From: Octopus sinensis
Lineage: Eukaryota
DNA length: 64,000 nucleotides
NCBI RefSeq assembly: GCF_006345805.1
Contig: NC_042999.1
Location: 17,918,001-17,982,000, forward strand
Direction of reading: 5' to 3'
Shown: in pieces, positions 1 to 64,000 of the stretch
How positions within the stretch are numbered: the first letter of the stretch is position 1
Layout: each line of letters opens with the position of its first letter
Notes under the pieces: model-generated
What the model was told of the DNA's origin: nothing
Seen by the model: the letters and a program-made list of their open reading frames with translations, nothing else
Databases searched by the model: none
Position numbers and translations under genes: made by a program

Positions 1-121
1 TTCTGATGTGTTGTCTCTTCTGTATTTTATGTAGTTTGTTCTTAGTGCTTGCTCATGCGGAAATTATAATTTCATATTAATCGGTTTGAAAATAAAAATT
101 TCTAACATCGGACTACAAAAA

Positions 122-258
122 GAAACCCAACTACATGGTTCCAGGTTCAGTCGCACTGCGTGGCACCTTGGGCAAGTGCCTTCTGCTATAGCCTCTACTA
201 TAGCCGGCCAAAGCCTTCTGAGTAGATTTGGTAGACGGAAACTGAAGGAAGCCTGTCG

Positions 259-336
<78 letters not shown>

Positions 337-593
337 TGTGTCTATATGTGTATGTATGTGTGTGTGTGTGAGTGTGTATGTTTGTGTGTCTGTCCCCCCC
401 AACATCGCTTGACAACCGATGCTCGTGTGTTTACGTCCACGTCACTTAGCGGTTCGGCAAGTGGGACCGATAGGATAAGTACTAGTCTTACAAAGAATAA
501 GTCCTGGTGTCGATTTTCTCGTCTAAAAGCGGTGCTCCAGCATGGCCGCAGTCAAATGACTGAAACGATTAAAAGAATAAAAGAATAAAAGAA
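122..593 (+). mobile_element. SINE family A (Octopus-type, tRNA-derived) with internal (TA)n(TG)n microsatellite
   Basis: B-box-like GGTTCAGTC, body CACCTTGGGCAAGTG...GACGGAAACTG, 3' part GTGCTCCAGCATGGCCGCAGTCAAATGACTGAAAC and (AAAGAAT)n tail. Homologous copies at 12850, 41857 and 50040. Confidence 0.85.
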
Positions 594-739
594 CCCTCCT
601 AAGTATCCTAGCTGTCCCTAATAACACTGTTTTCAGCAGCTGCACTAAGCTGGGTTTTATGCTTATTTCCTCTATCCATCTGTTCAAAGCTTTGCGGAAA
701 ATTCCAAATGCACCTATAACTACTGGAAAGCATTCCCCC

Positions 740-1355
740 AGATCTTCCCCTCTCTGTGGTGGAGCGCTCCTTCCTCAGTAGGAGGTCTGCGTTTCATCCT
801 CCTCACTCCATCCTGTAAGGAATTTCAAACTCGTGCTGATATCCACTGCTTTGTGCGCCGCGTTACGTTTTGTGCGCTCTTCCGCGACACTCCACCCGCA
901 TCAAACGAGGAGGACTGCTTCACTGACCTGGGCCGCCGACCATCCCAGTGGACGCCTACTCCTGGGCAGTTTCAAGCAGTGGATCTTTTTGCGGGCGCCT
1001 GCCAGTGCACTGTGGACCGGTTCAACTTCTCCAGGCGTCCGTGTTGTCTCAACATCTCCCCAGCCGAACTCTCGGCTCTTGGTTCCCTCCGGCGGCGCAC
1101 TGACATCGTTATTAAACCGGCCGACAAGGGTGGAGCAGTGGTGGTATGGCGCGCGGACCTACAAGGCCAAAGCTCTCCGTCAACTCCATGACACCTCCTT
1201 CTACTGCCCTCTGTCCTCTGACCCCACGACCAGCTACCAACAGACGGTCTTCTCTACGATCAATGATCTCATCTCGTCCTCCCGTCTCCCCTACACCGCC
1301 TCCAACCTCATTGTCCGAAACCCCTGCACCCCCAACTTTTACTTCCTCCCAAAAT
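740..1355 (+). pseudogene. Penelope-like element RT N-terminal fragment (frameshifted)
   Basis: Motifs NISPAELSALGSL..DIVIKPADKGGAVVVW and FYFLPK, split over two frames, are the PLE pre-RT motifs (ADKG; FYxLPKIHK). Confidence 0.85.
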
Positions 1356-1358
1356 CAA

Positions 1359-1566
1359 GAGAGAGTCGCCATGGTAGATCGTTAGCCACTGCATACATTT
1401 TTGCCTTTCCTTCTTTCTCTCCTTGTTTTTTCTGTGCCCCTTTCTGTAGAAGAGCGTAGGCTCGAAACGTAAAATACTTTTTCTATTCCTGAGCGTTATA
1501 CTAATACATCTGTTTGTTTTGTACATCACTTGTCTTCGTCTTTTGTTTTTTTCGTAAACTCTCCCT
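1359..1566 (+). mobile_element. ~210 bp hammerhead-bearing short element ending in (TA)n, copy 1 (probable PLE terminal repeat)
   Basis: Homologous to 1987-2196, 7330-7521 and 14819-15011(-). Contains CTGTAGA-AGAGCGTAGGCTC-GAAACGTA at 1444-1471. Confidence 0.8.
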
Positions 1567-1573
1567 ATATATA

Positions 1574-1604
<31 letters not shown>

Positions 1605-1677
1605 ATATTAGGGAATAAATCCAAATTTACAAGGAAAAATCAGATTTAAGATTGAATCCAATTTGATAGTAAAATAT

Positions 1678-1902
1678 TATATTATATCAAATTAGAGACA
1701 AAACCACTATTATGGAAATCAAACAAAGAAAGACTTAATACAATACATAAAATAATTTATATAAATTAAAATTTAACATATGAATATGAATATGGTTGTT
1801 CATATGTTAAATTTTAATTTATATAAATTATTTTATGTATTGGATTAAGTCTTTCTTTGTTTGATTTGCATAATAGTGGTTTTGTCTCTAATTTGATATA
1901 AT

Positions 1903-1905
<3 letters not shown>
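1678..1905. repeat. Near-perfect inverted repeat (~106 bp arms, ~14 bp loop)
   Basis: ATTATATCAAATTAGAGACAAAACC...AACATATGAA is mirrored by TTCATATGTT...GGTTTTGTCTCTAATTTGATATAAT with about 2 mismatches. Confidence 0.95.
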
Positions 1906-1936
<31 letters not shown>

Positions 1937-1986
1937 ATATATATATATATATAGATATATATATATATATAATATATATATATATA

Positions 1987-2196
1987 GCCATGTTGATTCG
2001 GTAGCTTCTGCACGCATTTTTTTTCTCTCCTTGATTCTTTTCGTGTTTCTTTTCTGTGTATCTTTCTGTTGAAGAGCGTAGGCTGGAAACGTAAAAGACT
2101 TGTTTTATTTATATTTCTGAGCGCCATGCTAATATAATTGTTTGTTTGTATTCCACCTGCCTTTGTCTTTTGTTTATTTTCATAAAGCTTCCCGTT
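1987..2196 (+). mobile_element. Hammerhead-bearing short element, copy 2, flanked by (TA)n on both sides
   Basis: Homology to copy 1; HHR motif at 2061-2098. Confidence 0.8.
2061..2098 (+). ncRNA. Minimal type I hammerhead ribozyme motif (variant core CUGUUGA)
   Basis: Stem I TCTTT/AAAGA, CTGTTGA, stem II AGC-GTAG-GCT, GAAA, palindromic ACGT stem III, GTA cleavage triplet. Confidence 0.65.
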
Positions 2197-2270
2197 ATAT
2201 ATATATATATATATATATATAGATAGATAGATAGATAGCCAGACAGATAGATAGATAGATAGATATACAT

Positions 2271-2302
<32 letters not shown>

Positions 2303-3724
2303 TACATATATATCACTATGATAATATAAACAATAATAAAGCAATGTGATTAAACAGACCAGTTTTTTAACAATCTACCTACACTTAACGTTTTTTTTTA
2401 TTCCCTCTTGAAACCAATAAGAAATGTTCTTGGTTTATATTACGCTAAACGTCAAAGAAACTTGGTTGTTTAAGGACATTTAAGATTATATTCTGATACA
2501 CAATTATGTCAATTTCGGCGTAATTAAATCTTCCGAAGCATACTAATGATGTTTTAAAGAGATATTAAGTTATTATGAGAAAAGGGAACTTTCATAATTA
2601 TGGTAGAATGGATCTCTTTCGTGTCGAAGTATTTCAGCATAAATATGAGAAGAAATAATGTATTTTCAAATGGAAGTGAGAGGACTGATCCTCAATATTC
2701 CGTCAACGAATGCAATAAGTGTAAAATATAATTATGTTACAAATCTTAAGCCATGGTTTGTAATATTCAAAAAGAAGATAGATATATGTGGGGAAAATAT
2801 TTAGCTTACACAATGTTTCGTACGACACTGGCATTGAAATAATAAATTAAGTATATATCATTCAGCTAAAAGCTGATAATGGAACTGCGTATGTAAACGT
2901 ACAGTTGAATATTTTAGTGCAAAACCGGTAATAAAATATTGATACGGAGAAGGAATGAGATTTTATCGAATAAAACGAAAGGTTGAAGATTTTAGAAGTG
3001 CTCTTTAGTGCGAAGAGAAAGATTAAAAGGTATCTTAACTTACTTCGAAAACTGAGAAATCGCAAAGACATATAAATATACATTAGCTTTTAAACGATAA
3101 AAACTCTCAAAACACCGCAAATCTATCTAGCAACACGCTGAAAAATTTTGCAAGCGTAGTTTCGGAAGCTGCTCTACTGTATTCCGAAACGATCACTAAA
3201 GAATTAAGAAAAGAAATACAGCGATGCTGTTGTTATTGTCGATGATGCTGATGCTGATGATGATGATAATGACGATGGTAGTAAAGCAAAAATATTAACG
3301 GGGAAAGGCATGCACTGGCTCTCGTACACAGATTCTGTCTAGTGATTTCCTTTAAGATGTTGGACGGCCCGAGGCTATAGTGGAAGTTACTTGCCTAAGA
3401 TGAAGCATAATGGAATGGAATTCGAAAACACATGATCTTCGGCAAACATCTATGTCGGCGCCTTCGTAACATCTTATACACGCACACACCCACTCGCACA
3501 CACCTACATAGATACATACATACAAACAAACAAACACCAGAAGTAACTACATGTACCACGTACATATACATACTACTTACATATACATATGTGTAACAAA
3601 AACTCCTGAGAAAGAACAATATACAATTACACAAATACACAAGTCTACCTTCATCAAAGAACTAGATCCCATAAATATTACTAATATTTAAGGGTATATT
3701 CAAATTCTGTTATGGTCCATATTA

Positions 3725-3830
3725 CATTTCATCCTTTCGGGATCCATAATATAAGTACCAGTTGAGCACTGGGGTCGATGTTTATCGACCTGTCCCCAAA
3801 CCTGTACTTACTGGCCTTGTGTCAAAATCA
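3725..3830 (+). mobile_element. SINE family B 3' fragment
   Basis: TTTCATCCTTTCGGG...AAGTACCAGTTGAGCACTGGGGTCGATG, shared with the copy at 5452. Confidence 0.65.
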
Positions 3831-3859
3831 TAACTATATTTGTGGTGGAAGAGGTGCCA

Positions 3860-4560
3860 CCTGTTTCTCGCAAATGCGGGAAAAATACAGAAAGAATGTT
3901 GTCGTAGAGTTAGAGCTATATTAATGAGCGAACATTATGGGAGAAACAAGATTGATGCAATCAGTACCTTGCCTATTTGTGTTGTGGCCTACAACTCTAA
4001 CATCGCAAAATGGACCTTCATTGAGATCAGTAAAATTGCTGTAAAGATACTCAAGTTTCTCACACTGCACGACAGGGTCCAATCAAAGGCAAGAAGATGT
4101 GACATGTCTACAAATATGAACCTTACAAGCAACTAATGCGTTCAGTACGAGAAGAAACCAAGAAGTACATTCAGAGGTTACAAATCAACAAGACTGTGGT
4201 ATAGGTCATGAAACAGAAACCTCTGTGATGACAAAACAGATAAAAAAATAAGACCAGCTAAATCAAGAGAAATCAATCGTTGTATCACGACAACATATTG
4301 AAAAATAAGATATTACACTGCAATACGTCGCGAGGAAGAGTTACTCCTGGTGAAGATACAAATATGACCCATCTTCGGCTGGACCTAAATCAGACGCAAC
4401 GGGCGTCATTATTGCAGCTGAGCATCAGTCCCTGCCCACCAGAAACTACCAAGGAAGGAATCTTAAGACGGTGCTATTCCTGTATGCTGCTGTTTTTGGT
4501 ACATCCAAGAAAATATTTAACTGCGGCATTTTTGGAAGCTCTACGTGAGGCTTAAATGAC
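3860..4560 (+). pseudogene. Degraded non-LTR retrotransposon fragment (post-RT region, R4/Dong-like)
   Basis: RRVRAILMSEHYGRNKIDAISTLPICVVAY resembles the RxRxILxSxLxxxNKxxAIN motif of RLE-type non-LTR elements. Multiple frameshifts. Confidence 0.55.
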
Positions 4561-5451
4561 TATATTGATGATCATGATTGAATTTTCGTAATTCAGACAT
4601 TTATATGTAGGTACGAATTGCGTCGAGGAAGATGCTACACTATTAGGCGTTGTTTGCTGAAACCAGTAAACTTGGACTAGAATCAGATACCATCTTCCGC
4701 CATTGCAAAAAGGAAAACATCATTTGCATTAATAATTGTTAAATACAGCAAAAAGATATTTACACTAAATTTTATACAATTCCTAAGCCAGTTCTAAAGA
4801 CGCAGACGCTTTTGAATATACATATCCTATTAGCTTTAATCTTAAAAATATAATAATGATAAGGACACAGAGTTGATAAAATCTCCATTAGAAAACGATT
4901 AATGCTACAGAAGAAATTTCTAACTTTATAAAAATATAAATATAATATGAAAAGGAAAGAAGGAATTAGCAAGATGGTAATCCGTAAATTGCAACTACCT
5001 AAACACATTATGTACTAAAAAGGAGATGTAACACAACAGAAATGTGAGATTGAACTTTCATTTTGGACGCTTAGAATTAGCTTATCTAAATAAGAGGTTA
5101 TATATTACTTCTTAAGCGAAGTCATCCTGATGGAGTGTTCTATCTGTAAAATATTTCATGTGATATCCACATAAGTGCATTAGAATAAATTTAATATATA
5201 ACAGATCTGCTGCGTATCTCCAGTGAAAGATATATGAAGAGGTTTCCTGCTGTGAACACTAAATTCATACGTTGTGGCCATTCGACAGAATTATTATGGT
5301 AAACGGAATTCATGCACATTAAGATTGACATATCAAAATTAGTAATAACGATACAAGAGCAGTCATAATTTCGACAAGATTTAGGGTAGATACCGAAAAA
5401 GTATCTTAACATACAAATAGTTGACAGGCATAGAAACATTGGTATCTTGAA

Positions 5452-5734
5452 GGCAGAGAGGTGGAAGAAACGTTAGCACGCCGGGCGAAACGCGTATCCG
5501 TATTTCGTCTGCCGTTACGTTCTGAGTTCAAATTCAGACGAGGTCGACTTTGCCTTTCATACCCTCTGGATCGATAAATTAAGTACTAGTTACGCACCGG
5601 GGTCGATGTAATCGACTTAATCCGTTTGTCTGTCCTTGTTTGTCCCCTCTATGTTTAGGCCCTTGTGGGTTGTAAAGAAATAGGTATTGCGTCTGTCTCT
5701 AAATAGGAGGTGAGCTATGGGCAATAAAGAAACA
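5452..5734 (+). mobile_element. SINE family B, full length with 20 bp target-site duplication
   Basis: B box GAGTTCAAATTC and central GCCTTTCAT..TCGATAAATTAAGTAC. TSD AGAAACAT(T/G)GGTATCTT(G/A)AA at 5432-5451 and 5735-5754. Confidence 0.9.
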
Positions 5735-6848
5735 AGAAACATGGGTATCTTAAAATATTTGCTCAACTATTATATTTACATAACTGATTTTTAACAAAAA
5801 ATTGTTTCTGAAGTATTTTCATCATATGCAACATAGGGCATTTACACTCAGGTTCATATTCAGCACGCCATTTCCATCACTCTGGTTATATCTATTATCC
5901 TCGATACGATATAAGGATTCTCCTCCATTCAATAGACAATTAGGGAGTACTATCCGTATGCCAGTAGCTATTTGAACTATTGCAGGCATCAATATGCCTT
6001 TGGTGATGCATGGATATTATGAAACGAGATGGCTTTCTTGAATTTTCTTATTACATAAAAAGCATTGCTAGTGTATTTCCTTTTAGCAACAGACAGAAAC
6101 TATTTATGTATATTTTTACACATTTGTCATACGTTAATATTTAGATGCTTGTGTAACGGTTACGGTATATAATTTCGTATTAGCGTTATGCAGTATATGT
6201 CTTATTTAATTGAGTTTTATAGAATGTTCCGCCGAAAGCACTCATGCTATCTATTTTCAATATAACTTCCGGAGTGCTTACTTGAAGATCTCTTCAGATA
6301 TCGATAACCCATTATAAAATACTGATGTCAAACATTTATCATATATTATTTACTTTACTCCCGTTATATCAAGTGCTATGAATTTACAAAATCTCAACAG
6401 GAAAACCCGGACCTTTCTTTTCATCATCGTAGCTTTCGTAAGATGCAAGAGAAGATTACACACTCTCATAGAAATATATTTATTGTTTCCGCCCTTCTCT
6501 GTAGAGTGCCCTATCAACTGAATTACATTATGTAGTAAGCCTTTCGTGCACAAATGAACCATTGTGCCACATTGTAAAGCATAATATTTTCCATGATGTT
6601 GTATCTTATGTTAACTATTTCCCGTACGTTCAGAGTATGTTACGATAATATTCTTATGAAAGAAGCGCTATATATTGAAGAGATTTCGATTATTTGGGAG
6701 AAAAAGCACTGAAAATGATACAAGCAAATACACACGCGCATCTCATACATGAGAAGACAAAATAAATGGCTTCAAAATATCTAGGGCGTTGTAAGCATTC
6801 TAACTGAATAGAATATTCAGGTTACCTATCAATCTATGTACCTATCCG

Positions 6849-6879
<31 letters not shown>

Positions 6880-6896
6880 GTCTATCTATCTATCTG

Positions 6897-6978
<82 letters not shown>

Positions 6979-6990
6979 AATATATCTATC
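6880..6990. repeat. (TCTA)n microsatellite
   Basis: Direct reading. A second long (TCTA)n tract lies at ~47268-47400. Confidence 0.95.
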
Positions 6991-7137
6991 TATCTCTCTC
7001 TCTATATATATCTGTCTTGTTTCCCCGTTGTTATCATACTTAAGTTCGTATTTCATGCTGTTTTCGTATTTCGTAATTCATATATTGTATACGTTTTATG
7101 ACGACCTGCACCCATATATTCATATACATGCACACAC

Positions 7138-7233
<96 letters not shown>

Positions 7234-7329
7234 TTGAATTTTTTTACCTCCTGGATACTTACCTCTAGCTGCACGTCTCTTTCACGGATCAAACTGACTT
7301 TGTTATTGATGTGAAATCCTTAAAATATA

Positions 7330-7521
7330 CCACGACCGTCTATACATTTTTCTCTTTGTTTCTCTCCGTGTTTCTTTTCTGTGTATCTTTCTGTTGAAGA
7401 GCGTAGGCTCGAAACGTAAAAGGCTTGTTTTATTTCTATTCCTGAGCGCCATACTAATACAATTGTTTGCTTGTACTCCACCTGCCTTCATCTTTTGTTT
7501 ATTTTCGTAAAGCTTCCCGTT
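7330..7521 (+). mobile_element. Hammerhead-bearing short element, copy 3
   Basis: Very similar to copy 2; ends CCCGT|TATATAT. Confidence 0.8.
7386..7423 (+). ncRNA. Minimal type I hammerhead ribozyme motif (core CUGUUGA)
   Basis: TCTTT-CTGTTGA-A-GAGC-GTAG-GCTC-GAAA-CG-TA-AAAGG. Confidence 0.7.
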
Positions 7522-8289
7522 ATATATGTTTGTAGTATGTATATAAACAAATATATTTTTCATTTATATTATTATATGATCAAACGCCACGCATCCATTT
7601 CCATGTACGTTTATCTTAATGATTTTGATGCGACACTATCCTGTAGTGTTCTCTCTCTCCCTTTTTCGTATTCTCCCTCTTCTTTCTCTAATTCTTTTTT
7701 CTTCCCTTCTGCACTTTCGTTTTCTCTCTCATACTTTCTCTAATTCTTTTTTGTCTCCTTCACCGTTTTCTATCTGTCTGTCCGTCTCTCTTTCTCTTTT
7801 ACTCTCTCTCTCTCTCGTTGCTCACACATCGTTCATTTTCCTTTTCCTCACGTGATCATCTTTCGTTTCTTTCACTCTGTCTTACAGACTAGACGCATTC
7901 TTTTCTATCCTCTCCTATCTTTTCTCTTGTTAAAGATAATATTCCTCAGCGTTGCTGTCTTACCTCGTCTGGCCTAAAGGTCCTTCATGTTTGTTTTCGT
8001 TTGGTTTGTTGTATGTCTCCATTGTCCTGTTTCTGTCACCATCTTTGACTCTTCGCAAAGCCAAATTTTATTTTAGTTCGCGGGGGCAACTACTTTTTCG
8101 AAGTCTCATATTGTCGTTAATTGCTCGAAATGAGGGTCGTTTTATATGTTACTTGACTTGTTTATCACCTTTTTCTCTCATTGTTCGCATACCAAAGTTT
8201 GTCTTCGTATTTCATGTTACGTTTTGTGACGTCCTGTAAACATATATGCATGTATATATATATATATATATAATATATATATATATATA

Positions 8290-8321
<32 letters not shown>

Positions 8322-8691
8322 GTTTGAAAAGTTCGGATATACAAACAGTTAGATCTACATGTGCTTCTAACAGTCTGTGCGTCTAGGATTACGAAGGCTT
8401 CCCACTGAAGAACCTGGCCTGGCAAATATATTCTGTGTGTTTGCTAAAAATAGGTAGAAACCGTTCGGTCTGGGATATAGCTGAGATGAAAATGTTTTTA
8501 GTTTTCATTCCTTCCATGACTTAATCCCTTTTTGTGTTTCTTGCACTACGCTTCCATATTTGGAAGCCTTTTATTATATATTTCTATACGAAAAATATAT
8601 AGTCTAATGACTAATTAGTCTTTTGTGCTAGGCCACTAGTAATAATAATTTATTTTATTACCGTATTTGATTATGTTTATATATATATAGT

Positions 8692-8746
<55 letters not shown>

Positions 8747-8753
8747 ATATATT

Positions 8754-8852
<99 letters not shown>

Positions 8853-9017
8853 GTATATATATACATATATATATACATACATATATATGTATGTATGTAC
8901 ATATCTGCATGTATATATGCATATATATTTTTTATTTATATTATTATATGATTGAATGATTGAACGGCGCGCATCCACTTCCAAGAGAGTTTATCTACCT
9001 ATCTAAACACACACACG

Positions 9018-9049
<32 letters not shown>

Positions 9050-9656
9050 CTTATATATGTATATATATATATGAATGTATACACGTATGTATATTATATA
9101 TGCATGAATATACGTATGCATGTCAGGTGTGACTTGTGTATGCAATTATATAATTGGCAGTGAGCAGCGACAAGTTAACTTATCGTTGTCAGCGTCAGCG
9201 GTGCTTAGGGAAGAGATAATCTATACCGCTTGTACAATGGTAGTTGTTCCAATACTATTTTTCACACACTTATAACGATCTTTTTATTTGTATCTGAATA
9301 CACAGGCAATTGTACTAAAACGAAAACCAGATGAGTTAACCGAAACTCATTATTCGAATATTAACTTCATAATAGGGGAAGCGTTTGCCAATTTATTTAA
9401 TGAATTCTCTGTTTTTTTGTTGTTGTTCATTTCACCAATTAACCACGCGCCTGGTTTATATGGTTCCGTTAACTTAAGCATAACGCTTTCGCGAATAATA
9501 AATAAATCTCAAAAAATTTATTGTTTCTGTTTTGTTTGATCATTGATGGGGAATGTCTTGAAAATATCAAACCTCTCGATATTAAAAGCATCTCACACAT
9601 ACAGGCACATCAAGAAGCTTTACATAAATAGTTACATACACACCAATATATATACA

Positions 9657-9707
<51 letters not shown>

Positions 9708-9851
9708 CGTATATATTTATGTATATGTATATATCTATATCTATCTCACTATCTCTCTCTACATATATATGCATGTATGTATATGTATATGTATATATCT
9801 ATACCTATCTATCTATATATATATATATGCATACATACATATGTGTATATA

Positions 9852-9912
<61 letters not shown>

Positions 9913-9959
9913 TATATGTCCATTTATGACTATATGTATATCTATGTATATATTTAATG

Positions 9960-10529
9960 TTGTATTTGGGGATGGTCATTTTTTGCCAATAAACAGACAC
10001 AGTATATATTTTTTCATCACTCGTTTATTACTCTTCTTATTTTATAATTTTACCACGTATCCATTGTTCGGAGATCTTTCATCACACACGTGTGACTCCA
10101 TCAGCGACATTTTTCCTTTCCGCGTGTGTTCTTGCTCCACTAACTGCATTCTGTTCTTCTGAGATGTGTATCCTTACGTGCGCATGTTTGTGTCCTTGTT
10201 TGTGTGTGTGTGTATGAGTGTGAACGCGTGTGTGTATGTACGTGCCCGTACACATACACACGCACGCACACACATACCAAAGGACACAAACGCATGCGCA
10301 CATAAGTTTACACATCTTAGCAGAACAGAATGGAGTAAGTGGAGCAAGAACACACACGAAAAGTAAAAGGGTTGCTGAAGACGTCAGAGATGTGTGACGA
10401 AAGATTTCCAGATATTGGAATTGAGTTAACAAAATACAATAAGAACCGAAATAAACGAGTGAAGAAGAAAATATATGTAATTCTTGTGTTTATTTTGCAA
10501 AGAAAACAAATGACTCTTCCGAAATACAA
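9960..10529. mobile_element. Diverged fold-back element (~250 bp arms) with a hammerhead motif in each arm
   Basis: Arms mirror each other, e.g. GTGTGTTCTTGCTCCACT / AGTGGAGCAAGAACACAC. HHRs at 10065-10109(-) and 10371-10413(+). Confidence 0.8.
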
Positions 10530-10815
10530 TACCTGTTTCAACACACGATTTCACATCAGTAATTTTCTCAAAACGAATTGATAAAGGTATACATCTATCT
10601 ATTTATATAAATGTTACAGTACTGTCCTAAACCTAATATATAAATATACATACATACATACAAACATATATAGGACTACACAGCCACAGCAGGAAATGTA
10701 TCAGGACATGAAATTTAAAAGCCGGACTAGACTAGTTTATGCGCAACTACATTGTCTCCCGAGACAAAAAGGATGCCAGCCAATATATAATATATATATA
10801 TATATAATATATATA

Positions 10816-10852
<37 letters not shown>

Positions 10853-11790
10853 CAAACATTGAGGTCAAAAATTAATAATTATTAATCAATTTCACCACGT
10901 TCAGTATGCAAAGGACATTCAAGGCGAATTCACATTATTACATTATATAAAAGGGCTTAGTAAATAAATTAATGTGCCGCATACTGAACTCATTAGAAAT
11001 AGCAGCTAAAACCTTTTTTAAAACTATTCTATACTTAAAGAATCTCTCTCATATATAGTGTTTGGTAATTACTCACAAAATTGGTAAGGACATCGAAATA
11101 TCAAATGCTAAGGTTATTTGAGAACTACGTTTCAAGATTAGTCAAAACAACATTCTATATCAGCTCAGAAACCTGGATTTGGACTGAAAATAGATACCCT
11201 TCCGAAGATCTGCTCGTAATAAAGTGTCAACTCAAATAGCAGCGAAGGTTCTGTTCTCCCCTTTCCACCAGCGTGGGTAAATATCAAAACACTATGCTTA
11301 CGGAAATCCGAACCATTAATCAGAGGTGAGATAATTATATCAACAATTGAGGCAAAATTATTAATATTAATCAATTTCACCAAGTGTTCGTATGCAAAGA
11401 CCATTCAAGGCGAATCAAATTATTACATTATATAAAAGGGCTTAGTAAAATAAATCCACGTGGTGAAAAGAACAGAGACTTTCGCTTGTTATTGAATTTG
11501 TTGACACTGTTAGTACGAAAGATCTCGGAAGTATGTTCTTATTTCAGTGTTTCCAAAATCCAACCAAGGAATTTCTGAGCTGATGATAGAAGTGTGTTTT
11601 TGACTAATCTTGAAACGTAGTTCTCAAATAACCTTATTTGATTTTTCGATGTCCTTACCCCCAAACTTTTGTGAGTTGAATTAAGCAAACACTATATATG
11701 AGAGATCTTTAGTATTTAGAAATAGTTTAAAAAAGTTTTTTGCTGTATTTCTAATGTGTCAGATGCGGCAAGTAGTTATTTACTAATAAC
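10853..11790. mobile_element. PLE-type terminal-repeat structure: direct repeat A plus inverted repeat B, inside (TA)n
   Basis: A 10853-10968 matches 11340-11454 directly; B 10958-11276 matches 11456-11787 in reverse. HHR at 11576-11626(+) with mirror at 11119-11167(-). Confidence 0.8.
11576..11626 (+). ncRNA. Type I hammerhead ribozyme motif
   Basis: Stem I TGAG/CTCA, CTGATGA, weak stem II, GAAA-C-GTA-G-TT. Confidence 0.55.
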
Positions 11791-11910
11791 CTATATATAT
11801 ATATATATATAATATATATATAATAGACGCGCACAGATATACTGTGTGTCAAGACTTTATACTTCATGATGCCGTGCAGCTACCTTTTATACCTCGCTTG
11901 AGATTTATTG

Positions 11911-11956
<46 letters not shown>

Positions 11957-11958
11957 CA

Positions 11959-11995
11959 CTAGCAGGGATACCTGGTGTTGCCCGTGTTACATGCA
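11959..11995 (-). mobile_element. Probable Helitron 3' end
   Basis: Minus strand reads ...CACGGGCAACACCAGGTATCCCTGCTAG|T, similar to the Helitron end at 24801. Extent of the element is unknown. Confidence 0.45.
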
Positions 11996-12778
11996 ATTGA
12001 AGAAGTAGAATTTCCTGTTATATTTTCTGTAATGAACAGAAACACCTATGATAAATTGCAGATGAGGGTTCTTTCTCTCTTTACACACCCTAAAAACATT
12101 GCAATAATGACACATGTATCCCATGCTACTGATGTTTATGCGGAGATTCATAAATTCTAGTTTTATAAAACCTGTTAAAAGGATTTTACTCCTGAATAAT
12201 GGAGGTCATGGTGCTCTAAAGTAACTGTTGAGAATTTTTTAACTCGGGTATGCTATCTAGTATTTGAATTTCTTTGAAATAGGAAATATATGTATGCTCA
12301 CTGGGTTTGTAAAAGAGAGCAAAACTACTGGAAACCAAAAGATGAATGATCACAATAAGTAGACAGCTAGAGTACCTTAGTCTTTACCACTCCCAATGTA
12401 GGATTCCTCACCATACAGGTGTCAGGCACAGCCGTAAGATGCATTACGGGTCTATAGAAATTGGAAGGGCGTGACCCAACTCAAATAAACATTAACAACT
12501 GTGTGACGTGAGGGCTAAAGAGAAATGAAAGGGTCACCTCTGGGGTTTGCAAATGAACATTATATTGATATTTAACTGGACAGAATAAATTTACGATCTA
12601 TAAATGTCTTTGAATAACCAGTCACTCATCTGGGAAGGCGTTGAAATCAATGTTACCATCTGGGGACTATGTGTCACCCAGTGATAATAAAAAGACTGAA
12701 AGAAGATCTGCAGCCAGATAACTTTACTCAACACTTTGCATATATGAATATATACACGCACACGCACGCACACACACA

Positions 12779-12844
<66 letters not shown>

Positions 12845-12849
12845 ATATA

Positions 12850-13093
12850 TACTCTCTCTTTTACTCTTTATTCTTATAATTGTTTCAGCCATTTGACTGC
12901 GGCCATGCTGGAGCAGCGCCTTTAGTCGAGCAAATCGACCCCGGGATTTAATATTTGTAAGCAAAGTACTTATTCTATCGGTCTATTTTGCCGAACCGCT
13001 AAGTGACGGGAACGTAAACACACCAGCATCGGTTGTTAGGCAATGCTAGGGGGACAAACACAGACACACAAACACACACACACACACACACAC

Positions 13094-13157
<64 letters not shown>

Positions 13158-13322
13158 TACAACAGGATTCTTTCTGTTTCCGTCTATCAAATCCACTCAA
13201 AAGGCATTTCTCGGCCGGGGGCTAAAGCAGAAGACACTTGCCCAAGATGCCACGCAGTGGGACTGAACCCGGAACCAAGTTGTAGGTTAGTAAGCTACTT
13301 ACCACACAGCCACTCTGCGCCT
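12850..13322 (-). mobile_element. SINE family A, full length
   Basis: Reverse-complement homolog of 122-593, including head AGGCGCAGAGTGGCTGTGTGGTAAG and B box GGTTCAGTCCC. Confidence 0.9.
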
Positions 13323-13375
13323 ATATATATATATATATACACATAAACATATATATATCTATATACATATATACC

Positions 13376-13473
<98 letters not shown>

Positions 13474-13509
13474 CATATATATATGTATATATATGTATGT
13501 ATATATGTA

Positions 13510-13670
13510 TATTTCCTTTTTTTTCTGTAGACTTATCTGTTTCTCCTGTATCTGATGAAGAGCTATGGTCGAAACGAGGAACAATTACTTTTTTCCTTCG
13601 AGCGAAATATTAATACATTGCTTGTCCTACATTTTTGTATCTTTTTCTATTCATTTTCTTGTTTTCAAAT
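13510..13670 (+). mobile_element. Related (TA)n-embedded short element with degenerate hammerhead (canonical CUGAUGA)
   Basis: CTGATGAAGAGCTATGGTCGAAACG at 13552-13576; downstream GAGCG..ATTAATACA..TGCTTGT resembles copies 1-3. Confidence 0.6.
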
Positions 13671-13688
13671 ATATATACAAATATATAT

Positions 13689-13731
<43 letters not shown>

Positions 13732-13800
13732 ATAAATTATATATATATAATTTAACATCTAAGTTATATATATAATATATATAGTATATATATATATATA

Positions 13801-13841
<41 letters not shown>

Positions 13842-14667
13842 ATATATATATATACTTATATATATATAGTTGTATGTATAGATAGATATTTATATGCATA
13901 ATAAATACATACATACACTATGTATGTGAGTGTCTGTATGTACTTCTATACATTTGGAATTGATGTTTTGTTTTCCAGCCCTAAGCAAAAATTGTGAAAT
14001 CGATTTACATAACTTTATCACAAAATACTAGCGCGAATATTTTGAATAGAATTTTTAAAAACGTAACGATATATATTTGATCGGAAAATTTAATATATAC
14101 AAACAACAGAAAGGAATTAAGTTTGGAAAAGTGAAATACATCATGAACTCTGTCTAAAGTAGTGTAAAATATATTGCTGTCAATTTATTAGGTAATATTT
14201 CGTGTAAAACATTCAGATAAATATCGTAACTAAACAATAATTATCGATAGTAGATTTAGCGCTACATTAGAAAATTTGTGTGTGACTCTAGTTATATCAA
14301 CAACGCATTTGTTATTATCAATATTGCAAATTATGTTTGTTAGCTGTGTTTTGGAGCTAACAATAACAGCAGAAATGTGTGTTACACTCATTCCTTCCAT
14401 TTATGATAGAAAATTATAAATTTCCAATAAAAATATTTCAATATTTTTTATTGGTATACAATTTTGTAAAACTAGGAAAATATTCTGTAACAAAGTAAAA
14501 TGTTTAAAAAAATTATAAGTTAATGGTTCTAGTTATATTGAATAGCATCTAATAGAAGAAATGGGAGGAAATGTAAATCATACTACATCGTTATTGTACA
14601 GAACTCAAATTTAGCTGTGTACCATCGACAAGCCGAAAAAAAGACATGTCTACCAATATACATCATG

Positions 14668-14702
<35 letters not shown>

Positions 14703-14788
14703 CAATCAGACTTAGTGAGCGTGTGCACACACACCTATACGCATAAAGACATGTATATATGTACATAACACAGACATATGCATATATG

Positions 14789-14818
<30 letters not shown>

Positions 14819-14822
<4 letters not shown>

Positions 14823-15011
14823 AGAGTTTACGAAAAAAATAAAAGACGAAGACAGGTGGTGTACATAGCAAACAGGTGTATTAGTATAACGCTCAGGAAT
14901 AGAAAAAGTGTTTTACGTTTCGAGCCTGTGTTCTTCTACAGAAAGGGACACAGAAAAAACAAGGAGAGAAAAAATATGTGTAGTGGCTACCGATCTATCA
15001 TGACGACTCTC
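14819..15011 (-). mobile_element. Hammerhead-bearing short element, copy 4
   Basis: Reverse-complement homolog of 1359-1566 with the same 5' and 3' boundaries. HHR at 14911-14946. Confidence 0.8.
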
Positions 15012-15012
15012 T

Positions 15013-15067
<55 letters not shown>

Positions 15068-15072
15068 ATATA

Positions 15073-15106
<34 letters not shown>

Positions 15107-16060
15107 TGCTGTGTCCGTTGCTGTGCATAATGGTATAATGTAATAATTTCTATATATTTTTGAAGCTGTATTCCATTTATTCTTATTAGTACACTTAGAT
15201 TGTGGAGACAGAACCACATAGATGTAGATTCAGTTTTTAAAGGAAACTTCACTGTGATGTACTACGTATTGCATTTCTCATATCCTAGAACATATACACA
15301 CACACACACAATCACACACACAGATGCGTATGTATATATATATGGATCAAAACAGTTTGATTACAATTCCGTAATATCTAAAATCTCAAAGCTCGTGGAG
15401 CTTACTCGTCGGGCAGTGGAAATTGCTTTAGACCCCGTTCACCAACAGCTATCCATACATGTAACTCGCAATAAAAGTGATAAGTGCCCTTCTTTCATAT
15501 CTAATATCCAGTTTTTGGTGTAGCAATATCACCATATTTGAAACCTGCATGAAGTTGGCATCATCGTTGTACATTCGGCTATAGTTTAGTGCAAACCAGA
15601 AATATACACACATATATGAAGAATTAGGGAGAAAGTGGATGAAATTGAGAGATTCAAAGAAAATTGCGTGTTATTATTTTTTTCAAATCTTTTGTTAATG
15701 ATGATTTAGCTTGTGTAAATTCTGGAACACATTAAGATATAATTGTCTACGGAACTTCTGACGTGTTTTTTGTCATTACTTCTTAAAGATTGTCATAGAC
15801 AGAACGTCTCCTGAAACCCTTAGTTGCTAGAAGGACTTTCAAGTACACATGAAATGCATTGTAATATAAATGAAATCTTGAATACTGCTGTACACACATA
15901 TATGTATGTTTGTGTTTGTGTATGTTTATTTGAATGCGCATGTGTGTGTCTGTTTTGTGTTTGTATGTTGTGTGTGTGTGGTTGTGCGCATGATGTCCAT
16001 GAATACCCTGGATTAATGCCAACTGATATAATGAAATAGAACGTTTGTCTAGAGTACTTA

Positions 16061-16105
<45 letters not shown>

Positions 16106-18413
16106 ATAAAAGACTTCTTACATTTCCTAGCTCAGTGGGCCTCAACTGTTTTAATATCCTGGCATGATCCCAAACCTGGATCTTTTTAATGGGCTGCAAC
16201 ATACAAAATAAAACACAAGTCAATCACAGAAAAAATTATATTTATTGAGGGTAGATCGTCAAGGGCTTCTGGAAGGATGTTTGAGGGTCTGAAACTTGAC
16301 TTAAGAGGACGCTGATTAGTAATTTAAACCGCTTCTGCTAATTGCGAAATGATGAACTTAAAAAAAAAAAACAATCCTTCTTATATTTGGTGTATGTACT
16401 TGATTATTATTTATTATACACTAATTTGATTGCAATGGTAAAAATATTCTTGATTGTGATTAATGAAACCGTTACACGATTTCTTAATTTGAAAACACAT
16501 GTTTACCCGCTCAAAATTAATTTTTATTACCTTTTACAAACTTTAAGCCCGGTCCAATATGAAGGAAAACCTATCCACCCATAATGATAATCATTTCAAA
16601 ATAGACATTATACTGATATTTAATTTTGTGCACATAATCTTCTATATCTAACTTCCCTTTTGAAATACAGAATAATAAGATACAACAACAATAATAATTT
16701 AACAAGGCTTTCATCTTCAATATTTCCTATGGAATCTGTTCACTGTGTACTTTACTTTTTATCCTCTGACCTGAATTATAAAAAATTTCAAGAAAGACTT
16801 CATAATCTCCCTTTCAAGCTTTGAGGCACATGGCCCTATTCGGAAGCAAGTCTTACAAATAAAGTAATATTACATTTTGTTTTATATAATGACACATTAA
16901 TGTAATTCAAACACAATGTAGAGCTGGGTTAGCATCATATTTTATGTTATCATGACCGAATGATTATTCTGAACAGGTTACTTTAGAAGATTTCAGATGA
17001 GCTGAAATGAAGCATTGTGGAATTTGTTTGTAACTTATATTGCCAGAAGGCAAACGGAATGTGAATATATTGTTTAAAAAAAGTATGTCATACTTTCTGA
17101 CTAATTTCACTAAAGTGCTCATAAATCGATATTTACAAGATCTGAACTTAATAGTACAAAGTTGGCAAGGAGAATAGCTTGAGTAATGAGTCTCTGAATA
17201 CTTCGTTAAGATGGTATAATGGAAGTGGAAAGATTAATGAAACAAATACAAATTGATACTATGTTTATATCGTAACATCAATTATTATTAATGAAGTATA
17301 CACAAGATTTTCTCATTAAAATGCGAAAAAGTATATCACTTAATAATTCACATTCTAGAAAGATAGTTAATTTTTTTTATTTACGAGATATATACACATA
17401 AACATATATGCGTGCATACATATTTACATACATAGAAATATACATACATACATACGGAAAAACATAAAGCCAGTCACATACACTTGCATTGGGGATGATT
17501 TTAAACTGATACTTGTAGTGGGGATCTGCTGGAGCCTAGCGGAATTTATTTAAAGGGAAAAAAATTGACAAGTCATTCAATCGCCGGCTGAAATTCTTTG
17601 ACGCTACACCCAAGAGACCAGGGAAAAGAACAAAGAAGAAGAAAGAAGGAAATCACCCAACACCAGAGCTGAAGACACCTCCGAAACGAGGGGGGAGCCG
17701 CCACGTCAAAACGTAGAGTAGGAGCTGAAACCAGACGTGGTTCCTCCTGATGATGTCTTGAGCTAACTGGATCCTATAAATAAGCTGTTGTGGCAGCAAA
17801 CCACGAAACACGGTTGTAATTTGTTTTCGAGTCAGGATCGAACTGGTATTCTCCTTGTCTCTTCGTCACCTCTCAGCGACCCATTAATGGATCCCGTCGC
17901 CGGGTCTCATCACTGGCTCCACGAAGTGACTAGGAGAATCACAAATCAGCTTAGACTGGAATTCAAGAAGTAGAGTCCTTCAGGCGGACACTTGCTATCT
18001 TTGATAGCTTTGAGGCAACTCTAGTGTAAGTGGATATACCCGGCCCCGTAAATCAGTTCACCAAGGAGAAGGCCACTCCGGCGTAAAACCTTCCGAGTTA
18101 ATACAACTTTCTGGTGTCCGCAATTAACTTCGCCAGATATGCCACTAGTGTAAAGTTTTAAGTGTAACATTTGCCATGGAATTGTGCCGACTGAAACCCA
18201 CTTTAGAACTACTAAATGCAGACCGAATAAAAAGATGTGCAGAACCAAGAATCGATTTACATTAGTACTTCAGAATGTGATGTTCCTTCTCACATTCGTC
18301 GGACATGATGAAATTGCTAATATCATCATACACATACACACACACTCATATTCCCACACATAAACGCACACACGCTGGGAAGCACACCAAAGCATACAAA
18401 TATATATGTATAC

Positions 18414-18520
<107 letters not shown>

Positions 18521-18561
18521 GTATACATACATACATACATATGTATATATAAACACACATG

Positions 18562-18678
<117 letters not shown>

Positions 18679-18702
18679 GCATATATATATATATTACATA
18701 AC

Positions 18703-18890
18703 TGCTTACATAACTGGAGTATATTAGCTGTGAATGGAGGCCCGGCGAAGATGTGAGTTATAAATCTTGGCACAGAGCTAGCTAAGTTAGACACGGCCGT
18801 GTCTAACTTAGCTAGCTCTGTGCCAAGATTTATAACTCACATCTTCGCCGGGCCTCCATTCACAGCTAATATACTCCAGTTATGTAAGCA
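18703..18890. repeat. Perfect 188 bp palindrome with no spacer
   Basis: 94 bp arms TGCTTACATAAC...GACACGG|CCGTGTC...GTTATGTAAGCA, centre at 18796/18797. Confidence 0.97.
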
Positions 18891-19429
18891 TTTGCCAAAC
18901 CGAGTTATATTGAGACCATATCAAAAGAAACTTATAAAACTTGTACTTAATTGAAAGTCACAATTATCCTGTTCAGTCCTTTATTACAATTTGACGTGCA
19001 TTCCTACCGTTGATTTCCTTTATGCTACATCGTTAACGCTTTCAGAGTTTAGGATATAATCATCATCAGTCTTGTTTTCTATTTTAAATGTGATACTGAT
19101 CCTCTGATTCTCATCCATCGATACTGATCTATTCATTCTCATCAACACATACCGATCAACTGCTTCTAATGAACCGATACTGATCACCTGATACTGCTAA
19201 AATGATTCCATCTATCTACAGGTTGATGCCGTAGACTGAAGATTGCTTAAGCATTTACCATCATTGGAAATCAGATTAAAGCATCATAACTTAGAAAATA
19301 AAATTGAAACCGGAATGGTTATAGGTGCATGAGGGGCTATAGTCACTGTTTCGACTTTAGGTGCAAGCGTGGCTATAGGCGTAGGAGTGTGTATAGGTGC
19401 AGAGTAACTATAGGCGCAGGAGTGGTTAT

Positions 19430-19572
19430 AGACGCAGGAGTTGCTCTGTGGTGAGAAGCTTGTTTCCCAACATTGTTCTGGTTACAGTCCCGCTGTGTGG
19501 CATCTTGGGCATTGTTTTCTACCAAAGCCTTTTGAGTGAATCTGGCTGACGGAAACTGATAGAAGCGCGTCA
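19430..19572 (+). mobile_element. SINE family A 5' half
   Basis: GCAGGAGTTGCTCTGTGGTGAGAAGCTTG...GACGGAAACTG. Confidence 0.75.
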
Positions 19573-19592
19573 ACGTTAATACAAAATATATA

Positions 19593-19812
19593 CAGTAATC
19601 TCTAGCGGTTCACCTATCGCGGTTAATCATTTAAGCTTGCGTAAATTCCTCCGTGGTGTTTTGCTTTCATAATAAAATGAATATATAATAATTATAAAAT
19701 TTAAAAAGAAGTATGCAGTGCAGTACTGTTTCTACTTCGCTGATTTTCGCCTATCGCGGAGTGGGCTCAGGTTGTTTGGAACGTAACACCCGTGATAGTC
19801 GAGGGATTACTG
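19593..19812. mobile_element. Tigger/pogo-like MITE
   Basis: TA|CAGTAATC...GAGGGATTACTG|TA terminal inverted repeats with TA target duplication; internal CCTATCGCGG repeats. Confidence 0.75.
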
Positions 19813-21619
19813 TATATCTTTTTTATTTTGTTATTTGTTTTCTACCTTAACATTTAGTATTCTATGTATTGTGATTTTGTATTGTTATCGTCTTCAATTT
19901 TCCCATTCTCACTGCCAATAAATACATTGAATGAAACTATAAGGAGAATCATATCCAGACAGTATTAAACTAAATGAACTAGGAAATGATATAATAAATT
20001 ATTTAACTTAGGCTATACTGGTCACTAGAATCTTATCGATACTGGAGAATGGAGGAACTGTATTGGTAGATCGTTTGATACTTATTTAGTATATTATTCA
20101 GTCTTGGTCGATTGCGTACAGAGTGTACATTTCCATTGGGAATCTCTCTGCATTTCATCCATCCAGTACAATGGGTAGCAGTTATATCCTGCGGATAACT
20201 CTTTTCACTGTAGCTTATAGAAGAATAATCATAAAGCAACGTGAAGAGAAATCAATAATATTGCTTTGTGGCATTTAAATCTAACTAAAATCCAATTTTC
20301 TTCGGTATTTGCCTTTGATATTCACGTCAAATTCTTATTTCATTGGTGAAATGGCGATGATAATATTGGCCTTCGGGCCATATTGTTAATAATAAAATTG
20401 ACATTAAAATAGCAAATGATGAGTTATGCTCTTGTAGATTATAATCAGCCGAACGAACGTTTCGTTGGATTAAGCCTTCGTTTCTATGTTTCTCTTTTGA
20501 ATCTTTCTAATGCCTTTCGTATCAATTCAGAATCAAATGATTGCGTAGCCTTCAAGCTGAATGCAATTAAACAGTGCGGACTCTGATAGGAATTATTAGT
20601 TCTGAAATATTGAATTATAGTTTGGAAATAGAATTTATATTGGATCAAATATGTTAAGTAGAGATTTTATATAAATGAGTTATTCTTGTTAATAAGAAAG
20701 TGTCTCTTTATGTGAATGATGGTCTTCGGCTATAAAAATCAGTTAATATATTCATAAAATTCCTATAATACATTCATAAACTTACTATTCTCTCCCGAGC
20801 GCATATAAAATAGTGCATTACATACTGAGATTTCCTTTAGTCAAATGCTTTAACAATAACATTCGCAGTATCAGTATTTATAGTACATTTCTTAAATTTT
20901 ACCATAGGTAACAATATATAAAATGGCAATTAGTAATTCTTGCAAATATTTGTTTTACCTACTTATACCATGATTTATTCTATTTCCATTTTAACATAGA
21001 CAAATGAATAAGTTTTGATAGAGAATATATATCTGATTGTTAGTGTACTACTTGGTATTTATATTCACGATCTCGAAATCGAATCTGAAATAATCGTATT
21101 CATGTTCTATTAAATGAAGATGACACCGGGACTCCTTTTCTAGAATTTTCAACATACTTACAATTAAGTCAAAATCTATATTAGTTTATAGTTGTCAAAA
21201 TTCGACAATGATATTCTACAGGATAAACGTTTTAGTCAAAAAATTAACCGTTAACTAAAAAGTACATTCCACAGTGATGAATAATACATTCGTTGCTTAA
21301 AAAACATAGTCACTCACGATCATCGTGCAAAGACGGTGCAGCGGAAGTTCAGTGCTATATCTAAAGTATGCGTTTATATTTATACATAGTCGATTGATTT
21401 AAGAACGTTTTAGGAAAAGAGGACATGAGATAATTAATGAATTATTATGAGATAATTGATTTTTAATTGTCTTAAAGTATAACTACAATGAACTTAATAT
21501 TGGTTGAGTTAATTTAAGGAGGATTCGTAAACGTGTTTTCTTAAGTGTTTCCACAACAAATTCAATGAGAAAGATGTTAAGAAAATATAGCAGATATAGA
21601 AGGCATAGAGGAGAATGGT

Positions 21620-21900
21620 GAGAGCGCGTGGCTAAGTGGTTAGGGCATTCGGCTCATGATCGTAAGGTTGTGAGTTCGATTCCCGGCGACGCGTTGTGTC
21701 CTTGAGCAAGACACTTTATTTCACGTTGCTCCAGTCCACTCAGCTGGCAAAAATGAGTTGTACTTGTATTTCAAAGGGTCAGCCTTGTCACTCTGTGTCA
21801 CGCTGATTATCCCCGAGAACTACGTTAAGGGTACACGTGTCTGTGGAATGCTCAGCCATTTGCATGTTAATTTCACGAGCAAGCTGTTCCGTTGATCGTC
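21620..21900 (+). mobile_element. SINE family C (tRNA head)
   Basis: A box TGGCTAAGTGG, B box GTTCGATTC, then TGTGTCCTTGAGCAAGACACTTTA central domain. Second copy at 62070-62545. Confidence 0.85.
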
Positions 21901-23257
21901 GTCGTAACCGGCGGAGTCTTTAAGAGGAGAATGTAATGAAAAGAATAAAATACACACCACACAAATCTTAAATAATTTTAATATGAATAAATGAATGCAT
22001 TCAAGTAATACATTGTGCTGAGATGTATATAAGTGAAGTTTTGTTGACATTTGCGGATTTAAATACAAAGCGTAAGCAAATTTTAAGGAACTTGCTAAAA
22101 TATCAGTAAAAGCAGAGCTTTTATAACTTATAAACAAACTCTTTCGATATAAACTTACTCAGGTTTCACCAAAAGATGAATGATTATCAATCAATTACCT
22201 TAAAATGGTTAACCCACGCACACACGCACACACATATGCAAATATGAAGCTACATACATACGTATGTGTGTATATATATATATATATATTTGTGTATATA
22301 TATGTATGTATATATATATATATTTTTGTATATATATTTGTATGTATATATATAGTTGACACGATGTTAAGTTTGTGTATGTATGTATATATATAATTGG
22401 AAAGATCCTTAAGAATCCATACAATTCAAGAATTATATATATACATATGTATACGGGTGCAAAACGTTCATACACAGTCGAAAATCTCTGTGTTGATGGA
22501 GTATGTCATAACAACAAATTTCCTTGACTCCAGTTGTTGTTGTCGACCAGAAGCTATAACAAAACCAGTGTGAGTAACGGCTGGTATATAATTGCATACT
22601 TTATTTTGTGCATTTATTATTTATACCGTTATTTTCTAAACCGATTATAAAAACAACAGGTTGTATATACTCCAACAGGTGAGAAAAGCCAAGTATCCTA
22701 CAAACTAAATGATTGCCGTCATTACTATATACTATAAACCGTTTTGTTAAATAATCTTCTAACTAATTTTACACAATTTCTGTTTCATGACACGATTTGA
22801 TTCGCCTCTAATCCAAATAAATTCATGTAAACATAAACTAATTTCAGGTACACATAAAATAAAAAATGTTGTTTTCATATTTATGTTTATATTATTTACG
22901 TTCCGTGGAATCCTGTGCCCATATATGCATGTATATGCCAATATATGTATGTACATATATGTGTATATATGCATAGTCATTCATATATTTTTTTACATTA
23001 TTATTTGATTGAACTCCACGCATCCATTTCCAAGTAAGTTTTATCTTATATATATATATATATACATATGTGTGTGTGTGTGTGTGGTGTGTGTGTGTGT
23101 GGTGTGTGTGTGTGTGTGTGTGTGTATACATATATCTGCAAATGTAATGTGTGACAGATATTAGGCTACCGAATAATTATCACATATGACAGATAAATTC
23201 CTCTACTTATATAACATCGAGGTCTCTTTCATTCTTTTGTTGTCTTACCATTTCTTT

Positions 23258-23313
<56 letters not shown>

Positions 23314-24350
23314 TACTAAAATAAAGGGATATCTAGAGGTCTGCCTGATGTACAAACCGTAGATACCAAATCACCTTCTTATCAAAATTTATTTATTAGT
23401 AGGTGGAAAACATTTAATCATAGGACTTGTAGCTAAACGACAATAAAGGCAGCAGCAAATACAAATGGGGAATGTACGTTCTAAGATAGGGAGTTCTAAT
23501 AAATGTTGTTGATGATTTTATGGCATGTATATAGAGATTCATCGAAATGTATTTAACACGAACTGTAACTGAAATTTGAAACGGAATGTGAAGCGATTAG
23601 AGTACATATAATCTCAGTGGGGAGGTTTAGATCGATGTACGTTCTGCACGTGATTTCCAATAAAACAATGTGAAATTTATTACTATGATTATCAATTATT
23701 TAATTAAAGGCGCAATTACCACGAATTAAATAATTGCATTACATTTAAGATAAACATATCGTTTTCTATTTTCTCATCAATCTCGTTACATTATTAAGTT
23801 AGTAATACAGGTTTGCTCTAATTATTCCCCTGTGAATTGTGTATAAATCTAACATTCCTTTGCAATGCAAGTGACATGTACAGATTTATAATCCGTTTTC
23901 TGAATTACATCTCCAAAGTTGTATAAATAATTGGAACGTTATCGGATATCATATGCATCCACGTAATGCTCGTGTATTTCCTCTGCGATGAGTATATGAC
24001 GTATTTCAAAATAAATTAGTAATTTACAGCAATTATATTAGTGTTAAAATTGCAAGATTTGAAAGTGTGTTAGACAACGTGTAAGAAGATACATTGTGAG
24101 AACTGTACATTAATATTTTAAAGAAAATACACAAAAGAAATGCTTCACAAGTTTGTATTGTATATAATAAATAATGGGAAGTGCTAGTTCCTTCAAAATA
24201 TTCATTAGTTTTCTCATATTTTGTATTCTCCGGAAATATAATTTTGATCAATTTTATATTGTGACATTCATTACGACATTTCATCTCAGAATACATTGTA
24301 TTTATGACCCTTACTGACAATTAAAAGAAAATATTCCTTGCCACACTCAC

Positions 24351-24411
24351 CTTCTTCTTGAATTAACAGAAATCAGTTCCTCAACCAATGAAGCAGCAAT
24401 TCCCTCAGCTA
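24351..24411 (-). CDS. Candidate 61 nt internal coding exon of an unidentified host gene (xAEGIAASLVEELISVNSRR)
   Basis: Minus strand: polypyrimidine acceptor TTTTCTTTTGTATTTATTACAG, open frame (phase 1 to 2), consensus donor AG|GTGAGT. Confidence 0.55.
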
Positions 24412-24800
24412 CTGTAATAAATACAAAAGAAAAAATAATATGTTTTTTTGTAAAAATGAATCGAAATAATATTGTTCTACTGTAGCTATATAATTAACGA
24501 TGAAAAGAAGTCAAATTGAAAACAAAATTGTAAAAGAAACAAAAGAGAGTATTTAAACAATATAGAAATGAAGAATTTGAAAAGATTTTAGAAGAATAAT
24601 GGACATTAATCAATAGTACATGAACACTATTAAATAAAAGAAAACTGAAGCAGACAGAATTTAGGAAATGCAATTGAAATATAGAAAAATGTATCCTATC
24701 CTGCAGTATAACATATACTGTGCCTGTTTATCTAACAGTGAAGCTATTAGCAGCTAGAATCTTCACGGAAACGATGTAGCCTACGTAATTTTATCATTAA

Positions 24801-25200
24801 CTAGCAGTATCGCCCGGCAGTGCTCGGATTTGTTTCGACCCTTTAGAATTGGAATTTTTGAAAAGTAAAAATTGTGCGTTATGTAGCTTGTTATTCTCTT
24901 TAAGTGAACATTTTTCTGGTTGAAATGCACCGAAAAATGGCGACACAGCAGTAAAAAAATCGTAAAAAATAGAGATTTTCATAGAAAAAACCCCCACCTT
25001 TTTGATGTAAATAATTCTTGGTTTTAGCATCGTCCGATTTGAATTTTTATTTTCTTCTAAGGAATGAAGAGCAAGCCTTGTTCTATCGCACTCTCAATGT
25101 TGGTAAATTTGCGCCGCCGGGTCTCGGAGGAGGTAGTGTTAGTTGAAGGCTACCAAACCTGCCATACACAGACAACTTCAGCTTTATATATTTAGAGAGA
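24801..25200 (-). mobile_element. Non-autonomous Helitron (~400 bp)
   Basis: A|TC...CCGAGCACTGCCGGGCGATACTGCTAG|T ends, no TSD; homolog at 33758-34170. Confidence 0.85.
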
Positions 25201-25413
25201 TGTATGACTGAAACGTGTAGATATCACTGATATTTCTAGTATTCCTAATAAGAAATATTGCTTCAGCATCAGGCTTGATTGTAAGACAAGGTATATAAAA
25301 TTTACCTGTAGTTCATTGATGGTATTCAAGGTATCAACGCATCAAACATCAAGAGAAACGTTATTCTTTCAGATTTTGATCCTTTTACCTAGAGATATAT
25401 ATAGCAAAATGTA

Positions 25414-26306
25414 CGAGGGGTGCCTAAAAGAAACCGGGATTTTACAATGTTATTTTATTCACTTAATTGTACATGTTTACACTTCCATCTTATTCAAAGT
25501 ATTCACCATTTGAAGCAATCAGTCCAGAAGCATTTTCCACTGTTCGAAGCAGTGCTGAAAGACTTGCGAAGTGATACTTTTTTTAAGCCTCCGTCGTTTT
25601 CTTTTTCTTTTTTCATCTCTTCCACATCTGCAAATTCAGTGGCAGCATTTTTCGATACCAGTGATGATCTTCGAAAAAATGTTTGGATCAACTTCCAGCC
25701 GTACTTTCAGTTCACAACACGCATTCAAGCGTGACTGCTTTTCATCTTCCTTGAGCAAGTGAGCCACGAATTTTGCTGCAACACTTTCCATTTGCAAATT
25801 TTTGTTCAAACTATGTTGGCAGGAGCTTCAGCACACACCAGTTATACCAACATACTCGCGAATTTGCCAAGATTAGTTCATGAATTTTCATGATGTTATC
25901 ATTCGTTCTGTTGGTCGATGTTCGCCCTGAACAAACGTAGTGTTTAAGCGACCATTAACCATTCATTAAGCGTGAAAGCCACTCATAAACCTCTGTTTAG
26001 CTCACGGCAGCATCCTTGCAAGCTTTTTGAAACATAACGATTGCTTCGGCCGCCGTTTCCCCAGCAGAATACAGAATTTCTTGTATGCACTCTGTTCCTT
26101 CGTTTCAGCTATCGCAAAAATCGATGAACAGGTGAGAAGCACTGGAAAACAATGACACATCCTTGGAAGTACGACTTCACACTACAGTGCTGATCGGCAG
26201 ACTGATACCCGAGGGTGTCAGCAAGTGGCTTGTAGTGGTGGAAGCCTGAACTGCCACGAGTTTGTCTCAAAGAGAACGTACACAATTACTTTTGGGTACC
26301 CTCTCA
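25414..26306 (-). mobile_element. Internally deleted mariner transposon
   Basis: TIRs TA|CGAGGGGTGCCTAAAAG and CTTTTGGGTACCCTCTCA|TA. Remnants of the HTH (KFC...AAEAIVMFQKA...VYEW), VAAKFVAHLL and the C-terminus FQHCFEQWK...NGEYFE; catalytic core missing. Confidence 0.85.
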
Positions 26307-27769
26307 TACAGTACTATTCTCTCGACACAAAATCTCATTTTATATGAAAGTCTCACTGCAATTTGTATTATTCATAATTTTTGTATATTCACAGTTCCAC
26401 TATTGCTAATGGTGAACTGTAAAAGCTGAGATGAACTTCACCAATATAGACATGTAATTATTTTATCCACCAGGGATTCAAGAAAACATAGCATACCATC
26501 AGCAATATTTATTTGAGAACGAATACCAACATAACACTATTCGCACACTATTTCGTTTGAATGTACTGTCCTCTGTTCTCTTGAGGTGCTCTCGCAAAGA
26601 ATTTCTAACAGTTGAATACAGTCACACACGCTATTAATATTGAAATTTCAAAATACGATACGTTTATCTTTGATCATTCACTACTATAATATTTATGTCT
26701 ATAAATATTTAATAGCAGTTGTACTAATACAAATACTAAAAATCCCGATGCCATTAGAGTGACATGCTGTATGCTATCCTCCAAAGAGAATACAGCAGTT
26801 GCTATATTATATGACAAGCTGGTTGGCGCTTGACACGTTGTTATTCGAAATGTATATAATATATATACGGTGCTAAAAATTCTGTTTAACCCCAAGGTCA
26901 TTAAACTGTAGTGAAGGAAGAACGACAAAAGTCAAATTATATATTCGATACGTCTGAGGCATTTAGTGGGCAGGAACGCAGAGGGTTGTTGACAATACAA
27001 TTGTATGAAAACCTCAAAATAAGTGTTGCATCAGTTTGTAGTTCATAATTATCAGATAGATTCAGTGCTTTGTAGCAAACATTCAAATTTTATTTTGACT
27101 CAGGCCTTTGAACATAATATTCTCTGAGCAAAATGGCAAGTTGTAAAATCTCTCTAAGAAATCGAAGCAGTACTTGTACTGACAAGTAACATTCGTAGCC
27201 ACTTTAAGATGGCTGTCCGTTCGAGTGGCCCCTACTGCAATTTCTTAACCTCGGTAGGACATCTCTAGCTGGATAGCGATGCGCAGTTACATCTGATAAA
27301 ATTGCAATGGGCTTATGTTTCGGGATGACCATTTTTTTTACAAAATAACCGCCTTTAGTATATGATCGTTCTTCACTTCAGTTTTTTTTTATAGTTCTTA
27401 TTTTAGTCTCCTTTGTCTGAAATCTTTCGTCATACATCCCGCGACATCCTCAGTGGATATCTATACCACGTGTTTCTTCCTGTCCTGTTCAGTCCATTCA
27501 ACATTTCTGTGCATGCGGTTGCGTCTCTATCTATGTGTGAGTGTGTTTGTGTGTGAGTGTGCGTGCGCGTGTGTGTGTTTCTGCGTGCGTGTCTATGTAT
27601 TTAGTATGTGTTTCGTTGTGTGTACGTATATGGATTTGCTTCCTATACTGTTTGTACCCGTGCCCTTTGTTTAGTATTCGTTTTACATGAGTTTACTATT
27701 ATCTCTCTTTTACTCTTATCTCTGAAATCTACATATTGCTTTTTACACAACTAAAATACAGTGCTCAGA

Positions 27770-27990
27770 ATTTACATCATTTACATTATTTACATTTGAC
27801 GAATAGTTGTCATCACCTTGTTTGTTGTTAACAAGACGTTTCGGCTGATATACCCGCTTGGGGAAATTTCGAACCTGGTTTCTCATTCCTAAGGTATTTT
27901 TCGATGTTGTTGTTGTTATTGTTCCGGTCACTGCTTGGAATCGAACTCGGTATCTTGGGGTTAGTGTCCCGCGCTCTTCACGCTTACGTG
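27770..27990 (-). mobile_element. Repeat with tRNA-like head and 3' half of a hammerhead motif
   Basis: Minus strand: GAGTTCGATTCC B box, (AAC)n, then CAGCCGAAACGTCTTGTT. Confidence 0.45.
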
Positions 27991-28179
27991 GGCAATTATG
28001 GAGTGTATTTTAGGGCTTATGAATCTAATATTGTTCTATCCTTCCTCAATACCTGTTCCCATATGCTATTCATATCTGAACACGATCTTCTTAGGAGGTT
28101 TTTATGTTGTAGCATATGTGCTGCTTCTTTAAGTTTTAGAATTTTCCAGTGGTGTTATCTGTGTATTATTTTAAAACGC

Positions 28180-28495
28180 AGCAAGTATGTATTCAGGATA
28201 TCCGTATACCGCAAGCCAACCTGTACTGGACGATACCTCAACTTCAATTCCCACCATCCATACAGTGTAAAGAGAGGGATTACTCAGTGCCTAAAACATC
28301 GTGCAAAGAATATAAGTAGTGATCGTGATACACACCACGAAAAAAATTATCACGCTCAATAACGATCTATTAAGCAACAACTGCCCCAAAAGTATACTAC
28401 CCACTCCAACTATGAAGAAGAGAGAGGATGAAGCCAATAAACTATCCGCAGTCTGTCTACCTTATGTGAAAGGCCTCTCCGGAAAGATACATCTA
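28180..28495 (+). pseudogene. Penelope-like element RT thumb fragment (Penelope/Poseidon-like)
   Basis: SVYRKPTCTGRYLNFNSHHPYSVKRGI...RAKNISS, then LPYVKGLSGKI. Confidence 0.85.
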
Positions 28496-30863
28496 TGTCT
28501 ATCTAAAGAAACCGCGATCAGGTGTGGAAAACATTTGTCAATTCTTTATAGGATGGATATATGTATCTCAATATGTCGAATTGAACTACAAATTCATTAG
28601 AAGTTGATATTCAAATTGCAAGTACACTGAAGAATGGAGAGTAGAACCGGTTACAGACTTCAAATTAGCACATGAAAGAGAGAATCACAAAAGAAAAACA
28701 AAATTCATGCAACAGAAAATTAAAAGAAAACTTGTACTGTGTAATAGTCATGAAACCAATAATAATTTTCTTATATATAGCATACATAACCAAAGAGCGC
28801 ATATGTATATATGTATGTATATATGCATGTATGTCTGTATGTATGTATGTTTGTATTTAAGTATGTATATATGTGTGTGTGTGTGTGTGTGTGTATATTC
28901 ATGTGTGAGAGTATTTGTTTGGGTGTATGGTAATAGGTGTATACCAGTGAGTATATGCGCGCGCGCGCGCGCGTGTGTGTGCATGAGCATAAGACTGAAG
29001 AGGGAAAAATGTCCCATAAAAAGTAAAGACTTAATGCCGCTCGCTTCTAATATTCCCTACACTTTCCGCTTAATCAAATCATGCGTTTACTCCATATGAA
29101 GATGAGATAAACAGCAATTGAATGCCATGAAGAAAGGTATGACAAAGGAAGGTATCTATCCACGATATAAAGAACCCAATTAATACCTATCCTAAGAGAT
29201 ATTCTAGCTGGTAACATTCTACTTCAAGTTTCTTTCTTATGATGATCACGCTGAATCATATTCGATGGACAGTCACTGTTACTTTTCACCTTAATTCTTA
29301 ATTAATATTTCTATGTTAAAATAACATTAATTAATTAATACACAGCGTGCTAATACACGTCGGATAACGCCGACGTTTATTATGAATATGTGATAATAAT
29401 TATAATGATATTAGTTTCTGTAAACAGAATGTAACTGTGTACATTTGCTTCTATTTTGCAGGGTACCAAGCCAGCTTAGTTACAAAAGTGGTGATGGGTA
29501 GAAAATGTGTTTGCGAATGATCTTTTTTTCTATCAGTGGAATTTTAGATAAACCATAATTAAAATTTTACTGAACGGCAATGAAAATGTGTTTCATGTCT
29601 GCGCATATCTTTGTTCTGTCCTGTGTATTATAATGATTTAGAAATTCTCATTAACAAGCAATGCGTGTCTCCTTTGTTTGTTAAACCTTATCAAACTCAG
29701 ACTGCATTGGAGCCGATATTTGACATCGCCCAAAGCACAAAGCAAACATTAGTTGGAGAATTTTTACTGATTCAATCTTCAAAGAATTATTCTTGGATTT
29801 TGTGCTTCATTATATATGCATCATATCTGATGTGAGAAAGAAAGGAACATTTTCACTACAAAGATTTTAAACCACATTGCAATAAAAAGCAGGGATCATA
29901 AACATACGCATGAAATGCGTAAAAGAGAGCTGAAGTTGCAGTTAATACTTGCTTTCAATTTCGTGTAAAATACTCAAATAGACGCAATGAAAGATTTTAT
30001 AGCTTCAGCAAAACATTTTCAAACAGTAAAGGTTTATTTTTGAAAACACATCGATGAATATATTATTGGCTTATTTACAGCTTCATATTGACATTTCAGC
30101 TGTATTTCCAAAATAACGATACGATGTTTTGAGCAAGTTGAATATATAACCCCTTGATATTTTTCTTTATATTCCGCCTGTGTTTACCGTCGTAGAAGTA
30201 TATCATAGCAATACTTATAGAGAGTTATAAGCTAATGTATATGCAAGTCTTGAACAGGAAGACAGAAATACATATTCGAATATACAGTTATAGGTACAAC
30301 AAAACATATGAATCTTGGCCGAAAGTTTAATGCACAGAAGGTGTACACACGTGTTCACGCTGGAGCTTATATGACATACGTTGAGTGACAGATATAATAA
30401 ATTCTATATTGCTATGCAGTAGAATAAAAGAAGCTGTATTCTATGAAATCATGGACAAAGCATACCCTGATCGTCCTTCTATCTCTATATGTACTGCAAA
30501 TGATGTCCAGTGATAGCAAATTAAATAACGTGTAAGAGAAGGGGTATGTCTGAGTGTGTTTTCGATGCTATTACGTGGAAATATATCAATCCTTTTAGTT
30601 ACAAGCATGCATGTTTGTCATTGCAACATATCTCAGTAAGAACTGACACAGATACCAAGTACGATGGTTATAATTTCTTTGCTAGTTCCCATTAATTTCT
30701 TCCTTATAAAATCGTAAACTTAGTTAACTGTGAATGAAATAAATTTTCTGTCAGTAAATATAATTGTCGCAACAAAAGCCGAAACTACTTTCCACGAGAG
30801 GGAACTTTTGCTTTCTTTGAATCTGTTCCTTATTTGCATTTATTATTTCTGTTGATTATAATG

Positions 30864-31030
30864 GCGTAGGGGCGGCTGTGTAGTAAGAAGCTTGCTTCCC
30901 AACCGCATGGTTCTGGGTTCAGTCCCACTATGTCAGAGCTTGGACATGTATCTTCTACTATAGACTCGGACCGACTAAAAAGCCATATTAGTGTATTTGG
31001 TGGACGAAAATTGGAAGAAACCCGTCATAT
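30864..31030 (+). mobile_element. SINE family A 5' half
   Basis: GGCGTAGGGGCGGCTGTGTAGTAAGAAGCTTGCTTCCC...GGTTCAGTCCC. Confidence 0.75.
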
Positions 31031-31046
31031 ATATGTAAAAGATAAC

Positions 31047-31262
31047 AAGCGACGAGGTGGCAGAATCGCTAGCACACTGAGCGAAATGCTTCGCGACATT
31101 TCGTCCGTCTTTACGTTCTGAGTTCAAATTCTGCCGAGGTCGAATTTGCCTTTCATCATTTCTGGGTCGATGAAATATGTACCAGTTATGCACTGGGGTC
31201 GATGTAATAGACTCACCCACTCCCGCTAAACTTTCAGGCCATGTGCCAATAGTAGAAGGGAC
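31047..31262 (+). mobile_element. SINE family B
   Basis: Homology to the copy at 5452. Confidence 0.8.
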
Positions 31263-31279
31263 TGTTTTTGTTGATTATA

Positions 31280-32040
31280 AAGCCACGTGCTTCTCGAATA
31301 TTTACCACGTGGGACAACATACTTAGATGCATTTAAACCGACGAGCTGCTGAAAAGTGTCTCTTACAAACGGTGACCAAATCTGGTCAAGGAAATGTTGG
31401 AGATGCCGCAGCCTGAGCAAATGTCTGCGCATCAGTAACCACGGCATGCCCCATCCATTCAGCGGCTGTTGTCAGTAGATGGAGCGCCTGACTAGTGGAA
31501 AGCGGAAGATTAAGCGCACCAGCATGGTTAACCAGGAAACAAGGCAAAGGACGACAGTCAAGCGGTAGTAGATGACGGTTGCGTTGTAAGCATTTGTCAT
31601 CTCCGCTCGACCTTTCAGGGGCAGCTTCCTCTCGGCCCATTTCTGGGTGAGATTAGCTAACCTGCTCGTCACCTCGTCCTAGGATTTCTCCACCTGGAAG
31701 TCCGGACTAAACCAGACCCCCGGCAACTTAACAGGACCGTCTGTCCAGCGCCCCACGACGCTGTTGGACGGCATGGACTTACCTCTCTAAGTACTGAGTT
31801 AACTTTTGCTCCTGTCACCGCTTCATATTCTTGTAGTGTTTCGCCAATCAGGCCTATATGCCTGTGACTCGACACTATAACGGTGACATAATCAGCATAA
31901 GTAGACACGCTTCTCCCATATCCTAGATCACACGGGGCACACCTCAAAACCTCCAGCTTCCGCAATAATGGCTCAAGATACAGTACATAAAGAAGGAATG
32001 AGATAGGGCCATTCACCTGAACAGTTCCGACAGGTGACCG
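31280..32040 (-). pseudogene. L1/Tx1-clade LINE reverse transcriptase fragment
   Basis: PISFLLYVLYLEPLLRKL, STYADYVTV (YADD motif), YEAVTGAKVN, WAERKLPLKGRA; frameshifted. Confidence 0.8.
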
Positions 32041-32312
32041 TTCACTCGAACAGCTGTCTTTTTCTTTTCGCCTGTTATAAAATTGAAACTTAAAGATTGA
32101 TGATGTAATTTCATCAATGTGTGGACGCTGGTTGTTGTCGCTCATTATTTAAAATTAAATTTAAATTTTATGACGTTTTATTTTGAACTTGACAACGACG
32201 GGCTGACTGTCGAAATAGCGTTGAACAAATAAAATATCTACTACAATTGAATCGCGCTCTTCGTCTTGTCTGCTTACCCTTGGGAAGTCTTACGTTAATC
32301 CTTTTAAAATAT

Positions 32313-32314
<2 letters not shown>

Positions 32315-32379
<65 letters not shown>
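32315..32379. repeat. (AAT)n microsatellite
   Basis: Direct reading. Confidence 0.95.
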
Positions 32380-32635
32380 GTTTTACTAATAACTTGAAAA
32401 TTTTTGTAAAGCAAAATAATTTTCCATAAATTTATAATGTAAAATCATATTAGAAAATTAAATCAATTTAAGTTTATTTCATGCCACAATAACAATTATT
32501 TTACTAGTTGAAAAGTATTTTTATTTATTTTCAATTTAATAATCCACAATGTAAACAAGTTGTTTGTTGATTTTTTTAAACGAGCTAGCGCATTCTATCT
32601 TGTGTCAAATATATATTGGAACAAATTAGAATATT

Positions 32636-32852
32636 CTTTTCTACTCTAGGAACAAGTCCCGACGTTTTTGAGGAGGGGGTCAGTCCAGTCGATTAGATCG
32701 ACCCCAGCACGCAACTAGTACATAATATATTGACTCCGAAAGGATGAAAGGCAAAGTAGACCTCGGCGGAATTTGAACACAGAACGTAAAGACAGACGAA
32801 ATAAGGCTACGCATCTCGCCCGGCGTGCTAAGGTTTCTGCCAGCTCGCTGCC
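32636..32852 (-). mobile_element. SINE family B
   Basis: Reverse-complement homology to the copies at 5452 and 31047. Confidence 0.85.
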
Positions 32853-33757
32853 ATATTGGAACAACCTAGAATATTGTGATAAACCTAAGAAAACGTTTTT
32901 CGATATTTTATTACCTTCAGAGTTAACGTTACAGATTTTCCGACTCAGTGATGTTGGGCTGTTGGGAATTTAGATTACAACATGTTCTTGAACACGATAA
33001 CACATTTTCAAATGTAGGATAGCCAGCCGATAATCGTAGATGTCTCAGTTTGTGACTCGAGTAATAACAGCCAGGCCAGCTCTTGATAGACAATGAAAAC
33101 AAATCAATCAATAATCAAGGAGTTTGCAAATATTTCGCCGATTGCAGGTTATGCATTAGATCCTCTCGATTCTCACCGGATCGACCCTTCACCGTTAATG
33201 AGAAAGGAATGCTTCAAGATTCCTGATGTGAAATCATGTGTTGAAAGAGGTATTGTCAGAGAATGAATCCTAACAGAACAGGAGGAGACACGTGTAGTGT
33301 CCGGTCATTGGAGAGGTCACAGGATGTGTGACGAAAGTTTTAAGACGAATAACACTAAAATAATAATAATAATATAAGTGGAGGAAAGACATAATATATA
33401 GTGCATATTGTTAACTGGCAAAAATATGACAATCTCCAAATATAATAATAATAATAATAATAATATATATACATATTGTTATTCGTATACACTTCAGTCT
33501 CCACGCGCACAATTATGGATGCAACCTCAGGCGTCGTTAACACATAATTATTATTTCATTAAATCTCCTCCAAAAAGGCATATAAATATTTACATATTAC
33601 AAATGAATGTTGAAAATGAGACTGAACTACGTAGTCCAATACACATTCTACCTTAAATGATCTATATAATGCGGGTAATACTATCTGAAAGGGGAGCAAA
33701 ATTTAAAAAAAATTACTTGACATGTCTGTTCGTAGAAATCTAGATAGAACTCCGTCA

Positions 33758-34170
33758 TCTATATATATCAAACTGAAGTTGTCTGTGTGTGGCAGGTTTG
33801 GTAGCCTTCAGCTAACACTATCTCCTGCGAGACCCTGCGGCGCAAGTTGACCAAAATTGAGAGTATGATAGAAGAAGGCTTGCACTTCATTCCGTAGAAG
33901 ATAAAATCCAAATCGGACCATGTTAAAACGAAAATTTATTTATATCAAAATGCTCTATCAAAAATTGTACATTTACATCAAGAAGGTGTAAAAAATCCGT
34001 AGTTATTACGAATTTTTTACTGCTGTGTCGCAATTTTCGGTGTATTTCAACCAGAAAAATTATCACTTAAAGAGAATAACAAGCTACATAATACAAAATT
34101 TTTACTTTTCAAAATTTCCAATTCTAAAAGGTAGAAAAAATCCCCAACCATCGCCGGGCGATAGTGTTAG
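33758..34170 (+). mobile_element. Non-autonomous Helitron
   Basis: A|TCTATATAT...ATCGCCGGGCGAT hairpin...TTAG|T; homolog of 24801-25200. Confidence 0.85.
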
Positions 34171-35069
34171 TATTATTTAAAACGTAGGTTCTAATATAAC
34201 GAATAACTACTAAGTTTGTAATTTAGCATTACAACTTACACTGACGAAATCTGCATGATGCAACTATTAGTGAGATGCAAATAAATATATAGATATAAAT
34301 CCTAATATTCCAAATTCTATATTTGCGACTTTCTGTATCATCAGCTGGGTTCTATTTAAAACATCATAGCTCATATATTAATCTATATTCTTTTTATGCC
34401 AGCGGAAAAATTCCCAGTAAAGTCATAATAATTACCAAATATTATTATGTTACAAGAGACATTAAACCACATTAGAAAGTAGAAAATATTGCAAAGATCC
34501 GCATATTTCTTAAACTGCAGACATAGGCAATCGATACAGTTTAAAATGTTAAAACATAAAACGCCAGCACGGTAGATCGTTGAGACATATTTCTTGATTA
34601 ATATTTAACCTTCTCTAAGCATATATTCTAAAATTGAACAGTTTACGCTGAATTGCTTCCTTTATAGCTTTATATAGTAAAACTATAAATCAAAATATTA
34701 CAAAATAAGGCATATCCGTAATCAAGAAATAAACTCACATCATTTTTACGAATATTTGTGTATTATTTTCTATTGAAGTTGCTTTCAAAACATTCTGAAA
34801 AATAGATATTCTAGGTTGTTTTATGCTTTCAGATACACATTAACGGAATAGATTAGGTACTTTATTATTACTTATTGAATAAGAATAATACGAAAGAAAA
34901 TACACATGGCATTAAGACACTGGGTTTCATGAAAATTATTGCTCTCCTCTTTATACGCTCTATGCAATACTGGTCTATACTCGCTTAAAACTTCGTTATA
35001 AAAGATGTATATTCAATTCTATACACACACAAACACACACATGCATGCATCCACACGCACGTGCACATT

Positions 35070-35152
35070 CGCCATAATAGATGGCTAGCCTCTACATATT
35101 AATTATTTTCTCTCCGTGTTTCTTTTTTTGTTTCCTGAGGAAGAGCGTAGGC
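35070..35152 (+). mobile_element. Truncated copy of the hammerhead-bearing short element
   Basis: GCCATAATAGATGGCTAGCC...TTTCTCTCCGTGTTTC...CTGAGGAAGAGCGTAGGC, cut before GAAA. Confidence 0.6.
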
Positions 35153-35198
35153 CTTCTTTCATTACACAAAAGTAACAGCCTCACTACACTACAAGAAA

Positions 35199-35340
35199 GG
35201 ACCCCTCCTCTAAAAGGATGGCTCCCTCACTGACAGTCCAACTAAGATCAGTGAGATACTGAATGACCAGTTCAAAAGTGTCTTTACCACCCCGTTGAAA
35301 CACAGACAAGTGAACGAACCAGTAGACTTATTTGCCGCCT
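35199..35340 (+). pseudogene. CR1/L2-group LINE ORF2 fragment
   Basis: Translates GPLL*KDGSLTDSPTKISEILNDQFKSVFT (LNxxFxSVFT motif). Confidence 0.7.
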
Positions 35341-35537
35341 CACCTATAACCACAATGAGCAGATACAAACTCTCAAACACACGAACATGTATTTAACACA
35401 GTAATTATAAGTCTATGACATAAACCTCTGATCACAATAGAGTCTATGCGATCAGAGATGAAGATATTGTGAACCACAGAAAAAGCTAATAGCAAATATA
35501 TTCCTTGGGTGTATACATATAAATGTATATATACATT

Positions 35538-35742
35538 CATGACCTAGTTGTTAGAGCAGCGGACTCGCGGATTCGCATCTCAGGCCGGGCGATGTGTGTG
35601 TTCATGCGCGAAACACCTAAGCTCTACGCGGCTCCGGCAGAAGGTAATGACCAAAAAACATGACCCATTAAATGGTATGGCCAAAAAACCGGCCCTATGA
35701 TCCAGGCGTGGCTCGAGAAGGAGCAAACAACACCGACAACAG
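35538..35742 (+). mobile_element. Degenerate tRNA-derived SINE (family D)
   Basis: TGACCTAGTTGTTAGAGCAGCGGACTCG head and (AAC)n-like tail. Confidence 0.55.
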
Positions 35743-35817
35743 CAATATATGTATACATAAATATATATACATATATATGTATGTATGCATGCACAAACAC
35801 ACACACACGTATATATA

Positions 35818-35886
<69 letters not shown>

Positions 35887-36183
35887 GTATATATATATAT
35901 ATGTATATATATTATATATATATATGTATATATGTACATATACTTCATAACGAAGACATGACATGATGTAGGTAAAGAAATTTGAGAAATTTGAAAAGTT
36001 TACGCGAAACCGGTTATTTCTCCAAAACTATGTTACTATGCACCAAATTTCATAACGTTTTTCTAACAAAACGATTTAAATATAGTCTTTAACCTTATAA
36101 AACAAGCCTTCTGTAGTTCTTTCACTCTTTTCTATTTTTTATACATCTAACCACGTGCTTTCACACACCAACTTTCTAACCTA

Positions 36184-36236
<53 letters not shown>

Positions 36237-36629
36237 TTTGATAAAGAGAAAGATAATGCCTGTTTGCGTATGTGTAATTGCGTGTGAGCATGTATGGAGA
36301 AATAAACACAAATAATCCGTAACTTGTCCGTGAACTATATTTTACATTTGATTAGTCACTGCAATACATAAGATAAATAGTAGAAACAAACAAGCGAAGG
36401 CAGCCATTGAATTTTATGACATTTTCTATCATTCTTTCCTCGTCATTCGTCGCATAAGAGCTTTGGTTATATAGGGGTGACACAATATAAATATGGATGT
36501 CCACAAGCTTTCGGCAATATCATGGAAGCCTACAAACTAAAAAAATATCATAACGAAATCAAAATGGTAAATGGATGAATATTATTGTTCCTAGAGATGG
36601 ATTAGGGCACAAATCTAGTGTTAGCTCAC

Positions 36630-36672
36630 GAATCATTAAGGTATTAACTTGTAATGTTGTTCCTTTGAGAGC
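36630..36672 (-). CDS. Candidate 43 nt exon (ALKGTTLQVNTLMI)
   Basis: Acceptor TTTTTCTCTCTTTTATAG, open frame 0, donor GTGAGC. Ends in phase 1, compatible with the exon at 24351-24411. Confidence 0.4.
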
Positions 36673-37520
36673 CTATAAAAGAGAGAAAAAATATAAAAAT
36701 AAAGAAAAATGTGTAAAAATGGGAATATAATACGTAGCGTATAATTATTGTAATAGTAGGTCTTTCAGTTATATAGGGAGCTTTGTGGGTAGTTTACATT
36801 GTTGTAGAAACAGTTTCTGAGGTCTCTTGATATAAAGTTGTCATTGTAATTACAAGTGACGTTATTCCTGCATTTATTGCCTTTAATGTTTATATTAACG
36901 TAGCTACATAAAGCACATTTCCTCAGAGAGTAGCCCCAGATTCTAATATTGATGAAAATAGAGTTACAACGCACAATGGTCTGCATTAAAACGTACTGTA
37001 GAAATCCTTTGAAGAAATTGTCATTGCAAGACGAAATTCATTGAATTCCTTTCAGTCATGCAATATTATATTAAAAGGAAACTATTTTGACATGCCGTGT
37101 GTCAAAGAAACTGAACGTTGATATAATCTGCGCTTGGTCAGATTGGGAATGGTCAATAATGCATTATGGGAAGGGGAATAATAACAATTTTCTTTTCTCA
37201 TAGCTACAATTCTATAATTATAGAGTGTACAAAAGCTTTCTGGTTACCAAAAGAATATCTGAAGGAAATAATGATATTAATGTTCTTTTGGCAATAACGA
37301 TGTGACTTGCGGAATATTCTTTCGCTCACACACACATAGATACGCATACGCACACATAAATCTCGAAAGGCAGGCACGCAGACGCATATCATGCGGGAGT
37401 ATATATGCATTTATACGTGTGCGTATATGTGTATACATATATATTTATTGAGCATAGATATATGTATATATTCATGTATACAAATATATGTTTAGAAATC
37501 TTTGTGTGTAGGTGTACGTA

Positions 37521-37553
<33 letters not shown>

Positions 37554-37594
37554 ATGAGAGAGAGAAGTGTAGATAGATATATAAAAATATATAC

Positions 37595-37631
<37 letters not shown>

Positions 37632-37670
37632 GAGAGAGAGAAGTGTAGATAGATATATAAAAATATATAC

Positions 37671-37760
<90 letters not shown>

Positions 37761-38602
37761 CGGACACACACGCACGCATCAACACACAAGTACGCATACA
37801 ACACACACACGCACATACATAAATACATATATACATACACGGTGTAATATTCAGAGTAATGCAAAGTGACAGAAAGTTAAAAAATGCAGCAGTACTGGAG
37901 GAAATAAGGAGTGGCTCCTTGACCTCAGTAACAACGATTATCATCGACATCCAAGAGAACAGGACAAGGAATATTATGGTATTCGTTCAGACTATTAATC
38001 GTTGGTGTCTGAACACTAAAGGCAATAAACTAGACAATTTATTACGTATGTCTATGCAGGGACATTGGTGCTGAAATAAATTTTGAGAAAAGACATAAAT
38101 GAAAATAATTAGTATAACTTAATATATTTTGCTTTCACAGATACCTGTACAGAAGTGGAGATTGTTCTCAATTTACAATCGAATGAAATACGTGAAATGA
38201 CGCATTCGAACTGATACAATTATACCGCAGTAATATATAGCAACGGTGACATTTGTGTTTGTATTATAATATCTATACTCACGTATATTTTATATTAAGT
38301 TATATCTACTTGTATGGCCAAAAGTACCGTTAGAAGGAATCATCATGTAATTTATCCAACTCGAATTAACGGCGTTTAGCTAGTAAGTGGCCTAAGTGTG
38401 TTAGAAAAAAATGCTAGACACTTTTAATGTTTTACAATAAGGGTTTATTATAACTAGAAATTCCGTAGCTCTATAATAGTATATTCACATCTCCTTCCCT
38501 TGAAATATAGTTCTATCTCAGCCTACCTATTTATAATATGTGTGTGTAAATATATACATATTCACATATATATGTGAATATATATGAGCGTTAGCGTATA
38601 AT

Positions 38603-38670
<68 letters not shown>

Positions 38671-38936
38671 GATATATATATATATATATATAATATATAT
38701 ACATATACATATATAGATATATGTGCGAGTGTGTGTAAGAGAGAGTGTGCGGGTGTGGTTATCTGTGTGCGTCTGCGTGCATATATGCATCTATCTGTTT
38801 ATATATACATGCATGTATATGTATGAATATGCATGTACTCTCTCACAAACCTATACACATGGACGTATCATCACTGTGTGTGTCTGTGCTTGTATATGTA
38901 TGTATCTACGTATGTGTGAATATATTTCCATATATA

Positions 38937-39019
<83 letters not shown>

Positions 39020-39296
39020 ATACTGATCAATTTGAAATACTTTTACATTAGGTATCTCTTATCGATTCGTAAACATAAATTCCAGTATAGTTACCTGTCA
39101 CTGGTTATTGAATGATTTTGTTTCATTGTGATAAATGAAGCAAAATTATGCCTCATTTTCGTCTTTTTAACCGTTATGGTACCTATGGTTAATGTATTGA
39201 TTCAAAAGCACATTCATGATTGCATACAGACACAAGGATGTAAGCTCACAGGCGAGCATATTCGCAGTTATGTATACCGACACATATATATACACG

Positions 39297-39367
<71 letters not shown>

Positions 39368-39369
39368 TT

Positions 39370-39411
<42 letters not shown>

Positions 39412-39416
39412 CATCT

Positions 39417-39487
<71 letters not shown>

Positions 39488-40088
39488 ATCAGATATGCCT
39501 TGTCCGTACGCCTGCGCACACGCACACAACAGATATTCCTTTAAATATATATATTTATGCATATATTTGGAATTGCGCATATATGTAGGTCTGTATATAT
39601 ATATTTATATATATATGATATATGATATATCCGAAATACCACCGAAATGCGTTACACGCGTTAGTTAGTCATCATGCGTTTGTCACTAATTATGTAATCT
39701 AAAGTACAAAGGAAGTATTTCGCATTTTCGTTCAGCAAAATAGCTCATGCATACCCAGAATAAAACAACATCATCAATGAAATGTTTCTCTTTCACTAAG
39801 CACGCATTCTATAAAACATAGTCGCATCACAATAACCAGAAATTACTCCATTTTTCATATATCTCTCAAAAGAATTAAAATGATCTATAGAAAATTTTAT
39901 GCGAAACATAACACTGTATAGATTTCCGAATATATTTAAAATCCGTTCACTACAGAAACGGTATCGAAAACCGTCCATCGACAAAACCTACGCTTAAAAG
40001 ACCTAACAGTTAGATCCAGCGAACTAGCCAGCAATAATACTTAGCGTTCGTGACATGTCATATATATATATACATGCATATATATATG

Positions 40089-40193
<105 letters not shown>

Positions 40194-40298
40194 GTAGGTC
40201 CCGGGTTGAGTCGGGGTTAACCACAGTAAATAAGGTACTCAATACATAGCATGTATTGAATGAAACAGTTCTAGTCCTGTAGAAGCTCCTTCTATATA

Positions 40299-40343
<45 letters not shown>

Positions 40344-40731
40344 ATATATACATATATATTTATATATATATATGTATATATATATGTATATATATATATA
40401 TGTATGTATATATATATATATTATATATATATATGTGTATATATATATATATATACAGATATATATGTATGTGTGTGTATGTAGTACAGTATGTTCTTTG
40501 TTACGTTAACAGAATTGCTTGGTAATGGCATGAATGCTTATGATTACGAATGGTCGATCGTCATTGACGTGATTCTAAAGAGCAATATTAACAGCAAGCA
40601 TATAATCAACCATGATTTATTCGTTCTTTTGCACTTGTGAAAAGTGCTATGCCCATTTAATTCACTGGGTGTATAAGATGAACACGGATAGAGTTCAGAC
40701 TGGGCTTTTGAATACCAATGCCGAAAATGTA

Positions 40732-41107
40732 CAGGAAAAAAGTTTTGGAGTCAATTCCAGTCACATCTTGGAATGAGCAGTGCCGGAAGGAGAATAACGA
40801 ATAAATAGAAAAAATGGCTGTGAATTTGGCGTAAGAGAAACCGTTCTCGTGTTTTGGTGGTCACTACGATTGTAATAGAATACTTTCATCGATACTTAGT
40901 ACATATGATAAGAGCAAGAAAAATGTATTAGGGTCAATCTCAGTCACCTCTTCAACACTTAGGAATGATCGGAGTCCAAATGAGAAAAACGAATAAATAG
41001 AGAAAATGGCTGCGAATTTGGGGTAAGAGTAACCGTTTTCGTGTTTTGGTGGTCGCCACGATTGTAATAGAAGACTTACTTTTATCAATACTTGGTACAT
41101 ATGATAA
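40732..41107. repeat. Diverged tandem duplication (~185 bp unit, two copies)
   Basis: ACGAATAAATAGA..AAATGGCTG.GAATTTGG..TAAGAG..ACCGTT..CGTGTTTTGGTGGTC...GTACATATGATAA occurs twice. Confidence 0.9.
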
Positions 41108-41856
41108 TCAGATGTCTGAGTAATTTATGCATCATAGTTATGAACTAGATTGACTTCCAATCTCTCACACTTACTTATTCCGTAGCCAAGCCTAATCGAT
41201 GTCAACTAACGACAACATATTTATTAAGGAATTTTATTCAGCGATTTTCATATCAAACTGAGTTATTATCTCTCAATTTGTCTGTCAAAATTTCGTTTCT
41301 GAAGTTCGTGGTAGGGGAATTAGAAGTTCGACGCATGGTCAGCTAAGGAAAGATTTGGGTCGTTGCCAGAGATAAGATTTGATTCTTTGAGATCAAGCGG
41401 ATTATGGTATTTGACTACTTACGGAAAATAAAAATTCCTTAGACAAATACGATTACACCGCAGGATTCTGAGTGAATTATTATTTGAAATACTGCCGGAA
41501 GTCAATGAATATTTAAGTACACGTGCATATGGTTTATATATGAGTCTATGTATATATAATGTATTCAAATGTTTATGCGCACATACACACACGCATACAA
41601 ACACTCGCAAACATACACTCACTAGTAAATACACGTACGTATAGAAATATACTTGTATATATGCATGTATGTATGTATGTATGTATGTATGTATGTATGT
41701 GTGTGTGTGTGTGTATGTGTGTATGGATGGATGGATGGATGCATGCATAGTTCCATTTGCATATGTATATATACGTACTCAGGAGCGTAGAGGCATGGAG
41801 TTGACTATCTTTTTACTGAAATTCTGCATGTTTTTTAGTTATATTTCCAGTACACT

Positions 41857-42110
41857 TTTTACTCTTTTACTCTTTTACTTGTTTCAGTCATTTGACTGCG
41901 GCCATGCTGGAGCACCGATTTTAGTCGAGCAACTCGATTCCATGACTTATTCTTTGTAAGCCTAGTACTTATTCTATCGGTCTCCTTTGGCGTCTTTCAG
42001 TTTCCATCTACCAAATCCACTGACAAGGCTTTGGTCGGCCCGAGGCTATAGTAGAAGACACTTGCCCAAGATGCAACGCAGTGGGACTGAACACACAGCC
42101 ACTTTTGTGC
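41857..42110 (-). mobile_element. SINE family A, internally deleted
   Basis: Both ends are present; the microsatellite-containing middle is missing. Confidence 0.8.
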
Positions 42111-42317
42111 CTATTCATTGGTTGTAACTGTTTTCTGCTGATTAGAAGATTTCTTTCTAATCATATATGGCCAATTTTGGGGACTGATATAGCGAAATAT
42201 TTTGACAGTGACTGTTCACAAGTAGGCTCTCATATTACAAGCACTTATGCCTTCATAATCTTTGTATCTTCCTATATTTATATAATCAAATATCATTATT
42301 TTATAGTGATTTTAAAG

Positions 42318-42540
42318 TGGCAAGTTGGCAGAAAGTTAGCACGCCGAGCAAAATATTTAGCAGTATTTTGTCTGTCTTTACGTTGTGAGTTCAAATTCCG
42401 CAGAGGTCGACTTTGCTTTTTTATCCTTTCGCGGTCGATAGATTAAGTACCCGTTGCGTATTTGAGACGATCTAATCGACTTCCCCGCTACTCATTCCTC
42501 AAAATGTTGGCGACTTGTGCCTCGAATGGAAAAGAATATT
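42318..42540 (+). mobile_element. SINE family B
   Basis: Homology to the copy at 5452. Confidence 0.8.
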
Positions 42541-45222
42541 TTATAGTGGTTTGTTGTATATTTGTCACACCATGGTCAAATTTCTATGGGGTTGAAATCC
42601 ACACTTTATCTTCTACAGGGCCTGCATATATTCACTTATCTACAAGTTTACAATCATTTGCATCTGTTTAGTGCATCAAGTATTATTTTATTTCCTGTTC
42701 CTGCATTGCAAAAGCGTATCCTTTGTGAGTTAACATTCCGGCTTTTAGTTCAGTATAGACTAATTTCCTTACCGGTATTCCTGTTATGTTTATAGGGTTT
42801 AAAGTCCTGTATGACACTTTGCTTGTATGTATAAAACCCCTCTTCTCGTATGTATATATAACTTCTGATATTGTATATGTAAGTATGTATACAATTTTAC
42901 TCCTGATAATGTTACGATAGACCTTAGCAACGTTTCTGGGTCTGTATCTCTTTTATACTAACCACAATAAACATATTTCTACTTCTCTTTATACACACCA
43001 TACTATTGCCTCAAACCCTTTTAAAAAGGTCATGAAATACATCCTCGAAGTAGCATCAATTCTATAGTAACTAGATATCTACTGAGTGGTGTTTGACCTG
43101 TTATATACAACAACAATATCACCAGGCTAAGCAAAACACAGTATTATTGATTGAACACCCTCATGCTGACTAAACCAGATAAATATTCAGTTTTTGTTTT
43201 TAATTCTGTAATATTTTCTCGTATTTCTAATTGGAGAATATATTCGAAAGAATTTCTTACCAATAATTTATTAGCAATTATTGGGTACAAAAATAAGTAT
43301 GGTAACATTGAGAGAAATTGCATCATGTCATACAGCTGCTATAAATTCTCTGTTCAAATATTTGTATTTTGTTATACAATTTGTTATGTAAAACATTTGG
43401 AAATAGATGGACTATTTCAGGAATGAATATTATGAAATGTATAAAATATTAATACCGATTCCAAAATTAATTTTAGATATCACAATCTCACATTCGCATA
43501 TTTACATCTATACACATGCATATTCGTGTGTGTGTGTGTGTTTGTTTGTTTTGTGTTGTGTGTACGTGTGTGTGTGTTATGTGTGAATGTGTGTGCATAT
43601 GCTGTTGCTCATAAGCGATGTTTCGGAGATTAATATCCCTTAGGGGTGCTACAGTGAAAGCCAGTTTCTCTCCACAAAATGGAAAGTTGAATGCATGAAT
43701 ATTGAAGAATAAAGCACCCTCTATCAATATGTTCCACATGTGACGCACGACCCCTTTCTATCAGTCACTCCAAGAACATTAAACCAATGTATCTTGTAAT
43801 CAGATGTACTTCCTACTGAGCAAGAGTTTGCCTGGAGTGCCCACAATTATTACAAAATATTTCGCAATCAGGCACTTGAACATAAATATTGCTACATCAT
43901 TTTAATGCATTTGGTAAGATCATACTTCTATTTGGATGAAAAACATAGAAAATGGAGTATTTTAATAAGAGAATTCCAGTTTTAAAATGTTCGCTCCGAG
44001 AATTGCTTTCCCTCGCGTTCGTTACAATGTGTTTATTTATTATTGTAGTTTTGGCTTTAAGCGCCCCTCCTAGCGTGAGGCATTTATGTAAAGAAATGTC
44101 CTTAATATCAATAGATATATTTAAGGGGAATATATGGAGTAAGTAAATGAAGATCCGCTTAAAGGCAATAACACCAGTTTTCTTTTGGAGGTATCATCGA
44201 TTCGTTACCAGTTGTTTACACGAAAATCACATTTTTTCTGTATATGTCTGCTTGAGGCCAACCTAGTGTGTAAATACAGATTACTTGTGTCCTTCACCGA
44301 ATAACGAAACCGCAATTTCGTGACGATGGGACATGTGGGGACAGGAAAGCTTGTAACAGTACAGTAGTGAACCTTCTCTAACAGCATAACGTTGGCGTAT
44401 GCAAACGCCTGATATATTACGATACATATTATATTCAGTCTCCCTACGACACAGATATTTTCTTAATGTTTTAATATTTCTATTTCGCTTTACTTCCTTT
44501 GTATTTCTTTAAAGGAATCTTATGCATTCTTTTGTTTACGCCAGGTTAGCACTGATTATAACAATGGCCATCCCACGTTTTCCAATAATGTTCATGTAAG
44601 AATATGCTATTAAATACAAGATGCATAAATTAGGTTTAACGGTATTTGAAAGTGATTTGCATCTCTATAAGCCACTCCAACAACGGCAAGCGGCTCTTAG
44701 TGTATCTTCTCAAGCATGAAAGTGAACACAATATGATACGAATATCATTTGTACAAATAGACGACGCCATATTATGTTCGATGCTTCCATTCTTTCTAAA
44801 TGTGTAACATTTCCTTTTAGATTTGTTACATATTAAAGCATAATGCTACTGTTTTAAGAAGCTTTAACCTATAAATCGGAAACAGACAAAGCACTTTACA
44901 TCCCCAAATCAGTAGTGTGTAGGCGTATACAAGTTAAGATACAATGCAACGTTGTACTGTACGTGGAATTTTGTTTTCTAAACTGATGATAAACGCGAGG
45001 ATAATTTTTTTAGGAATATTAATGAAAAATTGATAGATTCTCTCAAATTAATAATTCGTTCATATATTTGGAAATACTTATTATTTGTCTTCCAAATTTG
45101 TATGTTTGCATGTAGAATATATTATATTCAGGGTAAATCTCGCTTGATTCCCTTCGATATTATCAAAGGAATGCCGATTTTACTGATTTATTTTAGGAGT
45201 CTACAAACATCAGTGAGACATG

Positions 45223-45272
<50 letters not shown>

Positions 45273-46127
45273 TGTATGTATGTATGTATGTATGTATTAG
45301 CATTGATGTAATAGTTATATTAGCAATGTAAGATAACACTGGGAATTGAGCAGTATAAATCATGCATATAAAGGGACCAAGATAACAGGAAAAATTTACC
45401 TAGTGTCTGAATAAGATGTTAATTATTCTCAGCATATTTGATATATTTGCAAATTATTTGGTGTCGTACACATTTATAAAAATTAAATACCATTGATAGT
45501 ATTCCTATACTTTCTCAAGGAGTCCACTTAGACGCTCGTTCAATAAGTCATGAATCTATGCAGAAGATATTTCTTTTCAAATCCCACATCTTCAGGAGGT
45601 TACACATTCCGTTTTATCTCACAGGTGAAAGAAACCTGTTTTCATTTTCATAATCGATGTTCAGATAGATGAAGATTTGTTACATGTGTATATAGTATTT
45701 ATATACTTATATATTTATACAGAAATACATATCCACATACATATGCACACAATCATACATACAAAAACGCATGTATGCATGCATACATGTATATACACGC
45801 ATATATATATATATACATACTTAAAAAGATATGCATACGTACATGTAGCTCTGGCGCCTTCAAGATTGAGTGGTATCAATGATTATGGCGAGAAACGACT
45901 ATGTAATTGTGGTTGGCTCATTGACTGACGAGGAAAACTCAGATGCGAATATTCCGTATATTGTCTTTGTATATATTTCCTGTCCGTTAAATTTTCGTTG
46001 AGTTTCCCGTTCACTCTGCTTTCGTCTAACATTTTCTAATTGTTGTTTTCTGTCTACCCAACCCTTGATCCATATATGTACAGACACACAAACAGATATT
46101 CACACAGACATATATATTTATATATGA

Positions 46128-46185
<58 letters not shown>

Positions 46186-46190
<5 letters not shown>

Positions 46191-46408
46191 ACAAGATAAG
46201 GGCAGAAGAAAAATTCTAATGCCAGATACGCCGAAGCAAAAAAAATTGTTGATAACCATAAAATTTTTTTGTTTCGGCGTATCTGGCATTAGAATTTTTC
46301 TTCTGCCCTTCTCTTGTAAATTATGTATAAATTTCACCTTTAAAGGCATTTTTTGTTATGCTGGCCATTGATAAAATATTTTTCCCGAAAAAAATGTTAT
46401 CCTATATC

Positions 46409-46411
<3 letters not shown>
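46186..46411. mobile_element. (TA)n-embedded fold-back element (~62 bp arms)
   Basis: Arms at 46186-46247 and 46262-46322; homolog in opposite orientation at 59695-59860. Confidence 0.75.
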
Positions 46412-46444
<33 letters not shown>

Positions 46445-47268
46445 GCGCGTAGCCTATCTAATGTATATTATGCAGAATAGTTATTATAGATAATGTGTCT
46501 TAAATATCCCTTTCATAGTTAGTGTCGTTCAAAGTTGATTGACGGTGGTTCTGTCTCTTAAACATATCTCTTTCCTCTCTCTCTATCTATCTATCTCTCT
46601 ATCTCTCTCTCACTCTCTCTACATATATATATATATATATGGCTGTAAGTATGTATAAATACATAAGCCATCATCCATCGACGTCTCAAGCCCGCTATGA
46701 TGGCTCTAAATTAAATTTGAAATTCCCTTCATTTTCTTAGGCATTTAATGCTTTTAACTAAATTGTTGTTGTCACTTATTAATATGTTCCATATCAGAAT
46801 GATTCTATACCCATATACATGAATTAAGCGTAAAGTAGGAACTATATGACTGGTGCAATGTATTAGTGTGACATGATTTAATTTACGTAAAATGAATAAA
46901 ACTAATGCAACCGCTTTGCATTGAACATTTACTTGCTATAGTAAACCATCCACAAAGATATATAATAATATATTGCGCATAAAATTTGCTTACTAATTAG
47001 CGTATAGAATACCAAAATAAAGAATAAACATATTTCAACTACAATTGAATAATGAATATTCCAATGATATTAAAATAGATGTAATGGTTACAATTTATAG
47101 CACTTGCTTAAGGTAAATGATCTGAGATTCTCATGTGACATATTATGATATAGATTAAAATAACGTCTACTCTGTGCTATTTTCTGAAATTGTATTTGCA
47201 ACTACGTCGAAAATACTGTCATTGATATTTCTTAGGTTGTCGCACTTTCAGATATATGCATGTATACA

Positions 47269-47377
<109 letters not shown>

Positions 47378-47696
47378 GTCTATCTATCTATCTGTCTATC
47401 TATGTACCTATCTATCTGTATATATAATATATATACAAAATATGTACAAAAACATACGTATATACATATATGTATATATATATGTATATATATAAATGTG
47501 TATATATATACATATATATATGTATATATATGATTTTGGACATATTTTGTATATATATATGTATGTATATAGATATATATATATATATATATATATTGTA
47601 TATATATGTATGTATGTATATATATATATATAATATATATATATATATATTATATATATATGTGTATATATATATGCAATAATATATATATATATA

Positions 47697-47776
<80 letters not shown>

Positions 47777-47781
<5 letters not shown>

Positions 47782-48330
47782 AATCAAGGAACGGCCATAA
47801 TAGGCCATTCACCCACTAGAAATAACAGCCAAAGCTTCAGCCGCAAAATAACATTAATTCCGTAAACCAGGAGAAAATTAAAAAGACATATACCCTGTAT
47901 ATAAATTTGGCGCGAGTGCGATGATTTGAAAATTTTAGGTCAGATATTGCCGAGGCAGGGACAGAAATGCCTCGTGAAAATATCTGTTCCGATCTGGCTA
48001 TTTCTTACTGACGATTCTAAGGGCCTATGGAAGATTGGCTTGATTTAATTTAATCAGGTTAGTTTACCATTAAACAGTAGATGAAACGGTGCATCGTATA
48101 AGAAATTACAGGGTAACTGTTTTTTAATTTTCTCCTGGTTTACGGAATTAATGTTATTTTGCGGTTGAAGCTTTGGCTGTTATTTCTAGTTGGTGAATGG
48201 CCTATTATGGCCGTTCCTTGATTGTGATGTTGAACTTAAAAATAGTCTATGACTATTTAATTTTTTTCCCACTAGGCCGCTGGTGGCAAAAAAATTCTAC
48301 AAAATTTTTTGCCACCCTATATTGATTAAT
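47777..48330 (+). mobile_element. (TA)n-embedded element: ~122 bp inverted arms enclosing a complete hammerhead ribozyme
   Basis: Arms 47777-47899 and 48107-48228 are nearly identical; HHR at 48000-48106; terminal hairpin at 48282-48316. Confidence 0.85.
48000..48106 (+). ncRNA. Complete type I hammerhead ribozyme with extended stem II
   Basis: Stem I ATTTCTTA/TAAGAAAT (8 bp), CTGACGA, long stem II, GAAA, near-palindromic stem III CGGTGCATCG, cleavage triplet GTA (predicted cut after 48098). Confidence 0.85.
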
Positions 48331-48923
48331 TATATATATATATATATATTTACGTATTCTGTCAAATCGCAAAATTTATGACATATGGACTTTTACATTT
48401 TATATTTTGCTTCACGGAAAGCAGCTGCATCATCTAAAATAGCAAATTGCTTTGATTCTTTCTATGAGTTTCAACTTCAATAAAAAAAATACATTAATGA
48501 TGGCAATGATATTTCATCAAATGCCATTGAAATTCCATTATCAGCTACGTTTGCTAAACGCTTCTAGTATATAAATTCCTATCTTATACAAAGCTATGGA
48601 AGCAGTAATATGACCAATACAAAATATTAAATATATATATAACAAAATTATTTCAGTAATATCTTCTGTATAGATGCATGACTTATTGGGCGACCGTCCA
48701 ATCAAACATAGTGTACACACACATAAACACACACACACACACACGTACATACACAAACACACATTTAACAGCGCAGTGGAATCGGACATTTTGCATCAGT
48801 TTTAACCACTGGGTTATGTACAGAGTAACGGGAGACTGACACGACCCAAATATAGTGACATTGATGTGTGTGTGCCATGGTATTTAGTTCACTTTTATCG
48901 ATACATAATACAAAACATGCATT

Positions 48924-48954
<31 letters not shown>

Positions 48955-49658
48955 ATATATAATATATAATATATATATATATATGTTATATATAAATATA
49001 TATATTTATATATATATATATATTTACGTATTTACATATATGTAATATAATGTATTGTATGTAATATATTTTCCTGAATCTACGGATTAAAAAACAATGC
49101 TACGCCATTGGTTTAACTTGATACTAATTTTATCAATACTAATTTCTATCCTCGTTATTTAATGGAAATAATGCACCTTGTGTACATGACAATACCAACG
49201 AGTGAAAAATAGATAAGCACCAAAGAGGCGTACTAAACACTCCGATAATTGATGAGAAGTTATCTTTTCCTATTTTTGTCTTGTACTTTCCTCTCGTGTG
49301 TTTACGTATTTTTCACTCGTTGGTGATGTCTTCTATATAATGTGTATGTTTTTGGTATCTTGTCCTATTCTGATCTCTCGTGTGTTTACTTGTTTTTCAC
49401 TTGTTGGTGATGTCCTGAATTTTCATTTTATTTATTTATTTTTCTTTATTTATTATCGAACGCTACGCACCTTGACTGCAGTAAGTTCTTACTTTCATAT
49501 ATACATACATACATAAAAATAAATCTATAAATATACATATATGTATATACCAGAGTAAGCGTAAGTACATAAATGCGAAACAAGGTGGAAAAATATTAGT
49601 CGAATACCGGGTGTAAAATAATATGCTCTATAAAAATGCACCATAAATATCGCAAAAG

Positions 49659-49696
49659 CTGTTACTCAGAGTTTCACGCATCCATTCGTCAGACAC
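49659..49696 (-). ncRNA. Type I hammerhead ribozyme motif
   Basis: Minus strand TGT-CTGACGA-ATGGATGCGT-GAAA-CTCTGAG-TA-ACA. Confidence 0.65.
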
Positions 49697-50039
49697 TGTT
49701 ACTGAGAATAGCACAAAATAGACAGTTTGTTCGATAGATACACATTTGAAAATGTTCTATTGCTAGTCCTTCTAACTAATGGTCTTGTCATTGACCCGTT
49801 ACATGAAATAACAGTTGCGGTTTAAAATCATATTATTATAAAGATCGAAGAAAACCTTAAATCAAAACTAACTTATGCAGATGGGAACAGGATCTGATTA
49901 TCCAAGGCAAATAATTATTGGTGAAAATAATGATCAATTTACAGAAATTAACAGATATATTCTGTTAAAAGAATTTCACCCTAAAATACATATACTTGTA
50001 ACAATACATACACATACCAAGCAACCTGATACTCATTTA

Positions 50040-50423
50040 CACTTTTACTTGTTTCAGTCATTTGACTGCGGCCTTGCTGGAGCACCGCCTTTAGTCGAGC
50101 AAATCTACCCAGGACTTATTCTTTGTAAGTTTAGTACTTATTCTATCGGCCTCTTTTGCCGAACTGCTACGTTATGGGGACGTAAACACACAATCATCGG
50201 TTGTCAAGCGACGTTGGGAGGACAAACGCGCACACATAATTATATACAGATACAGATATACGACGGGCTTCTTTCAGTTTCCGTCTAGCAAATCCTCTCA
50301 CAAAGCTTTGATCGGCCCGAGGGTATAGCAGAAGGCTCTTGTCCAAGCTGCCACGCAGTGGGACTGAACCTGGAACCATGTGGCTCGTAAGCAAGCTACT
50401 TACCACACAGCCTCTCAACGCCT
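50040..50423 (-). mobile_element. SINE family A, full length
   Basis: Homology to 122-593 and 12850-13322. Confidence 0.9.
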
Positions 50424-51467
50424 ATATATATTTATTGTTTTATACCTTGAATGCATGTATAAATAGATTGTTACTTAACTTTTCAAAAAATAAAAATTGA
50501 TAGGTTCATTAATTCGTGCTAAACTTTTGAAGTTATAGAAGATAACCTGAGCAAAACATTTTCCCCGTGGTATTTATCCAAACTTTATAATTTTGTTATT
50601 TTACTGAATGAGTTGTAAAAATGTTTTATTTAAACTAAATAGTTTGTAGCTTTACATTAATATATTAAAGAGGATATTTATATTATTTCACTGGATGCAA
50701 AAACAAATTTATTATTAAGTACTATAACATAGCACTATATCACAATATATGTTATTAAATTTCAGATATAAGTTTTAATTATGGTATCATCTTTATAGAA
50801 AAATATTATGAGTATAATAACTTTATATGATATCGTTAAATTTAATAATGAGAGCACTTAGCGCAGACATCTGCGAAGCCAGTACCAACGTCCACTCAAT
50901 GATGAGCCAGAGAAGATTTTCAAAATGAGATTATCTCGAATGTACTCGACTGCTCTCAGAAATGAAAATATTCTCAAAAATTAAGTGCAAAAACCAGAAA
51001 AATAATCCATAACCTTGTCCAGTACTGGATCGATACCAAAATCTTGTCAGTTGTTGCCAGTCACGGAGCTAAACATACCTGAAATGTTCTTGTGATACCA
51101 TCCAGCGGTTCTTGTGATATCTTGACCACGTACAAACAAACAAACAAGCATGATTGAAGACAATACATCCGCCTCCGATACGGGTGAGGTAAATATATAT
51201 ATAAATAATTTTAGAAAATGCCCTATTGTTATCAAAAACGTTTGTACTGTATGTTTTGCCGGTTATTTCTCCGTAATCAATGAAGTTATAAGTATATAAA
51301 CATTGATTTGCAATGGTATTTTCCTCTGATAAACTAAGTAAACTTGTGTTTTTACTTGTTATTTGCTAAGGATAAAATCTATATCAATACGCCTAAAAAT
51401 AGTAGAATAATTCTTAAACATAATTATATATGTGTCAGTCCAGGAAATGGAAGAATGCTACTGGTAT

Positions 51468-51750
51468 GTAGCCCCAGGAAACACCGTTAACAGTTGGCTA
51501 CGTGAGACAAGCGTTCTGAGTCCTTAAGATTTCAAACAGGAAATATAAGCACCCCCAACCAGCAAAGCCTGCAAGCATCGACAGCAAGCAAGCGAAGCTA
51601 CTCCAGACTGATGAAGAGCAATAACTCTGGAACTAGTCTCTAGATGCTGTCTTTGCTTGGTGGAGATGCTTATCGCCCTTGTTTGAAAACTTAAGGACAC
51701 TGAACGCTTGTGTCAAGTAGCCAACTGGAATCGGTGTTTCCTGGGGCTGC
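51468..51750. mobile_element. Fold-back element (~110 bp arms) with a hammerhead in the loop
   Basis: GTAGCCCCAGGAAACACCG...AGCATC mirrored by GATGCT...CGGTGTTTCCTGGGGCTGC; HHR at 51603-51643. Confidence 0.8.
51603..51643 (+). ncRNA. Type I hammerhead ribozyme motif (GAAA mutated to GGAA)
   Basis: AGA-CTGATGA-AGAG-CAATAA-CTCT-GGAA-CTAG-TC-TCT; palindromic ACTAGT stem III and GTC triplet. Confidence 0.7.
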
Positions 51751-52533
51751 CACATTAAGTTGGCGACAAACCACCACTTTATAGAGCTGCTACTGTATAA
51801 GTGTTTCTGAGAGATCTAGAAATGCAATATCTTTAATAATTATGTATGTTTTAAAATACTTATGCATATATGAATATTTCTTGTAGACCCTATAATATTT
51901 ATTATATATCATCACATTATTGTCTTTGGAATTCTTATGCACATAAAAATTATAGAATAAGAAAAGTATTGGCTTACGCTAGTTCACTTCCTTTGGTAAA
52001 GCTAGTTAAAATTCTGATACATTATTTATATATATATGTTATCAGTTTTATGTAAAAAAATAATATAGTTTATTATAATCGTAAATTTATACATTTGTTT
52101 AACATCGGCGTATTTAGTAGAAACATTTGAATTAATCAATGCTTGATGAAAAAAATTTTATTGAAATTAGTGTCTGAATAAAATGTCCTTATTCATAATA
52201 TTACATAGAAATTTGAAATAAAATATATTTCCTATAACACCATAAATTCTTAAGATATTATATAGATGTTGTTACATAATAAAACTGGGCAGTGATTATT
52301 TTAGATTATAATACCTTCAGATAAATATTATTAAAGACTTATAACAACATTTTATGGCCGTTGTAATTATCTTGTTCATTCAATTTATTTTATCTACTTG
52401 AGTTTTGGTTGTGCTTTTATTATATATATATATTTTTTTACATTATTAATCCTCAATCTTGTAAATATATGTATATTTTAAATCAGTCTACTTTATGAAA
52501 GTCTGCATGAAATTTTGTCTATATTTTAGACAA

Positions 52534-52618
52534 ATATTTCTCTGATGAGACTCATATGCATAAATGTGAATTTTTATAAATTCAGTCGTGCATATGAGTC
52601 GACAAAAATGTAGGATAT
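52534..52618 (+). ncRNA. Degenerate hammerhead with perfect 12 bp stem II
   Basis: CTGATGA-GACTCATATGCA...TGCATATGAGTC-GACA...GTA-GGATAT. Confidence 0.6.
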
Positions 52619-52851
52619 GTATTTGTTATAATTATTTGTTTTATTATATTATACATTTTCATAGTATAATTATATCATAATGTTGATAAATTTTTATGTT
52701 ACTTATAGTTCTCTATTTCCATTAAAGTTTATATATTGAAATTATGCCATTTTAAGTTGGGATTTTTTCTCTAGTATATATTGTAGTATCTAACTGAAGA
52801 GCTAGTGAAAGTTGGATGTTTTCCTTCCTTTTGAAGGAAACTATATTCTGC

Positions 52852-52972
52852 ATGGATTGATTACGAATGATAATGTATTTGTATATGACTTAAGTAATGC
52901 ATTTGTATATATATATATATGTGTGTGTGTGTATGCATGTATTCACACACACACATTTATATAATATCTGTG

Positions 52973-53004
<32 letters not shown>

Positions 53005-53186
53005 TATACACATATGTATATACACATGTCTTTATACACATTTCATACGTGTGCCTTTGTGAGTCTGTGTGTGTGATTGAGTGAGACATTTTTTTCTTCT
53101 TCTTCTTCGTCTCACTCTTCTTCTTCCTCCTCCTACTACTATTACTGCGGTTATCATACCGCATACATACATTCATGTACAAACTG

Positions 53187-53221
<35 letters not shown>

Positions 53222-53373
53222 CATACACACTTATTCAAATACTCGTCTCTCACTCCTCTCTCTCAGAATACACACATACACACACACATATATATATATG
53301 GATTGATTAGGAATGATAATGTATTTGTAAGACTTAAGTAATGCATCTGTATATATATATATATTATATATAT

Positions 53374-53422
<49 letters not shown>

Positions 53423-53477
53423 GTGTGTGTGTGTATGTATTCACACACATTTATATACATATCTGTATATATATATG

Positions 53478-53508
<31 letters not shown>

Positions 53509-53612
53509 TTAGAGAGAGAGAGACATATGTATATACACATGTATTTATACACATTTCATACGCGTGCCTTTGTGAGTCTTTGTGTATGTTTGTGTGTGTG
53601 TGTTTGAGTGAG
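52852..53612. repeat. Direct duplication of a microsatellite-mosaic block
   Basis: 52852-53086 and 53298-53612 share ATGGATTGATTA.GAATGATAATGTATTTGTA and TTTATACACATTTCATACG.GTGCCTTTGTGAGTCT. Confidence 0.85.
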
Positions 53613-54069
53613 AGCTCAATATATACGTTCGTGTGTGTATTTGTGCGTGTGCATTTGTGTTTGCGAGTGTATGTTCTTTATATTTCTGAGTGCAAGCATC
53701 GTTAGCCTGATGGAAGGAGAGTAAAATAAGCTGAAGAAGGAGAATGGAAATAAAAAAAAAAAACAGATTAGCAAATAGTAATGATTATGTAAATCATGTC
53801 ATAGATTAAATCGAATTTAATAATTTCATTTACATATTTATTCCAGATTACTACGTTAATTCATTTTTATTGACATTCGTTATTTTCGGGCCTTCGAATT
53901 TTCACATTCACTATATTATTTAAATAGTGAAATCCCATAAAGTAAATATGATTTAATGAATGTTAGATACTTGTAATCATTTATACGCCTCTTATTAGTA
54001 AAATATGGCATAGCCTTGATCCTCACAAGTACAAAAATTAGATCACCGCTTAATAGAATCTTTACATGA

Positions 54070-54949
54070 TGAGGGTGTATCCAAAATAAACAGGGATTTT
54101 ACAATATTATGTTATTCTTTAAATTTTACATGTTAGCACTTTTATCGCCTTCTCAGTAGTCTTTATTTAAAGTAACATATCTGTCCACATAGGTTTTCCA
54201 CTGTTCGAATAACTACTAGAACTTCTGCTAAGAGATGCCTTTTAACACTTCCGTCGGTTTTCTCTTCAACTCTTGCACGTCTGTAAAATCCGTAGCACCA
54301 GCATTCGTCACCAGTGATGACCTTCGACAAAAGGTGTTGATCGGCATCCAACGGTTCATTCAGTTTACGACACGTCGAGACTGCTTTTGGTCTTCCATAC
54401 GAAAGTGAGGCACACTTTTGCGGCAACACTTTTCATTCGTAATTCCTCACTGAAAATTCGTAGGCAGGAGTTCCAGAACACACCAATCATATCCAAAAGA
54501 CGGTCCCCCAAAATCCGTTCATGATTTTTCATTGTTACCATTCTTTCGGTATGTCGACGGTCGCCCTAAACAAGGTAGGTCTTCCAGCGACAGGAGACCA
54601 TTCCTCAAGCGTGAAAACCACTCGCAAACTTGTATTTTGCGCTGGGCACCGTACTTGTAAGCATGGCAATTGTATCCACCGCTGTTTTCCACAGCAGGAA
54701 ACAGAATTTTACGGAAGTACGCTTTCTCTTTCTTTTAGCCGGCGATAAAATAACGAACATGTACTGAAAAAAAAAGCATTAAACAAAAAGAAAAATAACG
54801 CACCATGTGGCAGCTCCCCTTCACTAAACGCCCCCGATCTACAGACTAATACCTGAGGGTCGCATCAAATGACTTCTAGCGGTGAACGCCTGAACTGCAA
54901 CGGGCTTTTTCCCTGGAGAACGTTTCCTTTTAATTTGGGTACTCCCTCG
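54070..54949 (-). mobile_element. Internally deleted mariner transposon
   Basis: TIRs GAGGGTGTATCCAAAAT and ATTTGGGTACTCCCTCG|TA; SKVITGDECWCYG (first catalytic D motif); related to 25414-26306. Confidence 0.85.
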
Positions 54950-55163
54950 TATATTATACGTCATAAACCAATACTGTCTTGCGTATAACATCTATAGAAA
55001 TTCCTTCCTATATTTAAAACTTCCTTAATAGACCACTGAGCATATATTATATCTCTTCACAAATTCATTTTTATTAGAATTGAAATATTTTCTATAAGTC
55101 AAGGTGCCTAAACTGGTTGCTGCAGAAATTGTTTCCCGTAACTATTAAGTCTAAAAGATATAT

Positions 55164-55197
<34 letters not shown>

Positions 55198-55404
55198 AAT
55201 ATATATATATATTATATATATATATATATATTATATATATATATATTTATATATATATATGTATAGATCAATAAATGGTGGGGTTGTGTTGACCGCAGGT
55301 GGAGAAATGATAAGTAAGGAAAAATTTTTTTTAAAATGCAGAATGCTCAAATGAAAGAAAATTTTAATAATATGAGAAATTGATAAAATATATAAATATA
55401 TATT

Positions 55405-55445
55405 TATTCAACCGGTTTTCGTCATTGTATGACTTGTCAAGAATA
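55405..55445 (-). ncRNA. Hammerhead-like motif in the PLE 3' terminal repeat (variant core UUGACAA)
   Basis: TATTC-TTGACAA-GTCAT-ACA-ATGAC-GAAA-ACCGG-TT-GAATA; stems I and II and a palindromic stem III are intact. Confidence 0.65.
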
Positions 55446-56074
55446 TTTATGTTTTAAGAAGTTTTTTTAAAAGTTAGAAAGGGGAAAAAAAGAAAATTGC
55501 ATTGTTTTTTGTAAAAGAATAATGATAAAAATGTACAAAAATTAAAAAATAAGTTCTCCGATACATTGTGAGTTCGTTGTGTATCTTGAGTTCTATGGTT
55601 GTTTACGAAAAAATTACCTTGAGGTGTTAAGATCCAAAGGGATTAAGAGCATGTGTTGTGTTGTGTTGTTAAATTCAGCATGTTTGCAGGACAGGAAGTA
55701 GTAGTAATTGTGGTCCTGGTTCTTCAGTTCCTGTGTTGTGAGTAAGGGGAGACAACTCTTTTGAGTTCTTCAATAAAACCCAAATTATAAAACTATCATT
55801 TTAGCTTCATTTGCATTATCTTTTTTATATAATTGCTTGTTAACTTAACTTTCAGATTTTAACACTTTATTTATATTATTTTCTAATAATATAATCTGCA
55901 TAGACAATTGCATTTCAAATTGTCATATCATTTATAATAAAAATGATAGTAATAACAACAATAGTAAAAATGATATTTAAAGAATATCAGTTTTAGCTTG
56001 AAGTGATGAATGCATGGTATCTTTATATATTTGTGTTAGTCCATCCATGAAGAGTGAGGTAGAGAAAGGAAGTT

Positions 56075-58388
56075 TGATCAACGAGGAGTTTGCATATTAA
56101 GTTGTGTTTGGAATTTTTCAATAAAGAGATTCTCCTTGTTAATTCTCTCCTGTGTGGTGATCCCGTCTTTACATTGGTAGAAGGGGAATATATAGAATTT
56201 GGGGTTTAAGTCTTTAGCACATGAGTCTAAGTGGTCACTCAGTGGAATTTGTCGGTTCCGGGAGATTTATTTGTTCTTTATGCACCGTTACTCGTTTACG
56301 TAACGGGAGACTCGTTTGTCCAACATAATTATGTTGGCAACCAGCGCATGTGAGAACGTAGATAAGGTTCTCGGAGGAACAGGAGAAGTTAGTCTAGATT
56401 TTAAACTTCGTACCTTGTTTGAAGGTAAATTCAGAGCCTTCAAGTAGAAAGGGACAGGTACCACAGTTTGAGCGTGCACATTTTTTTTACTGTTGGGGGT
56501 GGATGTCGTGTGTGAAGTTTGGCATTTGTCAAGAGTTTTTTTAAAGATTTGTGTTGCCTTTTGCATTTGAGGATGTTGTGTGTATTTATAATGTTTTTCA
56601 TTTTTGGGTCTGTTGACAGTAGACTGAGGTTTTGTATGATTGTGGTGTATGCTTCGATATTTTTGGGGTTGTGGGTGGAAATGTATGGAAGTATTTTGAG
56701 GTTGTGTGTGGTGTTAGGTTGGGTGGTTTTCAGTGTAGTGTTGTCTAGTTCTTTGGCGCGTTTTATTCCATACTCTATAAGGGTGGAGGGATATTGACGT
56801 TGTAATAGTGTTTTTTTGAGGTCTTGAAGGCGTATTTCTCGTGTTTTTGGATCCGAGACAATGGTGCATACCCTTTTAGCTAAATTGAAAGGGATATTGG
56901 TGTGTTTTGGGTGGCATGAACTAAAGAGGAGGTATTGTTGTGAGTCTGTAGGTTTGTGGTAGATGTCTGTTATGATTTGGTTCTTAGGTGTTTTTTAATA
57001 ATTAGGAGATCAAGGAATGGGAGATGATGTTTGCTTAATTCCATAGTGAATTGGATGTTGGGATGTATGTTGTTTAGTATGGTTTTGAATTCCAGGAGTT
57101 TTTCATAAGGTTCTTTCCATATGATGAAACAATCATCTAAATACCTTTTCCAGTTTTCCATTAGGTAGGTGTGGAAAACATGTCCAAATTTCTGGCTTGA
57201 TATTTCATAGAGTGACAGTTCGAAGTAACCCATTATGAGGTTCGCAAGGACTGGTGCAGCCTTGGTACCCATCGCAATGCCACATTTTTGACGGTAGTGT
57301 GGTGTCGTCGAAGAGAAAAAAATTGTTTGTCAGAATGAACTTAAGAGATTCTGTAATAAAAGACTTGTTAATGCGGTCAGGGAATGTCTCTGGGTGTTTT
57401 TCTAGCCAGAAGTCAATTGCCTCTATACCATACTCATGTGGAATGTTGGTGTAGAGGTTGATGACATCAAAGGATACCAGGAGTGCCTCCTCGTTAACTG
57501 TTTTCGGGAGGTGTTTGAGCATGTCCAGATCATCCCTAATGAAACTTTTGATGTGGGTAAGGAAAGGTTTCAAAAGGATGTCTAGGAAGTTACTCAGGCG
57601 GTGTGTTTCACAGGAGGTACCAGCCACGATGGGCCTTAGTTTTAGGTCCAACGGTGCTTTGATGTTGATGTGATGGATGTCAGTGAGAGTTTGCAGGCTT
57701 CGGTGATGTATTTGTTTTTATGGATTTTAGGAAGGCCATAAAAATGCCTGGGCTTACATTTGAAAATGGTGATATAATCCCTTTCTTTTTCTGTGAGTCC
57801 CTGACCGTGTTGGCGTATGAGTGTGGTGAGGTTTCTGATTGTTTTTTGCTGTTTGTAGTTGTTAATAACCTCATAGAATATGTTATTGTTAAGCATGGAG
57901 AACACTCGGTGTTTATAAAATTCCGGGTCCATAAGGACCACAGCACTCCCTTTGTCCGCTTCTTTGATGGTGAGGTTTTTATCCAGTTGTATGTCACGTA
58001 GGTTTTCCCATTCTTCCTTACTGAAATTGGATTTTACCTTGGTTTTGCTTGGGGTAAAGGGGAGACTCTGGATGTGTTTACAGAAATCGTCCAGTGTTTT
58101 ATTTCTCCCTTTTGGTGGTAGGAAGTTGCTTTTATTTCTGATCAATGAATCGTCCCCATTGTTGATATCTGTCAAAGCTTCTGTTAGGCGAAGTTTTCTG
58201 CAGAATTCAGAAACGTCATCCTTGACCATGGGTGTTCTTGGGGTGGGTGTGAATTTCAAACCTCTTGCTAGGATGTTGATTTGGGTTGGTGTCAGTGTTT
58301 TGCTGGAGAGGTTTATAATTTTTGTTTTCTTATTTTGGGTCTGTGTTAGCGGTGGTGTTTGTATTTTTCCCCTCTGTCTAAAAAATGG
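56075..58388 (-). pseudogene. PLE reverse transcriptase plus GIY-YIG endonuclease (frameshifted)
   Basis: IINLSS..ILARGLKFTPTP, IKEADKGSAVV, FYGLPKIHK, LRPIVAG, VSFDVINLYTNIP, MGTKAAP, WKRYLDDCF, LPFLDL, DIYHKPTDSQQYL; CARSNCGTC linker; LIYVLTCAGCQHNYVGQT..LRKRVTVH. Confidence 0.93.
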
Positions 58389-58415
58389 TTGTTGAGGTAA
58401 GGGGTGTATTCTTTG

Positions 58416-59538
58416 TTAAAGTTCTGGTTGTATGTGTAGGAGTGTTTTTGGGTGGGGAGGTTGGAGGGGGGTAGGTAGTTGTCGTATTTGTGTTGGTATG
58501 GGATGCGATTGTGTAAGGATTTGTGAGAAATGCGATGGGTTTGTGGGTGTGTGTCTGGTAGATTGTATGGGGGATGTAGGTGGGTATGTAGTTGTGGTGA
58601 TTGGGTTCGTGTGGGATGTGAGGGTTTGGAGATCTGTAGGAGATGTGGTAGGAATGTGGTTGTTGGATGGGTGGACTATAGGGGTTCGTTGGGTGGGTCT
58701 TATATGTATCGGTGTGGGTAGGATGCCTTGTTTGTTATTAGTGTGAGGGAGGGAAGCCTTGAGGGGGGGATAATTTCTAGTGTATGGGAGGTTCTTGAAG
58801 GTTCTAATCGGTGGGGGAGGGGTGTTAGAGTGATTGGAAAACCAGGTTTTGTGGTGGGTCTTGTTTGAGATGTTTCGGGGGGGAAAAGGTTTTTTATATG
58901 GTTGGGGGAGGTTGTGTCCTGTTAGGAGGGGGTTTGGAGAGTATGTGTATTTGAGGTGCGGTTTGGAATGGTGTTTATGGGGTACAGTGGAAGTCTGTGT
59001 TGTGGGTACTTTTATGAATGGGTTTTTGGATTTATGGTTTAATATGAATTGTGTTTCATAATTGAGGAAGACATCTTTGTTGTTTTCCCAGCGTTTAAGG
59101 GAGGTTCGTTCTTCCTTTTCACATTCATCTTTCCATAGTTTAATAACAAGTTCGAGGGGCTGTTCGTTGGTGTGTGAGGTTAGTTCTAGAAGTATCTCAT
59201 CGTCTATTTTTGTGTATTTTTGTTCGTGGTTTTGTGCTCTGAGTTTTAGAAGTTCTACTTCGGTTTTCATTTTTTCCAATGTTAGTTTTTCTCTTAGGGA
59301 GCGTTGTTTTTCAGGTTCGTCAGGGATGTGTTTGATTTGGAATTTTCGGGGTAGTATGATAGGGGAGGAGTTTAACCATTTGTCGTAAATTTCAGCTTTG
59401 TTTTGGTCTTTGAGCATGTTCCAGAAGAGAAGTTTTGTGTTGTGTAGTTTCTTAGTCCAAGTAGTGATGATCTGGTTTTTAATGCGTTGTGCTGGGGTTG
59501 AATAGTGTTCCTTCTGTGTGTTGAGTGGTGTCTGAGGT
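58416..59538 (-). CDS. Upstream PLE ORF: charged, coiled-coil-like region followed by Pro/Thr/His low-complexity tail; no start codon identified at the element edge
   Basis: About 370 stop-free codons inside the element (EKQRSLREKLTLEKMKTEVELLKLRAQNHEQK). The N-terminal ~85 aa of the track ORF come from flanking (TA)n. Confidence 0.7.
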
Positions 59539-59598
59539 ATATGTATGTATATATATATATATATATAATATATATATATATATAATAATATATATATA

Positions 59599-59636
<38 letters not shown>

Positions 59637-59640
59637 TATA

Positions 59641-59682
<42 letters not shown>

Positions 59683-59694
59683 GTATATATATAT

Positions 59695-59857
59695 CTAATA
59701 TAGGATAAAAGTTTTAGAAAAAAATCTGTCAATGGCCAGCATATTAAAAAAATACCTTTTATAAACAACTTATAAACAAGGGCAAAAGACAAAATTACAA
59801 TGCCAGATATGCCGAAATAGAGACGTAGAATTTTTTCTTTTCCACTTGTTTATAAGT

Positions 59858-59860
<3 letters not shown>
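59695..59860. mobile_element. (TA)n-embedded short element with partial fold-back; homolog of 46186-46411
   Basis: TATAGGATAA...TCAATGGCCAGCATA...AATGCCAGATATGCCGAAA; inverted pair CAACTTATAAACAAG/CTTGTTTATAAGTTG. Confidence 0.7.
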
Positions 59861-59899
<39 letters not shown>

Positions 59900-59933
59900 T
59901 AAAAAATGGAGTTAACGCATGTTTAAACAAGTA

Positions 59934-60030
59934 TTTTTACTTTCTACATATGTTTCAAAAATTCCACTGATACTTATTCAAAAGAATAAAAGGTATAAAC
60001 AATGCAATCTTCTCTTCGGGAAAGTGAAAA
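59934..60030 (-). ncRNA. Type I hammerhead ribozyme with extended stem II (core CCGAAGA)
   Basis: ACTTTC-CCGAAGA-long stem II-GAAA-CATATG-TA-GAAAGT; palindromic ACATATGT stem III. Confidence 0.75.
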
Positions 60031-60695
60031 AACGAAACTCGTCAATACGACATTTTAGCAAAAAATGATGGATTCGTATAGCGATAGACAGAACGCTATT
60101 AATATTGTTTTAAAAAAACCTTATATGATATAACAAGGTAAAATACACTCATCTATTTATATATATATATATATATCACATTCGATTGTACTTGAATTAG
60201 ATTCATTAGTTTATTTATTATTCTTTAAATAAAAGAGACACTTCAAAAAGATTTAGTTTTATATGAATAAAAACAACTGTATCATGAATCTTCAAAACCT
60301 ACCCTATTTGTGTGAAATCAAGTAACATCTAACCGAAATCCGCACCAATCAACTGTATGATATTTTCTCCTGTTTATTCATGTAATAAATAGTTTATTTC
60401 CTATATTATGAGGAATGTGTGAAATAAACCGTATAATAATAATAATAAAAATGGATAATGTCATAGGAAATTATATTTCATCAGAATACCTCTGACAGCT
60501 GATGAAATAGTTCTGTGATTAGTTGAAACCTCAAGATACAAAGAAACAGCTGTTTAATTTAACGAAATTTTATTAATCAAAGGAACCACTTTGTACATAT
60601 ATTCGTGCCAAAATGATTCAATCTTCCCCTAACTCTTTACACACATATATGTGTGTACGTCTGTGTATTCATGCTTGCCTCTTTGAATGTACGTG

Positions 60696-60745
<50 letters not shown>

Positions 60746-60748
60746 TAC

Positions 60749-60791
<43 letters not shown>

Positions 60792-60915
60792 CATATATAT
60801 ATATATATACATATATATGTATGTATATGTCTATCTATCTATCTATATATCCATCGATATATACATATATGCATATATATATATATATAGACATGTATAT
60901 ACATGTCAATATATA

Positions 60916-61017
<102 letters not shown>

Positions 61018-61203
61018 TGCATATATACACGAATATATTTACATATCGCGTGCTGCTGCGAATAAATAAGGTTTCTACATACGCTCCGACAGAGCAATCT
61101 GATCTAATTACTAGAATTAGTTCTCTTTAAGTAACAATGTACATGTGTGTGCATTTTGTGATTAGCTTAATGGAACAACCATCATGGGAAATGTCTGGAG
61201 AAC

Positions 61204-61238
<35 letters not shown>

Positions 61239-61803
61239 GAGGAGAGAGAGAGAGGGAGGGAAAGAGAGATGAAGAAAAAAATTAATGTGGAAATGCGTTC
61301 GAGATTCTCTGGTGAAGGTGGGGATTTTTTTTTTTTTATTCATACAATGGAAATGAATCTAACAATGTAAACCGTTAACGTGTAGCAAGGCTCTATCGGA
61401 AATAAAAAAGAAAATGGATTAATAATTTTTCTGCCAATGAATGCGCTACAAATTTATTCACTCCTAAAGGCATTTTGTAACTGATTTAATTTTATTGTCC
61501 TCGTAATTTGTATTCTAACAAAAATGGATATTTATAAAAAAAGAAAAGAAAAACAAAACAAGAAAAAACAAACAAAGGAGGAAATACTGAAATGCTGATG
61601 AATAAAATAATGAAATTGAAAACAAAAGTAATACGTATGATAATATGCACCATAGGAATGATTAGAAAATTTGCGGGAAATTTCATGTAACAATCTCCGG
61701 GATTTATTCCCAATACATACGTATTCATACATCACACGTACATACATTCATACGCATACGCGTGCATTCATGTATGCACATATACATATGCATCTATTCA
61801 TAT

Positions 61804-61846
<43 letters not shown>

Positions 61847-61860
61847 AGTATATAAAGATA

Positions 61861-61958
<98 letters not shown>

Positions 61959-62069
61959 TATATGCGTGTGTGTGTGTATAAATATATATATGCTTTCGGA
62001 GCGAATGGTGACTCGTGTGACACGTGTGACTCGTGCCCACATATATATTTATGTCCATTTCCGACTGTG

Positions 62070-62545
62070 CAGTCTGTCTCGAAGCAAGACACCTTATATT
62101 TTACGTTTCTCCAGTCTTGATACGTAGGAAAGGGGGATGTACTTCTATTTTAGTGGGCTAGGCCAGCTCTGTCGCATTCGGTGTGTGGCGCCGCCGAATT
62201 TCCCCGAGAAGAACATTAAGCGTACGGGTTTGTTTGAAATACTAGGCCAGTTACACGTTAATATCAGAAGGTTGTACCTATTTCTTTACTACCCACAAGG
62301 GGTTAAACACAAAGGAGACAAACAAGGACAGACAGACGGATTAAGTCGATTATATCGGCCCCAGTGCGTAACTAGTACGTAATTTATCGACCCCGAGAGG
62401 ATGAAAGGCAAAGTCGACCTCGGCGGAATTTGAACATAACGGCAGACGAAATACGGCTACGCATTTCGCCCGGCGTCCTAACGTTTCTGCCAGCTCGCCG
62501 CCTTGATATGAGAAGGTTGTACCGTTGATCGAATCAACTGAAAAT
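62070..62545 (+). mobile_element. Old SINE family C interrupted by a family B SINE
   Basis: AGCAAGACACCTTATATTTTACGTT...CCCCGAGAA...GTTGATCG, homologous to 21620-21900. Confidence 0.7.
62279..62505 (-). mobile_element. SINE family B, young, with 18 bp TSD
   Basis: TSD ATAT(C/G)AGAAGGTTGTACC at 62261-62278 and 62506-62523. Confidence 0.9.
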
Positions 62546-63499
62546 TCATTGTCATATCAGAATATGAGTTTCGGTCCTACATACACACGCACGCGCTTGG
62601 AAATGTGCGCCCTAATTTGTAGGTTTACTTTTATGCGGGGAGCCAGATTGACCGTTTCCATAATGGACACCATGTATTCACTATTTGGCAAGTCGCTTGG
62701 AACAATGTATCGTAACTTAGATCTAGCAAACTTTTGGCCCTATTGCATATTTACTTCCCGTATGACAAATACGATCTTCAACTCCAACTATCAGTTGATT
62801 ATAATGTTCGAAAAACATTATTTTCACTAACTTACAGCTAGGGTTGATTGCTTTGGGGACTAGTTTGTCAATCCTTTGACTGTTAAAGTGTACTTACTGA
62901 TCTCATACTTCCAATGGAAACCTACCACTATTTGCGTCAAATTTTGTCCTCTATGGTGCCGTATGATTAAGTATGTCAGACTCGTCAGAGGCACTTTTCA
63001 ATTTGCAGTTTGATCGGCTGAAATTTTCCGACTATTTGTTGCTAAAGTTTTCTATACTAGAATTATGATGTCGGATGCTTGCCTCATTGATACTGTGACA
63101 TTGAACTTAACAGTTCATTTAGATATCGTAAGAAGTTCTTAATCCTTCCCATGGTAAAATGTTTTTCTTATCTTAGGAATTATTGGTGACCTCGTTATTA
63201 TATTTGTAAGTTTAACACTAATGGTGGGTAGCAGATGTGCAATTAGGATGAAAAGATGGTTTAATGTTTTCGTTTTCTTTCTCTCTTCACGAATTTAATT
63301 TTTGTTGTGGCTGTTCATTTCCTTTGTGTTATTATTTTTATTGTCATTTTATTGCTTTAATTTGCCTTGTCGATGTTACTGCTATTGCTATTGTGATCAC
63401 TCCCTGCTTTTCTAGAATGTTGTTGACAATCTCGTTCCCCGATGTCACCGAAAAATTGTTGGGTGACGCAGAAAACAACTGCCATCTCCCGGGTCTGGC

Positions 63500-63532
63500 T
63501 GTAATATTTATTAGAGCCCCGCCTTCCGGAGA
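63500..63532 (-). promoter_or_regulatory. Candidate promoter: ETS-type motif, GC box and TATA-like element
   Basis: Minus strand CCGGAAGGCGGGGCTCTAATAAATA in a locally CpG-richer, repeat-free patch. Confidence 0.3.
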
Positions 63533-64000
63533 AAATGATTATCTAGGGAGTTAACAAGCAAGGCGTCGTAGGGACATGGAGGGTAAATATATGCAATGCA
63601 AAAAGGGCGCGGTAGGTAGATGTTTACTCTGACCACTGTAAATATTGTGCTTGTGATTGAAGCGATCGACTAATTGGGATGTTCAATCAGACTTCATTTA
63701 GTATAAGCTGAAAAATGCTTTACTCTGATATGCATTGATTAGATGTTCACAGAAAACAGATCCCGTGTCATCTGTCTATAAGATGTAACGCTAAAGATGA
63801 ATATTTTAATTCACAGATCCAGTGGAGATCACCTATGTCTGTCTGTCCCTGACTAAACTGCCATTGACAACCACTAACATTTTCACTATAACTTTTGACA
63901 GCTTTTGTAACTCTGCGTTACCCAGTGTTATGGTCTGAAGTTATCTATTTTATCTCCTTTGTACGTTTAGAGCAGAATAATGCAGACGGAAAAGGGAAAC

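What the first reader, a model, noticed from the sequence alone, without database searches (positions are those of the whole stretch)
1359..15011. ~210 bp element family with similar ends, a non-canonical CUGU(U/A)GA hammerhead core and possible Pol III boxes
Seen: four copies (1359, 1987, 7330, 14819-) end at a (TA)n tract, and most start near GTCGCCATGGTAGATCG; there is also a truncated copy at 35070 and a relative at 13510. The four copies carry U in place of the normally conserved A of CUGA, so this is a family trait rather than decay, while relatives have canonical CUGAUGA or CUGAGGA. The 5' end has an A-box-like TGGTAGATCG(G/T), and the stem II/GAAA junction GGCTCGAAAC resembles a B box about 90 bp downstream. 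Known: schistosome SM-alpha repeats combine Pol III boxes with an HHR. Inference: possibly a SINE-like, PLE-mobilised element whose ribozyme overlaps its promoter.
Basis: partly seen in the sequence, partly recalled or inferred. Interest (0 to 1): 0.7.

Follow-up and report, generated by a model that had tools for sequence, protein, structure and literature searches.

The report
Penelope retrotransposon ends with shared start
These ~200-base repeats are the cut-off tail ends of a very abundant Penelope-type jumping gene, not a separate SINE; about half of the copies that reach one short motif begin right at it, likely because the element's RNA starts there, and nearly all carry a hammerhead-ribozyme motif with one changed core letter that likely slows or blocks cutting.

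Summary
The copies and the CUGU(A/U)GA core are real; the Pol III SINE reading is not supported. Each unit is the terminal repeat (pLTR) of a Penelope-like element encoding RT and a GIY-YIG endonuclease; window 731-1356 is an RT fragment of it. The core has 13,792 exact genomic matches, only 140 with the canonical A6, while position 7 takes all four bases. 3' ends are sharp at (TA)n. 5' ends are staggered from 8 to over 1,300 nt upstream of the core, with one strong hotspot: 24 of 53 position-ordered copies that reach a conserved CGCCATG motif start within 10 nt of it (one subfamily: 53 of 100 within 7 nt, 1 in the next 18). This likely marks an internal Pol II start, with reverse transcription primed at the element's own TA tract running off the RNA end. 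The 'A box' is not conserved, and T4+ runs separate it from the 'B box' in 49 of 50 copies. Only 1 of 100 copies starts at the predicted cleavage site. This scan noted the U6 core before in this genome and another; the hotspot was in none of the notes shown to me for this family.

The parts
731..1356 (+). Broken N-terminal RT fragment of the parent PLE (IVIKPADKG ... YFLPKI), joined directly to the pLTR copy; likely one insertion with an internal skip of about 3 kb
   Evidence: 81-89% identical to long copies
1364..1565 (+). pLTR copy, subfamily A (N7=A); starts at the 5' hotspot
1364..1385 (+).
1444..1471 (+). Minimal hammerhead core CUGUAGA-A-stem II-GAAA-CGUA (U6)
1566..1591 (+). (TA)n target tract at the 3' end
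1987..2197 (+). pLTR copy, subfamily B (N7=U), flanked by (TA)n on both sides; starts 3 nt before the ATG; core at 2066-2093 with one stem II mismatch
7252..7342 (+). Fragment of the PLE 5' UTR (77% to the long copy L043) joined to the next pLTR copy
7342..7521 (+). pLTR copy, subfamily B, starting downstream of the hotspot; intact core at 7391-7418
13510..13668 (+). Decayed pLTR of a sister family (loop II UAU, core CUGAUGA; relatives mostly A6, many with C4)
14820..15008 (-). pLTR copy, subfamily A, starting at the hotspot; core at 14941-14914 with stem II broken
35068..35152 (+). Decayed copy resembling subfamily G (N7=G); starts at the hotspot (CATTCGCC), cut off inside stem II; A6 likely private

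Best explanation
The units are terminal repeats (pLTRs) of an RT- and endonuclease-coding Penelope-like retrotransposon, inserted at (TA)n, and their shared 5' start likely marks the element's internal RNA polymerase II start site. Shown: full copies read pLTR - TATATATAT - 5' UTR - ORF (RT, CX4CX2C linker, GIY-YIG) - pyrimidine-rich 3' UTR - pLTR - (TA)n; 3' ends fall at the element's own TA tract; 5' ends are staggered with one hotspot just before CGCCATG. Inferred: the RNA starts at the hotspot; the endonuclease nicks genomic (TA)n; RT initiates internally at the TA tract of either pLTR. Initiation in the downstream pLTR gives copies of any length; initiation in the upstream pLTR runs off the RNA 5' end after about 190-210 nt and gives SINE-sized copies with both ends defined. 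The hammerhead is a minimal type I motif with U6, kept under apparent selection, likely slow or off by default: U6 is predicted to pair with A15.1 and zip the core into a rod, and the templates were mostly uncut when copied. My odds: PLE origin about 0.97; hotspot = transcription start about 0.6; ribozyme attenuated rather than fully active or dead about 0.6.
For: Continuity with the 3' UTR, GIY-YIG and RT; RVT_1 match E=3.4e-6, below the curated cutoff; 923 homologues, the best 120 at 43-59% identity, several carrying PF01541. Upstream pLTR joined to the 5' UTR through a TA stretch in 23 matches. Hotspot: 24 of 53 within 10 nt of the ATG, 7 of the remaining 29 in the next 45 nt; hand count of the first 100 of 876 B2 matches: 53 within 7 nt of CGCC, 1 in the next 18 nt, 46 run through (the anchor undercounts short copies). 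Of 6 upstream pLTRs that reach the motif and continue into the 5' UTR, 4 start at it. Short and long copies interleave in the tree. Precedents: internal TATA-less promoter of Penelope (PMC2377424), internal RT initiation and uncut RNA as main substrate for PAc (PMC11167929), mouse L1 truncation peaks at CAGE starts near YY1 sites (PMC6454616). Core: 2 of 28 columns vary (N7, H17) against 45 of 153 outside among five subfamily majority rows, p=0.017; predicted U6-A15.1 pairing 0.17-0.93 by subfamily.
Against: No RNA start was observed; the hotspot is indirect. Hotspot ends spread over about 7 nt and often include the C before the presumed +1 A. The 18 nt upstream of the hotspot lack AT/TA dinucleotides, so microhomology with (TA)n inflates the contrast, and the commonest B junction (TAT-ATCGCC) is a microhomology junction. 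The YY1-like match is the best in the element only in B1 (12 of 15), not in A, C or G. Two of 6 upstream pLTRs extend beyond the hotspot. The youngest subfamily B1 has few hotspot copies (2 of 18 in the tree, not counting L147). The core-conservation test uses copies found with the core pattern and is partly circular; no base pair covaries inside the family. Neptune versus Nematis was not resolved by a tree.
Confidence: 0.7

Rival explanations
1. Pol III-transcribed SINE-like element whose B box overlaps the hammerhead.
For: Defined 5' start in many copies, 7-8 nt before the proposed A box; GCTCGAAAC has one mismatch to the recalled B-box consensus.
Against: A-box register has 3-6 mismatches in 50 of 50 copies; T4+ runs between the boxes in 49 of 50 (Pol III stops at T runs, established knowledge); no tRNA call; each subfamily examined has long copies running into PLE 3' UTR or ORF; no separate short clade.
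Confidence: 0.04
2. Ordinary 5'-truncated PLE ends; the hotspot is a mechanical effect (microhomology with the TA target, an RT pause or a bound protein), not an RNA start.
For: The most frequent B junction joins (TA)n to ATCGCC through AT; the upstream 18 nt have no AT/TA; hotspot ends are spread over several bases.
Against: 12 other AT/TA sites lie within 100 nt upstream in B1 without a comparable pile-up; the 25 nt upstream of the post-cleavage anchor, which hold TA sites, collect only about 5 of 100 ends; about 20 of 53 B2 hotspot ends include GAT, AGAT or CAGAT beyond the AT overlap; the hotspot recurs in subfamilies with different local sequence.
Confidence: 0.25
3. The short units now propagate on their own as a Pol II-driven SINE or retrozyme, possibly through circles from tandem copies.
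For: Tandem arrays of hotspot-started units at 4 of 29 distinct top-scoring loci, one with a shared spacer and private changes; short copies would carry promoter, ribozyme and priming tract; retrozymes are reported to derive from pLTRs (bioRxiv 2026.07.22.740005).
Against: No clade of only short copies (no support test); 46 of 100 listed B2 matches extend upstream; arrays could be DNA duplications; none of the 89 position-ordered copies showed a full tandem of short units in the flanks inspected.
Confidence: 0.18
4. The U6 motif no longer cuts at all and is kept as a rod-shaped RNA structure, for example a binding site for the PLE protein.
For: All 8 aligned copies can form U4-G16.2, G5-C15.2 and U6-A15.1; the two least diverged subfamilies (U7) zip most (0.93); 1 of 100 copies starts at the cleavage site; hammerhead mutants do not affect PAc insertion in vitro (PMC11167929).
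Against: The only variable core positions are N7 and H17, the free positions of the hammerhead consensus, and H17 is A or U in 89 of 89; G8, A9, G12 and A13 are unpaired in the rod yet kept; a natural A6C variant keeps low activity (PMC3088659); canonical PAc also shows no reads at its cleavage site.
Confidence: 0.3

Closest known systems
Minimal hammerheads in pLTRs of metazoan PLEs (Cervera and de la Pena 2014, PMC4209133), especially the Acropora digitifera row of its supplementary alignment
   Same: Stem I, CUGxNGA plus one extra base, 4-bp stem II ending GCUC, GAAA-CGU-H with palindromic minimal helix III, position in the pLTR, mostly single truncated copies.
   Different: Position 6 is U across the whole lineage; the published consensus is CUGANGAH and the descriptor used there would miss it.
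Neptune/Nematis-type EN+ Penelope-like elements (Craig et al. 2021, PMC8557442)
   Same: RT followed by a CX2-5CxxC linker and C-terminal GIY-YIG with CxxC, DKG motif, partial tandems, inverted 5' pieces, microsatellite targeting.
   Different: A strong 5' start hotspot inside the pLTR and the U6 core are not in the passages read; the clade was not placed by a tree.
PAc Poseidon element (PMC11167929) and D. virilis Penelope (PMC2377424)
   Same: Internal RT initiation downstream of the hammerhead; uncut RNA as template; internal TATA-less promoter in the pLTR.
   Different: Here copies end at a TA tract that matches the (TA)n target, whereas PAc initiates in an AC-rich stem-loop not homologous to the cut DNA; the hammerhead here lies about 0.7-0.9 kb upstream of the ORF start.
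Mouse L1 T/G-type monomers (PMC6454616, PMC2894050)
   Same: Common 5' truncation point beside a CGCCAT-containing motif in the same orientation; subfamily B1 matches the printed YY1 site at 12 of 15.
   Different: Different retroelement class; the match is not above background in subfamilies A, C and G; no binding or CAGE data here.
Animal non-LTR retrozymes (PMC7229834; bioRxiv 2026.07.22.740005) and schistosome SM-alpha (recalled, not read)
   Same: Short non-coding unit with a type I hammerhead, occasional tandem copies, pLTR origin.
   Different: Mostly monomers continuous with a coding PLE; non-canonical core; no Pol III promoter.

Membership tests
EN+ Penelope-like element | Single ORF with RT and C-terminal GIY-YIG endonuclease | tested here: met
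   (L198: YIDD, IYCISC..YIG in one 519-aa frame); no fully intact ORF was found
EN+ Penelope-like element | Partial-tandem pLTRs, 5' truncation, inverted 5' pieces | tested here: met
Neptune clade | CX2-5CxxC linker between RT and EN (shared with Nematis) | tested here: met
   CSRPRCRTC in L198 and L044; definition from PMC8557442
Neptune clade | RT phylogeny grouping with reference Neptune elements | not tested
Minimal type I hammerhead | Stems I and II, GAAA, NUH triplet, palindromic minimal helix III | tested here: met
   no covarying pair inside the family, loop II and stem variants in sister lineages
Minimal type I hammerhead | Core CUGANGA with A6 | tested here: not met
   140 of 13,792 have A6
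Minimal type I hammerhead | Self-cleavage as a dimer | not testable with these tools
   needs an in vitro assay; 1 of 100 genomic 5' ends at the predicted site is not informative on activity
Pol III (tRNA-type) SINE | Conserved A and B boxes | tested here: not met
   A-box register 3-6 mismatches in 50 of 50; B-box 1 mismatch, explained by the ribozyme (consensus recalled)
Pol III (tRNA-type) SINE | No internal T4+ terminator | tested here: not met
   49 of 50 have T4+ between the boxes
Pol III (tRNA-type) SINE | Independent non-coding family with one 5' end | tested here: not met
   staggered ends and long ORF-linked copies; no short-only clade
Non-LTR retrozyme | Tandem units each with a complete hammerhead | tested here: inconclusive
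   arrays at 4 of 29 top-scoring loci; most copies are monomers
Non-LTR retrozyme | Abundant circular RNA | not testable with these tools
   only assembled contigs were available

The most novel reading that the evidence does not exclude
A Penelope-like element makes SINE-sized, both-ends-defined copies by internal priming and run-off from a YY1/initiator-type Pol II start in its pLTR; these copies carry promoter, priming tract and a hammerhead that a single A6U change has turned into a switch (zipped rod alone, opened by a partner RNA or the PLE protein), and some propagate on their own. This would be a direct route from PLE to Pol II 'SINE' or retrozyme, and a natural regulated U6 hammerhead in about 14,000 copies.
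Probability: 0.2. Interest if true: 0.7.

Novelty: new variant of a known kind. Interest (0 to 1): 0.42.

Why it matters
PLE promoters have been mapped for D. virilis Penelope among the papers read, and the role of PLE hammerheads is stated to be unclear (PMC8557442). A genomic 5' hotspot gives a precise, testable start site for a Neptune-type element and explains how PLE ends can look like SINEs in repeat annotations. A lineage of 13,792 exact copies with U6, beside a sister lineage of 11,702 with A6 (64 of its first 100 with C4), is a natural series for asking whether PLE hammerheads must cut, and shows that CUGANGA-based searches miss a large class. The U6 trait itself was already noted in this scan.

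Tried and rejected
Rfam scan of the window: no hammerhead or tRNA among the 150 of 156 hits listed, mostly microsatellite miRNA noise. The repeat finder was swamped by microsatellites. The top-scoring DNA hits were not used for 5' statistics because they favour full-length matches to the query. All-against-all extension was confounded by microsatellites and replaced by reference-based mapping; two segmental duplicates (L164, L165) were dropped from 91, leaving 89; about 9 of the 36 copies scored as starting downstream of the ATG are divergent subfamilies or internal deletions, so the hotspot share is approximate. (W anchor) excludes many long copies and was used only for junction positions. 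Hotspot as a splice acceptor: rejected, because subfamily G has no AG there and many ends include the AG. Cleavage-site hotspot: none seen. RNA data: no RNA holder listed; contigs laid on one locus gave no starts or splice joints; this is no evidence on expression. Pfam found nothing in the window's broken RT fragment. Luense et al. 2017 (small PLE hammerhead variants), the likeliest place for a printed U6 variant, is not held. Searches for U6 in print: 'A6U' with hammerhead 0 papers; CUGUNGA-type words 7 papers, 6 listed, one on hammerheads and that one a synthetic design; two searches gave none; hammerhead + Penelope-like + Octopus gave one paper. File 1 of the PMC4209133 supplement and bioRxiv supplements were not seen.
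Full report
Observation. The four copies, the truncated copy and the relative are in the sequence. The copies are 73-91% alike and fall into two subfamilies, A (1364, 14820-; core CUGUAGA) and B (1987, 7342; CUGUUGA). The host genome G000 has 2.72 Gb; it looks like an octopus genome (my inference from recalled repeat types and earlier scan notes, not tested). The core with positions 6-7 free has 13,792 exact matches against 0 for the reversed control; 140 (1.0%) have A6. Among 91 cores in 90 consecutive loci of contig C1, positions 6-7 read UU 44, UA 21, UC 14, UG 11, CC 1. U6 is fixed and N7 is free. The 20 A6 copies inspected are spread over the same subfamilies, as expected of later point changes.

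What the unit is. Following copies upstream leads through a pyrimidine-rich 3' UTR into a GIY-YIG endonuclease. The DNA just before the first window copy (731-1356) is a broken RT fragment of the same element. Most of twenty longer regions show RT fragment, endonuclease, 3' UTR and the unit in fixed order, and four show a second unit upstream of the ORF. That upstream unit is joined to the 5' UTR by an intrinsic TA stretch, exactly where dispersed copies end in (TA)n. Locus L198 has a 519-residue frame with YIDD, a CX4CX2C linker and the GIY-YIG motif with CxxC; it matches RVT_1 weakly and has 923 homologues, the named ones from corals, sharks and snails. By the definitions in PMC8557442 (passages and section 6 read) this is an EN+ PLE of Neptune or Nematis type; Neptune is likely from the microsatellite target, but no tree was made.

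5' ends. Thirteen B2 copies that pass the motif end at scattered points 39-1,737 nt upstream. Staggering is therefore real. There is also one strong hotspot. Of 53 copies that reach the ATG of a conserved CGCCATG, 24 start within 10 nt of it and 7 of the other 29 in the next 45 nt. A hand count of the first 100 of 876 B2 matches gave 53 within 7 nt of CGCC, 1 in the next 18 nt and 46 running through. The same pile-up appears in A, C and G (biased sample). Four of the five U6-lineage window copies start there. Among 23 copies that continue from pLTR into the 5' UTR, 6 reach the motif and 4 of these start at it. Short and long copies interleave in a FastTree tree of 55 sequences (4 copies had no landmark and were left out; no support test), though B1 has few hotspot copies and B2 many.

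Pol III test. With recalled consensus boxes, the proposed A box has 3-6 mismatches in all 50 copies carrying the landmark, and the TGG of the 1359 copy occurs in none. A T4+ run lies between the boxes in 49 of 50 and T5+ in 42. Pol III would stop there (established knowledge). The B-box look-alike is the 3' strand of stem II plus GAAAC. No tRNA was called.

Likely mechanism. D. virilis Penelope has an internal TATA-less promoter in its pLTR (PMC2377424, passages). The anole PLE PAc initiates reverse transcription internally, downstream of its hammerhead, uses mostly uncut RNA, and its hammerhead cuts only with protein (PMC11167929, parts 1-2 of 4). In mouse L1, common truncation points coincide with CAGE starts near a YY1 site (PMC6454616, passages). 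I infer the same here: RNA begins at the hotspot, RT primes at the TA tract, and priming in the upstream pLTR runs off the RNA end after about 200 nt. The hotspot sequence resembles an initiator (TCAGTC, TCAGAT, GCATTC; consensus recalled) followed by CGCCAT. Against the YY1 site printed in PMC2894050 (passage), B1 matches 12 of 15, the best site in 5.2 kb on both strands, but A, C and G reach only 9-10, not above background, so YY1 is a lead only. Against the start-site reading: no RNA start was seen, ends spread over about 7 nt, and AT microhomology contributes. Microhomology alone seems insufficient, since TA sites near the cleavage site collect only about 5 of 100 ends.

Ribozyme. The motif has the architecture of published minimal PLE hammerheads (PMC4209133, parts 1-2 of 4 and supplement passages; consensus CUGANGAH; the Acropora row is close). 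Between five subfamily majority rows that differ by 6-28% outside the core, only N7 and H17 vary inside it (2 of 28 against 45 of 153, p=0.017). The sample was found with the core pattern, so this is partly circular, although A, B and C cores were also seen in copies found without it. No pair covaries in the family. U6 is predicted to pair with A15.1 (mean probability 0.53 for N7=A, 0.29 for C, 0.17 for G, 0.93 for U; 0 with A6), which would zip the core. A natural A6C variant cuts at under 0.1 per minute (PMC3088659, passage). One of 100 copies starts at the predicted cleavage site, so templates were mostly uncut or re-ligated, as for PAc. A sister lineage with a 3-nt loop II (11,702 matches) keeps A6 in 100 of the first 100 but has C4 in 64 (hand count), so a non-canonical core is common in two lineages here. 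Cutting is untested.

Novelty and verdict. PLE ends with minimal hammerheads are known. I found no printed natural U6 core, but Luense et al. 2017 could not be read (title only, from a reference list). Other papers seen: bioRxiv 2026.07.22.740005 (part 1 of 5 and passages), PMC7229834, PMC13282606 and PMC4191386 (passages); SM-alpha is recalled only. Earlier scan notes already report the U6 clade in this genome and a U6 core in another; they are unchecked AI notes and not independent support. A shared start was noted for another, tRNA-headed PLE family of this genome. The contribution here is the refutation of the Pol III reading and the 5' hotspot with a testable start-site mechanism. Verdict: new variant of a known kind, interest 0.42.

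Noticed in passing
window 1371-1385; loci L093, L108, L129, L148: A 4-codon ATG-NNN-NNN-NNN-stop follows GCC at the hotspot in 47 of 50 sampled copies; divergent subfamilies have TGA or TAA at the same codon. Possible cap-proximal micro-uORF, or a by-product of a DNA motif.
   Followed up: partly
genome-wide; window 13510-13668: A sister PLE-like lineage with 3-nt loop II has 11,702 exact cores; 64 of the first 100 read CCGANGA (U4C).
   Followed up: partly
L005/L008, L009, L011, L012 (L061): Tandem arrays of 2-3 or more hotspot-started units separated by TA-rich spacers; L012 units share a spacer and private changes (retrozyme-like).
   Followed up: partly
L006/L053; L173, L175, L179, L184, L186, L188, L190: Tail-to-tail copies of different subfamilies sharing one (TA)n tract, and fold-back pieces at the 5' end of upstream pLTRs.
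   Followed up: partly
window 1596-1910: AT-rich fold-back repeat (arms 94% alike) between two TA tracts, with relatives in L020, L051, L109, L191, L213, L214; MITE-like or another TA-targeting element.
   Followed up: partly
window 18703-18890: Perfect palindrome of about 188 bp without a loop; no other copy in the loci fetched; may be an assembly artefact or a fold-back insertion.
   Followed up: no
window 395-581, 12867-13053 and 13200-13320: Pieces of common interspersed repeats that look like cephalopod SINEs (recalled); the first two form an inverted pair.
   Followed up: no
L060 1-4300: Long RT frames of an unrelated LINE-like element next to a broken PLE copy.
   Followed up: no
window 56894-56965 (-): Weak 75% match to the PLE coding region, probably an old fragment.
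   Followed up: no

What the first reader, a model, noticed from the sequence alone, without database searches (positions are those of the whole stretch)
47777..48330. Complete hammerhead enclosed by 122 bp inverted arms, with a G-U-rich long stem II
Seen: near-identical inverted arms enclose an intact HHR (8 bp stem I, canonical CUGACGA/GAAA/GUA). Stem II extends as a 19-position helix (48027-48045 with 48052-48070) with 13 Watson-Crick pairs, 5 G-U pairs and 1 mismatch. Those five positions pair only as plus-strand RNA, which points to selection on RNA rather than DNA structure. The unit sits between (TA)n tracts and ends with a second hairpin (48282-48316). Inference: a young, probably active self-cleaving RNA that folds into a rod, resembling a retrozyme or viroid-like RNA or an inverted PLE terminus.
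Basis: partly seen in the sequence, partly recalled or inferred. Interest (0 to 1): 0.75.

Follow-up and report, generated by a model that had tools for sequence, protein, structure and literature searches.

The report
Hammerhead retrozyme copy with Penelope-style inversion
This is one truncated copy of an abundant, young, non-coding jumping repeat that carries a predicted self-cutting hammerhead RNA; its mirror-image arms differ from copy to copy and are likely a scar of copying by a Penelope-type retrotransposon enzyme, not a viroid-like rod.

Summary
There is a type I hammerhead core (48008-48098), the 19-position helix with 13 Watson-Crick pairs, 5 G-U and 1 mismatch, and 123/122-nt arms. 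The rod reading does not hold. The unit is 430 nt of a ~486-nt monomer found as tandem arrays across the genome (at least 2,499 exact core matches), which makes it a non-LTR retrozyme. The left arm is a second, inverted, 5'-truncated copy; none of 21 other close insertions has this junction. What is conserved is the pair of outer ends. Of 42 inverted insertions with both ends in view, 39 pair the short end (48228) with the long end (48330), 3 are unclassifiable, and none repeats an end; nearly all lie in (TA)n. This is the Penelope-like inverted-copy-plus-tail footprint. Stems I-III covary across subfamilies about 70-78% identical, and the G-U bias persists. The monomeric fold is 5.1 kcal/mol above an inactive fold. 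Stem III is self-complementary, so dimer cleavage is predicted and this lone copy likely cuts poorly. Cleavage, transcription and the helper element are unproven. The scan reported this kind of element before, in this genome and others. New member of a known kind.

The parts
47419..47776 (.). Left (TA)n tract, target site
   Evidence: copies of the family end in (TA)n
47777..47899 (-). Inverted, 5'-truncated second copy (monomer positions 264-385). Its 3' end is the fixed short end S; specific to this insertion
47900..47900 (.). Head-to-head junction, one extra base, no microhomology
   Evidence: (gap 1)
47901..48330 (+). Direct, 5'-truncated copy (monomer positions 58-485 of ~486). Its 3' end is the fixed long end L
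47941..47986 (+).
   Evidence: prediction only
48000..48106 (+). Type I hammerhead: stem I 48000-48007/48099-48106, core 48008-48014, GAAA 48083-48086, predicted cut after 48098
   Evidence: covariation
48015..48082 (+). Stem II: U-U at its base (48015/48082), 4 bp proximal stem (48016-48019/48078-48081), internal loop, distal helix
48027..48070 (+). G-U-rich distal helix (13 WC, 5 G-U, 1 A-A), kept across subfamilies
48087..48096 (+). Stem III/loop 3, a 10-nt self-complementary stretch, predicted dimerisation site
48107..48228 (+). The 'right arm': ordinary monomer sequence, ending at the short end S (48228)
48229..48330 (+). ~100-nt tail between the two fixed ends, present on one arm only
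48282..48316 (+). Terminal hairpin, 12 bp
48312..48325 (+). 14-nt motif beside the long end, 12 of 14 identical to the long-end motif of a Neptune-like PLE family
   Evidence: 5 of 5000 shuffles as good; 0 of 25 other UTR 30-mers
48331..48349 (.). Right (TA)n tract

Best explanation
This is a 5'-truncated, two-armed insertion of a ~486-nt non-coding tandem repeat that carries a type I hammerhead fold (a non-LTR retrozyme), likely pasted into a (TA)n tract by the enzyme of a Penelope-like element. Steps: (1) Shown: the family lies in tandem arrays, each unit with one hammerhead whose stems covary. (2) Predicted: array transcripts cut themselves as double hammerheads through the self-complementary stem III. 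This would free unit-length RNA, which may be ligated to a circle as shown for coral, mussel and axolotl retrozymes. (3) Inferred: a Neptune-type RT/GIY-YIG protein cuts both strands of (TA)n and primes reverse transcription from each DNA end at one of two fixed internal sites, S (48228) and L (48330). (4) Shown as footprint, inferred as mechanism: the two cDNAs grow inward and join head-to-head at a variable point, giving inverted arms with one S end and one L end. Here the S-primed cDNA is 123 nt and the L-primed one 430 nt, so a single hammerhead happens to lie between complementary arms. This copy cannot by itself give a unit-length RNA and is likely an inert or weakly cutting offspring.
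For:: 43 matches at 95-100% identity among 40 scored of 1,755 candidates. Exact core patterns give 2,123 and 376 matches, with 0 for the reversed controls; a divergent stem III pattern gives 266 (control 1). Tandem monomers of 485-490 nt, up to 10 in one arm (list). Longest stop-free frame in a dimer is 55 aa and GC is 36.5%. Junctions differ in every inverted insertion except one duplicated pair. 39 of 42 inverted insertions pair S with L, none pairs like ends. A young Neptune-like PLE with open 782-aa RT/GIY-YIG frames also targets (TA)n and has two 3' ends ~50 nt apart. It pairs long with short in L039, L057, L058 and L041/L042 and shares the 14-nt long-end motif. Structure: 92.3% of 804 cells paired against 22-48% for slid controls; stems I and III have two-sided changes. 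Double hammerhead -65.7 kcal/mol against -58.6 for two monomer minimum folds and -48.4 for two monomeric hammerheads. Literature: inverted 5'-truncated copy, tail at one end and microsatellite bias in PLEs (PMC8557442); two internal RT start sites define the tail (PMC11167929); dimeric type I hammerheads, including an axolotl one with a U-U at the base of helix II that cleaved 22% in 1 h as a monomer and better as a dimer (PMC7229834).
Against: No cleavage, transcript or circle was shown here. No PLE with extended similarity to the monomer was found in 30 loci of the Neptune-like family or 30 GIY-YIG loci, a small sample of 14,583 and 5,029 candidates; the helper link rests on 14 nt and a shared footprint. 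The tail is ~100 nt, not the 30-40 nt in print. The double hammerhead is still 3.2 kcal/mol above the best two-strand fold. In vitro, the Anolis PLE showed no difference in start site between strands and did not need hammerhead cleavage. In Xenopus only 1 of 9 predicted retrozyme dimers cleaved. In PLE locus L032 two short-type ends lie together in another arrangement. 27 of 59 complete insertions showed no inverted arm at the BLAST threshold, though some have short inverted stubs in their flanks.
Confidence: 0.85

Rival explanations
1. Same element, but no circle: arrays are copied from linear multimeric transcripts of existing arrays, and the hammerhead only trims ends or is dispensable for mobility.
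For: Most long arms read straight through the predicted cut site. The PLE enzyme in vitro uses uncleaved RNA. A sub-lineage with the weak U-U stem II has still spread (33 of the first 100 matches listed). Only 27 of 86 copies had their nearest neighbour strictly within their own insertion, with 13 ties.
Against: Stems and core covary across subfamilies, so the fold is under selection. Copies within an insertion differ by 0.8% (opposite arms 0.7%) against 3.5% between insertions. 8 of 26 multi-copy insertions share private substitutions across their copies. That fits one template, but also a homogeneous source array.
Confidence: 0.35
2. The sequence is the detached terminus (pLTR) of a protein-coding Penelope-like element.
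For: Hammerhead followed by two 3' ends, (TA)n target and inverted copy all match PLE ends.
Against: Monomers join head-to-tail with no coding body. No PLE ORF is contiguous with a copy in the 30 divergent loci scanned; the one PLE fragment nearby (L101) is separated by a long TA tract. The close-subfamily loci were not ORF-scanned.
Confidence: 0.07
3. One reading: arm-hammerhead-arm is a conserved rod-like, viroid-like RNA.
For: A transcript of this locus would fold into a 120-bp rod, z -28.
Against: The layout occurs in 0 of 21 other insertions. Any inverted duplication gives such a z-score, and the minus strand gives -23. The family monomer folds as a branched structure, 60% paired. The scan found no minus-strand hammerhead here.
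Confidence: 0.02
4. A fold-back DNA transposon (MITE) or an assembly chimera.
For: Inverted termini in TA.
Against: The ends are asymmetric (S and L) and the arm length varies. Contigs of a public run show 9 joints from the left-arm sequence to varied places in the unit, and a second run shows 1, so such inversions are not peculiar to this assembly. The window's own junction was not shown bridged.
Confidence: 0.01

Closest known systems
Metazoan non-LTR retrozymes (PMC7229834, parts 2-4 of 6 and passages read; bioRxiv 10.64898/2026.07.22.740005, parts 1-3 of 5 read)
   Same: Type I hammerhead in each unit of a low-GC, non-coding tandem repeat; short stem III with a palindromic loop; U-U at the base of helix II as in axolotl HHR_Amex2; co-occurs with PLEs.
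   Different: The unit is ~486 nt (170-400 in the first paper, 51-972 in the second). Stem II carries a long G-U-rich extension. Arrays are two-armed with fixed S and L ends; 'inverted', 'octopus' and 'cephalopod' occur 0 times in the main text of PMC7229834. Cleavage and circles were not tested here.
Insertion units of EN+ Penelope-like elements, Neptune/Penelope/Naiad (PMC8557442, passages; PMC11167929, parts 1-2 of 4; PMC4209133, passages)
   Same: Partial tandems, an inverted 5'-truncated copy, a tail often on one end only, (TA)n targets, and a hammerhead upstream of two RT start sites.
   Different: No ORF. The tail is ~100 nt. The hammerhead is full-sized rather than minimal. The one-short-one-long pairing is counted here as 39 of 39 classifiable cases; the passages read state it only as 'often'.
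Non-autonomous Chlamys elements such as MRC1 (PMC8557442, passage)
   Same: Non-coding, multicopy head-to-tail insertions mobilised by a PLE.
   Different: Those resemble their autonomous partner at the 3' end; here only a 14-nt motif is shared with a candidate helper.
Hammerhead viroids and viroid-like RNAs (recalled)
   Same: Hammerhead; possible circular RNA.
   Different: Genome-encoded in thousands of DNA copies, one polarity only, and the rod is not conserved.

Membership tests
Non-LTR retrozyme | Type I hammerhead | tested here: met
   Rfam models did not detect it
Non-LTR retrozyme | Tandem units of a few hundred bp, each with a hammerhead (family level) | tested here: met
Non-LTR retrozyme | At least two consecutive hammerhead units in this copy ('active' in the 2026 preprint) | tested here: not met
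   The window copy has one hammerhead and 430 of ~486 nt
Non-LTR retrozyme | No protein, no LTR, GC under 50% | tested here: met
   (55 aa stop-free at most, GC 36.5%); PBS and PPT were not searched
Non-LTR retrozyme | Unit RNA predicted to be highly self-paired as a circle | tested here: inconclusive
   -142 kcal/mol, 60% paired, z -6.6 on 30 shuffles; the minus strand scores z -7.5
Non-LTR retrozyme | Self-cleavage in vitro | not testable with these tools
   Only folding energies
Non-LTR retrozyme | Expressed as linear and circular unit-length RNA | not testable with these tools
   Only contigs of runs not on record as RNA were offered
EN+ Penelope-like element | RT and GIY-YIG ORF | tested here: not met
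EN+ Penelope-like element | Inverted 5'-truncated copy, and tail on one end | tested here: met
   tail ~100 nt rather than 30-40
EN+ Penelope-like element | Microsatellite target bias | tested here: met
   3' ends abut (TA)n in nearly all insertions shown; L114 abuts (TG)n
EN+ Penelope-like element | Homology to the pLTR of an autonomous element | tested here: inconclusive
   14-nt motif only; none in 60 PLE/GIY-YIG loci
Viroid-like rod RNA | Conserved rod fold of the unit | tested here: not met
Viroid-like rod RNA | No DNA form; ribozymes in both polarities | tested here: not met

The most novel reading that the evidence does not exclude
Each insertion is made from one hammerhead-cut, circularised ~486-nt RNA that a dimeric Neptune-type enzyme copies from both ends of a cut (TA)n at once, one subunit starting at S and the other at L. 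The strict S/L pairing and the variants shared by both arms are then the genomic record of coordinated two-ended, rolling-circle reverse transcription, and the conserved G-U-rich helix is a protein-binding element of that RNP.
Probability: 0.3. Interest if true: 0.6.

Novelty: new member of a known kind. Interest (0 to 1): 0.3.

Why it matters
The locus itself is ordinary: one truncated copy among thousands. The family gives a concrete handle on two open points that the papers state. One is which enzyme mobilises animal retrozymes (PLEs are proposed, not shown). The other is how PLE tandem/inverted/tail structures form. A short non-coding RNA with two fixed priming sites, a strict one-short-one-long pairing of ends, and a young intact candidate helper in the same genome would make a compact substrate for the published PLE in vitro assay. 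Eight literature searches listed no paper describing a cephalopod retrozyme or a counted end-pairing rule. Supplements were not read and may list such elements. The scan itself has reported the pattern several times.

Tried and rejected
Rfam at gathering score and at E up to 10: no hammerhead hit. Sequencing runs: no RNA holder listed. The contigs laid cannot show strand, ends or expression, so nothing is concluded about transcription; one search served only as a lead to variant subfamilies. Helper search: long-end patterns returned retrozyme subfamilies and one unrelated hit; 30 GIY-YIG loci showed no real similarity. Cleavage footprint: 12 of 85 arm 5' ends fall at monomer 250-275, just around the cut (p 0.002 under a uniform null). 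However, two are artefacts (a spurious short hit in L130 and an interruption in L077), none starts exactly at the cut, the bin was chosen after looking, and the null is crude; I treat this as a weak hint. The first anchoring of the helix failed for one subfamily and was redone; 3 of 31 truncated rows were dropped. In one search most two-sided changes in the distal helix are single rows, probably the truncated copies. The one clear two-sided change (G-C to A-U at 48042/48055, in 6 of 21 distinct arm pairs) shows only. All 26 divergent rows were picked by a pattern that fixes stem III, so its covariation counts as one event. Pol III boxes: only weak one-mismatch matches, no A-B pair in order on the + strand. 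Search of earlier findings by sequence: nothing.

Full report
Observation. Stem I pairs 8 of 8, and the core, GAAA and GUA are in place. The helix 48027-48045/48052-48070 has 13 Watson-Crick pairs, 5 G-U and one A-A. It is stable only as plus-strand RNA: -17.4 kcal/mol against -4.2 for the minus strand and -1.9 as DNA. The arms are 123 and 122 nt with five differences. A descriptor scan found no motif with an 8-bp stem I in 20 shuffled windows. Rfam missed the motif. Hammerhead numbering and the core consensus are recalled knowledge.

The real unit. The window lies in a 2.7-Gb animal genome; that it is a cephalopod is my guess from size and repeat content, not tested. A search with the stretch between the arms gave 1,755 candidates; 40 were scored, giving 43 matches at 95-100% identity. 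The 30 loci fetched collapse to 22 insertions. They show a monomer of about 486 nt in head-to-tail arrays; the window copy lacks its first 57 nt and is about 99% identical to its closest relatives. Exact patterns count 2,123 and 376 cores in close subfamilies and 266 stem III matches in subfamilies about 70-78% identical. The monomer encodes nothing longer than 55 stop-free codons.

The arms. The left arm is monomer positions 264-385 on the minus strand, joined head-to-head to positions 58-485 on the plus strand. None of the 21 other insertions has this junction, and junctions scatter over the whole monomer. The rod is therefore an accident of where two copies met. What is fixed is the outer ends: about position 385 (window 48228, S) and 485 (48330, L), abutting (TA)n. 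I counted inverted insertions with both ends in view: 32, 2 that span several loci and 8. Of these 42, 39 have one S and one L end, 3 could not be classed (L072, L103, L130) and none has two like ends. L072 and L074 share a junction and are not independent. The rule holds in the divergent subfamilies (11 of 12). Another 27 of the 59 complete insertions showed a single arm.

This is the known footprint of Penelope-like elements: an inverted 5'-truncated copy, a tail often at one end only, and microsatellite targets (PMC8557442, passages). The tail was explained in vitro by two internal RT start sites (PMC11167929, parts 1-2). That paper saw no strand difference in start-site use, so the strict pairing seen here suggests coordination between the two DNA ends; this is inference.

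Candidate helper. The window also holds a frameshifted Neptune-like PLE at 55260-59540. Its family is young, with open 782-aa frames that hit RVT_1 and, below cut-off, GIY-YIG; the clade name rests on the cysteine linker described in PMC8557442, not on a tree. It inserts in (TA)n, has two 3' ends about 50 nt apart, and pairs long with short in four head-to-head insertions. Its long end shares 12 of 14 nt with the retrozyme long end (5 of 5,000 shuffles as good). No longer similarity was found in these 30 loci or in 30 GIY-YIG loci. The helper is a candidate only.

The ribozyme. Across 31 aligned copies, 92.3% of 804 cells keep a standard pair, against 22-48% for slid structures; stem I has three pairs and stem III one pair with two-sided changes. 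Proximal stem II is rebuilt with different letters in several subfamilies. Core variation falls at N7, the cleavage base and U4/C4. The distal helix is kept: among 21 distinct arm pairs there are 12 G-U column-types against 2 A-C (p 0.006, not corrected for ancestry), and one pair changes on both sides. One of the five G-U positions (48038/48059) is A-C in 18 of 21 arm pairs, so it is not a conserved pair. The monomeric hammerhead fold lies 5.1 kcal/mol above an inactive fold in the window copy, and 1.7-7.9 above it in 11 relatives. Stem III with its loop is self-complementary over 10 nt in both subfamily types. A double hammerhead scores -65.7 against -58.6 for two separate minimum folds, though 3.2 above the best two-strand fold. 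Dimer cleavage is documented for animal type I hammerheads (PMC4209133, passages). It is also documented for an axolotl retrozyme with the same U-U (PMC7229834). So arrays are predicted to cut and this single copy to cut poorly. The U-U variant is a minority: 33 of the first 100 matches listed.

Template. Copies within an insertion differ by 0.8%, opposite arms by 0.7%, and different insertions by 3.5% (mixed subfamilies); 8 of 26 multi-copy insertions share private substitutions. This fits one template per insertion but does not separate a circle from a homogeneous array. An excess of arm ends near the cut site is a weak hint only.

Comparison and verdict. The family meets the sequence-level definition of a non-LTR retrozyme (PMC7229834; bioRxiv 10.64898/2026.07.22.740005). 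Cleavage and circular RNA could not be tested. It inserts like a PLE but is not one. This copy fails the preprint's 'active' criterion. My reading was written down before looking at earlier scan notes. Those notes report the same kind of element and end rule in this genome and in others; they are not independent support. No supplements were read. Verdict: new member of a known kind, with a useful mechanistic footprint; interest 0.3.

Noticed in passing
window 55260-59540 (-); intact relatives L151-L153: 5'-truncated, frameshifted Neptune-like PLE in (TA)n. The family is young. In L153 a 499-aa frame with no Pfam hit overlaps the start of the 782-aa RT/EN frame, which may mean two ORFs, a frameshift or an intron.
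   Followed up: partly
window about 55405-55445 (-); L153 2225-2265 (-): Minimal hammerhead-like motif in that PLE's 3' UTR with U and A at core positions 3 and 8 (a compensated pair, recalled as tolerated), one extra A after GAAA and a palindromic loop 3; about 100 nt upstream of the short end.
   Followed up: no
L091-L118: Many divergent copies have C at core position 4 (CCGAUGA) with a canonical G-C at the base of stem II and a longer or shorter distal helix; several subfamilies.
   Followed up: partly
L077 1051-1296: A copy is interrupted by about 245 nt of other sequence one base after the predicted cut site; an earlier scan note mentions a retrotransposon that inserts into this family.
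   Followed up: no
L124 2703-2794, L157 near 1271-1315, L016 1386-1403: Short tandem stutters of element sequence at the head-to-head junctions, as expected from repeated template slips during joining.
   Followed up: no
L164, L165, L173, L183, L186 and others: A second abundant Neptune-like family also ends at two sites about 35-45 nt apart in (TA)n.
   Followed up: no
window 649-1459 (+), 27832-28362 (+), 31669-32148 (-): Further decayed retroelement fragments (two PLE-like, one LINE-like by eye; no Pfam hit).
   Followed up: no
window 49261-49428: Two-copy 84-nt direct repeat, 70% identical.
   Followed up: no
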